Origin: Reclinomonas americana ATCC 50394
Taxonomy: Eukaryota
Assembly: GCA_048213135.1 (NCBI GenBank)
Contig: PS015022.1
Span: 128,638-192,637 of the forward strand
DNA: 64,000 nt
Reading direction: 5' to 3'
This document shows, one piece after another, positions 1-64,000 of this stretch. Position 1 is the first letter of the stretch, and every line of letters starts with the position of its first letter. A model generated the notes under the pieces. That model made no database searches. It saw nothing but the letters and a program-made list of their open reading frames with translations, and was not told where the DNA came from. A program made the position numbers and the translations under genes.

Positions 1-19
1 GCATGCGGTCTGCATGCAG

Positions 20-2618
20 TCAGTTTCTCGACGAGTTTCCACTTCTGTTTGGCTTCTGGAAGAAGTGGGCCGAGTTTGAGCATGATCAGGGTGGTCAGTG
101 GAGGGATATCTACGAGCGTGGCGTGAATGCCATCCCGCACTCGGTGGATCTGTGGGGATACTACTGCCAGGCGGTGGTCGACAGGGCCGAGGCCGATGCC
201 AAGGAGTTGTGTGACAAGTCCGGTTGCTGGGCTGGCACTGGCAGTGGTGGTGGTGGTGCTGACTGGTAAGTTTCTTGTGTGCAGGACGTTTGAGCGTGCG
301 GCAGCAATCGTCGGCGACGATTACCTGTCGTCGTCGTTCTGGGAAAAGTACATCATGTACGAGGCCACAAACTCGCTTCCGCGCGCGGTGGAGATTTACC
401 GACGAGTGCTGCGAGTGCCGATGCGCAACGTGTACAAGTTCCAGCAGCAGTTCGAGTCGTTGGTGGCCGACCGCTCAACGCGTGAGTTGCTGGAGCCGCT
501 GGCGTACGAGAAGCTGACGCAGAGGGCGCAGGCCGACGGTGGTGCTGGTGCGCTTGTCCGTGCCATCACTGGGTTTTTCACTGCATCGATTGCTGTGCTG
601 ATTCTGTGCATGTGTGCAGATCTGGAGGCAACCAGAAAACGTCTCTTCCTCGACGAGGAGCGGGCTGCCTTTGGCAAAACCTCTGCGGAAATCGAGAAGC
701 GCAAGGAGTTTGAAGACAAGGTTTGTTGGTGTTGCATGTTGTGACAATCGTTTTTGTTTTCTTCTGACTCCTTTGCGACAGATCAAGCCAGCCTTCTTCA
801 ATGTCGAGCCACTTGACGAGGCACAGTTGGAGAACTGGAGGCGGTATCTGGAGCTGGAGGAGAAGGAGGGAGATCACAACCGAATTGTGCTGCTGTTCGA
901 GCGCTGCGTCATTCCATGTGTGAGTCGCCTACACAGCGAGAGTATGTGTGCTTGAGAGAGGATATCAGAAGGGGTGTCTTCGTTTTCCGTCGCGCGTCCG
1001 TGGTGTGCTTGTTGCTTGTGCTCGCCGTCTTCTCCAGGGAAAAACTACTGGTGTGCCGCCCTCGCCCAGCAATGACGACGATAAGTAGCCGTGTGTGCCT
1101 GTCTCTCTAGTGCGTCTCTCGTGGCCTGTTGTGTTGTTCACTTGCTGTTGGTGTCTGTGCGCATTTTTGCGTTCCTTCTGTGTACCATTGTGCCAAGCGG
1201 GGGCCGAGACAGCTGGAACTGACACATGATACACACGGTTGGCTCAAATTCGATTGCTGTTGCTGTCTTGCTTTTTTGTGTGTGCGTGTGTTGTGTTGGT
1301 GTTGCCGCATGCATTGCTCCGTCCCGCCCCCCTGCCGCCGCTTCCATGTTTTGCCCTTGTGTTGTCGCTTGCTCGCTTGCTGTCGCTAGGCCAATTACAC
1401 CGAGTTCTGGATTCGCTACTCGCGTTACTTGGAGAGCAAGGGTGCCATTGATCAGGCTCGGGAGGTGTTGGATCGCCTGGTGAGCAAGATCCAACGTCGT
1501 CGGTACGTTGCATCTTGCACACAAAGAATGTCCGCGATATGCATGCTGAGACTGACGCTTGTATTTTTTTGATTCATCAGCCCGGCGGCGCATTTGGCAT
1601 TGGCGGCATTTGAGGAGCAGTACGGCAACATTTCTCGCGCCCGCTCCATCTATCAAGTACTGCTGTCGGAAATCGGTGAGTCATGTTCTCTGCTCGTGTG
1701 CGATCTTTCTTTGTGCTCGTTGAGTTGCTCACCCCCCACACACACAGCCGCTGGTCACGTGGAGTCGATTGTTCGCTTTGCGGCATTTGAGCGTCGTGTG
1801 GGCTCACTGGCTGCGGCGTCGAGCATCCTCGAGACCAGTGTCAGCGAGGCTGAAGTCGGCAGCAGGGCGTACGTGGCGCTGAGCTTGCGCCACGCCGTGT
1901 TTATCGAGAAGGTTTGGCGGTCATATGGCGAATTCACGGATGGAGGAGAGAAGAAATATTGACATCCGCTTCTCGTTGCAGGCCGAAGGTAATGTGGCCA
2001 AGGCGCGTTCGCTCTACCAACATTTGTTGTCGTCGGCTGCGGACAGTGTGGAGGCGTGGCTGGCGGCGTTGGCATTCGAGGCCTCGCACGGCGACGCTTC
2101 GGCGTTGTTTGAGCGTGCGCTGTCGGCGGACTCGGCGGTGGCCGGTTCCGACGATATCAAGAAGGCCGCGCTGGAGTACCAGCTGAGCCACGGCTCCAGC
2201 ATCTCGCAGCTGCGAGACGTGGAGTACAACGTTCGCTTTGGTGCTGCAGCGCGGTCGGCCAAGGTCTCTGGCAAGAAGCGCGGTCGCGAGGGCGACTCTG
2301 CTGACGGCTCCGGCCTGAAGGCCTCGAAGACCGAGGCTGGCCAGGTGGCCGCCGACGCCTCTGCCGCCGCCGGCTACGACTACAGCCAGTACGCGCAGTA
2401 CTATGTTGCGTCGTCGAGTTCGCTCGCCTGCCTCGATACTGTTGTCGCTCATTCGCCTCTCTCTCAACGCACAGCAACAATACTATGGTGCCGCCAATCC
2501 TGCTGCCGCTGCCGCTGCCGCCGCCGCCGCTGCTGCTGCTGCTGCTGCCGCTGCCGCCGGGTACCCTGCCGCCGCGCCCTCAGCTGCAGCCTACGGTGCG
2601 TACCCACCGCAGCAATAA
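20..2618 (+). CDS. PRPF39: Pre-mRNA processing factor 39 (HAT repeats, U1 snRNP), 5' end outside window, multi-exon
   Basis: Spliced translation gives FLDEFPLLFGFWKKWAEFE, IYERGVNAIPHSVDLWGYY, FERAAAIVGDDYLSSSFWEKYI, IKPAFFNVEPLDEAQLENWRRYLELEEKEGDHNRIVLLFERCVIPC|ANYTEFWIRY. The C-terminal tail is Tyr/Gln/Ala-rich. Stop TAA at 2616-2618. Confidence 0.92.
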
Positions 2619-3999
2619 TCGCGCTCCCGCACTGTTGCCAATCCCCCGTCCGTGTTTCGTTTTGGCCCCACCTCCTTTCTTTCTTTCTCTCCCTTTCTCT
2701 CGTTCTCCGATTCCGACGGGCGTCCGCATGCAATGCACACACAGAATGAAAAAAGAAAACAAACGTCAACGAGAACGTCGCAAGCGCTTTGATTAATTGG
2801 CAGAGCGCCAATTTTCTTCGTCCACGCATTTGGTCAGTGCCTCGCGCACACGCACACCCACGCACAACGTCCTTCGCTGGTGAAGTGACAACAGAGCAGC
2901 GCAGTGCAGGAGGTGGCGTGAGGAGGAGGAAGACGAAGACGGAAGAGGAGAAAGACAGGAGGTGAGCTCTCCGCACAAACTTTTATCGTCATCACTGAGA
3001 GAGAGAGAGGAGGGGAAGAGGAGGAGCGAGTGGCTGGCGAAACAATGCACACACACACACACACACAAGTGCGCACAGAGAGAGAGGAAGAGAGGAGTGA
3101 GAGTGTTCGTCGCAGACAAGCGGAAAGTTTTCAAACTCTTGTTTTGTGGATGTGACCACAGAGAGTGTGTGCATGTACACTTGAGACACAGTGAAGAGAG
3201 GCATAGTGCGTGAGAGAAGAGAGAGGGGAGAGGGAGGAGAGAGGCGCTTGCGTGCATGCGTGTCCGCGTGTCTGTGTGTGCACGCGCATCAGGGAGAATA
3301 TGAAGTTCGTGTTCGTGCATTGTAGCGCGCGTAGGGGGAGGAATGCGAGGCACACACACACACATACGCACGCACACAGGTGTCTCTTTCTCTATCTCCT
3401 CCCCGCCTCTCTCTGTGCGTGAGTGCATCTCTCATGGTGGGGGCGCCAAAGTTTCATCATGGCCAGAAACTCTGGTACAGTGTGTTTCATTGATGCGTTT
3501 CTTTTGTTTCTCTCTCTTTCTCTCCACGGCGAGGAGAAGACGCACGCAGAGAGGGAGAGAGAACAGGAGCGAGTTCGTGGCCGCATGCATGCACCGTCGT
3601 TTTTTCCTTTTTTTCAGCTGTGCGCGAAAAGGCACTTGCATGTTCTCGCAGATTCCCGTTGTGCACGCACGTTGTGTCAACGTATGCCACTCTGATGGCA
3701 AGTGTCAGAGAGCGCGACAGTGAGAGAGAGAAAGAGAGAAAGAACGCAGAGTTTTCCTGTATGTGCTAAACAACGGCCGCAATTTTCCTCACTGGGAAAC
3801 TCCATTCATCACACTCACTCACAGACACAAAGAGCGCCTTCTTTCTCTCACACACACTCAGTCTTTACTCTCCGCGCGAACACTGCAGGGAGAGCAGCAA
3901 AAAGGGAGAGTTGTGAGACACACAAAAACAGAGGGAGAGTCGCGCGCTCGTTTTTTTCTTTCTGTTTGTTTGTGTGTGTGTGTGTGTGTGTCAAACAAA

Positions 4000-6900
4000 A
4001 TGACAGAGTCACATGTGAGTGACTGGTGGGTGCGTGACGCAGCAACAGACCAAATGGGTCTTCAACCAGTGGATGTCGTGTGGATTGCGGTGTCGGGCAT
4101 TGGAGTGTTCCTCATGCAGGCGAGTCTCCACACACACACTCTCCCTCCTCTCTCTCTCTCCACACACACTGTGTGTGCTCACTCACTTTCTCTCAAACAT
4201 CAATGCACAGGCGGGCTTCTTGCTCATTGAGGCTGGTGAGTGTGTCAATCTCATTCAATGTGTTCCATTCTGCTCACTCACTCACTCTGTGTGTGTGCGC
4301 GCGCGCCAAAGGCTCTGTGCGCTTTGGTGTGGCCAGCATCACACTAAAGAACTTTATGGATGTTGCGCGCAACGCTCTTTTTTTTCGTCTACTTTTCATG
4401 CCATTCTCCTCACCGAGTCGTCGTAGTTTTGTGTGGCGACATTGATCTGGTGGGCATTCGGCTTCTCCTTGTCATATGGGCACGAGAGTGGCACGGGCGT
4501 GATTGGATGGGACTCGGGCTTGTGCTTTCGCGTGGCCGATGATAAGCTCATGTATTGGTTCTTTGGACTGGTGTTTTGTTGCGTACACACGCGCACATGT
4601 ACAACGAAGCTCGACGGGTGTACTTATATGCGCGAGTTGTGCAGGCGGAGCGGCCACAACGATTCCGTCAGGTAAAATGCAAGTTATGCATGTGTCCGCT
4701 TTGTGTGCTCACGTTTGGTTGGCCACAGGTGCCATGGCGGAGAGGACCATCTTCTTTGTGTATATCATCTACGTGGTGTTTGTCAGCGGTGTTGTGTATC
4801 CGGTCGTGGCGTACTGGGAGTGGGGGCAAACTGGTGAGTGAGAACAGTCTCCGTTTTTTGATGTGGTGACTCACTGCGTGCGTTTTGCAGGTTGGCTCAG
4901 CCGCTCCAACCTCAGGCGACCTATTCCGGGCGGCATCATTGACCTTGCGGGTGAGTCGTCGGCGTGTTGTTTCGTTTGATGGTGCGTGTTGCTGACGTCG
5001 CGCGCAGGCGACGGACCGGTGCACATTGTCGGTGGCATGTGTGGCATTGTCGGTGCGTACCTGGTGGGACCACGTCGTGGTGTTTTCGAGCCGGCCTCTG
5101 CGTCAGGCAGCAGCACAGCGCGCCAGCTCTCCTGTGCGTTGTTATATTCGAGGAGTATGTGAGTTGTTTGTGTGCTGATGGCACCGTGCAGACATGCTGG
5201 GCAAGACGAAGCGCGGACCCGAGAGCAAGCTGCTCACTCACAAACGGCTGGCGGCCATGCACGAGTCGATGAACGATGGCTCTGGCGACATTTACTTTGC
5301 ACGCACACAGTTGGTGTTCCAGGGACTCGGCACACTGATCTTGTGGTTCAGGTACTCTCATTCACTCCCCCTCCCATTCCCTCTCCCCGCTATGTGACTA
5401 ACAGCTTGTGCGTGCGTGCGTTACTTTCGCTCTGCTGTGCAGCTGGTTCTTTTTCAGTTTCGTATCGCATATGCGCAGTCACTTTTGTCCCCCGCTGCAG
5501 TACTCACCCACTGCCCTTTTGCGCCGCATCAATAGATGCCGGTTCCACATTGCGTGTGGTAAGTACAGCAACCTGTTAGCCCTCCCATGCATCTCCATTC
5601 TCACTTGCGCATGCACAGGACGCCCGAGCACCCGGCATTGTGATTGGCACGATCATCATGAACACGGCACTGTCGCCCGCGGCTGCCGGATTTGTCGGCG
5701 CCGTTATTTGCCGTCTGCAGACAGGTCGGTACCACCACGGCGAAATTTTCAACTCTTCGCTGTCGGGACTCGTGGCAATCACCAGCGGATGCGCAACGAT
5801 GAACGGCTGGGGAGCGGTAGCCACCGGCACCATTTCCAGTCTGGTGTACATTGCCGCGGTCAACTGCATTCTGAAACTGCGAATCGATGATCCGGTACGT
5901 ACGGCGAGCATTAAAGTGTGTGCCCTCCTCACACGTCGACTCACTTTTTTTCGTTCCCGTTGTAGATTCGCGCGTTTGCCGTCCACGCAGCCAATGGCGT
6001 GTGGGGCCTGATTGCCAGTGGCCTCTTTTCCGACCGAGGCTTGCTCATTCAAGGTGCGTACGCGCGCTTGTGTGCGTGTGGGTGGGTGCATTCTGTTGCA
6101 TTCGCCGACCCCACTGCCACAGCATACCCTGGTGTCACTCCCATCGCGTTCGGCACCCAGCTCGGCATCCAAGTCCTCGGTGCGCTGGCGGTGGTGTGTT
6201 GGTCCGGAGGTGCCAGTTTCCTATTTCTGTGGACGCTCCGGTACTTTTTGCCGGGACGCACGCTGGCCGATGTGTTTGTGGAGAGTGGCCACTCGTTGGA
6301 GGGCGTTGGTGCGTGACGACCCCTTATCTTTGGTGTTGCCGCCAGCAAGTAAGGACATGCTAAGCATCTCTGTATGTGCTGCAGAGCGCATCGATCCGCC
6401 ACCAGCCGGCTCGTCCATGGCTGTCGTGTTCACTGACGTTGAGGGCGCCAAGACTCTGTGGGCGGCCGATGCGTTTACCATGCGGCAAGCAAGTGACATG
6501 TACGATGAGGTGATGCCGCGCCATCTTCTTCTGTAAGTCCTTGATCTTGTGCCACCGCTCACTGATTTTTCCTGCCAGCTCTTCCAAGAACTCGTCCGCA
6601 TGCATCGTGGCTACGAAGTCAAATCAGAAGGTACGTGATTTTTTGTTTAAGCTCTGCAATCAATCCCGTAGGGTCTCACTCATGGACCTCATGTGCGTGT
6701 GCAGGCAATGCCTCGCTGGTGGTGTTCCAGTCGTGTGACAACGCCGTCAAGTGGGCTCTTGCACTACAATCGGAGCTGCTGCACATTCCGTGGCCACGGT
6801 ACATGGATATCTCCATTCCGTCCTCCTGCATTGTCTTTTCTGACGCAGCAACGTAACAGAGACTTGCTCCGCGGTCGACACACGGATCTCGTCGAGGACG

Positions 6901-7980
6901 AAGGCGGTATTATCATTGCCGGTCTGCGTGCACGCTCCGCCATTCACTACGGCATGGTGCCCGGGAAGGTGGACATGCGAACCGGTCGCATGGTCTGTCA
7001 CTCTCACCTGCTTGAGCGTCATCGTCCGCGTTTCTGACTCGGTTCTACCTCTCGCAGGACTACTTTGGCGAGATTGTGAACGAGTGTGCCAAACTGTGTG
7101 GCGCCACTCGCGGCGGCGAGATTTCGGTGACGGCCGAAGCAGTGGAATTCATCGGACATCCTGCCGGCGACCTATCGAAGCTGATGGTCAACGTGCCGCA
7201 CGTGTTGATCGAACTGGGGCCTGTGCAGTTGGATCTCGCGGTACGTTTGCGTTGCACACAAAATCGCACCCGCATAGTCCCTCATGCTCTGTTTTTTTCC
7301 CTGTATCGCAGGAGGAGCTTGATCCGCTGTTGGTATTCCAGATCTACCCGGAGGATTTGGCGAGTCGGCGCGAGCTACTGGGTCACAGTGGTGAGCATGT
7401 GGGTTCCACAGCCGACGACATGCCAACACACTCGCGGCTCGGCGACGGTCGGGCGCGATCCGCGTACACCATTGCCAGCTCGCGATCCGCACCGCTGCCG
7501 TCTGCCCGCTCCATCAACGACGTGCTGTCGACGACGTCGCCTGGTCGGTATGCCGCCGTGCCGGTGGCTCCCGCGGGGACGCAGTCGGTGTTCCGTCAAA
7601 TGTCGCGAAGGAGAACGAGCGCGCGACAAGTATTCCTGCAGGCACCGCCGGGGCCGGCGGCGGCATACGGCCTCAGCATGCACGAGTTGCGAAGCCGATC
7701 GGCTCGGTCAAGTCCGAGTGCGACCGCGCACAACGTACCCAACTCGTCAGCATCGGCTCGCGAAGCACACGCACCGGGCGATGTGATTGCAGTTCCGCGG
7801 TTACCATGGGCACCGCACCCTCTGCAAGTCAGACCACCTTCTGCCACTGGCCCACCGAGCCCGTCGACTCAGGGAGTCGCCGGCGAGGTACGAAGTCCGG
7901 CACACTCGGAGGCCGACGAGGAGCACCCATTCGAGGTACCCGACTCGCTCGCCAGACACGGTGCTGACCAAGAAGAATAA
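4000..7980 (+). CDS. Ammonium transporter (Amt/Mep) fused to a C-terminal class III adenylate-cyclase-like domain and a low-complexity tail
   Basis: Amt motifs: VFLMQ|AGFLLIEAG, KNFMD, FGLVFCGAATTIPSGAMAER, YPVVAYWEWG, IIDLAG-DGPVHIVGG, LGTLILWFSWFFFNAGST, LSGLVAITSGC, LRIDDP-IRAFAVHAANGVWG. Phase-1 intron 6309-6384 joins it in frame to VVFTDVEGAKTLW...GYEVKSEGNASLVVF...GLRARSAIHYG...RMDYFGEIVNECAKL. Stop at 7978-7980. Confidence 0.88.
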
Positions 7981-8276
7981 GTAAATAAGTTGCATGGATT
8001 GTTTTTTTTCTGGCTCAAGCTTCATTCCCCTGGCTTTTTTTTCTTTGTACACCCGGACAGAACAGGAGGAATGAGGAACAAACGCACAGTGACATACATG
8101 GCTCGCACGACGGCATCACGACAGTCGGCGAGATTACAGCAAACAACGACAACAACAACAGCACACATACCAAAAGGAAAAATCAAACGAACTCACGAGA
8201 GAAATTAGTATCGACCTAAAAACACACCCATCCACAGAAAAAATGAGGAGGCAACGCAGAGGAGTTGCATCGCCCC

Positions 8277-11200
8277 TTACTCATCCCAGGCGGTGCGACC
8301 ACCAGTAATGGCGGCTGCGGCGGCGGCAGCAGCCCTTTCTTCGTTTTGCTGCAGTTGCCGCCGGACCAACGCCGACTGCGACGTTGCTGGTCGATTGGGT
8401 ACGAGCTCGACTCCCCTCGCACGGAGTGCTGCAGGCGGTGAGCTGCTGCGTTGCGCGAACATTGGCGACATTGGCGACAGCGGTGGTGAGCCTGCGAGCA
8501 GTGGTCTTGTGCCCGGGCTGTCGGCGGCACCGGTCGGCGACATGGTGGCCAGCGCCGTTGACGGTGAGGCTGCTCCGCTGCCGGCAGCACCATCGCCGGC
8601 CCCAATGGCGAGCGGAGCCGCGCGGCGGAACCGGCCGCTCACGCTGCTGTCTCCGCTTGGCGGCGTCGGTGCGCCCGTGGGTGTTGACGCCCCCGAAGCG
8701 TGACGCCAGGCGTCGACCAACGCCGCGGCCTCCTCGGGACTCAGCGGCGGTGGCACTGTGGGTGACTGCGGGCCCGACGGCGAGCCGACCATGACGCCCG
8801 ACGGCGTCAGTGGTGCGTGGCGCACCGGAGTCGATGCTCCGGAGCGCGAGTTGGCCGAAGGGGCGGCCGCTGCGGCAGTTGCCGCCGCCGCCACTGAAAC
8901 AGCGGCATGTGGTGCCGGGGACAGAGGAGTGGCGGCGCCCGAGTTCGGCACGCTGCCACTCAATGGCGAATCGACGGCGTCGGGGAGCGCAAGTAGCGGA
9001 CGACGTGCTGGCGTCTGCGGCATAACGCCAGTCCAAGGAGCATCCTCCGAGTTCGCATCGGGATCCGACGCCGCACGAGCCACGGTCGGCAGTGAGCCGG
9101 TGTCGCGTGTGAGCTTGGACTTGCCAGTCTCTGCGGCGGGACGAGGAGAGTGTGAGTGCAAATGTTTGCGAGTGGAAATCACATGCGCAAGACGCAACTC
9201 GTCGACGAAGCCGTGGAGGATTCCTCCGGCGCCACACCCAACAGCTGCTGCTGCTGCTTCTTCTTGTTGCGGTACTTGGTGACGCAGCGCACACCCAACT
9301 TCCACAGCGTGTGCACGAGCATAATGAGGCGCGGGATGGTGTTGAAGGCGATCACAAACAGAGCGCAGCCGATCAGCATGAGCGTGAGGGTGACATTCGG
9401 CGGCAGGCCCTCGTTGGCTTGCCACGTCATGATGAGGATCAGCACCGACTGCAAGACGGCCACCGACTCGTTGACCAGCTCATTAAACTCTTCGCAGCGT
9501 TCGCGGAACGGCGACAGCACAATGGCGGTGATAATGTAGGCCAGATGAGTCGCAATCACACACACACTAGACGCACGAGGAAAATATAGGTGTCAGCGTC
9601 GGTACGGAGCGACATGCAAGACAGTCCATCGCAACATTTGTGGAATGGGATTGTCGATCAGCGTGACAAGGAAGACCGCCACAAAGAACTCCTTGGCCAG
9701 CATAATGGTCACGAACCACGAGCGATCCTTATAGAGGCCCATGAAGAGACTGCCAAAGCGGAGGTTGAGGGTGGTGCCGTCCTGACGAAGCACCGTCACC
9801 TTCATCGTCGACATCAGGAGCAAGATGGCGGGGATGCCGGCCACGTAGAAAATCTGCATGGTGTTCCACAGTGAGTGAACGAGCACAAAGTGTGAATGAC
9901 AACAGAGAGAGGGGGGAAAGAACGCAACAATCATCATGACAGCACCAAACAGCGGGGCACCGCCAGGCGCGAAACCCAGGCGGTACTCGTTGGCGAGGAA
10001 CATGGAACTGGTGGCCACCGAACCATACGCGTTAAAAGTGAGGGCGATAACAGCCATCCAGCACAACTTCCACACGCGGCTGTGAAATGATAAGAAACGA
10101 GGTCAGGTGAGATTCGTGGGCATCATTTTCTGACAGGGCGACATCACCACGCAACGATCGCTCCAGCTTCTTCTCGGTGGTTGCCAGCTCCTCGTCCAGG
10201 GCACTGCGCAGGGCCGTCGACTGACTGGTCCACGCCTCGTTGCTGGAGGAGGAAGACGACGACGAGTGCAGATCAACGTCTCCGTCCGAGGGCGCCGTCT
10301 TGCCAGCGGCAGTCAGCTTCTTCAGCTCCACGTTGCGATCTTGCGGTGTGCTCGACTGTGATCGGGAAAAGGAGAGAGAGTGCATGAGTAATACGAATCA
10401 CAGAGAACCACTCCGCGCATGCACAGACAGACAAACGCACCCCTGACTGATGCGGGCTGTGGTCATTCGAATCGCCACTGGCCTGATGCTCGACGTCGGG
10501 AAGCGAATCCACGCTGGAGCGGCGCACGCTTGTCATGACTGACGACGGTCGGTTTGACGACGACCTACGTACGCAGCAGAAATCACAGGTAAGCATGCTG
10601 CCGTATCGCGAATAAGAGGGAGGGAGTCGACGCAACGGCACGGGGTGAATGGAGGAGGCGAGCTCGTTCAGGCGGCGCTTCTTGCGCCGCAGGTACCACC
10701 ACTCAATGAGGCACACGATGAGGGTAATGAACCACGCAGCACCGACAACAATCGCAAGAATTCTGCATCGTGCCAAAAATGTTAGGGAACTTCGCAGGCC
10801 AACAACTCGGTTGAGCAAGCGACGCAACTTGAGATTCTGCGAGAAGATGGCCACCGGAGCCGAAGTGTCACTGTTGTCATCGACGAGGCTTGCATCGTCA
10901 CGCGGCACAATATCGGTGCCTGACGCACGAACGCCTCGACTGCGCTGCGTGCTCCTGGTGGAGTTGTCATCTACCGCAGCGGCGGTCTTGTGAGGCGATG
11001 CAATATCGCCCACACCAAAGTTGATCCAGCTCATGCTGTCACCAAACGCCTTGGCCGTGGGATCAACGCTGCCACCAAAGGCGCTGGTTTGCACATTGAA
11101 GCGCATACCACCGGCCATGGCCTGTAACGTGGAGGAGGAGAAGTGAGACGCGTGCAAACTTCTTGTCGGTGCATCGGGCGTGCGCAACATTGAGGCCAGT

Positions 11201-12696
11201 GAGACCGGCAGCTCCTCCACCAACCATACCGCCGACCAGAGCAGCACCGAGACCCGCCGCCACAGCCGACGCAGCAACGGCGTTGGCGCCGCTGGAGATC
11301 GACTGCTGAGACACTGACGTCGGGACGTTGGCTGTGTGGAGCGAGAGAGAGAACTTGTCAGGCGACTTGCAGTGAAATAAGGCACACACACAGCGCGCAA
11401 GCGCAACTGGTAAAGCTGAAATCAGCCGTGCGGCCAGACACGCCCTGCACCACATCGTCGAGACGAATGTGGTAGATGGTGCCGGTGGTAATGTCGGTCG
11501 ACGACACCGTCCACTGCCACGTGTTGCTGTCCACGGTGGCCAAGCTCGGTCGGTAATCGGCAGAGAGCGGCGTCAGCACACGCACAAGCGTGGCCGTGGT
11601 GGTCGACGAGCGCATCAGCGACATCTTGACGCGCCCAGTGTAGGTGGCCGACCACGTAATCGACATGGTGTACGGCTGCAAAATCGGAATGTTGGCCGAC
11701 GCACGACTCGGCGCCGTCACCGTCAGCGTCGCGCGCCCACAAAAGCGGTCACGAATGGCGCCAATGAGCGACGACAACGTGCCGAGACTGCCAATCTGAT
11801 AGAACAGCGGCGGCGATTCCGACGCCATCGACTTGAGCGTGGGCACATCAATCAGAGTGCCAACGCCCACCGTCACGAGACTTGCATGCAGCGTGTCCTT
11901 GATCACCGACGCGCCCGGCAGCGGATCCGTCGACGACACACCATCAGTGATAAAGATCACAAGCTGCTGCACATTGCGCGTCGAACTCTGCAGCATAGTG
12001 GCGGCCGCGGCCAACGCTGGTCCAGCCGAGGTGCCTGCGAATACAGCAGTCACAGTCAGTGAGTCAATCAATGGACGAATGAATGAATGGTGACCATGAC
12101 CATGGCGACCGACCTCCTTGCAATTGATTGACTGCGGGGGCGCGGGCCAGCAGCTGCGACAGTGAGCCTGTCAACTCCTGCGTGACCTCGGTGGTGCTGG
12201 CAAACTGAATCCACCCATAGTTGATGCCATTGACATCGGCCGGCAGTCCATTCGCCAAGTCCGTGAAGAAGGTGCGGTAGTTGGCAAAGTCACCTGCACT
12301 GATACTCCCTGCGCGCGCGCGTGCGAAGAGAAAGAAGTGTGAATATGTATATGTGAGAAACACAAAACTAGACAAAGGCGTCATGGCATACAAAAAAGTC
12401 AGACAGTCAACGAGAGAAAAAGAGAGAGAATGACGCACGTGCACACATGCTTATGAGTGCGAGTGCGTGTGTGCGTGTGTGCGCGTGCAAAGGAAAACGC
12501 GTGAGATGACGCGCGCGCTGAAAATCGCCACTACTCTCTGCGCCCACTCACCACTTCCATCGTAAACGATCACCATGTCGGCGGTACACATGGGAGCAGC
12601 GGCATGCGCGCTCTGCACAGTCGCCAGCAACAACAACAAACACACGAGCAAACACACGAGCACACTCGGGGTCATGGCCGACCGAGAAGCAGACAT
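8277..12696 (-). CDS. Signal peptide + vWA (MIDAS) domain + Ser/Thr-rich beta domain + TRP-like (FLC/PKD2-type) multipass membrane region + disordered tail
   Basis: Hydrophobic leader, then ADMVIVYDGSG|S (DxSxS), GTSAGPAL and VIFITDG. AFGDSMSWINF and LRFGSLFMGLYKDRSWF resemble TRP-like family motifs. About 7-8 hydrophobic segments. Stop at 8277-8279. Confidence 0.7.
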
Positions 12697-12911
12697 GGTC
12701 GCCCCCCTTCCAATGCGTTTCCTGTTGAAACCCCGATGCTCGTGCGCGCGCGCGAGAACAAGCACTTACACGCACACGACACACACGAAACAAACACACA
12801 CGGAGTGCGTTCAATGCAAAGCGGACAATTGATAACCCCGCCCCGCGGGACCGCAGAGGACGGACGTGGCACATCGTCATTTCACGCGTGCTTAAACGCC
12901 ACAGCACGCCC

Positions 12912-13433
12912 ATGTCGCGTCCCGGTAATCTTCTGCTGCCTTGCTCTCTTTATTTATTTCGCGTGTGGCTTACTTTTTTCGCGACGTCAGACGTTCCCAT
13001 GTCACTCTCCGAGCTCATGGAACGCATGTTGCGCGCCACGACTGCCTCGCAGCTTGACGACACACTGGAGACAGTCAGCGGGTTCTTCAGCTCCGCGTGC
13101 GCGCAGTGGAGAGAGTGGGATGCGCGCGAGCAGGCCGCCGAGCGCGAACGCACTGGCGCTCGCACGCAACGTCGCGCTCACTTGTTGGAGATGCTGACTG
13201 GAGGCAGTGAGGATGTCACAGTGGCGACTGATGCAGCGCAGAGCAATCATGATGATGATGATTTGGCGACGAGTATTGTTCTGTTGCAGTCCAAGTATGC
13301 ACTGGAGAGGCAGATGGAGGAGGAGAGGGAGCATCGGAAGAGGAGAGCATCGTTGCATTCGCGAGGTGGAGGCGATGAGGAGCAGGAGGAGGAGCAAGAG
13401 GAGGAGGAGGAGGAGGAGAGGCCAGACGAGTGA
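12912..13433 (+). CDS. Small hypothetical helical protein with acidic C-terminus
   Basis: ATG at 12912, a short intron, then an open frame MSLSELMERMLRATT...LQSKYALERQMEEE...EEERPDE*. No family recognised. Confidence 0.55.
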   Translation: MSRPGNLLLPCSLYLFRVWLTFFATSDVPMSLSELMERMLRATTASQLDDTLETVSGFFSSACAQWREWDAREQAAERERTGARTQRRAHLLEMLTGGSEDVTVATDAAQSNHDDDDLATSIVLLQSKYALERQMEEEREHRKRRASLHSRGGGDEEQEEEQEEEEEEERPDE

Positions 13434-13529
13434 AGACCCCCTTTCATAGCTTTTGATCACAGGCCTCATGTAAGGCATGCAAGGAGAAGGAAGCAACAAT
13501 CTAGCCGTGTATTTTGTCTGTTTAAGTGT

Positions 13530-17705
<4,176 letters not shown>

Positions 17706-17777
17706 TGCTCTCACTGATCACACACTGATCACACACTGACTGTCAATCAACAGACTGTCTCTCTCTCCAACTTTGTC

Positions 17778-19411
17778 ATGTTTCGCATAGTGCGGCCTTT
17801 GTCGCGCACCCGCGCAGTTGCCCTTTGCGCACTGATCGCGGTGGCACTCATCACACTGCTCACATGCACGATCACACTGGCCACGCATGACTCCTCTCCT
17901 TGCGACACAAAACACGGTCTGCGCAAGGGAAAAAACCTCTGTGTTTCTTTACATGCCACCAACTGCGTTTCTTGTTTGCAAACCAACAAACAGCGACTTT
18001 ACGAGTGTATGTGGCCGTGGCGATTCCGCTCATGTTTGTGCACTTTTGGTCGGCGTGTTGGGTGTTCGCCTTGGCCGGCTTCTGGCAACCGGTTCGTGGC
18101 TGCGCAGCGCGACTCTACGAGTGGTTCACTGCGGTGGTGTGGAGCCTCTCACAGCCCATGTTTGTGTGGGGTGTGGTGGAGCTGGTGGTCACGCCTTGTG
18201 TTGCGTTTTTTTCATGCATTGCAGTCATTGTCTGCTAATTCTCATTGCGCGATCGGAACATTGCTCGGCAGCGACCGGCCTCGGGGCTGCCTGTCGACAA
18301 CAGTGGCGGTTATTTGTTCTCTGTGGCGGTGTTTGCGTGTGTCATTGAGGCGCTGTTTGCCACGTTGGCCACCACGTTCCAGGCGCTGCTGATCATCTTC
18401 TGGTGTATTGGCATGGATCGGTGCACGGTCAAGGATAAGCGATGGCGGTCGTTGACGGACTTGAGCACGGGTACGGATTCGCCAGAGTCGTATGTGGGGG
18501 AGTGAGTCGACTGACTATAGACTGCAGTGATGAATGCGCAGTACGATGTGCAGCGGGCGTCGACGGATTTCAAGATTGATGTGATAGCCGACAACGAGCT
18601 GCATCGCGTGCTTGCCGATGTGCCGAGTGTGCCGGAGCTGCTGAAGACGCCGCACTTTCGTCCAGCCATCGGAATCACTCACTCGCCAGGTTGTGTGCCC
18701 ACGCGTGTGAGCGCAAGGTCGGCGGTGCGGTGCACCTGACTTTTTTTTACCACCTCAGGGCGCACTCGGCATCGCGACATCGACCCAGAGACGTCGCCAC
18801 CGCAGCTCCTGTGCGACGATATTGCATATGTCGCCACCCAGCATCGATGCACCACGCTGGTGACGCTGCTGCAGGAGCGCGACATGCAACTGCTCGGTCT
18901 CGGTGATCCACGCACCTTCTCCGAATTGGTGGTGAATCGAGCCGGCCTCAAGTGGGTGCACTACCCGATCAGGGACCGGTACCTCACGTCGTCGTTTGCT
19001 GAGTTTGTCACCTTTATCCGTAGTTGCGTACTGGCGGACTGGGCCGCTATCGCGCTCAAATACTCATCGGCGCGCGTGCATGCAGATTTGCGCGATCTGG
19101 TGTTGCAAGGCGAGCGGCTGTTGATTCACTGCAATGGTGGCAAGGGCCGTGCGGGTGCGTACGATTCATGTGACTCCTTGTTGGCTTCCTCGACTGCCTT
19201 ACCCTCGCTCTCTCCTTGCCTGTTGTTGACAGCCACCACCACCGTGTGCCTGCTCATTCTCCTCGGCATGCCCATGTGGGACGCACGCAAGCTGGTGCGT
19301 CGCACACGACCCGGCACCCTGACTAATCCACTCCAAATCCTCTTTGTGATGAACTTTGCGCTGCACTTTGCGGGCGGCCGCGGTGCGGCACAATTAGAGG
19401 ACAGAATATAG
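17778..19411 (+). CDS. CDKN3/bacterial-like dual-specificity (CX5R) phosphatase with N-terminal hydrophobic segments
   Basis: IGITHSPG, LVTLLQERDM, WVHYPIRD (general-acid loop), LIHCNGGKGRA (P-loop), VRRTRPGTLTNPLQ. Two to three hydrophobic stretches lie in the first exons. Confidence 0.8.
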
Positions 19412-19606
19412 AATGTTTTTTTGTTGGCTGTTTTTTATACACACTATCTATGCACTTACTCGCTGAGCGGCGACAAACAAAAACTGCACACCACACGCAC
19501 CAGCCCTATCGCCAAGAGAGAAGAAAACAACAAGAAGCAGCAATAACCCAAGCAAACAACAACACATACACAAACCACAAGTAAACGAACACAGCAGCTA
19601 CATCTT

Positions 19607-22600
19607 CTACAGGTCGTCGTCGGTAATGTCCGACACGGCCATCTCGGTGGACGAGGTGCCGAGTGGCTGCGTGCCCACTCGCTGCACGGCATCGGCCGAG
19701 GAGCTGACCGAGGTCGCTGTTGTCAGCACGGACGGTCGCGCAAGCGCCGCACCACCAGTCGCCGACAGCGACACCACATCATTGGAACGCGGCTGTGTGG
19801 ATCCAGGGGCTGCAGAAAGAGGGCATAGAGTGAGTCAATCATGTTTATTTAACGCACGCAGATCACAAGACGCAACTGAGACGTGAGGGGCTCATCACGC
19901 GAGTGATCGTGGCCGGATCCATTCTCACAATCGGAGTTGCATCTCCTGCACTCAGAAATGATTAGCAAGTGTTGGCGGCGAAAGTGGCACACACAAAAGC
20001 ACACCACGACAAACCACTGGGAATAACCGGCGGGACGGGCGCGGCCACCACGGCGCGCGGGGCCATGACGACGGCCGGAGCGGCAGCGCTAGACTCGGGG
20101 GTCGGCGCCGACGGCACCGTCGTGTTACTACCAATCCGCGGCACGCCAGCACCGCTGTCGGTGGCGGCGGCCAACACCGGGGAACCACGTCCTCGGCCAC
20201 GTCCCATGGCTGCGGCAACAAGGCCGAGTCCAGGCGCACTGCGGTCTCCGTCCTGCGGTCGTCGCGTAAGTTTTTGCACTCTCTCACGACACGTCATGTC
20301 AAGACAAAAGTCACACAAACCGTGAGTCCCGGAAGCGGGCGGCCGCCACCGACTGCGCGTCCCGGTCCGGGGCGGCGGGATACCGGCGACGGAGAGGAAG
20401 ATGCGGCTGCGGTGCGCGGTGGCGCGGAGGAGGAGCGCTGTGTGTAGAGTAGTGGCAAGCAGTTGAGCGAATGCAGCTTCACAGAAATCACGACACCGCG
20501 CAACCGTGCAACGCACCTGCGGTGGTGGGTTGGCAGCCACCAGTCGATTCAGTTCCTCGTCAATGACGCCAAGCTGTCGCTCGAAAGCGGCATTGCGCTT
20601 CTTCCGATCCAGCGTCTGGAGTGTGCTGAGCAGCTTGTCTTCCGTGTCACCGGCAGGTGGTCCGTACGGTTGCAAGCGCTCGCGCAGATCGCGCTCCACC
20701 ATGCGACGCTCATTCGCGATCGATGATGCGTTGTGTGGGAATCGCGACTTGATGAACGGCACGCCAGGCAGGCCATCTGCGTGATGACGGGAGTGGGCGA
20801 GTGAGTGTGACATGTCTCTCCCCGCCCCCGCATAGGCAAGCCACGCAACGAGTCTCCGACGTTGGAATCTCCATGGACTGCGAGGGACTGATGGGCTCTG
20901 GCGCCGCAGATGGCGGCGCATTGAACTCCTCGGTCTGTGATTCAGAGGCCCCAAGTCCAGGACTAAAGGCCTCGACTGAAAACGACGCACTGGGTATGGG
21001 CATCGGCACTGGAGCCGGAGCCGGAGCTGGAGCCGCTGCTGCTGCCGCACGTGGCTCACTCACATAGTTGGTCTTTGGTTGAATGACAGGAGGTGCGGGT
21101 GTCTCCTTTCGCTGCAAGTGGGTGAACAAAAGATAGGTGAGGATCTCGTAGTCGCCGAGCATGGCAGCAGCAAGACGGCAAACCTCATGCTCCATGACAT
21201 CCAGCTGGTGCTGCAATCACCAAAGACCACCACAACTTTGTTTCAGTCTCACACCCTCCTTCACAGACGCACCCCATGAGGGCACACAAACACACTGACC
21301 TGCAGCTCGTCGGCCTCGGCACGCACGTCCTCCAAGTAGCCTTCGTACTCGTCAAGCTTCTTGTTCATCCGCTCCTCCATGTCTCGTCGCTCGGCTGCCA
21401 GGTCATTAATCAGCCTCTGACGCTCCACACGGGCCGCCTCCCGCTCGCGGTCGAGCTCAGCCTGAATAAGTGCGCGCACACTGCTCTCCTTGACCTCGCC
21501 ATTTCCGGCCGGCACTGTGGTCGAACACATCGAGGTAAGCACGAGGCCTGCAACACTCGCTGGAGACGCGCAGCACCGGCTTACCAGTCACCGGCATGTC
21601 GCGCATGCTCTGCAGCTGCGACTGCAACGATGCCACGGCCTCCTGAGCCTGGCGTGCTCGAGTCTGCTCCTCCTGCACCTGACAACGCAGATTGTCGGCC
21701 TCGCGCTGCTGATCCCGCAAGCGAGTCTCCATGGCCGATTGTGCATTCTCCGCGTCGAGACGCTGCTTTCGCAGCTCGGCCTCGGTGCGCTGCAGTGCAA
21801 TCTGAGTCGGCTCCAGTCGCTCTGCAATCATTCGAGAAATTTGTTGCTCCTGCACCACAGCCGACGTGAGTGCAATCGTACGAAAAAGAGAGCATCAACG
21901 GCCAACGACGCAACATCGATGCGAGGATGTTGCCTCTCATCGTCGGCCTCCATGCGTGGCGGCTCGCGCGCGCGGCTCTGCGAGTCAATGTGCTGCACAA
22001 GGCCGCCAATGCGGTCTTGGAAGTCGTGCAACAGGTCCGCCTGCCACGCACACGCGCACAGCGTGAGTGGCCACTTGCCCGCGCATGCAAAGCCATGGCA
22101 CATACACATACACACCTTCATCTGGTTGAACTTGGTCTCCATCATGTTGCGCTCCTCGCGCTGGAACGCTTGCCAGTCGAATGTCTGTTTGCGGGGGCAT
22201 TGACTATGAACACCGGTGACCATATCACTCCGATATAAGCACACAAACCTCGGCTGGGCGAGCGCTGACGGCGCGCCTAATCTCTTCCATGCGATCCTGC
22301 ATTTGGCGCGCAATGTCCTCCTGCATGCGGTTCATCTTGGTCTCCGTGTTGGTCGTCACACCGCGAATGAGCGGCTCCACCACACGCTCCACATCGGCGG
22401 CCACATTCATCGGCGCCGCAGCCTGTGCCGGCGCCGCCATTGGTGCACCGCGGCGACCACTGCGACCCGACTCCACATCGAAACCGTCCTCCTCCAGCTC
22501 CTTCGGGTGCTTCTTCTGCAAGTGCCGATACAAGTATCCGTTGTTGGCAAAGTTCTTGCTGCAGTAGTCGCAGCGCTGCCAGGAGAGGTCGGGAGTGGTG

Positions 22601-23329
22601 TTAGTCACGGAAGCATCTATCTCGTGCTGCTGCTTGTGTCTCACACTCACCTGGCCCACAAAGTTGTGCTGCTCAATTACATACTGCATGGCCTTCATCG
22701 CCTTTTTCTGGTTGCGCACTTCACTCTCCAGCATTTGCACCTCAGCACGCTGCATGTTACACAAGTGAGCAGGTCTGACTATGCACCGCGCAAAAGGCAT
22801 CCACTCCACGCAACAAGTCGCTCCTCGTTGCGCGACGTCTCCACTGTGCCCACGCTCAGCTCCTTGAGGCGCGTGTCCAGCTCGTCGCGTCGCTTCTTCA
22901 GCACGTACTGGCCATAGTGAATGTACTCGACCAACATCTGGAAGATACGGATGAGGGCGACAAAGTCGTCGCGCTTGCACTTGCGAAAGTCTGCACGATC
23001 CATGAGCTCAGACAGCAGCGTTCGATCATTGCGCGAAGTACGAACCCTCATTCTTGACGTCCGAGTACGTCACGTTCTCCAGCACGCCCAGCAAGCTCGT
23101 TGCATCGTTCTACACAACAACTTCACCAATAAGAGACTCGCATCTACAAGGCAGGCGATCATCATACGACAGAGACCTCTCGCTCGATCCGGTCAAGATC
23201 GAGACTCGTAATGTCGAGCCAGTTCAGTCGCTGATCGCGCTTGCGGAACTTGAACGGTACCACACGCGGTGTGGCGTTGACCGTCATCGCAGCCGTCGTC
23301 GTCGCCCCATTCGATCGCTTCTCACTCAT
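19607..23329 (-). CDS. DZIP1: DZIP1/Iguana-like ciliary base protein (Dzip1 N domain, C2H2 finger, coiled coils)
   Basis: FKFRKRDQRLNWLDITSLDLDRIERE, LENVTYSDV, FVALIRIFQMLVEYIHYGQ, CDYCSKNFANNGYLYRHLQKKH. Stop at 19607-19609. Confidence 0.82.
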
Positions 23330-23579
23330 GCTGCGGACAGCCATCGGACACACGCACGTAACACCCCAGTCAGACGCTCGTGTGTGCCTTGTGTAACACT
23401 CACAACCCCATCGCACATGCACACACAAACACGCACAAGAACACAATGTATGTGTGTGCGTGGGTGTGGAAGTTCTATCCAACTCCCCTCACTGTTTCTC
23501 CTCTCGCTCTGAACTGCCACGATCCTCTCACCTGCTTGATCACTGTCCGTTTTTGATCAGTTTGCTCTTGACTCAAACT

Positions 23580-26500
23580 CACACTCACTCTATCACACAG
23601 ACACACAGTGCGGGGGAAGCAGATGGTGAGGCAGCGACTGCGGAGTGGAGAACAAGGTGTGGAAAATGTGGGACATTTGCATTTGACCGTTGCTGCCACG
23701 TCATGAAACGTTCACTTCAATGTGGGGACAGTTGCGGCAAGCCACGCTGCCGGCCAGCTTCCAAGTGGAACTGCAGCTGTGCTTGTTTCCCGCGCCATTT
23801 CCAAGTCCGGCAGCTTGTGCGGAGTGCACATCACAAACTGCAACGTCTCCAACGGCCGTGCATCACTGCGAGCATGATCAGCTACTCGGGCTTTGTTGAC
23901 CGCATGCAAGCAAAACGCACCGTGTATAACCTCCGAAAGGCTCCTGCGCCGGTGGTACTGGCATATGTGAAGATGGCCAGCCTACGGCCGGCGGACACAC
24001 GGCACCGAGAGGATCGCCTGTCGGAAAGGATGGTGAGCGGTCATGCAACACTCGACCGCAATCGGCCAGAGAAGACGCAACGAAGACGTCGACTCCACTC
24101 GTCCAAGTTGGCCTGCAGCGTACACTGCAAGTCGTACTTGAAGGCATACTCGGGATGCTCGCCGACCCACACATGACTGAGTGGTGTCGACCGCCGATCG
24201 CGCTCGTTGCCTGCGGGCGTCACGCAGTCGCCAGACTGCAGCCCCGCCACCAAGTCGTCCAGCGTCATCCAGCCGACCTGCAACGTGGTGAGACGGTGAA
24301 AAGTGCGTGAACAGGCACACCACACGAAACTCCAGCCTCGCCAAAGTAGCGCACACGGCGGTCTGGATGTGCGCTCGGCGTGTTCTTGTGCACCGTCTGC
24401 GCACTCTCCGGCTCATCGGTGTCGCGCGGAAACCACATGAGGAGCTCCAGATAGCCGCCGCCAAAGCCACCGGCAGCCTCGGAAAAATCAAAGCCGTGCA
24501 GCCTCGATGCGGACAAGTCGCGCGGATCGTCAACCGGCAGCAGCCTGGCGACGGCCTCGTCGAGTGTCCACGATCTGGCCAGAGGATCGTGATCACAACG
24601 ACGGTAAAACGCAGGACGCTCTGCCGGTGGCATGGCGGCAGCCGTGGATGGGCGAACCACAGTGGGTGCACCGCTGTGAGCGACGTCGACTGTCGATGAC
24701 TGGCGAGCACGTGCCTCGACCTGTGCATTCGTCTCACCGACCTCTGTTCCCAACATGCCGCTGTTAGAAACCTCTCTCCCGAACCAACGGTTGATTGCGC
24801 AACGTACCATCCTGCGGCAGACGGCGATTGCAGAACAATCCCGACTCGAACTCGGCGTGCAGCTGTCGTCGCAGCGGCGACTGTGCATGTACACACACAC
24901 AAACACACACACGCACATACAGGGCATGAGCTCTCTCGCTCCAGATCTTCACATCTGTCTGCGCACATGCGTACCGCAGGTTGCGTGAGGGTGCGAGGCA
25001 GAGGTGGAGGCGGATCGTGCGGTGATTTGTCGGCCGCACTTGTTGCACGACCGAGCAACACGTCAATCGAGTTCAACACAGATGGACGACGCCAATCGAC
25101 GGCCACACGACTGTATACACAGACGCAGGTTGAGTGTGTGCAAGACACACACAGATCATAAGTGACAATAACCGTTCAGCGGCTGACAGCTGCTCCTCCG
25201 TGTGTGCAATTGCCGACGACAGCGCGACCAGTGTGTCGGCGCCGCGAAGCGCGCGCTGCAACGCATCCAACTCGAACTCATCCCACCAGTGCGTATCAGC
25301 CTGTTCATACAGAAATGGCGTGAGGCGATTGAGAAGCACAGCGCAGTGCCGATAATGTGACGCACCAGGAGCGCGGAAACGTTCCTGATCGCCGTCTCCG
25401 CAGTTCGCATGTCGCGCAGCAGCAGTTTTGCTGCGTGGAGGCAACACCAAGTGAGCAGACCGATGATTCGCAATGGAGGCAAAATGGATGCACTCCACCT
25501 GCTGGATCGTCGGCGGATGTGAGCTGTGACATCAAGTTGCGCATGTGCACTCCAGGACGCGTGCGCAGAAACTCTGGCGGTGCTGCCGTGAGACGCTGAC
25601 ATACTCGGTGGAGACGCCCAGTCGCACAACGGAGCGACACAAATGACGCGTGGTCAAAGAGCTCCCGCAGCTGCAACCGGTGCTTGGAGTCGTCACTGAG
25701 CAGGTCGCAACAGGATGTGAATAAAACAGACTCTTTTCTGCGATGCAGTTGCACCACGTGCCTGTTTTCAAGCATCATCTCCAGCGCCACATCGTTCTCG
25801 GCAAACTCCAGTTCCCGGCGCACATCACGCAGCACGGCGGCCTCGCGATCCAACCTGAACCAGCAACGGCGTGATTACGGGGAACGAACATGGTAAGAGA
25901 AGTGACAACGGACTACGCAACTCTTCAGCAGCCGACGTGGTGGCGACGGCTTCTGGCGTGCCGAGGAACGGGAGCAACTACGACAGCGTGGTGCGGATGA
26001 GTGATAGAATGCGCAGTCGTAATACGATCGACCGCCCACACCTCTTCCCGCACAAGCATGCTGTACGCTTGCATCAACTGCAACAACTCGCCACTCGACA
26101 GGCGACCGGTTCGGAATCGGCGTTGTGCCTCGGCAATTGCCTGCAGGAGAGACGCGCACCACAGACGTCCGAGTTGTGCACGGACTGAGTCCGGCGGGGC
26201 CGCACGTAACAGCGTGGACAGCGTGTGCTCCGCGCGCGAGGGCACTGCGCATCGAGTGAGTATATTGACACAAGGAGTAAACAGGCGCAGCGCTCACCAT
26301 CTGCAGCGTCGTTGCGAGTCAGCGACAGCAGAACGTGCGATGGGTCATCGTTGGCATACGACTGGAGCAGCAACGACGTGTCGGGCGAGCCTAATCAACA
26401 TGTAACGAGTGGGCAGAGGAAGCAGGTGGAGGTGGAGGTAGAGCAAAAGGACCCACGCACCGTCATCAGACTCACTTCCAAACACTGAATCGGCGCGTAG

Positions 26501-29500
26501 CAAGTCGCACGTCAGCAGAGGCAGTTGTTCCAACGCATGAATTCGTGTGTGCTGCATGTGGTACACAGGGAAGGAGTGAGCGGGAGAATGAAGCAACGGG
26601 CAGCACGGCAGGGCACACCGAGGGCATGAGTGAATCGACGATGGTTGAGTGCACGGCTTGCGGAGTCTTTGCCATTGCGGCGATGAGGATACACGAGTGC
26701 AGAGTGTGGAGAGGACGTCACACAGACCGTGAACGCAGTCGACGACAAGTGGTCGCACTGCTCCAGCGAGGCCAAAAGCCGGAACTGCTCCTCACGAGGA
26801 CCGACTGCCGGTTGCCACTCATTCGGCAGCGACGGGCACTGCTGCGCAAGCAGGGCACAGTCGATCGGAGACACGGGCGAGAGGATGTCGGGTGCTCGCA
26901 GACGATCAACGGCCTCCATCACGTGTGGCGGCGCCTGTGCGATCCCTCCCATCAGCAAACAATGCCCATTGTGCTTCTACGAAAAAATGCGCATGCAACT
27001 CTGCGCGACAAGGCCGAAGCGGCGGCCGACCACGTTGCATCGGCACTGGTGACGGAGACCGGGATCTTCCGCAGCGATGACGCGAGCTGTGCCGCTGACT
27101 CCAGCAGCGTGTCGATCTGTGAAGAGCGAGACTCAGCAACGACCCACACAGTGTGGATAAGGATAATCGGTCACCTTTTGCTGCAGCGCCGTGGCAGTGC
27201 TACCAGACAACACCGACAACAAGGACTGCGCAGAGGCGACAGATTCTGTCCCCACAGCAGTGCTCGGCGACGCCGAGACGAGAGGGAGACGGAGTTGGAG
27301 CTCGTTGTCGAGTTGCTCGCCAACGGCAGCATCGAGTGCCGCACCGGCGTGCTCCAGTCGCGACATTCGCTGACTGCCGGAACTCTCCGGCGCCACTCGC
27401 GGCAGCAGCATTCGTGCGTCCTCGCTGTCATGACTCCATGCCTCGAGTTCTTGAGCATGTCTGCATTTATTCCATCGCCCGTGAGTCACACGCACCTCTA
27501 GCGGGTGGCACCTGTCCTCTTCGCAACTGCGTTACATGCTCCGGCAGAGTCTCAGCTGGCACCGACACAAACAAACGGCGCAACGCTGGCGCATACGCCC
27601 GACTGTAATGGCGAATAACAGTGCCAGTCGTCGGGATGGTGGGCAGGTGCTTGAAGAACGGCTGTGTGATGATCAACAACAGGGCAATCGGCCAGAAAAC
27701 TACGGAAACAAACAGATGGTTCCATACCGCCAACTCGACAGTCAACATGCGTGACAGCAGCATGAGGAGCGGATGGTCTGCGAGTGTGGTCAAGTGCTCA
27801 CGCAGACGCTGCTCGTTGAACACCTTGAGCAAGGCAGGCGAGCTGATACCGCGCACAAAGGCCCTGCAGTGACACGAAGACAGTGAGGCGGTGGTAAGTC
27901 ACTCGGGCACCTGCATGTGAGTGTTCACCGGTAGTGGACCATGCTGGCCGAGTTGCTGACGAGCACATTACGAATGTGCGGCAGAATCCGTGGAGCATGC
28001 AGAAGCACATCGGGTGACTCGCTGGCAGCGCGCTGCGACTGCGCGAGCGTGTTTCCCGACCATCGACGCAACAGCATGGTCACTGCCATGAAAGCGCGAC
28101 GCACTAACGAGAGAGAAGAAAGGCGACACACGCAAGTGGGTCAGCGGAGGGAGGTGGAAACAAGAGCACACAGTAGCTTGTATGCGCACCATCGGCAGAC
28201 AGTGACGCCCATGTGCGATCTCCGGCAATCGCGCGACAAACGAGCAACGCCGCTGCCAGTGGGTTCTCAGCAAACCACACCGAAGCAGAGAGTGGTCTGC
28301 AAAACCGTAAGTGCTCTGCCAAACTCGCCTGCTTCCACACAACACGCAACCTTTCGAGATGACTCTCAGCCGCTCGTCGACTCAATTGCACCGAGTCGCC
28401 AGTCACTGGCAATCTCACCAGCAGTCGATCCCTGCAGCACGTCAGTGACAGCGAAAGGAAGCAAAAGATGGGGAAACAGCGTCACGCACTCGACAGATGT
28501 ACGCGCATACTCGATGGGGAAGCAGCGGCGAATGTAGTCGTGCACACCGAGTCGGCCGTCGATCACCAGAGAGCGCAAGGAAAACGGAGTCTGGTCGTCG
28601 AGTGGCAGGTACACACTGAATGCCGATGGTGTGGAGTGGGAGCCGAGTGGCCACGCCGTCCATGGTCGCCGAACAGGCTGCCAACTTGATGTGCCTGCCA
28701 ATGCAGAGCGACACTGACGGGAGGCCTCACGTCGATCTCGCAGATCGGCAACGCCTACTGGCTCGAACACCTGCCGAAAGCTGCCGGTGACAGCGTCAAC
28801 AAACGGGAACTGCCGCACATGTCGTGCCACTCCGCCCATGCCGTACAATCCCTGCGGGCGGACGGAGCATGAGAGGCAAGACAGCGAGTTGACAGCAGGT
28901 TTGTGCATACGACGCACTCGCTCCGCCAGCGTCTGGCGAACTGGTGCGCCACCCCGAAAACACCCCCAGCGCACGCCGAGAACCACTCCGAATCGGTCAT
29001 TGCGTTTCACCAGCAGCGGTGGCTGCGGGTGAGGAAAGAACAGAGTCAAGGTCGAGACAGATTTTGTCGCACAAACACACACTCTAACCGCTAGCTTGCT
29101 GTGCGCGCCGGTAGCGTGTGGCACGCCAAAGTGTCGCAGCAGCACCTCCACCAGCCTGTGCCATTATCAGTGCGATCAGGAGGAGGCGCCGAGTGGAGTG
29201 AGCAATTGACACTCGTACCGACAGCGTGCGAGGATGGTGTTTTGCCACTCGAGTGTGTACACTGCGCCCGTGGGCGCCAGTCGCTGCAAGTGTGCACTGC
29301 AACGCGATGCGACTGTCAGGCACGGCAGTTACAACCCGTACGTCGCCTCACTCACTCACCACATGTCACTGAGGGTGAGCGGTGCACTGTCACTGCTGCT
29401 GCTGCTGCCACCCAGAGTGTGACACCTGTATCGATCAATGATGAATGCACGACTTCTTTCTCTCTCTCTTTCCCCACGGCTGACACGCAACAGAGCCTGA

Positions 29501-30698
29501 AAGGCACGAGCTGCACTCGAAATGCCGGCAGCAAAGGCCGGCACATCGAGTGTCGTCGCACAATGCCGTGTGACTCGAGCAAATCGCGGCTCAGCTGCCG
29601 AAGGAATCGGCAAGTCAACTTGCCTGCGAAGATCACGTCAGGAGATTGTGTGATAGCGCAGCGCGTGACGTTCTTGCTTTGCTTTGACACACACACGCAC
29701 CAGTCCGGCTGTGAGGCGCGGTCGGGATGCGCATCGTCGACGGTGAATGCTCGAGTGTACTCGGTCAGAGACTGCTGCTGCTCCAATCGTCGTCGTTTCA
29801 CCTCGGCATCCTGCATCGCCACGTGAGCCAACACATTGTGATAATGGCGCACATGCATGCACACAGCACCTCCTCTGCAGAGTCCGCGACCGACGACTCG
29901 GACAATGGCGGCAGAGGCGGCGGTGGCCACGACAAGTCGCCCAGCACCGATTGGCGGTAATCGGCAACGAATGCATCGAGGCTGTGGTGTAATGCGAAGG
30001 TGACAAAATGTGCACAGGGAGAGAAGAGGAAGGGGGGTACACGTACCGTGGAGCCACCGTGGACAAGTCGGGTTTCTCGGCCGACTCGCCATGTCCCTGA
30101 CCTGCAGTCCACGGCTGAGCGACAGCACGCAAGACAACTCACTGTCGACAGCAGCGCACCACACAGCTCAAAGTAGCGCACAAAACGACGGGCATCCTGC
30201 GCCACCGTCGCCTCGTCCACGCCAAGCATCTCCTCACGACTTGTCGCCGATCGCGGCCAATCGCTCTCCGGCGGCAATCGCGCCCCCTGTCTCATGGCGT
30301 GCATGAGCGTACACGCCTCCCCACTGTAGCCACCTCATACACCACTCACGCAACATGCTCATCATCGCCGACGCCCGCGACCATCGATTTCTCCTCTTGC
30401 AGCACAGCAGTCGCCAGCGACACAGGCGACAACTGCGGCGCCGCTGAGGCATCGACATCGACAGTCGACGCGACCGCACATGCAGGCACACGCAGCACTG
30501 CACGCCCCACTGCTGATCAGCACACACAGGCTCACACACACACGCGCGAACTGGAGCAAGAAAAACGCAACATGCAGAGCGCACATCTGCGCGGCGTCGA
30601 CTGGCCGGCGCCATCTCCGCCGCCAGTGCTCGCTGTGAACATGGTCAGAAGAGGAGGGTCTGCGCGGGTACAAAAGGACGAGAACGCACACGACTCAT
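23580..30698 (-). CDS. Large multi-exon helical protein, tentatively FANCA-like; 3' end uncertain
   Basis: A chain of phase-compatible exons starts at ATG 30698. Segments RRLFVSVPAETLPEHV, APPHVMEA...ALL...SLEQCDHL and RRELEFAENDVAL recall human FANCA motifs in the same order (from memory). That this is coding is fairly secure; the family call is weak. Confidence 0.45.
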
Positions 30699-30795
30699 TG
30701 CATCGCTGGTGAAGAATGGCCAAGAATAGAAGAGTGAAACACCAACCAACAAACAGTGTGTGTGTTCCTTACCTATCCTATCCTATCCGAAGACG

Positions 30796-31687
30796 ATGGC
30801 GGGCGTGGGCGACGTTCATGCGTTTGGTTCGCTGACGAAGCAGCTGCAGGAGGACTTTGAACGAGAAGCGCGGAGGAAGCAGGTGCGTGTGTGTGTTCTT
30901 TGCCAAGTCCACAGTCGGCATTTTGCTGACGACACTCCATCAGTACTTGGAAGACAAGATCGAGGTCACCTCTGCGGAGCGCTTCGAGTGCCAGCGATTG
31001 CGACAGAACGTGCGCGCATGCACACACACACGCACACGCACGAGAGAGAGAGAGAGTTTGATTGACACATTCGTGTGCGATGCAGAACTACTCATTGGCG
31101 TTTGCACTCAACACCGAGTACCAACGCGAGGCGGTGTACACGGACCGTCTCAAGTCGCTGCTCGTGGGACTCATCAACGAGAGATTGCCGACAGAGGTTT
31201 GCATTGTGCCAGCGTGGTGAAAGGTCAAAGTTGATGTGCCCAACTGTCGCGCACATGCACAGCGGCGCAAGGTGATTCGTGCACGCATGGAGGCGGCAGA
31301 GGAGGTCAGCATGGATGCCGTGAGGAGTTTTGTGCAGGTGAGAGACTGCGTGGATCGGGGGGAAAGGTGTTTTGTACGCTTTGTGTTGACACTGCACAAA
31401 ACAAGGTCGGCGCGCACACGCTGTTGGACTCGGACGTGAAACCGTTTGCCACCGAAGACCGAAGAGTGGAGGAGAGCGTCGGCGAGGACGGCTCCAAGAT
31501 CGTGGTCACCGATCCGGCGGTGCTGGTCGAGCGTGCAGTGGAGGCCGGACGGCGGCGACCCGTGACTGCTCCGACTGTCACGGCGGCGGCAAGTGGATGG
31601 CCATCGTCGCCACCTGTGCAGGCAGTGACGGCGATGCAGGTCGGCGACGAGGACGATGATAGCGATGTAATAGTCATGGATGAGTGA
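30796..31687 (+). CDS. Small hypothetical coiled-coil protein
   Basis: MAGVGDVHAFGSLTKQLQEDFEREARRKQ|YLEDKIEV...RRKVIRARMEAAEE...DVIVMDE*. Five exons with phase-0 introns. Confidence 0.65.
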
Positions 31688-31754
31688 ATGAGGCAATACA
31701 AGGCGGAGTGCACTCCGATGGTGTCTACAACTTCTTACATTCTTTCTTGTCGCT

Positions 31755-34052
31755 ATGAGCCAAAGTATGCAGCACCAGTCCATCTGCATATATGTGTGTG
31801 TGCACAGAAAGCTCACTGCCTGTGTCTTCAATACAGCTGCGAGTCCATTCCATCGAGGCGAGCGCGAGATCCAGGAACGCTGTGGTGTGCGTGATCGGAT
31901 CGAGCGCATGGGCCGGCGCTTCATTCAGCGCTTCATGCCCGACGAGCATCGCGAGTTCTACGAGCAGATGCCGTTTCTGGTGGTGAGCAGTGTGGACGCG
32001 GAGAGCGGACAGCCGTGGGCCTCGATTGTGACGGGTCGGCCGCCGGATTTCGTGCGATCACCCGACCCGACCACGCTGGTGATCACCACTCCGCATCCGG
32101 CCGAGGGCGATCCGCTGCGTGAGAACCTGCGTGTGGGTGCGCCACTCGGCATCCTCGGCATCGAGCTGGCCACGCGCCGTCGCAACCGCATCAATGGTCG
32201 CGTGACGGCGCTGGAGGAAATCGGTGTGTTCGCATTGCCGGCGCGGGCGCGCAAGGAGCAAGACAAGCGACCGCGTCTGCGCATCACCGTGCAAGTGGAA
32301 CAGGCGTTCGGCAACTGCCCGCAGTACATCCAGGGCCGCGACTGGCAGTTCATCGACGACGGGCAACCGGCCGACGAGCAACTGTACCACCACGACCCGC
32401 CGCTGGTGGCTGCCTCACTGAATGCGCGCGATCGCGAGCTGCTGGCGGCGTGCGACACGTTCTTCATCGGCAGCGTGTGTGCCGACGACGCAGAGGCGGT
32501 GCCGTCGGCGCGCGGTGCCGATGCCGCCCACCGCGGCGGCAAGCCGGGCTTTGTGCACGTGGACGAGTCGGGCACGGTGATCACCACGCCGGATTTCGTC
32601 GGCAACTTCATGTTCAACACTCTCGGCAACCTGCTGTTGGAGAAGCGTGCCGGCCTGCTCTTCCTCGACTTTGAGCGGGGCGACGTGCTCTTCGTGGCCG
32701 CCACGTCGGAGATCATTTGGGATTCGCCCGAGGTGAAGGCGTTTGTCGGCGCACAGCGCCTCGTGCGCTTCCACGTGACCGAGGTGCGACGAGTGGACCG
32801 CGCCCTCGACCTGGTGTGGCCGACAGCGCCCGACTTCTCGCCCGTCCTCGCCGAGACCGGCACGTGGGAGGATGCGGAACGTGCGCTGCATGCGGAGCGC
32901 ATGCGTACCACCTGGCGCCCCTTCACCGTGGTCGACGTGCAGCACGAGTCGTCCACGGTGCGCTCGTTCTATCTGCAGCCGGCCGACGCGGACGCGGCGC
33001 AGCTGGGTGTGGCACCGTTTGAGGCTGGTCAGTACCTGCCCATCCGCGTGCCAGTGTCGCTGCCCGACACGCCGTTCTTTGTGCGCACGTACACGCTGTC
33101 GGACGCGCCGAATGGTCGCACCTACCGCATCAGTGTGCGCCGTGACGGCGTCGCCTCGCAGTGGCTGCACGATTCGTGCGCGATTGGCACTACGCTGGAC
33201 GTGTTGGCGCCGCGTGGCGACTTTGTGGTGTCGCCGTCGACGGCCACTCGCCCACTGGTGCTGGTGTCGGCCGGCATTGGCATCACACCGATGGTTGCCA
33301 TTCTCAACAGCCTCCTGGTCAACGAGGGTCGCTCGCGTCACCACAGTGCCATCATCTTCATTCACGGGGCGCGCAACAGCGACGAGCAGGCCTTTGCGGA
33401 GCTGCTGCGCGACAAGGCGGCCTTCAACAGTAATCTGCTGCTTTTCACCTCCTTTAGCCAGCCGCTTGCCGGTCGCGACGTGCTCGGCCGCACGCACAAC
33501 GCCGTCGGCCACGTGACCATTGACACGGTCACCTTCGTGCTGTCGCGTCTCGGCCTCAAGGGCGCGGCGACCGCCGACGCCGAGTACTTTGTGTGTGGAC
33601 CGATGGCATTCATGGCGTCGCTGGTCGACGGCCTCCGCCAGCAACTCGCCGTGCCCGACGAGCGCATTCACCACGAGGCTTTCCACTTCACCGACGTGCC
33701 ACCGCAACTCAAGCAGCGCCACAAGAAGCCGCGATCGGCGCCGGCCTTGCCAGACATTGAGGAGGCGCCGGTCATCTTCCGCCGCTCCAACAAGCAGGCC
33801 GTCTGGCGTGCCGCCGCCACTGGCGCCGCGGAGGGCGACGAGAGCAGCAGCAACTCGCTGCTGGACTTGGCCGAGGCTAACGGCCTCCAGCCGGCGTACA
33901 GTTGTCGCACTGGTCTGTGCGGCACATGTGCTGTGCGTCTGCTGTGCGGCTCTGTGCACTATGGAGCCGACCCGCCGCTGGCACAACCGGCCGACGGCGA
34001 AGTGCTCATTTGCTGTGCACAGCCGGCTGAGCCGGTGGAGCTTGACTTGTAA
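31755..34052 (+). CDS. Pyridoxamine-5'-phosphate-oxidase-like FMN-binding domains + FNR-type FAD/NAD reductase + C-terminal 2Fe-2S ferredoxin
   Basis: SPFHRGEREIQ, TRRRNRING, FGNCPQYIQ, AHRGGKPGFV, GNFMFNTLGNL; RTYTLS, GVASQWLH, SAGIGITP, VCGPMAFM; CRTGLCGTC...LICC. There is a single likely 72-nt intron at 31765-31836. Confidence 0.9.
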   Translation: MSQSMQHQSICIYVCVHRKLTACVFNTAASPFHRGEREIQERCGVRDRIERMGRRFIQRFMPDEHREFYEQMPFLVVSSVDAESGQPWASIVTGRPPDFVRSPDPTTLVITTPHPAEGDPLRENLRVGAPLGILGIELATRRRNRINGRVTALEEIGVFALPARARKEQDKRPRLRITVQVEQAFGNCPQYIQGRDWQFIDDGQPADEQLYHHDPPLVAASLNARDRELLAACDTFFIGSVCADDAEAVPSARGADAAHRGGKPGFVHVDESGTVITTPDFVGNFMFNTLGNLLLEKRAGLLFLDFERGDVLFVAATSEIIWDSPEVKAFVGAQRLVRFHVTEVRRVDRALDLVWPTAPDFSPVLAETGTWEDAERALHAERMRTTWRPFTVVDVQHESSTVRSFYLQPADADAAQLGVAPFEAGQYLPIRVPVSLPDTPFFVRTYTLSDAPNGRTYRISVRRDGVASQWLHDSCAIGTTLDVLAPRGDFVVSPSTATRPLVLVSAGIGITPMVAILNSLLVNEGRSRHHSAIIFIHGARNSDEQAFAELLRDKAAFNSNLLLFTSFSQPLAGRDVLGRTHNAVGHVTIDTVTFVLSRLGLKGAATADAEYFVCGPMAFMASLVDGLRQQLAVPDERIHHEAFHFTDVPPQLKQRHKKPRSAPALPDIEEAPVIFRRSNKQAVWRAAATGAAEGDESSSNSLLDLAEANGLQPAYSCRTGLCGTCAVRLLCGSVHYGADPPLAQPADGEVLICCAQPAEPVELDL

Positions 34053-34140
34053 TGAGCGCGAGAAAAAAAAGAGGCGAGGTTCCAAGATGAAATGCACTCT
34101 CTCACACATCAGTCCACATGAATTTTGCCGATCGATCAGT

Positions 34141-34148
34141 TCCCACAA
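34141..34148 (+). promoter_or_regulatory. Candidate snRNA upstream sequence element TCCCACAA (DUSE/USE-like)
   Basis: It starts 63 nt upstream of the U2 5' end, fits the Dictyostelium DUSE consensus WCCCAYAA and resembles the plant USE core TCCCACA. Confidence 0.55.
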
Positions 34149-34203
34149 CCGATTGCATGCACTGCGCGGGGGTGACCCCCGCCGACCGATCCCATTGCAA
34201 CTC

Positions 34204-34360
34204 ATACCTCTCGGCCTTAATGGCTTTGATCAAGTGTAGTATCTGTTCTATCTAGATTGACATCTAGATGCCGTACTATGTACGGTGTAATGTCAATTTA
34301 ATTTCTCGAGGGGGCCTCGTCCTCACATGGGTTCGCTTGCGTTCCCGAGGCGAGGCAAAG
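34204..34360 (+). ncRNA. U2: U2 spliceosomal snRNA
   Basis: ATACCTCTCGGCCTTAATGGCTTTGATCAAGTGTAGTATCTGTTCT, with branch-recognition GTAGTA at 34236-34241. Stem IIa is ATCTAG/CTAGAT. Its loop ATTGACAT is complementary to ATGTCAAT at 34290-34297 (IIc). Stem IIb is GCCGTAC/GTACGGT. A 3' hairpin spans 34314-34356. The 3' end is approximate. Confidence 0.95.
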
Positions 34361-34489
34361 TGTTCCTCTTCTTGCACAACCGAGAGGATACGCTTTCCCC
34401 CCCCCACTTATTGGACTAAGAAAAAGAAAAATCAAAGAAGGAAAGAAAGGGACAACTCAACTTGTCTCTCATCTCTTTCTCTGCGCGTG

Positions 34490-35723
34490 ATGCTGATTGA
34501 GGAGGCACGCCAGTTTGCTAGCGGCCGCTCGCCGTCAGTGGTCGATGTGGCCGTGTCACAGACGCACCCTCCGTTGTTGGTGACGGCGACTGGCGACGGA
34601 CCTGCAAGTGTGTTTGACGCCAACACTGGCCGACAACTGTGCACTCTGCGTCTGCGCTTCGATGCTGTCGCCGCAGTGGCGTTTGTGCCGCGCCAGCCTG
34701 CCAAGCTGGTGAGCGGCGGAGGATCGGCATTGGCGCTGTGGGACTTGTCGTCGTGTGTCGCTGGTGGTGGTGCTCCGCAAATGGCGTGGCTCAGTGCCGG
34801 CCACGTGCGTGATGTGTCGCTGGTGGAGGTGGCGAGCGACGGCTCATTCGTGCTGAGCAGCTGCGGTGTTGATCACACAATCTATTTGTGGCACGGAGAC
34901 AGTGGCGAGTTGGTGGGCACGTTGCGTGGTCACACCAACCGTGTGATTGGGGTGGTGCTGGTGGCCGACGATCGGCTGCTGGTGTCGGCCGCGATGGCGG
35001 AGACCGGCACCGTGCGTCTGTGGCGTCCCGACACTGGCGAATGCATTGGCACAGTGGAGACTCGGGCGGCTGTGTGGGGTCTGGCAGTGTCGCCCGACAA
35101 GCGCACGGTGGTGACTGCGCACGTGGACGGTCACGTGTGCACGTGGCGTGTGAATACGACGGTGCAGGGACAAGAGGTGGACGGAAAACAGAGACCGGCG
35201 CGGTTGCTGAGCATGCAGAACGACTGGGTCGCACACCGGTACTGGGTGCGCGCCGTGTGCTTCACGCCCGACGGCAGGCACGTGGTCAGTGCATCGGTGC
35301 AGGGCTCGGTGGCGGTGCATCATGCAGTCCGCGGCACAGAGGTGGCCACCATGGTCGGCCACACCACACGCGTGAACGCGCTGGCGGTGCTGCACGACGG
35401 CCGTGTGGTCAGTGCGGCCGCCGACAAGACCGCACGCCTCTGGCAACTCGGTTCGTGTGTGTGTATTGGCAGAAGTGACGCACGCACACAACAGTTCCAC
35501 TGAATGCCTGCCTCCGGCCGCAGGTCCGTGGAGCTCGCGGTGGAACATGGAGCGCGAGGTCAGGGCAGTGCGTGGTGCACTGGATTCGTTGCGCCAAATG
35601 CCGGAGGCGTACGCGGAGGAGCTAGAGGGCTACGAGGCGCTGCCGCAGCTGGTTCTGCGGTGCTTCATTCTCGAGGAGGCTGACTTGGTGCACATGCGGT
35701 ACTGCTGGATGGAGATGGAGTGA
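34490..35723 (+). CDS. WD40-repeat protein
   Basis: GHVRDV, GHTNRV...VRLWR, AHRYWVRAVCFTPDG, GHTTRVNAL...DKTARLW. One intron at about 35451-35523. Confidence 0.85.
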
Positions 35724-35761
35724 GTGCGCCGTCACCAACGATATCCTGCTGCACCCGTGAG

Positions 35762-38700
35762 CTAAACATGGTTTTCATTAGGTGATACACAGATGGAGAT
35801 TACAAAAGTGAGCGCCGTCGGCTGTGATGCGGTCGCAGAGCCACGGCGCTGTCGGGATCTTTCAGTCTGTTGCGCACGCGCGTATGGGTCAGCCTGTCGG
35901 TGGTACGCGCCGCACGAAGACAACTGCACGCAACTGGGAGGACCACAGGCGCCTCTCGGTGAGGTACTCGCGAATCTGTGCGGCTGTCGGCCGCTTCGCT
36001 GGGTCCACTGTGGCCGTGCACAGTGAGATACACGTGTGGTCGGTGCGGGGCGTGCGACAGCAAGTGCACACACGTACCCGCCAGCATTCGGTGAACAATC
36101 ACGCGCAGCGCTTCGCTGCAGTCGTGCTCGGTCAGTGGGCGATACTTGCCCTCAGTGATGGCCCTGCGTGATATGGTGTTTGTTGTCAGTAACACTGGTG
36201 CCTGTGTCGTTGTTATTCATGGCATGCGTCGCACGAAACTTGATGAGCGCCGGCATGCCCTTGCTCTGTGTGCCCGTCGAGCGGTACAAGAACGGGTGAT
36301 TGAGCGTGATGAGCTCGTACACCAGGCATCCGCACGACCAAATGTCGGCCTGCACAACGACGCAGTGAGACCACACTTCACCATCTCTCAGCATGATTCG
36401 GCCAGCGCGCACTCACCGGTGGTCCAGCCACATCGTCGTTCCACACCTCCGGGGCAATGTACGGCGGCGTGCCCACAGCCTGCGTGCGAGTCACCATCAC
36501 CGTCGACTCCATGGTCTTGGCCAGGCCGAAATCGGCCAGCTTCACATCCACCCCGTAGCCGCCGCGCTCAGTGAGAAGCACATTATCCGGCTGCAGATGC
36601 CAATAAGTCATGGAATACGCGCGCACAGCGTCATCGTCACAGACGAACACGAACACGAGTCGCACCTTCAAGTCACGATGCACAATGCCCGACTCATGGC
36701 ACAACTGCAGCGCCGAGATGCAGCGAGAAAAGACAAACAAGATCTCGTCCTCCGGGATCCTGCGTCTGCAGTATGCATGCACAGGTCAATCTTCACGCGT
36801 AGTACGGACACGGCACCCGTGTTGTGGCGGCACAGACGCACCTTTGTCGCTTCATGTCGTCGATCTTGTCGCCGAGAGAGCCGCCATCACACAGCTCCAG
36901 CACGAGAGTGGCCTTGCTTCGCGGTTGTCTGCAGAACCGCGCGCCACAGTGAGATGCCGTTGCTGGTCACACCAATGTGTGTGATTGCACATCATTGCGA
37001 CAAACCTCGATGACTCGGAATCCGCCTCCTGCACCCACCAGTCACAGATGCGCACCACGTTGCGGTGGTCGACCTTGCGCAGCGCCTTGATCTCGCGTCG
37101 AATCTGCCGGCGTTCACGAGCATCGTTGGAGGCAAAGAATACAGTTTTCATGGCAAACTCCTGCGCGCATACATGTCAGTCGTGTGGCCAATGTACAACA
37201 GAGGAAGTTAAAATAAATCACGAGCCTCTCCGTCGGACTTGCGGACGACCTTGTCGACCCGACCAAAGCCACCCTCGCCGAGGAACCCAATTGCCTTGTA
37301 CTGGCTCGACGGTGCTGCGTGGTGATGCACCGTGTGAGACACCATTTGCAGAAGAGCAGAATGGACGCGCTGCTTCGCACCGAGATCTTCGGCTTGTTTC
37401 TCGGGCGACGGTGAGCGATCGGTCGCAGTGCTTCGGCTGGAACTCGTTGTGCGATCTGCATCACAGATGAATGTGAGAAACAACAGCACACACACTTCTC
37501 TCCCTCTCCCGTGCAACGCACTGCTTCCACGCCGGTCGCTGCTCGAGTCCGCAACCACGGTCGGTGTGCCCGAGGTGCCCGACGATGAACCGTGACCGGT
37601 GTGCGAACGGCCGGCACTGCTGTCGATGGAGCCTGACGCCGACGACGCGGAGACGCGCTGTGTATCGGAGGAAGAATTTGAGGTCGGCAGTGCGGATGCA
37701 GTCGGCGTAGGCGGCGCCGCCATGACGGCAGCGGCTGTGACAGTGGGAGCGCGGAACGAGACGGCGTCGAGGGCGGGAATATCGGGATGCACAGCGCAGT
37801 CCTTGACCCACAGCTCCACGCGATGACGTCGTCCCGGGCAAAGACAGCCGAGAAATGTGGCCGACTCCTCAGTGGCCGCAAACTCTCCCAGCACCGTCGA
37901 CGACACCTCTTCGGCGGCGGCGGCGGCATTCTCTGCACGCCGATCGTCGGTGTGGCGACGAACCACCAGTCGGCACTCCAGCTGCAAGGAAACCAGGGAC
38001 GGCATTGCCCAGGGAGCATGCGCGCGCACCGACTGGACCACGGAAGCAAACTGGATGTGCAAGTGTGAGCGGATCACACCACAGCGGGAGCAACACACAC
38101 TCGCGTAGACTGTACCTGCCACGTGAGCGTGAAGTTGTTTTGCCACGTGCGCGCCACGGTGGCATGCAACGGGGCATTGTCTTCAGGCACATCGACTTTT
38201 TCCCAGTCACCGGGTATCCACTGATGCCCGCTGCCGCTGCTTGCTGGCGACCCGCGCGTGGCCTCCAGTCGCAGCAAATGACGCCCGGCCGGCAGACCAA
38301 ACAGCACAAAACCGAATCGCCCAGGCTCGCCGGCTCGCAGAAACTCGACGTGCTGCAACACTGCATGATTGACACAAAGAAGGAGGCGGATGAGACGAAA
38401 TGAAAGAGAAAAAGAGGAAGAGATGTGCGTGCTGGCAACAAACCGCCCGGATCGCCTGGGCCACGATGGATCAGGCGCAATTCCACATCCGACGGCAGCG
38501 GGTACTTTCGCTGATCCCAGCAGAATGCGGCGCACACAGAGACCGGTCCGACGCCGCGCACCAGCTGCAACTTGGGGAGAATCAGTGGAGGCTCCACGGC
38601 CGGGATTTCGAGGGGTGGCATTGGCGCCGCCGCTGTTGGGATCAAGAGACAATGTGAGTGCCAGAGAGTGCGCGTGTGAGAGAGACCAACACGTACCTGC

Positions 38701-41013
38701 TGCGCTGCCGCGACGAGCAGAAGTCGGCGTGCCAGAGGGCGATAATCTCAAGTGCCTCTCGACCGTTGTTGACACCAGTGAGACAGCAATGGGCTGCAAC
38801 AGTGCGGTAGTCGATGGCGGTGGAGCCAGTGGTGGCTGCAGTGGTGGCGGTGTGGCGGGCGGCGTCGTTGGCGGAGACATGGCTCTGGTCACAGGCTGGT
38901 GCTCTGCCGCAGCGACACCCGTGCGCACGAGCGACAGCCGATACACCTTCACGGTGTGGTCAAAGGCACCCGTGGCCACTCGCGTGCCACACGGACTCCA
39001 GCACACAGACACCACTGGCCCGCTGTGATCGCCAACCGTGCGCACACACTCGCCATTGGCGACACGATGAACTCGCACGGTCTTGTCGTAGCTCGCCGAG
39101 GCCACAAACACATCGGCGTCTGTCGTCAGCACCGCAACGTCGTTCACCGTCTCCGTGTGCGACCGAATCTTGCGCACGCAGCGACCCGACTCCACGTCCC
39201 ACACGCGAATGGTCTTGTCGGCCGACGACGACGCCAGCGAGAGAGATCCAGTCGAGCGCGACAGCGACCACGAAACCGAGAAAGCAGCCGCACGGTGACC
39301 GCGCAGCGACAGCAGCAGCTCCGGTTGGTGTGCCGCAGAGGTACTGGCCAGCAGCGCCGGCGACAGCTGCCACACGCGAACGGCACCATCAGCACACGCA
39401 GCCGCCAGCAGGAATTTCCCGTCGGAGGCCGGAGCCGGGCTAAAGGCCACTCGCGACACTTCACCGGCGTTGGGCGACAGCACCGACACGCAGCGACGGT
39501 GCGCCACCGACCACAAACGCACGGTCGAGTCGCGTGAGCCACTGGCCAGCAAGTCGTACTCTCCCAGCACTGCCACGCCCCACACCGGCGACGTGTGACC
39601 CTCAAACACCACTGGGTGTGCCAACGACGGAGCCGCGTCGCTGCCCTTGGCGGCTGCCGACAGTACCGACTGCACATTCCACAAGCGCAGGCCGCCCTCG
39701 CCGCTGCCGGAGATCACCTGCTGACCATCCGAGTGCCAACACACGGTGAGGACCTCGGCCGGGTGCGGCAACACGGCGAGCGCTCGAGTGGCGGAGCGCG
39801 TCGAGAGGCGCCATATTCGCACCGTGTTGTCCCACGACGCGGAGGCAAGAACATCCGAATCGTGCGGATTGAATGCCACCTGACACACCCATCCTTCGTG
39901 ACCGACGCCGGCCCACAACATGCGCTCCGTCGACTCATTGTCGGAGGGCGCCCACTGCGGTGACGGTGGCGCAGCATTCACCGAGCCCGCAGTACGAGTT
40001 GCGCTGGTGGATGTGCTGTTCGTACTCGGTGTGGAGGCCGAGGTCCCAACCGCATGCGCCCCGGCGTCCAGCGATGCCGTGCGACGAGGTGATCCCTGTA
40101 AACTGCGCGTCGGCCGATCGTGTGCGGGACTAATGTGCGGGGTGGTGGCAGCACTGCGTGATGGCCTCCGTCGGTGCCCGCTCCTCTGCTGTGCGTGATC
40201 GGCGCAGGTGAGAGGCGGCCGGAGCGACTTGGAGAGGCAGACGAAGCAACTCACCGGCGTCTCGCCCTGCTGCCCCGTCTCCTGCTTCTCCTGCTGCTTC
40301 TCCTGCTGCTTCTCCTGCTGCTGTTGATGTCTGTCGGTCAATCTCCGTGCACTCGGCCGGTCCAGCACAACGCCATCGGTGGCCGACCTCTTGTGCGGCG
40401 AAACAGAGAGACCACGCGAGCCAGCCGTCGCGTGTGGGCCAGGCGACACTGAATTGCTGACACCCAACAGACCGCCCGCACCACGACCACCACTGCCAGC
40501 ACTGCGAGTGTATGCTGGCGACGAGGGACTGCCCAAATCGCGCAGTGGCGGCGACGAGGCGGCCATGTGGGAGCGCGACGTCTGGATGTGCAGCTCGGGT
40601 GGCGTGTCGCGCGAGTGACGCGGTCCACGAGCCGACTGCACCTGTCTCTCCTCACCACCGCCGCCGCCACTACCACCACCGCCACTACCACCACCAGCGC
40701 TACCGTGACCACCGCCACCACCGCCACTGCTGCGCTCGCGGCTGTGACCGCCTCCTCGACCACCACTTGTCGCCTTTCGACTGCCGGCACTGCTGCTGCT
40801 GTTGCGCCCGGGAGACCATCGTGGTGGAGTGCGCGACCGGCCCAGCATCAGGTCCGAGCTCAGTGCATCCAGTGGTAGCATGCGTGGTGGCGTCTGCAGG
40901 CCGCCGTGTGGACGAGGTGCGGCCTCTCGTGATCGTGAGCGTGCCCGTTGTTGTTGATGTGTCGGTGAGGCGGGCGGCCGATCACCTGCCCGCCGAGACG
41001 GTGACAGCGCCAT
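35762..41013 (-). CDS. Disordered N-terminus + WD40 propeller + beta-rich linker + C-terminal NEK-like Ser/Thr kinase
   Basis: WD40s GHEGWV...SWDNTVRIW, GHTSPVWG...DSTVRLW, GHRAA...DKTIRVWD. Kinase motifs LGEGGFGRV, FAMK, LELCDGGSL, IVHRDLK|PDN, LADFGLAK, GTPPYIAPE, ADIWSCGC. Introns between the WD40 and kinase parts are phase-compatible. Confidence 0.82.
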
Positions 41014-41528
41014 GCTGGCTTCTACACCCCTGCTGGTGTGGAGGGAATGAGAGAACAGCGAGAAGGAGAGAAGAGGTGTGCGTATTTCAAGCGATTCACA
41101 ACGGTGGATGCACTCTCCCACACTGACTATAATGGCAATATCCAATGTCCACAACACACGGAGCGAGAACAAGACACACGCGAGTGGTGACTGCCAGTCA
41201 AAGGAGAGTGCGAGTACACGTGCCGTGGATGATATGACGAAAAACCATCGGGACTCCCTTTGCCAAAGTGCCAAACAGCACACAGACTGTCTCAAAAAAA
41301 TATGCGACAAGCAATCAATCACTCACTCACCCGCACGGCTGCCCGGCTTGCTGCCTACTCCGTTGCACACACGCGCAGACACACAGAGGGAGAGCGCACT
41401 CACACAAACGCACAGAAACGCTGTTTGCCCGCTGGACAGTGCTGCTCGAGCTGTCCCGGGACAGATGATCGTAAACTTGGGACCGATCTCATTCGCGACA
41501 CACAGACACGCACGCACGCACGTATCGA

Positions 41529-44310
41529 ATGACTGAGCGTACGGGCAGTCTGAGCCCACGGCCGCTCAGTCGCTTCAGCAGTTTAGGTGAGGACCTCACG
41601 CCCGGAGCGACAAGTCGTCGTCGCCCGTTGGCCGTTTTTTCTGTCTCACACATACGCAGGATCGGATGGTCGCCTGTACTTGCCACCACTCAACTCGTCG
41701 CCACCGCTCATGCCGCTCCCGTCGCCGCAAGCGCTGATCGATGTGCTGCCGTACGCGCGTCCGCCATCGTCGTCGCTGTCGCCGACGAGACCGACGACGG
41801 CCACCCGACGATCGCCATCGCCCACTGCTGTGCAACAAGGGGAGCGCGAGGGCGGCGAGGGCGAGGAGGAGGAGGACGAGGTGAGCGATCTGCGACTGCG
41901 TGATCGACTGGCGCGACGACGGAGACCAATGTCGGCGCGTGTACCGGACGCGCCAACGCGACCGCCACCGTCGACGGTGATGACGGCGCCGATGGTGGCG
42001 CCACCAGTCACACTGCATCGACGCTCGCGGCATGCAGAGAGCCCGATTGCTGTCGCGCCTACAGGGCGGCCGGCCAGCCGGCTGACAGTGGATGTGCTGC
42101 AGCAGCAGGCCGATGGACCGGTGAACACGGAACTCGATGCTGAAGTGGAGCCCGACGACGAGGTGTTCCCCGATGTGGTGGTGCCGGCGATTGATGTAGG
42201 CAAGCCGGTGGCTGAGGATGGAGCGGGACGAGAAATCTCCGACTCGGAGCGAGAGCGGCTGGCGCGTCGGCTCGAGTGGACCGGCTGGCGTTGGTTTCGT
42301 GTACTGTTGGCAGTGCATCTGTGTGTGCTCGGCGGTGTCGGTGGTGGCTTTCCGGATCTCTTTCGTCATCTGGCAAAAGACGCGGCACGGACCGCCGATC
42401 CCATTATCCGCACCATGGCCACTGCGTTCACCGGGGTGCGTCGCATCTCTCCCATTTTCTGTGTTCACGCACACGAGGTGGACTCACTGTGTCGTCGTCT
42501 CGCCCGCAGTCCATGTTTCTGGTGTACTTTGGACCGGCGTTCTTCTGCAGTCTCTTTATTGGCTCCGCCTGCGTCAATGAGTGTCGCGGACCTAGCCGTC
42601 GGCGATCGTGGCTCATCGCCTTCACCTTGATCATTCTGTGCCTGCTGTTCGCGTACCACGTGGCGCTCTTGACGTATCTGGTGGTGTCTCACGTGGCGCC
42701 GTCGTCGCAACGCAACGTGTGGGACGTGATTGCGTACGCCTTGTACTATCTGGAGTGTGTAGTGATTCTGGCCGAGTTTGTGGCACTGGCGGTCGTCGCG
42801 CGCTCCCGTTGGATCACCGTAACACCGGCTGGTGAGCCTCTTCTCCATATTTTTTGTCATGCGCTGTTACATAATCTGTATGTGTGTGCGACCACAGCGT
42901 CCACGGCCGACTTGATTTCGCTGGCTGGTAGGTTGCCAGTTTGCAGAGATACGAGACTTGTACAATGTTTATTCTTACACACGGCGTTGATGTGCACAGG
43001 CGACAAGGGCGTGGCAGCCGATCCCGTGGAGGAGGCCGATCGGGAGGTGCGCCGAATTCTCAAGCGCGGAGGGCCAGGTTTGAGTTGTCTTGCGGCTGTT
43101 TTGGTCAAGGGTGTTGTTGACACGATTATGTGCAGAGGAGGGCGTGCTCGCGTCGCCGCGCTCACGCAGTGGAGAGCGTTCACCGCGCAAGCTGCCCGAC
43201 AGTCGAATTCACACTGCGATGGGTGTGTCGTTGTGGAGTGGATCGCGCGTGTTTTTCGTGTACTTTTTTTGCTGACCAACAAGCATAAATCGAGCAGCGA
43301 CAGTGGAGGACGCGGCAGGGGAACGAGAAGCACGTCGCGAACATCGCCACCGTCACCGGCGACATCGTCATGGCGAGCGTCGGCATCGACGGCACTCAAG
43401 GTCCAAGGGTGCGTGGTGGATGGGTGAAGAAAAGGAGAAGGAGAGGGAAAGGAGGAGGAAGAAGAAGAAGAAGAGAAGAAGAAGGAGGAGGAAGAAGAAG
43501 AAGAGAAGAAGAAGATGGAGAAGGAGGAGAAAAGGAGGAATATGAGTAGGAAAATAGGAGAAGAAGAAGGGGGAGTATAGGAAGAAGGAGGAGGGAGGAA
43601 AACAAGAAACGAAGAAGAAGAAAGAATAGGAGGACGATAATGGGGAGAAGAACCAGAAATCGAAGGAAATAGAGGCGGAAGGGGAGGAGAAGAGAAGAAG
43701 AAGGTGGAGGAGGAGGAGGAGGAGGAGGTGGAGAAGGAGAAAAATAGGAGGACGAGAAAGAGCAAGGAGGAAAAGCAAGAAGAAGAGCATAAGGATTTGA
43801 GAAAATCGACAGCAAAGGAGTGCCAGAGAGCAACAATGGGGGAAAGAATAGCAAGGACAAGGGCAACCATTCTCCCTCTCATCTTCCTCTCACATTCACA
43901 ACTGCAGGCGATCGCGATCGCGAGCGCTCACGCTCACCTCGACGCTCTCGTTCGGCCCAGCCGCCCGCCAAAGTACCGCAAGGCTGGGAGGGTGCGTCAC
44001 AGCTCCATCACCACCAATCATACGACGCTCGCCCACTCACTTATTTTTCGATGCAGTTCCCGGAGACAGTGAGATGGAGCGCGTGCGGATGCAGAACATT
44101 CATCCGGGTTGGCAGAGTTGCGACGAATGTTCACTCGAGCGCAGACAGAAAAATATCTATCTCACACGTGCGCGTGCAGTGCTGTCGGAGCCCGAGTCTG
44201 GCGACTCGTTCACCGTGGCCAAGACGCGCGACACCGGGCACTGGACCGACGAATCGGCATCGCTATCGCGCTCCTCGTCGTCCTCCAGCATCCACGAGCA
44301 GCAGACGTGA
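41529..44310 (+). CDS. Hypothetical membrane protein (about 4 TM) with disordered termini
   Basis: Hydrophobic segments WFRVLLAVHLCVLGG, MFLVYFGPAFFCSLFIG, WLIAFTLIILCLLFAYHVALLTYLVV, VIAYALYYLECVVILAEFVALAVVA. The 3' exons are less certain. Confidence 0.6.
43420..43865 (+). repeat. Purine-rich (GAA/GGA) low-complexity tract, intronic
   Basis: About 450 nt that are overwhelmingly A/G on the + strand. Confidence 0.85.
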
Positions 44311-44350
44311 GGCGCGGTGTGACCAGCGACTAGGAGGTGTGATGCCGCGG

Positions 44351-45159
44351 TCACTGCGCAGCAGCATCGGCCGCCGTCGCCGCCGCCGCCGCCGAGGCCG
44401 CAGACGGCGGCACGCGACGAGTCAGCAGTTCGAGCTCCACGATTCTGCGTTCCAGCTCGTCAAACTGCTGGTTCTCCTGCAGCACCCGAGAAAAGGCGTT
44501 GATTTCGCCAATCCACTGTCGCCGCAGCTCAGAAGTCGCCGCCGACACTTGATAAATGCGCGTCGGTGTCACCACCTCAAAGTACCCACTGCTGCTCCCA
44601 ATACCGACCGCGCCTCCTCCGCTCAATGCTGCAGCTGCAGCGGCGGCCATTCCGCCTCCGCCTGCACTCCCAAAGTTGGAGAAGCTGTGTGTGCTCACGG
44701 CCGAGCTGAGGCTGCTTGCGCTGCCTGTGCGTGGAATGCCGGGCGAGCCGGGCGGCAGCACGCTGAGTGCCGCCGAGGACGCACTGGAGGACAGTGAGGA
44801 GGCGGAGGTCGAGGAGGTGAGTGTCGTCACGCTTCCGTCGACAGACTGCGGGGAGCGGGAATGAGTGAGAGTGAGAGAGATGGGGAAAGCGGGTGAGAAA
44901 GGCAACTCTTGCAATGGCTTCTGCGAGTGGAATGACGCCAGCGGGGCGCGAACTGCCACGACCTGTCGGGCTCTTGTAGTAGGTGAGAGTCATGGCGGAG
45001 GGGTCGAGCTCGAACCAGCGTTCCTTCCAGCTCTTGTTGACGACACCGCGCTTGCCGAGCACGCCAACAATCTGTGGTGGGGGAGGGTGAGGCACGAAGG
45101 GGGGAAGGAAGAGAGATGGAGGTGCACTCGACCTTGCCATCTGCCAGGCGCTCCATCAT
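44351..45159 (-). CDS. PH-domain protein with Ser/Gly/Ala-rich insertion and short coiled coil
   Basis: MMERLADGK|IVGVLGKRGVVNKSWKERWFEL...LTYYK...GVIPL, then the insertion, then YFEVVTPTRIYQVSAATSELRRQWIGEI. Confidence 0.85.
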
Positions 45160-45280
45160 TTCTCTTGTGTTGTGGCCTGTTGTGTGAGTGTGAGAGAGAG
45201 AGTTTTGGTTGATTGATGTGTGTCGTCTCCTTGGCTGATCAGGCGCGGACTCCTTTGGTTCGGCTCTCGTCAGTGTGTAC

Positions 45281-45352
45281 GCTCATATAGTATAGTGGTT
45301 AGTACTTTCGGTTGTGGTCCGAACGACCCCTGTTCGATTCAGGGTATGAGCA
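45281..45352 (+). tRNA. tRNA-His (GUG)
   Basis: Acceptor stem GCTCATA/TATGAGC, D arm GTAT...GTAC, anticodon arm TTCGG-TTGTGGT-CCGAA, T arm CCCTG-TTCGATT-CAGGG, discriminator A. G-1 is not encoded, as is usual in eukaryotes. Confidence 0.95.
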
Positions 45353-45354
45353 CA

Positions 45355-45362
45355 TTTTTTTT
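45355..45362 (+). terminator. RNA polymerase III oligo-T terminator
   Basis: A T8 run lies 2 nt after the tRNA discriminator. Confidence 0.8.
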
Positions 45363-46311
45363 CATTTTTTCTGCCGCTGTTTTTTTTTTCTTTCTTTCTG
45401 GAGCGCTCACGATGCATGCACATGCAACTCGTGAAGACATGGTGAGAGAATAATGGATTGACAAAACTAGAATTTCCAGATCTACTATGCATGGATATCG
45501 ATAGAAACTGAATTCGAACGCTTGCACCTGCAGCACACCTGTCTCGATGACCAGTCACGTGCAACATATTCAAATACAAACCTTGTTGACGGCAGCGATG
45601 GTTTTTGCGTCTGATAGCTTTCAGAGCTTCGAACAAATCGAAAACTTCGATATCACAATATTCACCGCAAAGCGTGGCTGAACTGTGGATTTGACGCACT
45701 TGCATAGACATGGCGCCATCTGGGATCGTACATGGCACCTCCAACCTTTGAGTAGAAGACAAAGGCAGGCAAACGAAGCAAAGCTGCGTCCGGGTCCATG
45801 AATTCGACTTCGAACGAAAGAAATCCGCGATCTTGTTCATTTAAATTCCCAGAAGGAATGCAGGACGGCAGCAACGGATGCTGGTGTTGTTGTTGTCATA
45901 ATTGATACGGACACCCAACTACCAGACAACTTGCAATTGCACTCGAGTCCGCCACGAACAAATAGCAGCACCAACACAAATGCGTTTCTGCTCCTTCCCG
46001 GACTTGCTTGCATTGCCGCTTCCGCTACTTTTCCGGACTTGCTTGCACGCTGCCCGGCATTTGTTGGGGTTCTTTTGTGCTCTGACACCAAGTCCACTTG
46101 CCATGTCTTCTGTATTCCTCTCTGAAACTCGGCGTCATATCCATTCTTGTCATGAGCCGTGGTTTCTTGCAGTTCAATATTCGCCAGCATTAGACATCTC
46201 GGCTTTTCCCCACTGTTTCCGTGTTGTCTCTGTTCCTGGTTCCCATCGTGCATCATGCGATTTGTTAGTGCCCGGTCATCGCGTAATCTCATGCCTCTCC
46301 TTCATTATCAT

Positions 46312-47166
46312 TCACTCTGGCGCCGTATGGTGCATGACCGCTTCATAAACCTACCATCAACACAGAAGCAGTGGTGCGCGTGCGCGAGTCAGCAACCCCC
46401 TCTCATTCATCATCATGACATCACGCTTGCCCGCCAGACGCAACGAGTAGTGTGACAGCATTGACGGGGAACGAGCGAATAAGGGTGACCAGCAGGCCGC
46501 GGAAGAAGACAGCCACGCCCTCCGTTCTGTACATCTGTCGGGCGCAGTCCAAAATCCCATGATACTGCGCGCATCGGTACACAATGTGAATCGTCGCCAC
46601 CTCCTCCTATACCTAAACACAGTACGCGACGCAACTTGCATGTGATTGTGGCTCTGCGTTTGAATTCTCGACTTGATGACATCGGTGGGGAACGAGACTA
46701 GCCAGTAGGCCGTCCCGGCAGCTCCGCCAGCCATTAGCAAGGAAAACACATCCAGCGTCTCTTGCTCATCCACGTCCTCGCCAATCATGACAAGTTTTGT
46801 CAGGCGGTATCTGCGCTCACTTTTCACACACACGACAACAACAACAACAACATGGTGCACGCTACCACTCCCTCGCCACTCACGTTCCAAAGTATGCTGC
46901 GCCGCACACACACACACACGCAAAGGTGAGGACGGAAAAGAGTAAGTAAATGGAGCGATGGAGTGGCGCACCTGCATTGCCCGGTATCTCACGCAGAAGC
47001 GTGGCGCCAAAACCCTGCATTGCACTCGCGTGAGCAGAATACCCCTGCTTGCATATTGTCGACATGCAGAGGCAGACCGTCATGAGACCGCGCATGCCTT
47101 CCGTTTTCACTGCACATTCGCCGCAGAGTCAGTATCATTGCATGCAGCTGAAGTGAGAACGGAGTG

Positions 47167-47233
<67 letters not shown>

Positions 47234-47694
47234 NNNNNNNNNNNNNNNNNNNNNNNNNNNNNNNNNNNNNNNNNNNNNNNNNNNNNNNNNNNNNNNNNNN
47301 NNNNNNNNNNNNNNNNNNNNNNNNNNNNNNNNNNNNNNNNNNNNNNNNNNNNNNNNNNNNNNNNNNNNNNNNNNNNNNNNNNNNNNNNNNNNNNNNNNNN
47401 NNNNNNNNNNNNNNNNNNNNNNNNNNNNNNNNNNNNNNNNNNNNNNNNNNNNNNNNNNNNNNNNNNNNNNNNNNNNNNNNNNNNNNNNNNNNNNNNNNNN
47501 NNNNNNNNNNNNNNNNNNNNNNNNNNNNNNNNNNNNNNNNNNNNNNNNNNNNNNNNNNNNNNNNNNNNNNNNNNNNNNNNNNNNNCGACGAGTACTGTCC
47601 GAACGGTAGGTGTAGGACGACTAGTCTTCGTCGTATACTCGTCTCGTCCGTAACCGTACTACGCCCTTCGGTACGTACGACGTAGTAGAGACGA

Positions 47695-47744
<50 letters not shown>

Positions 47745-48858
47745 TCTCACTCACCGATCGCTCTGGCCAAGTCCCACGAGCCAGAGTACCGCTTCACGAT
47801 TTGAACCTGTGCGCGCGCGACATCCATGCTCAGTGAGCACACCTACAGCCACTCTCGCCACCCCACGCTGCTGATCATGACACACACCTGCAACCGGCAC
47901 TTGACTGTCCGCCCCCATAAAGGCAGAAGAGTGAGCAAAGCCACTCGTCGTGTTGATAGATCGATCGGAGACTCACCAAGCTCAGCCGGGGACAGGATAA
48001 AACTTGTACAGACCTACCACAACGACGACAGCTGGTTGGTGAGTTCCCACGCACATCTGCTACCCACAAAAAAAGAGACGCTATGCGCAACCCCTGTTAG
48101 AGCCCCAGAAAGCATGTGCTGTGGGAGCGATAGTCGCTGGTTTTCCTCAGTCTGCGCGAACTCCTGAGCACGACGAGTCACACACCATGCACATACGCAC
48201 ACAAGACGCACCTGAATCATTTTTCGTATTACACCATTTACGCTGTTGACGCGGGAAGCGACAAGAGGATGTGAGAAGGTGGGGATCATCGCATCTCAAA
48301 GCACAAAGAGCGACTCACCTGAACATGAGTGCGTCATCGACAACAGCCGCCATCAACGGTGCACTGAGTCCCTTGAAGAAGGCCAGTGGCTGCGCGCGCA
48401 CAAAACGAATGAAAGAATATGAGGTCACGCTCATCACACAAGCACACACAAGCACGCGCGCGACGCACTCCTTCGAGCGCAATCAGTTCCATTGCGCAGT
48501 GGAAGGCACCACGATAGTGCGGCCGTGTTTGCAGACGCGTTTTCTGTGCGCACGTGGGCGAGAAGAGCGAGTGAGCTACAAAACACACACACACACACAC
48601 ATTCTCTCTCTCTCGCGCGCGTGCGCAACTATCAAGTCTAATGGATGACCAACAGTGGTCTGCGCGGCACACACAACCATGAGCAGAGTGAGCAAGTGAC
48701 AGAGGGGAGGGAGCGCGGGAAGGGGAAGAAGAGCGCACCCCAACAATGCCACCGGCCGTTCCCGCCAGCAAGTCACGCAACACATCGCGGACCAGCGCGT
48801 GACGATGGGAGGGGCCGGGTGCCACAGTGTGTGCGTGCTCTGGTGAAGCACCGTGCAT
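46312..48858 (-). CDS. Mitochondrial carrier (SLC25; carnitine/ornithine carrier-like)
   Basis: DLLAGTAGG, VGHPLDLI|KTRLQ, FFKGLSAPL, GFGATLLREIPGNA|AYFG, LMAGGAAG...SFPTDVIKSRIQ, RSFPVNAVTLL|VYE. The gene spans the second N gap. Confidence 0.9.
47169..47750. repeat. (CT)n microsatellites around an assembly gap, intronic in the carrier gene
   Basis: CT repeats at 47169-47233 and about 47698-47748. Confidence 0.9.
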
Positions 48859-49126
48859 TCAAGGAGAGGGAGACAGGGCGACAGACGACAGACAAGAGGA
48901 GATGGTGTGCGTGCATACGCGATCGCCGTTGGCGAGTGGCAGTCTGTGCGCCCTTCGTCTTGCACACACCCAGACACTGGACGCACACACGCACACGCAC
49001 GCACGCTCACTCGACGAGTGCGAAAGCGATCAATCGACGAAGGACGGAAGGACTGCGCGTACGTTTACGTTAATGGTACATATGCACTTTTATGGTTGGG
49101 GGGAGAGGTGGTGGCGACGGTGTGAT

Positions 49127-50453
49127 TTATCTGGGTGCCGCCGAGGCTGCTGCGGATGCGGAGGAGTGAGTGGCAGTCACTTCGCCGGAGGTGCGTTGGA
49201 GCCATCGCTGCAGCGTCTCGTGCCACTCGTCGCGCGACTGATCCGTGTCCTCGAAAGACAGGTAGAACAAGCGAACAGCCTCGTGTAAGTCGCCCTCGTG
49301 ACCGCTGCCACTTAGCAGACCGAGATCTGCCGAAGGGTGTGAGGACATGCTTCGATATTGGAGTCTTTAAACATCAGGCTCTCTCACCTTCGCGGATCTG
49401 CAACACCAGAACCTGCGACTTGCCCGATTTCTCGTCGGCACGCTCAATGTCCAGCACGCTTTGCACGCTGATGCATCCCTTGAGCTGCACATGCACACAC
49501 ATGCATTGGTCGACCATACAAGAGGCAGATTGATATCACGGGCAACGCAACCACATTGTCTTTGAAGTACGACAGGCCGTACTCGGTCACCTTGAACATG
49601 CGCTTCTTCCACGACTGCACGCAGAGGTGAGCTTTTACCTCGGCACATCCGACTGCGCACACAGGCAACGACGACGAAACATGCACAAATCCACCGCGTT
49701 TCCACAGCTCGCCCTGTCGCAGCACATTGCCGGTCGGGTTCGCGCTCCTGCACGCACGTTGTCGGTGGACACGCATCGCCACACGCACACAAGCACAGAG
49801 AGAGATCGAGCGGCGCAACATGACAGTGGCCCTGCGCATTCTCCTCGACTTGGCCAAGCACGTGGTAATCGCCTGCAACCACTGCTGCCGATCGTCGCCA
49901 TCCGCAAACGACATGTAGAACTTGCGTGGCGTGCTCATGCCCACCAGCTCAAACGATGCTATCGGCCAGAGACAGTGAGACAAGAGAGACATGAGTGAGA
50001 GTGGACAACACGCACCTGGTTCCTCATCCGTGGCCAAAATCAGCAACACAAACTTGCGCCCATTCTTCTCATCGAGCAGCTGAATGTCGCGGATGCCGCC
50101 AATCAAAATGCTCCCGAGACAGCTCTCCAGCTGCGCGTCAATGTTGATGAGTGCAAAAGAGAGAGAGAGAGAATGGTGGTGGTGAGAACATGCACGCACT
50201 GTATCATCTTTAAAGTAGATCAAATGCTTCCCGCTGGCGTCCAACACAAAGTACCGCTTCTTCCATGAGCGGAACAGACTGCCACGCTTCACTGCCCAGC
50301 CTGTGTGGGCGTGCGCAGAGAGAAGAGAGGTGGGCAATTGCACACTCGCTCACAGAAACACAAAACACGCTTCTTTTATCACTTGCCATGATACACTGCG
50401 CGGAGCTGTTGCGCACTGCCTGAGGAACCCGCGGCTGCAGAGGGCGCAGACAT
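49127..50453 (-). CDS. Tandem PH-domain protein
   Basis: VYHG|WAVKRGSLFRSWKKRYFVL...RQQWLQAI and LRQGELWKRGG...SWKKRMFKV...RDEWHETL. The first intron is GC-AG. Confidence 0.88.
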
Positions 50454-50697
50454 TTGCACGGAAGAGAGAGAGTGAGGCGAAGGCACGATCCGCCGTCCAT
50501 CGGATCAACACAACAACACTTGTGCGACAGACACAAGACGAGAGCAGAGGTGAGTCGCGTGTGCTCAAGCAGCAGCAGAGGAGACACACACGCACACGCG
50601 CGTCTCTGTTGTGTTTGCGCGCGCGTGCGTTTGTTTGTGTGTTTCTCCGACATGCCTCACTCACTCTCTCTCCCTTGCGCGCACACACACACAATAG

Positions 50698-51380
50698 ATG
50701 GCAAGCGCAGGAGCAGAAAGCGGTCTCGGTCGCATGGGCGCCTTCTTCCGCACGCGGCTCTTTGGCGAGGCAGTCACCAGCAGCTTCCGAAGTTGCGAGA
50801 GAAACACACTCACTGACACGCTTGCTCTCTCTCTCTCTCTCACACTCTCTCTTGCACACACACACACTTGCACACACACACACACACACACACTTGCACA
50901 CACACGAAATGTGCATTTCACCGACCGCTCACTCTCACTCTCTCTGTGCGCAGTGTATGAGGGACCTCGTGTGGGTGGAATGGCCGCTGGTCGCGCCTTT
51001 GATGCACTGGATAACATGGTGCAGAGTTGCGTTTTCCCCATCGCTCGCCTTTTCATCTCGTTTATGCGGTTCTCATCATTGTTATCATGTATTTAGAGGT
51101 GAAGGCGGATGCGGAGTGGAAGGACTTGCCGCTTCCGTCGCGCGAGTACGCCATGGCGTATCCGCAGGACTTGCCGACGGATGTGGATGCTGTGTTGAGC
51201 GTCGATGCGTATCGGACGTGGGTGAAGGCGTTGTTGCTGTTTGCGTCGTCGGTGCAGCAGGTGCCAGGTGCGCTCACTGATTGTGGATCATCTCTCTCTC
51301 TCTCTCTCTCTGAGACTCTCCTTCTTCTTCTTCTTCTTTCTCTCCTCCTCCTCCTCTTCCTCCTCCTCCTCCTCCTCCTC

Positions 51381-51413
<33 letters not shown>

Positions 51414-52769
51414 TTCGCTCACCTCTGCGCTCTTCCCCCGCCTCCGCAGTGCAACCGAGTCCACAGCCATCGCCGCGAGTGACGGCGCTTGACAAGTCGC
51501 TGGCGGCGTACGAGCAGGCGCGAGAGCAGGCGCTGTCGTCGCCAACGCCGTCGCCGTCGTCGTCGGTGGCGTCGCCTCCGCTGGCGGCTACGATCACGCA
51601 GCCGTTGTCGCAGCACCTGGGATCGCCGGTGCGCCAGCCGGAGACCACGTCGCCGCAGGTGACGGTGTTGAGTGTGGTGAGTGGGGCGGCGCAGCGAGTG
51701 GCGCCGTCGCCGGCTCCCTCGCCCTTCTCCACGCCAACGTCGATGTACTCGACGCCGTTGTCGCGCATGCCGGCGGCGGCGGCGTCGCCGGCTCCCTCAC
51801 GCGCTGCTCCCGAGACCAACGACGAGGCGTTGACACCACGCACGGTTGCGTCTGGTGGTCGGCCAAAGATGTCGGGCCAGCTGTACAGTTGCGTTTGTCG
51901 ACATGCCTCACCGCGTCTCCCCCCATCGCTCATTGCGTCTTTTGCAGCGGAGGAGGATCTGAAGGCCGCTGACAAGAGCATCAATGTTCCGCGCATGTTG
52001 GACCAGCTGCGACACGAGCTGGAGGACGAGGAGCGACAGCACTGGGAGCGCATTGACCGTGAGCGATCGGAGCGCAGCACGGAGATGAACCGCGTGTTGA
52101 GGGTGAGGCACGCCGCCGCTCTTCAATCGCACCTGTATGTGTGTGTATTTAACTGTGCGGTGCAGGAAACGATTGCGGCGTATCAACCGGGTGCCAAGAT
52201 CGCCGCCGAGCGTCTCTTCAGGATCGCCAAGACCAGGAATCAAGAAAAGGAGTCGACAGGCAGACCGCTTGGCGAGTACCTGCTGGCCTCCCCGGCCGAG
52301 CAGGAGGAGGCGGTGCGCACATATTATGTCTCTTGCCAACTCTCTCTCTCTCTCTCTTCTTACACCGCTGCCACAGGCCCGTGCCGCCGGCCAGTCTCCT
52401 CGCGGGAGCTCGATTGCCCTCAACCCTGCAGCGCCGGCCGCCAGCCCCGCCACCGGCATGCTGCGCAAGCTGATGGAGAAGCGCAAGCAAGTGTCGCGAG
52501 ACATTACGCTGAACACGTCGCCAATCGACGAAGCCACTCGCCAAGTCGAATTCCAGCGCAACGCCGAACGCCTGGAGCAGCAACGACAGGAGCTGCAGGC
52601 GGAGGCGCAAGTACTCGGCACGCACCCGCAAGCAGCAGCACAAGAGTCGCAGGAGCGCTCACGCACCATCTCCGCCGGTCTCATTTCGCGTATGAGCCAG
52701 CAGTCGGCCGCCGCCCCCGCAGGATCGCCGGGTCGACCGCTCGATATGTGGCATGTGTATGCGGTGTAG
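50698..52769 (+). CDS. Hypothetical Pro/Ser-rich and coiled-coil protein; may splice onto the downstream TerD-LRR gene
   Basis: Phase-compatible exons run MASAGAESG...VKADAEWKDLP...LDQLRHELEDEERQHW...QRNAERLEQQRQELQAE. The junction around 52750-52905 could not be resolved. Confidence 0.6.
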
Positions 52770-52913
52770 AGCTGCGTCGAGCAAAGGGCACAGACACTGT
52801 AGACTCGGGGAGAAGATGATGCAATGTATTTTTTGATGATTGATGGACGACGATGACAACCGAACGCCTCTCTCTGTGTCAACCGATCTCTTGCCTTTAC
52901 ACAGGCGCCCTTC

Positions 52914-55900
52914 ATGCAGGCAAGTCATTGCGCGCGCTCTCACACAGTAAGACTGACTGATAACGACCCACAATCGCGCATGCAGTTGTCCTCGGAGGAC
53001 CACAGGTGTGATCAGTCATTCTCTCACCTCATTCTCACTCTCACTCACAGTGCCTCTCTCACTCTCAGTGTGGTCGATCAAGACGAGATCACTCTTCCCA
53101 TTCCTCCTCTCACGTGCGATCGCGATGCCGATTTGATTGAGGAAGAAGAAAAAGAAGATGAGGATGATGATGATCCTTTGAGGCTGAGAGCGATTCGGCA
53201 ATGGGAACTGGAGCAGTCGGTGCCGATTGAGGACAGTGAGCTGCGCATAGGCAGTCGATGGGTGTGCGGAGATCACATTGATCCGGAGGAGGGAGTGGAT
53301 TTGGATGTGTCGGCTTGTTGCGTTGAGAGGGGAGAGGGAGGGAGAAGGAGGAGGGAGGGAGGGAGAGAGGAGGGAGTTAGAGACAGTAGCGAGAAGAGAC
53401 AGGAAGGAGAGAACGAGGAGAAGATCGAAGAATTGAGGGAAAACAGAGAAGGAGAGAAGAACGAAGACCTCGAGGAGGAGAGACAGAGAACAAGCGAAGA
53501 AGGAGGAGAGAGAGGAGGAGGAGAGAGGGGAGCAGAGGGAGAGTTGGAGACAGCAGCGAAGAGAAAGGAGAGAACAGAGAAAGAGAAGATCGGAGAATAG
53601 GAAGATGAGATACAGAGACTAGAAAAAAGCAACAGAAACAGGAGAATAGGAACAGAGGCTGGCAAGAAGGAAGCAGCAGGGAGAGTGGGCAAAGGAGAAA
53701 CGTTCAGAGGAGTTAGCAGCGAGAAGAGACAAGAAGGAGAGAACGAGAGTACGAGAGGAGAAGTAGAATATCGGAGAAACGGGATTTAGAAGGAGCGAGA
53801 GAGAACAATGGAAGGCGAGGAAGGAGCAGAAGTGGCGAGGCGAGAAGAGAAAGGATGGCAGATGACAGACAGGGACATAAGACGAGAATAAGAAATAAAA
53901 GGACAGGTGCAGAGTTCGAGAAAGAGAAGAGCAACGGGAGCGGATCGGTGCAGCACTCACCTGTTGCGCTTTCCCTCACTGCTTTCCCTCACAGGCTTGT
54001 TGACTCGCGACGGCGATGTGGTAGACATGGTGTGGTTCCGGAACCTGGTCAGCCACGATGGCGCTGTGACGGTGTGTGCCATTGTCTCTCCGATGCCTTC
54101 TGTCACACTCTTACGTTCCTCGATCGCAGCACTCGGGCGACAATCGGACTGGTGTTGATGATGGTGATGTGGATGGTGAGTGCTGCGCCTCATTCGCGAT
54201 GCTTGATGGCGTGCACGCTGATCCACTTTGAGCGCAGCCGATCAGGAGACCATCACAGTGAATCTCCGACAGCTGGATCGTCGGGTGGATGCCGTGTTAG
54301 TGGTGCTGAACAGGTCTTGTAACATAGTCCTTCTGCCTCTTTCTCTTCCGTGTCTCATTTGCAGCGCAGTTTCGAGGGCATTCCCTTCACTGATCTCAAA
54401 CGAGTGGTGATTCGTGTGTACCGACCCGACGGAGGCGAGCTGGGACGATTGGATGTCAGCAACCTCGGCTCCTACACTGGCGTTCTGCTCTTCAAGCTGT
54501 ACCGCATCGTCGACGACACGTGGCACCTCATGGTGGCCCTCGATCCGGCACCAGGGCTCACGGCTGCCGATGTTGCGACGCAGTGTGCGCACTTTCCCCA
54601 CTGCACTGATCACTCACTTGTCTCTCCCGCACGCAGCTCACGGAAACCATGCAAGTGCGCCACATCAGCCTACATGATACCTCTTGTCTCATACACTCAC
54701 TCACCATCCCACACAGAGACTCGTCCGTGAGGATTTCCCTGGCGGTGATCCGTGCACGTTGAAGCACGTGCGCGCCGGTCTGCAGCGAGTCGGTCGCCTG
54801 CCTCCAGGCCTCTCCTTTGCTTTCACTTCGGTATCCTTGCAGGTGCGTTGGTGCAAAGGCTGCTGCATTGCTTTCTCTTCCTTAGTCATCCTCTCGTCAA
54901 CAGCATTTGCGATTACGCGACATTGAACCAGTGGTGCAGTTTCGCACGCTGGAATGTGTCGACATTACCGACAATAGTGTGACGGATGTGGCGTGCCTCT
55001 CGCGGTTACCGTCGCTGCGCCGTCTGCATGCCGCGCAGAACTTTATTCGCCACCTATCGCCGTTGTTTGCCAGCCCATCGCTGCAGTTTGCCGACTTGTC
55101 GAGGAACTCGGTGCGCCGTCTGGAGGGCAGCATTGCGCGATCTCAGCTGAGCACGCTGATCTTGCGAGGTGAGTGTGCACGGAGAGATATCAGACGCCCC
55201 TCGTCAACACTCGCATGACGTGGTGGTGCTCCATGCAGACAACAAGATTCAGGCGCTGGATGTCGCCGGCCTGCACTCGCTGACCACGCTCGATTTGTGC
55301 GGCAACTCACTGGTCACCATCGGGCGTCTGGAGGCGCCCAAGCTGAAGAACCTGAATCTGGTTTGTGTGGGGGAGAGAAGGGAGGGGCGTGTGCGTGTGG
55401 ACAATGGTTGGCTCACACACTGTGCAGACGGGCAACGACATTGAGCGACTGGACGGCATTGAGCAGTTCCCGCAACTGGAAGATCTCGGCCTCTCGCGCA
55501 ATCGCATCCGCTCGCTGGAGCGCCTCGGTGCGGCCAATCTCAAGGCACTCAAGTCTCTTCAAGTCAGGTGAGCGCGTGCGTGCACGCACGACTTGTTCGA
55601 GTTCCATCATCTCACCTACAGCGCAGTGGCAATGCCATTGCGACCATCACCGAGGTTGTCCACCTGCGCTCCTGTTCATCGCTCACTAATGTCGACATTT
55701 CTGGTGCGGGCTGCCACAAATGCACGGCGCGTCGCCCTTCGTCGTCTCACTGTGTTATATGCATGCAGGCAATCGGTTTCAATACATGCGAGGCGATGTG
55801 CTGGCTCTCCTGCTCGGTGGGCAGGCCATCCACGTCGCCGGTTTTTGCCGCATGGTTCGTCACTCCTCCATGCTCCGTCTCCGCTCTTCCCCTTTCCTCA

Positions 55901-56067
55901 CGCACCTGCCACAGAACGACGAGCCGGTGACGGCAGAGGAAAAGGAGCGCGCCGTCGAATTGGTACGGCGCGGCGGCTACGAGGAGCGCATGTTTGCACT
56001 GGCCGACGAGTTGGCCGAGAAGAGACCAGTCGGTGCCGCCCGACAGGCGATTCAGGATCGAATATGA
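52914..56067 (+). CDS. TerD/CABP1-like domain fused to an LRRC23/LRGUK-type LRR domain
   Basis: GVDLDVSAC|LLTRDGDVVDMVWFRNLVSHDGAVT|HSGDNRTG...DQETITVNL...VLNS|FEG. An 18-nt microexon (54637-54654) links it in frame to GLQRVGR...AFTSVSLQ|HLRLRDI...LSRNRIRSL...DEPVTAEEKERAV. The start is uncertain. Confidence 0.78.
53320..53945 (+). repeat. Purine-rich intron with degenerate ~168-nt repeat
   Basis: Related blocks start at 53374, 53541 and 53710 and share AGCGAGAAGAGACARGAAGGAGAGAACGAG-like sequence. Confidence 0.75.
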
Positions 56068-56244
56068 TGAACGCATAGCGATCCCTTTGTACTACTGATT
56101 TCATTGTGCGGGCGACAAGTTTAACAAGCAGTGGGCTAACAGACAGACACACACATACAGAGAGGCGGAAGAGAAAAAGTGTTGACAAGCAGAACACCAA
56201 ACATGGCAAGAAAAAGAAAAAGAAAGGACACCACGCGCTGCTGC

Positions 56245-57728
56245 TCACGTGGCCGAGTCCAGTTCACCACCCGATCCCGACCCTGATGCACCCGACGGTC
56301 CAGCTCGCCCTGCATGCACATGTGAGACCACGTCTCCTCACTCACCACACTCCCCACTCCCCACTTGCCACTCTACCTGCAGCCTCGTCCTCCCTCTTAA
56401 ACTCCTCAATCATCTCCTGCAGCTCGTGCTCCAGCTCATCCTCGGTCATGGTGTCGCGCTCCGAGAACTCGGAACTCAGCGGATCGTGATCGTCAAACGG
56501 ATCCATCTGCACCTCCAGCTGACCGCCGTACTGCCGAGGAAGATCTTCGGGGTTGAAGAACTTGGCCAGCTGCTCCTTCCAGTCACTGCCCAGCACTCGA
56601 ATCTGTGCACAGCGAGAGAGAGAGAGGATGAGTGCCTGATTGAGTGATCACAAGCCTGCGGCACAAGAGCACCTTGTTGATCGTGTCCTTTTGCAGGAAC
56701 GGAGTCACCACCGCCCAAATCATGCGGAAATACCACGGCGCATTGATCACAAACGAGCACGCCTGGCGTTCGGGGAAGTTATCCTGCAGGCAATTGGCCA
56801 GCGCTTTGCCCATCGCCAGATCAATGTTCTTGCGCGACATGTCCGTAAGGTCCATGATCGTCACAAAGTTGTGCACGTCCTTGGGGAAGCTGCGGTGAGC
56901 GTGAGCAAGATGGTGTGGATTGCGACCAAGCATCACCACCACTCAACTACTTCTTGATGCCCTTGCGCAGCGTGTACACGGCATAGCGCAGAGTGTCCTC
57001 GGGCGACGACAACTTCGGGTGGTGATTGCGCAGGACGGTGATCTGCCGTCGCATTTACAATGCGTCAATAAGACTGCACTGTACTCATAAAGTGAACACA
57101 CACAAACCAATGTCGGCCGCCCATACTTGTCCTTGCCAGCCCAGAAAGCCTATCCACACAGCAGTGTCAGCAACGTGCATCACCACCAGTGTCGCCCCAT
57201 CGCGCACTGCATCAATCACCTTGCGCTGTCGACGTTGGAACTCGACCACCTCCGGCTTGATCTCGTCCGGTCGGTACTCATCAAGCCATCGAATGTGCGC
57301 CTCGGCCAACTAAATAACAACACATAAGAGAGAGCGGACGTGAGACAAAACAAATATGAGCAGCAGAGCGCACCTTCAGAGTCTCGTCGACTTTGAACTT
57401 GCGCGCCTTGAGGAAGCTGCTCGTGCACAGTGACGCTCAGAGACAGGCAGACAGTCAGACAGAGTGGAAAGAGCGTGACTCACCGCAAGCACTTTTGATC
57501 GTCTCTGTGCACACGTGTTCGACACACAACGTCAGCACACAAACAAACAAAATCTCTCTCTGTCACACACAGTCAGTGTGTGTGTGTGACTGTGTAAGAG
57601 CGCAACTGAGGCCAACGACGCAGACGGCCTGACGTGTGCACGGCCAAGATCTCCTTGAACTCGTCAAGTGCCTTTGCCTGCTCGTCATTCGTCACCTCAA
57701 TGAACGGCTTCGGAAACGACTCGTCCAT
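56245..57728 (-). CDS. CRAL-TRIO (Sec14-like) lipid-binding protein
   Basis: FLKARKFKV, TIMDLTDM, LQDNFPERQACSFVINAPWYFRMIWAVVTPFLQKDTINK|I, EDLPRQYGG. Confidence 0.92.
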
Positions 57729-58021
57729 GCTCTACACCCACTTGAAGTCAGCATGATAGATCGCCACTCAACAAACAAGCGACAAGAAGTGTGTCTCAAG
57801 CTTCGGACCAAAAGAACAACAAAATAGAATAAAAAACATAAAGGAATCATTGTGTTGCCCGACGATCACACACACTCGCACTCACTCTCTTACACTGACA
57901 CACACGAGCACACTGGCTGACGCAACTCTCTCTTTGTGTGTGTGTGCGATGATCGTTGTCTGTTGGTTGCAATGGACGATGGATTGTTGCATTCTCGACT
58001 TTTGTGTGTGTTTTGACTGCA

Positions 58022-61000
58022 ATGTTTGGTGGAGGCGGTGACGAGGACGATGATTACTTTCCCGTAGAGGGACGCTCTGAGTTGCGTCGTTATGCATGTG
58101 TGTGTTTTTGTGTGTGTGTGAGAGAAGTGTGAGGACATGTTTTGCGCGTGAGTGTGCACTCTCTTGCCTGTGTGCGCTCTTTGTGTGTCAGTGTGAGTGT
58201 GTGTGTTGCAGTTGTGGAGTGAGTGATGCATTCGTGTGTGTGTCTGTGTGAGTTGGGTGTCTTTGTTGCTTGTTTTTCCGACGCGCGCGCGCTCTTTGTC
58301 TCTCTCTCGCTCCCCCTCTGTGCTCTGTGAGCTCTGTGAGAGAGAGAGAGACACTGTGCACTCCACCACTCAGTCAAACGCAGTCTCTCGATCTCATGCA
58401 TATATTGCGTGCGGTCATGGCCATGCCGTGTTCACCCCCCTCTCTCACTCTCTGTCTCTCTGTGCGTACACACAGTCGCCTGCAGAACCTCTTCTCGTTG
58501 GACTCTGCAGGGAAGAGCGCCGGCAATGAGTCGTTCAAGTATCGGCCACCGCGCGAACCGAACGCGCCTCGTGGACCAAAGAGTTGCGTCACAAGAGGCA
58601 GACAGAGGCAGAGAGACAGAGAGAGCGGTGCTGACTCCTCCGTGTCCACAGCGAGCGAGGAGGACAACTGGTCCAAGGTCGGCGTGCTGGCGGCGGTTCC
58701 AGTGCAGTTGTACAAGCTGTTGCGTCGTCCGTCGGTGCTCCACGCGCGTTGTTGTGTGGCGAGTTTCTCCGCTCACTTCTCTCTCTGGCAGTGACTCGAG
58801 CACCGGTCAGTATGCGTCGCTCGGCAAGGTCGGTGCTGCGCTGATGGCTGCCAATCGACCGGCGACGGAGACCGGCACCAAGCTCAAGTATCAGCTGCTG
58901 TGCTATCTGTCGAACGACAAGGTGTTTGCGGTGGCCACGATGAAGCCCGAGTTCCTGTTTGAGATCAAGAACGAGCAGTACGGCAACTTCACCGATGATT
59001 CGGGCTTCCCGTGCAGTCTGGCGTTCACGTCGGCGGAGCTGGCGGCGGATTTCGCGGCCAAGGTGGCGCTCACGCGCTATCTGTCGTCCACCGACGCGCT
59101 CAATGTCGGCAGTGGCCAGCTCATCACGCAAGATGTGGTGCAAGGTGCCGGCAACCCGGTGGGACCTGGTGACACAGTGGGCGTGGCCTACGCAGGCAGT
59201 CTAGTGCGCTTCCAGGATCTCTCGCTGGCCACACAGTTCGACTCCAATCTCACCTCCGGCAAGCCGTTCCGTGTCACACTCGGACAGTCGCGCGTCATTC
59301 AAGGTGTGCATTTTTGACGTGTGGCCACTCTTACATGTGTTCCCTTTTGATGGCTGACCACCTGTGTAGGATGGCACGAGGGTATCATGGGCATGCAAAA
59401 GGGCACGAAGCGCTTCCTCGTGATTCCGCCAGGCATGGCCTATGGCGAGGCCGGCATGCCGCCCACCATTCCGAAGAATGCCGTGCTCTTCTTCCAGGTG
59501 GAGGTGCAGAAAGTCAAGTGGAGTGAGGATGTGGCGTCGGCCACAGCTGCCGCGAACGCTGCCGCCGGTGTGGTGGACACGCGTGTGCGATCGGCCTCCA
59601 CGGCCTCGGCGTCGTCGCAGGGTGCTGCCGCTGGCGACGCCGGTGCAGCTGGTGCCGCTGGTGGTGACGGAGCGCCTGACGCCAAGGACTCGCTGAGGGC
59701 ACGCATGGCACGCTTGGGACAGGCCACAATGATGGCCTCCCCAGTCGCACCGTCGGCGGCAGGAGCAGCGACGGCGACCGATGCAGACACAGCCGCTGCT
59801 CCGCCGACCGATGCTTCTCAGGGCGTCGACCCGCAAGCGCAAATGCAGCAGCAACAGCAACAACAGGCACAGATGGCACCGGTGCAAGTAATGCCACAGC
59901 AGCAGCAGCAGCAGCAGCCAATGATGCAACCACAGCAACAGCAGCAGCCGTATGGACAGCCGTTTGGCCAGCCGCAGCCAGGATTCCCTGGACAGTATCC
60001 GCAGCAGCAACAACAACAACAGCAGCAGCAGCTGGGTGTGTATCCGCAGCAGCAGCAACAACAACAACAACAACCACAACAGTTCCCGCAAGGTGCGTAC
60101 GGACCGCAACCGGGACAGCCTGGCTACATGCAGAATGGTGGTGTCGGTGGCATGTACCCCAGTCAAGGCATGTCACCTACTGGCTACGGGCAGCCGCAAC
60201 AGCAGCAGCAACAGCAGCAGGGCTTTGGACAGCCGGGCATGACGCCTGGTGGTCCAATGGATCCCAACACGCCGCGCATGTATGTCAACCAGTACGGGCA
60301 GTTGGTGCCAATCCTGCAGCAGCAGCCGGCCTTCAACCCCGCCGCGATGCAGCCAGGTACCTTGTGTGCTTCCACCACCACTGCTGATGGATGTAAGATG
60401 AGTTGCTCATGTGTCCCTTGCAGATGCACAGTCGCACGTTGGAGGACACGGCTTCGACAGCCAGCGACCACCCGACGCGCCGCAGTGGGTCGGCCAGATG
60501 CTGTCGGGTGTGGACGTGGTGCTGGGCCGCCTGGACCGCATCAGCACCAAGATTGACCGCGTACAGCGAACGGTGGGCGACAGCGATTTTGAGGGCAGCG
60601 CAGTCTCGTCGTCGCGCAGCAGCAAGCGACGCTCGCACCAGCGCCGTTCGTCTGGCTCCTCCAAACGACGCAGTAGCAGCGGCAGCAAGCACCATCGCCG
60701 CGGCAGTCGGCGGCAGGCAGATGAAGATTCGGAGGCCAGCGACATGTCGCCGCTCTCCAGCAGCGGTGGCTCGGCGTACAGCACGGCCGAGAGCGACGGC
60801 GCGGTCTCTGGCGACGAGGGTGCCAGCGGCAGCGGTGCCACTGGTGAATCGTCTACCCGCCGCCGCACCGCGGCCACCACTGGTTGCGTGAAACAGAGAG
60901 TCGGGTGCATATTTTGCAATTTTAATCGTATGGATACTGACTGTGTGGTTGGTTACAGAGGCGGTGTCGAAGCGCGCGCGCAAGCGTGCCAAGGACATGG

Positions 61001-64000
61001 AACAGTATCTGGGCGGTGTGGAGCGCATGCAGGGCTGGGTGCTGCGATTGGAGGCCGAGGTGGACGAGAAGAGCAAGACATTGGAGGCCACCAAGAAGAA
61101 GCTGCGCGACGTGCAGGATCGCGCCGACAAGGAGGCGGAGGAGCACAGCAAGTTGTTTGCGGAACGTGGTGACGCGCTCCGGTCGCAAGTGGTGCAACTG
61201 ACGCAGCAGAGGGCCGCATTGGAGCGTGACCTGGCCGATCTGCAAGTTCGCTGCGAGCAGTACGAGAAGGACCTGAGTGAGCTGAAGAAGACGCACGCTG
61301 TTGTGGTCGGCGAGGATGCTGCACGACGGGTTTGTGCTACTTCCACCAATGCACCTGAATGGTCTTGGTCACTGACGATGTGCGTGCGCGTGTGTGCAGA
61401 CGGAGCTGGTGGAGGCCAATCAGAAGCTGCGCGATGCCAGCACTGAAGTCGGACGATTGCGCGACGAGATGGACGGATTGCGTGCGCAGCTGCGCGAGGG
61501 TGCGGCGTGTGCCTTGTACCTTACCTTTTCTTGTTTGTGCGACTGATTTGTTGTTTCCGGGAGCAGAGCGCTCGCTCCGTGAGGCCGCCAGTGCCAAGGT
61601 GGAGGCGCTGGAGGAGGAGCTGACGGACTTGCGTGGCGTGAAGGAGAAGGCCGGCTCGCGTCTGGACGAGCTCAAGGCCAAGAGCCGTCAGCAGCGCGAG
61701 TCCATGGAGGCTGACTTTGAGAAGACCCGCAAGGAGTTGCAGGCGGAGATTGATCGTCTTCAGGAGGCGCTCAATCAGGAACGGTCAGTTTGTGTGTGTG
61801 AGAGTGAGAGCGAGCGAATCTGCGCTGCTGGTGCTGACTCCGACGATTGCATATTCAGCACGCGGTCGGAGGCCACCACTGGCGAGCGCTTGCGCCAGTC
61901 GCAGACTGAAATCGAAGCTCGATGGAAGGAGGTTGCGGAGAAGCGTGAGGCTGCCGCGTACCAGGCGGCTCGCAATGAGGTTTGTGTTCTGGCCAAGAGG
62001 CAGGAGAACTGTGATGTACTCATTGTTTGTGCAGGCCGAATTGATGCTGCAGCAGAGAGTGGCCGAGGTGCGTGCGGAGACGCAGCAGCTGCTGGCCGAT
62101 CGCGAACAGCAGCACAAGGCGACGCTGGCCGACGCTCTGGCCAAGGTCGACGCCACCTACCGTGCCAAGATTGTGCAACTGCAGGAGGCCACCAAGCAGC
62201 AAAAGTTGTGTGCTGCACCGTGGGAAGGGGAGGTGAACTCAGAATCACTTTTGTCTCATGCGTGTCAACAGGAGTGCACGCGATCAGCAGTTTGTCGGGG
62301 CGCTGGAGGAGCGCAACAAGGCGATCGAGAAGCTGAATGAGCAGCTGGTGGCGGCGCGCCAGGAGCGACAGAAGCTGATTGAGGACGCACGCGCGCGACT
62401 TGCCGAGATGCAGAAGCGCTACGCCGCATCGTCGTCTGCGGCGGCTGAGAACAGTGGCTACGCAGCCGAGGATGTGAAGTTGGTACGTCGTGGCGCATGT
62501 GTGAGGACACAGTCAGTGCTTGCGCCAACTCACACGTATTTTTTGCAGGCCATGAATCGTATCTACGTCGACTTTGAAAAGTCAGTCGACAAGTCGGCGA
62601 GCTATCCGAGTTTCGTGTTGTTGTGCCTTTCGTGCATGCATCGGCATTCTGACCTTTCATGCTTCTGCAGCTCGCGAAGTGTTGACAAAGCTGGTGGCCA
62701 CCATCAAGAGCGTCACGGCGCGCTTCATGGCTGGAGAGCTGGTGGACGACGACGATGACGATGAGGAGGAGGACGAGGAAGAAGAAGAGGAGGAGGAGGC
62801 GGAGGAGGAGGAAGAGGAGGCGCCTGCAGTGGCGGCTGCTGGCTCGGTGTCGGTGGGAGAGGCTGATGAAGATGAGGAGGAGGAGGAGGAGGAAGCGGCT
62901 GTTGGCGAGGCCGTGCCGCCGCCTGTGGTTGCCGCAGTGTTGCCATCTCCTGTTGTATCGCCGCACGATGTACACGTGGTGGTGTCAAGTTCGGCGCCGA
63001 GCGCGCACCATGCGGTGCCGGAGCACGTCGCTGCCAGCAGCTCTGCGCCAGAAGTTGTGGCGGTCGAACAGCCGGAGGAAGAGGTGGCCGCGCAAGTGGA
63101 AGCAGAGGAGGAGGTGGTCGTGGCGGAGGAGGAGGAGGAGGACGAAGCGCCAGCAGAGACCTCGGTTGTCGACGCTCCGCGTGCGCCTTCACCCGCATCA
63201 GCACCTGCTCCGGAACCGGTGGTTGCCCCCGCTCCGGCTCCAGTGCCTGTGCCAGCTCCAGCTCCAGTGCCTACTGCCGCACCTGAACCAGTGCCAGTCG
63301 CGACGATTGCCGTCAGTCAGCCACCGCCACCACTGTCACCGCCACCAGTGGCACCAGCACCTGCTTCACCGGCTGGTGTCCGCGTGCTGTCGGTCGAGTC
63401 GGCGGCACCGGCACCGACGCCGGAGAAATCACCGCTGAAGACGGCCGATGCCGCAAGCGGTTTGTTTGGCACCGATGAAGACGCAGAGCATGTCACTGCT
63501 CCTCCGTCGGCCGAAAAGAAGCCGTCTGGAGCCGCCGCCGCCGCTGCAACAGTCAAGGCCAGCAGCGCTGGTGGACTGTTTGGCGACGGAGACGATGATG
63601 AGGCTGGAGGGATTTTCGGCGACGGAGACGCGTTGCGTGCTGACAGAATTTCCTTTTTGTGCTTTTATTGTTTGCTTGTGCTCACTGTTGGGCACTCTGA
63701 CAGTCCGGCGGAGCGCAAGCCAGCTCGCCCTGCTGCGTCTGCAGCCAAGAAGAATGCACCACCACCGAAGCAGTCATCATCATCGTTGTTTGGCGATGAC
63801 GACGACACGGAAGACATTCTCGGTGGATTGCCTGTTGGTGCGTTGACTTGGCAACCAGGTTCTCTCTCTCCCTCCTGTGTGTTGACGTCTTCTCTGCAGC
63901 CGCGCCATCCTCGTCATCATCGTCGTCCGGTGGTCGTGGGGCGCGCCGTGTTGTTGCCGAGGACACGGGCTTGGATGCGGCTCCTGTGGACGAGATCTTT
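58022..64000 (+). CDS. FKBP15: FKBP15/WAFL-like protein (WH1-like, FKBP PPIase, Q-rich, coiled coil, acidic tail); 3' end outside window
   Basis: MFGGGGDEDDDYF...RLQNLFSLD...NESFKYRPPREP, GQYASLGKVGAAL, QYGNFTDD, GDTVGVAYAG...FDSN...VIQ|GWHEGIMGMQKGTKRFLVIPPGMAYG. Confidence 0.9.

Follow-up and report, generated by a model that had tools for sequence, protein, structure and literature searches.

Does the locus encode a single protein in which an Amt membrane domain is joined to a class III cyclase-homology domain (CHD), and could such a protein turn ammonium binding directly into a cyclic-nucleotide signal, as the initial annotation of this DNA proposed? The window analysed here is the whole stretch of 64,000 nucleotides, and its Amt-CHD product is referred to as the window protein. 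In eukaryotes, ammonium sensing is still an open subject (e.g. yeast Mep2 signalling, algal ammonium chemotaxis or repression) and, to our knowledge, no direct link between an Amt and a second-messenger enzyme has been described. Yeast Mep2 is a eukaryotic transceptor of the Amt family, with a proposed ammonium signal towards the cAMP/PKA pathway but, unlike the window protein, without a fused output domain. Bacterial Amt-kinase and Amt-diguanylate-cyclase receptors show that the Amt fold is able to sense a ligand. The combination of an Amt with a cAMP-type cyclase domain in three distant eukaryotic lineages would extend this sensor principle to eukaryotes and to cAMP. Our results point to the window protein as a real and uncharacterised variation on the ammonium-receptor design, for which a direct coupling of ammonium to cAMP is only partly supported.

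Direct reading of the plus strand gave a gene of 20 exons and 19 introns, running from an ATG at 4000 to a TAA at 7978-7980 (Table 1). Its coding sequence of 2688 nt specified 895 aa (888 aa with the alternative exon-8 donor) and contained no internal stop; all 19 splice junctions were usable and the frame was continuous across the 20 exons, which a spliced transcript would be expected to join. A six-frame profile scan of the unspliced window (1826 ORF pieces) recovered the Amt and CHD exons in colinear order, without revealing a further copy of either domain. For intron 1, no in-phase GT donor restored the Amt motif that this intron splits. Two donors, both in frame, were found for intron 8: GTGCGT at 5134, which gives an intron of 58 nt and was preferred, and GTATGT at 5155, which gives one of 37 nt. 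Whole-protein statistics for the spliced model were computed against the proteins fetched for this analysis.

Table 1. Features of the Amt-CHD gene (positions in the window)
Feature	Position	Strand	Remarks
Whole Amt-CHD coding region	4000..7980	+	introns of 37/58-91 nt; 888-895 aa
Exons 1-7	4000-4119, 4211-4235, 4312-4361, 4427-4577, 4645-4671, 4729-4833, 4891-4950	+	
Exons 8-14	5008-5154 (or -5133), 5192-5351, 5443-5456, 5536-5558, 5619-5894, 5966-6053, 6123-6308	+	
Exons 15-20	6385-6509, 6579-6630, 6705-6798, 6860-6992, 7058-7240, 7312-7980	+	
Amt module, exons 1-14, aa 1-477	4000..6308	+	PF00909, colinear profile matches, alignments
Intron 1, GC-AG (GCGAGT..CACAG)	4120..4210	+	splits a conserved motif between MQ and AGF
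Intron 8, uncertain	5134..5191	+	in the loop-5 insertion of ~50-60 aa
Micro-exon of 14 nt	5443..5456	+	part of the conserved pore motif WFFFN(AGS), with F286
Junction intron between Amt and cyclase parts	6309..6384	+	GTGCGT..CTGCAG, 76 nt
Class III CHD, exons 15-20, aa 485-692	6405..7368	+	profile and colinear matches
Asn538, codon AAT	6707..6709	+	at the second metal-binding Asp position; first full codon of exon 17
Lys624, codon AAA	7091..7093	+	at the transition-state Arg of NxxxR; N620 kept
C-terminal tail	7369..7977	+	no Pfam match; further introns possible

The complete Amt membrane domain announced by the initial annotation was indeed present. PF00909 was matched at E<1e-3 by four of the five single Amt exon pieces (exon 12, 5.8e-17, and exon 6, 9.6e-7, passed the family cut-off), an Amt profile of 39 homologous domains gave colinear matches over 4069-6241 (profile positions 1-384) and the Amt part scored 198-349 bits against homologues. 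Residues were assigned by aligning the model to two other eukaryotic Amt-CHD proteins, P0117 and P0026 (see below), P0117 being itself aligned to Sd-Amt1 (8qj3). The pore residues were kept: the Phe gate F115/F286, the twin His H185/H393, the outer W156/S290 and the conserved D177 (in Sd-Amt1 the equivalents are F98/F221, H169/H323 and W139/S225, PMC11152129). Likewise, the N1/N2 signature of the model (Q40, F43, E47, K61, N62, D65, F66, T121, S124, Y136 and N339) was identical at 11/11 positions to that of Sd-Amt1 (Q22, F25, E29, K44, N45, D48, F49, T104, S107, Y119 and N269); this signature characterises two ammonium receptors from bacteria, Sd-Amt1 and Ks-Amt5 (PMC11152129). These alignments support placing the Amt module in the sensor-type class defined by the N1/N2 signature, and the module would be expected to bind ammonium. 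The signature leaves a receptor role unproven, since plant AMT1 transporters, which cluster with it, also carry it (PMC11152129).

The cytoplasmic loop 5 of the Amt module contained an insertion of ~50-60 aa (aa ~208-267) without counterpart in the homologues. The usual Amt C-terminal motif was said to be replaced by a short linker; in fact it was not simply replaced, and a degenerate remnant persists (R..DV.VESGHS, which aligns with R..GVDYVKHGGSAY of the Mesostigma protein). This vestigial motif is followed by ~25 residues up to the CHD, without HAMP or coiled-coil spacer.

Against a 214-position profile derived from 109 PF00211 proteins, the spliced CHD scored 133.2 bits (E 4.5e-43; profile positions 9-203), and the unspliced plus strand gave colinear matches at 6405-6515, 6579-6632, 6701-6805, 6897-6992 and 7055-7153; none of five single cyclase exon pieces matched PF00211. 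The three motifs on which the cyclase had been recognised (FTD..G...LW, GYEVK.EG and DYFG..VN) were all observed. The window CHD matched Artemidia P0026 at E 3.2e-25, in a stretch that is itself PF00211 at 1.6e-29. As to a specific kinship with trypanosome/fungal-type adenylate cyclases (GRESAG4-type catalytic domains), the type named by the initial annotation, exon 15 found two weak matches only in PDB (1fx4, E 0.57; 1fx2, E 0.96), while the half-CHD of Mesostigma P0117 matched the same structures at 7e-9 and 1e-7, respectively. Within the fetched set, the best CHD matches were a CHD+AAA protein (P0233, 38%) and CHASE2-CHD proteins (37-39%), ahead of the diplonemid ones. The CHASE2-CHD matches have a bacterial-type architecture.

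In class III cyclases, one monomer supplies two Asp residues and the other supplies the K, D, N and R residues; in Rv1625c these are the metal Asp D256/D300, the specificity pair K296/D365 and the transition-state pair N372/R376 (PMC4174876; for the Arg of NxxxR see also PMC12264004). The window CHD displayed the same spacings as Rv1625c (K-to-D/N 4, D-to-N 7, N-to-R/K 4) and retained D495, K534, R593, D613 and N620, including the adenylate-type Lys/Asp specificity pair K534/D613. Both of the other pairs were incomplete, the metal Asp pair reading D495 and N538, and the NxxxR pair N620 and K624. The position of N538 is Asp in 110/110 reference CHDs and that of K624 is Arg in 109/110; A499, S540, A595 and L672 also deviate, each at a residue invariant in 110/110 reference CHDs. 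Because Asn538 and Lys624 occupy key catalytic positions, the CHD is probably not a self-sufficient cyclase, and its homodimer would probably be poor or dead as an enzyme. Some residual or Mn-dependent activity is conceivable since a metal can also be ligated by Asn and the exchange of Arg for Lys is conservative. Free decay is disfavoured by the conservation of four canonical residues out of six, together with R593, a pattern that might also suit a functional enzyme. Both halves of the active site carry substitutions, so that pairing in a simple C1/C2-like heterodimer would not be expected to rescue either site fully.

The residue states bear first on a self-sufficient, ammonium-regulated adenylate cyclase, in which the CHDs of neighbouring subunits would form dimers once ammonium is bound and produce cAMP. 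Such an enzyme would agree with the five retained residues, with the six canonical residues of Artemidia P0026 and with an architecture like that of Sd-Amt1 and Ks-Amt5, whose fused output enzyme is modulated by ammonium (PMC11152129, PMC5764959). N538, K624 and the four further changes at invariant positions weigh against it, and in a homodimer both defects would fall in both active sites; we therefore regard it as unlikely, though clearly the strongest of the rivals. The direct coupling of ammonium binding to cyclic-nucleotide signalling claimed by the initial annotation was accordingly retained in part: the fused sensor-type Amt and the adenylate-type pair are in its favour, whereas it assumed a competent cyclase, an assumption that the six altered positions call into question.

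We favour, with no more than even confidence, an ammonium transceptor or receptor in which a sensor-type Amt is combined with a CHD that is probably poor or dead alone and would act as a regulatory or partner module. The predicted product is a membrane protein in three parts, i.e. an Amt of 11 helices, a cytosolic class III CHD and a low-complexity tail of ~200 aa. The sensing end would be provided by the pore, intact and presumably ammonium-selective, and by the N1/N2 'ammonium receptor' signature, present with all its residues. Ammonium in the pore or in the N1/N2 pocket may shift the cytoplasmic face of the Amt trimer together with the C-terminal linker, and this shift would alter the pairing of the attached CHDs. 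The CHD itself may be a non-catalytic or nucleotide-binding module with regulatory and dimerising functions, or it may work only with a second, complementary CHD protein. Both the conformational coupling and the loss of catalysis are what we infer from residues and domain order.

Known systems offer partial parallels to this proposed receptor. One is Sd-Amt1 of Shewanella denitrificans, an Amt-HAMP-GGDEF ammonium receptor (PDB 8qj3, 8qj4 and 8qpf; PMC11152129), which shares with the predicted window protein the intact pore residues, the N1/N2 signature and, at the C-terminus, an output domain of nucleotide-cyclising type that has to form dimers although its sensor is a trimer. It differs in being bacterial and in attaching a diguanylate cyclase through a HAMP/helical linker of ~60 residues, whereas the window gene is eukaryotic with 19 introns and its product has a class III CHD with two changed catalytic residues, placed ~25 residues past the vestigial motif. 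Ks-Amt5 of 'Candidatus Kuenenia stuttgartiensis', an Amt-histidine kinase (PDB 6eu6), has its transducer fused directly to the Amt sensor without HAMP, as predicted for the window protein, and its linker was proposed to touch loop 5 of the neighbouring subunit (PMC5764959), the very loop that carries the large insertion here; it is, in contrast, bacterial with a histidine kinase output. The rhodopsin-guanylyl cyclases of chytrids occur as heterodimers of RGC1/2 with NeoR, whose CHD displays T..K instead of N..R, shows no activity by itself and functions solely as a heterodimer partner (PMC12264004). NeoR resembles the window protein as a eukaryotic membrane sensor with a class III CHD in which Lys replaces the Arg of NxxxR; the NeoR CHD acts both as partner and as a regulatory site. 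The chytrid proteins differ by their rhodopsin sensor, coiled-coil linker and guanylyl specificity, and in NeoR the metal Asp residues are intact, whereas the window protein has lost one of them.

The junction between the two parts was examined with a leave-one-out matrix derived from the other introns of the gene. The junction intron, of a length typical for this gene, obtained 7.9 bits for its donor and 5.2 bits for its acceptor, and it splits codon 478 (GAG) after the first G. Within 4000-7980, 16 of 324 GT sites score at least as well as this donor, and 28 of 170 AG sites at least as well as this acceptor. Splice signals and frame thus agreed exactly with the initial annotation, which had joined Amt to cyclase in frame through an ordinary intron. 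Furthermore, Mesostigma P0117 aligned to the model in a single alignment that passes from the C-terminal half of the Amt through the linker into the CHD (163 bits, E 5.9e-50). The junction was accepted on the basis of these splice signals and of the two other eukaryotic Amt-CHD proteins and the observation was confirmed at the level of the DNA, as a real, eukaryotic, intron-rich gene predicted to encode Amt and CHD in one polypeptide. Two adjacent genes or isoforms, i.e. an Amt ending at a TGA at 6314-6316 and a separate soluble CHD starting at M489 (ATG 6417), would be very unlikely. An unspliced Amt frame does stop after two extra codons, an Amt-only isoform could arise through intron retention and the ATG, which encodes the earliest Met in the cyclase part, directly precedes strand beta1. 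However, the gap from stop to start on the same strand would be only ~100 nt against flanks of several hundred nt, donor and acceptor match the quality of the other introns, a coding-like, conserved P-x-G stretch that precedes beta1 and aligns to homologues is encoded upstream of M489, and both Mesostigma and Artemidia have contiguous Amt-CHD proteins.

A decaying fusion, in which the CHD would be drifting without a role after a recent fusion, could draw on the six changes at (nearly) invariant positions of the 110 reference CHDs and on the long terminal branch of the window Amt (1.28 in the Amt tree), but is improbable in view of 20 exons without stop or frameshift, of 19/19 usable splice junctions, of the high fold-level profile score (133 bits) and of the integrity of every tested Amt pore and signature residue.

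Amt-CHD proteins were sought among the best 150 of 798 Amt matches, and two other eukaryotic ones, both from EukProt, were found with PF00909 followed by PF00211 in one polypeptide: the gene model Mv10781-RA.1 of Mesostigma viride (P0117) and the Trinity transcript TRINITY_DN35603 of Artemidia motanka (P0026, organised as Amt-Amt-PF00211). The absence of a characterised eukaryotic example, as supposed by the initial annotation, held insofar as no description of a eukaryotic Amt-cyclase fusion was found in the literature searched (the domain organisations by kingdom that PMC11152129 gives in Fig. 7B and its supplements might include such fusions), but the architecture itself is not unique since both proteins are in public sets. 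The window protein is only ~30-40% identical to them. Like the window protein, P0117 has its CHD attached shortly after the Amt C-terminal motif; it keeps both metal Asp residues and has Tyr for the specificity Lys, in a comparison covering half of the domain as the model ends inside the CHD. Its nearest solved structures were Sd-Amt1 (233 bits) and Ks-Amt5 (217 bits), with assimilatory Amts at <=169 bits, a ranking in favour of a sensor-type Amt. P0026 differs in that its Amt module occurs twice in tandem and its linker measures ~110 aa; its active site is canonical, with all six residues, so that Amt-coupled active cyclases probably exist.

In the Amt tree, the Amt modules of P0026 grouped with Artemidia Amt-kinase fusions (support 100), indicating an independent fusion in Artemidia. 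A single origin of the three Amt-CHD proteins was not adopted: they formed no cluster in this tree (3 changes, a number that was as low in 176 of 500 shuffles). A clade of window and Mesostigma proteins was neither supported nor rejected (p-AU 0.20). We tentatively raise the possibility, itself somewhat doubtful, that Amt-CHD proteins compose an undescribed class of eukaryotic one-component ammonium receptors with at least two origins (a diplonemid; the window organism and/or Mesostigma), in which the window pseudo-cyclase would signal ammonium through control of the pairing or activity of a separate catalytic CHD partner, by analogy with NeoR. If true, protists and algae would have a molecular link that leads directly from external ammonium to cAMP. 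The Artemidia protein, as the probably active version, offers testable material, and the altered active sites of the window and Mesostigma proteins may reveal how a trimeric sensor controls a dimeric enzyme or, alternatively, how a cyclase domain turns into a regulatory pseudo-enzyme.

Broader searches returned distant relatives; the Amt part reached at best 40-46% identity anywhere, and the CHD 38%. The window protein itself was not in a collection of 5.8 billion proteins, in which exon 12 reached at best 46-51% over part of the exon. Exon 19 had no match in PDB or in a metagenome scan, and single cyclase exons found nothing in a homologous-protein search or by plasmid tblastn. Six metagenome loci matched exon 12 at 32-40% identity and were set aside as too distant for use. 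Shorter relatives of the Artemidia CHD were also inspected, and among the 120 listed of 225 matches none carried PF00909. In the ESM Atlas, P0117 was without usable match, and part of P0026 showed only scores <0.8.

The C-terminal tail is of low complexity, A, S, P and R occupying 101 of the 196 positions from aa 700 onwards, and contains one RRxT basic motif at aa 772.

On sequence grounds, the gene joining an ammonium transporter module (Amt, PF00909) to a class III cyclase-homology domain (CHD, PF00211) appears to be a real, intron-rich eukaryotic fusion. The window is eukaryotic nuclear DNA, with 55-60% G+C and short spliceosomal introns around this gene. Reading the three plus frames with splice sites set by coordinates gave 20 exons and 19 introns at 4000-7980 (18 GT-AG and one GC-AG, 4120-4210) and a single open frame from ATG 4000 to TAA 7978-7980 (2688 nt, 895 aa). 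The junction intron of the initial annotation, 6309-6384, was exact, exon 14 ending at 6308; it divides codon 478 as G/AG. With a leave-one-out matrix from the gene's other introns, its donor (7.9 bits) and acceptor (5.2 bits) fell in the upper and middle range, respectively, among the 19 introns, and equal or higher scores within 4000-7980 were reached by 16 of 324 GT and 28 of 170 AG sites. The end of exon 8 could lie at 5133 (donor GTGCGT, with a 58-nt intron; 888 aa) instead of 5154 (37-nt intron). Donors starting with GTT scored low and were backed solely by continuity of conserved Amt motifs; together with the GC-AG intron and the 14-nt micro-exon, they represent unusual splicing read from protein homology alone.

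Taken one by one, four of the five Amt exon pieces matched PF00909 below E 1e-3 (5.8e-17 for exon 12), and an Amt profile made from 39 homologous domains gave colinear matches from 4069 to 6241 (profile positions 1-384). None of the five cyclase exon pieces reached Pfam significance singly; against PDB, exon 15 matched only two Trypanosoma brucei GRESAG4 cyclase structures, weakly (E 0.57 and 0.96), and exon 19 had no match. Compared with 167 fetched proteins, the spliced C-terminal region matched two, P0026 (3.2e-25) and P0117 (1.3e-16), the next E being 0.27. P0026 is a Trinity transcript from the diplonemid Artemidia motanka displaying, by Pfam, two Ammonium_transp domains and Guanylate_cyc (1.6e-29); P0117, a JGI gene model from Mesostigma viride in EukProt, displays Ammonium_transp and a truncated Guanylate_cyc. 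With the cyclase region of P0026 as query, at least 120 PF00211 proteins were found; 109 of these, P0026 being excluded, made up a CHD profile, which residues 485-692 of the spliced model matched at 133.2 bits (E 4.5e-43). Because homology had guided the placing of splice sites, the six-frame ORF pieces of the window (1826 in all) were also scanned without splicing. Five plus-strand pieces matched the CHD profile, colinear in genome and profile, and no second Amt or CHD copy was found among the 1826. The initially annotated Amt and cyclase domains were thereby confirmed.

The indirect evidence favours a reading in which the Amt and CHD parts would form one gene. They are just 76 nt apart, with ordinary splice signals, and the segment 5' of the first cyclase methionine (M489) aligns with the conserved P-x-G preceding strand beta1 in homologues. 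P0117 and the window protein aligned without a break (163 bits, E 5.9e-50), from the C-terminal half of the Amt across the linker and on into the CHD, and P0026 carries both domain types in a single transcript. Without splicing at 6309, the Amt frame stops two codons on (TGA 6314-6316), and an Amt-only isoform retaining the junction intron is possible.

CHD residue states were read from an alignment of the model to 110 reference CHDs (see table). Further changes were A499, S540, A595 and L672, where all 110 references display S, F, G and G. Residue spacings were 4 from K to D/N, 7 from D to N and 4 from N to R/K, equal to those of K296/D300/D365/N372/R376 in Rv1625c, residues whose roles are given in PMC4174876 (in part). 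The N538 codon stands first among the complete codons of exon 17, the profile alignment is gap-free there, and no alternative splice site converts it to Asp. In class III dimers, one monomer provides the metal Asp and the other the specificity and transition-state residues (PMC4174876, in part). A window CHD homodimer would carry both defects in both sites, and a heterodimer would still carry one defect per site. NeoR offers a precedent for a CHD that is fused to a membrane sensor and has Lys at the transition-state Arg position: inactive alone, it serves the rhodopsin-guanylyl cyclases of chytrids as both partner and regulatory subunit (PMC12264004, in part). The Artemidia CHD was canonical, and the Mesostigma half-CHD retained both Asp with Tyr at the specificity Lys position.

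Coordinates and key residues of the Amt-CHD gene and its product
Feature	Window position	Strand	Remarks
GTT-donor introns	4362-4426, 4578-4644, 5457-5535	+	GTTGCG x2, GTTTCG x1
Exon 10	5443-5456	+	14-nt micro-exon, uncertain model detail
Junction intron	6309-6384	+	GTGCGT..CTGCAG, 76 nt, after exon 14
CHD profile matches, unspliced	6405-6515, 6579-6632, 6701-6805, 6897-6992, 7055-7153	+	
N538 codon	6707-6709	+	AAT
Phe gate	F115 / F286		Amt pore
Outer Trp/Ser	W156 / S290		Amt pore
Twin His	H185 / H393		Amt pore
Conserved Asp	D177		Amt pore
N1/N2 and switch residues	Q40, F43, E47, K61, N62, D65		Sd-Amt1 Q22, F25, E29, K44, N45, D48
N1/N2 and switch residues	F66, T121, S124, Y136, N339		Sd-Amt1 F49, T104, S107, Y119, N269
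First metal Asp	D495		reference D; retained
Specificity Lys	K534		reference K; retained
Second metal Asp	N538		reference D (110/110); altered
Arg of RxGxHxG strand	R593		reference R; retained
Specificity Asp	D613		reference D; retained
Transition-state Asn	N620		reference N; retained
Transition-state Arg	K624		reference R (109/110); altered

The solved structures nearest to P0117 were the bacterial ammonium receptors Sd-Amt1 (8qj3, 233 bits) and Ks-Amt5 (6eu6, 217 bits), assimilatory Amts ranking lower (<=169 bits). Window residues were assigned through the model-P0117 and P0117-Sd-Amt1 alignments, with roles from Pflüger et al. 2024 (PMC11152129, in part); all 11 signature-site (N1/N2) and switch residues named there were identical to those of Sd-Amt1. 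Because plant AMT1 transporters fall in the same N1/N2 cluster (same source, in part), this signature does not single out a receptor but is equally met with in a transporting 'transceptor'. The customary Amt C-terminal motif, annotated as replaced by a short linker, is degenerate rather than absent; the CHD starts about 25 residues past it, with neither HAMP nor coiled coil between. Cytoplasmic loop 5 carries a basic insertion of about 50-60 aa (aa ~208-267, window 5100-5330) lacking a counterpart in the alignments with P0117, P0026 and Sd-Amt1. This stretch may be a genuine regulatory loop, or it may conceal an unrecognised intron; in Ks-Amt5, the output-domain linker was proposed to touch this loop (PMC5764959, in part).

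The Amt-CHD architecture is shared by uncharacterised proteins of at least two further eukaryotes. The window Amt domain showed at most 40% identity to any fetched protein and a long end branch (1.28). The three Amt-CHD proteins did not group together (3 changes were counted, and 176 of 500 shuffles gave as few), and a window plus Mesostigma clade was not rejected (p-AU 0.20). Both P0026 Amt modules grouped with Artemidia Amt-Amt-protein-kinase fusions (support 100), and the Artemidia Amt-CHD fusion is therefore independent. The window CHD best matched a CHD+AAA protein (38% identity); its identity was likewise 38% with the Mesostigma half-domain, and 31% with the Artemidia CHD; none of the 120 shorter relatives of the latter among the matches listed contained PF00909.

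Amt exon 12, compared by HMMER with 1.84 billion representatives, had 798 matches. Among the best 150 of these were proteins in which a protein kinase domain follows tandem Amt-Amt modules (A. motanka P0029 and P0123; 1841 and 2056 aa), an Amt followed by Kelch repeats (Paulinella micropora P0113, 1306 aa), and bacterial fusions of the Amt-HAMP-MCP (P0166) and Amt-histidine kinase (P0151, P0011) types. A Diplonema papillatum 'adenylate cyclase' (P0169, 651 aa) has two tandem CHDs, the second with Ser at the second metal-Asp position, and looks like a C1/C2-like pseudo-heterodimer within one chain.

The initial annotation knew of no characterised eukaryotic example, and full-text literature searches likewise brought up no published account of an Amt-cyclase fusion from a eukaryote in the text available (nearest candidates PMC4620153 and PMC11621555). 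'Adenylate cyclase', 'adenylyl cyclase' and 'eukaryot' have no occurrences in the available text of PMC11152129, outside which lie Fig. 7B and supplements (domain organisations by kingdom), nor do 'cyclase' and 'eukaryot' in that of PMC5764959. The window Amt-CHD is a previously uncharacterised variation on a known ammonium-receptor design. For Amt-CHD proteins as a class, a one-component ammonium-to-cAMP sensor, as first proposed, is a plausible reading; for the window copy, the altered active site weakens it. The preferred reading is that the protein would be an ammonium transceptor with a regulatory or partner-dependent cyclase-like domain.

Neighbouring ORFs were ordinary eukaryotic genes (PRP39-like HAT repeats, VWA, WD40, PH, FKBP), suggesting no functional cluster. 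Amid these intron-rich surroundings, a bacterial-looking, intronless 786-aa oxidoreductase fusion (31692-34049, plus strand) combines PNPOx_N, FAD_binding_6, NAD_binding_1 and 2Fe-2S ferredoxin domains. N runs (assembly gaps) at ~16870-17610 and 47110-47680 are bordered by long CT/GA dinucleotide repeats, and intergenic CA and GA microsatellites are common, for example at 3960-3990 upstream of the Amt-CHD gene.
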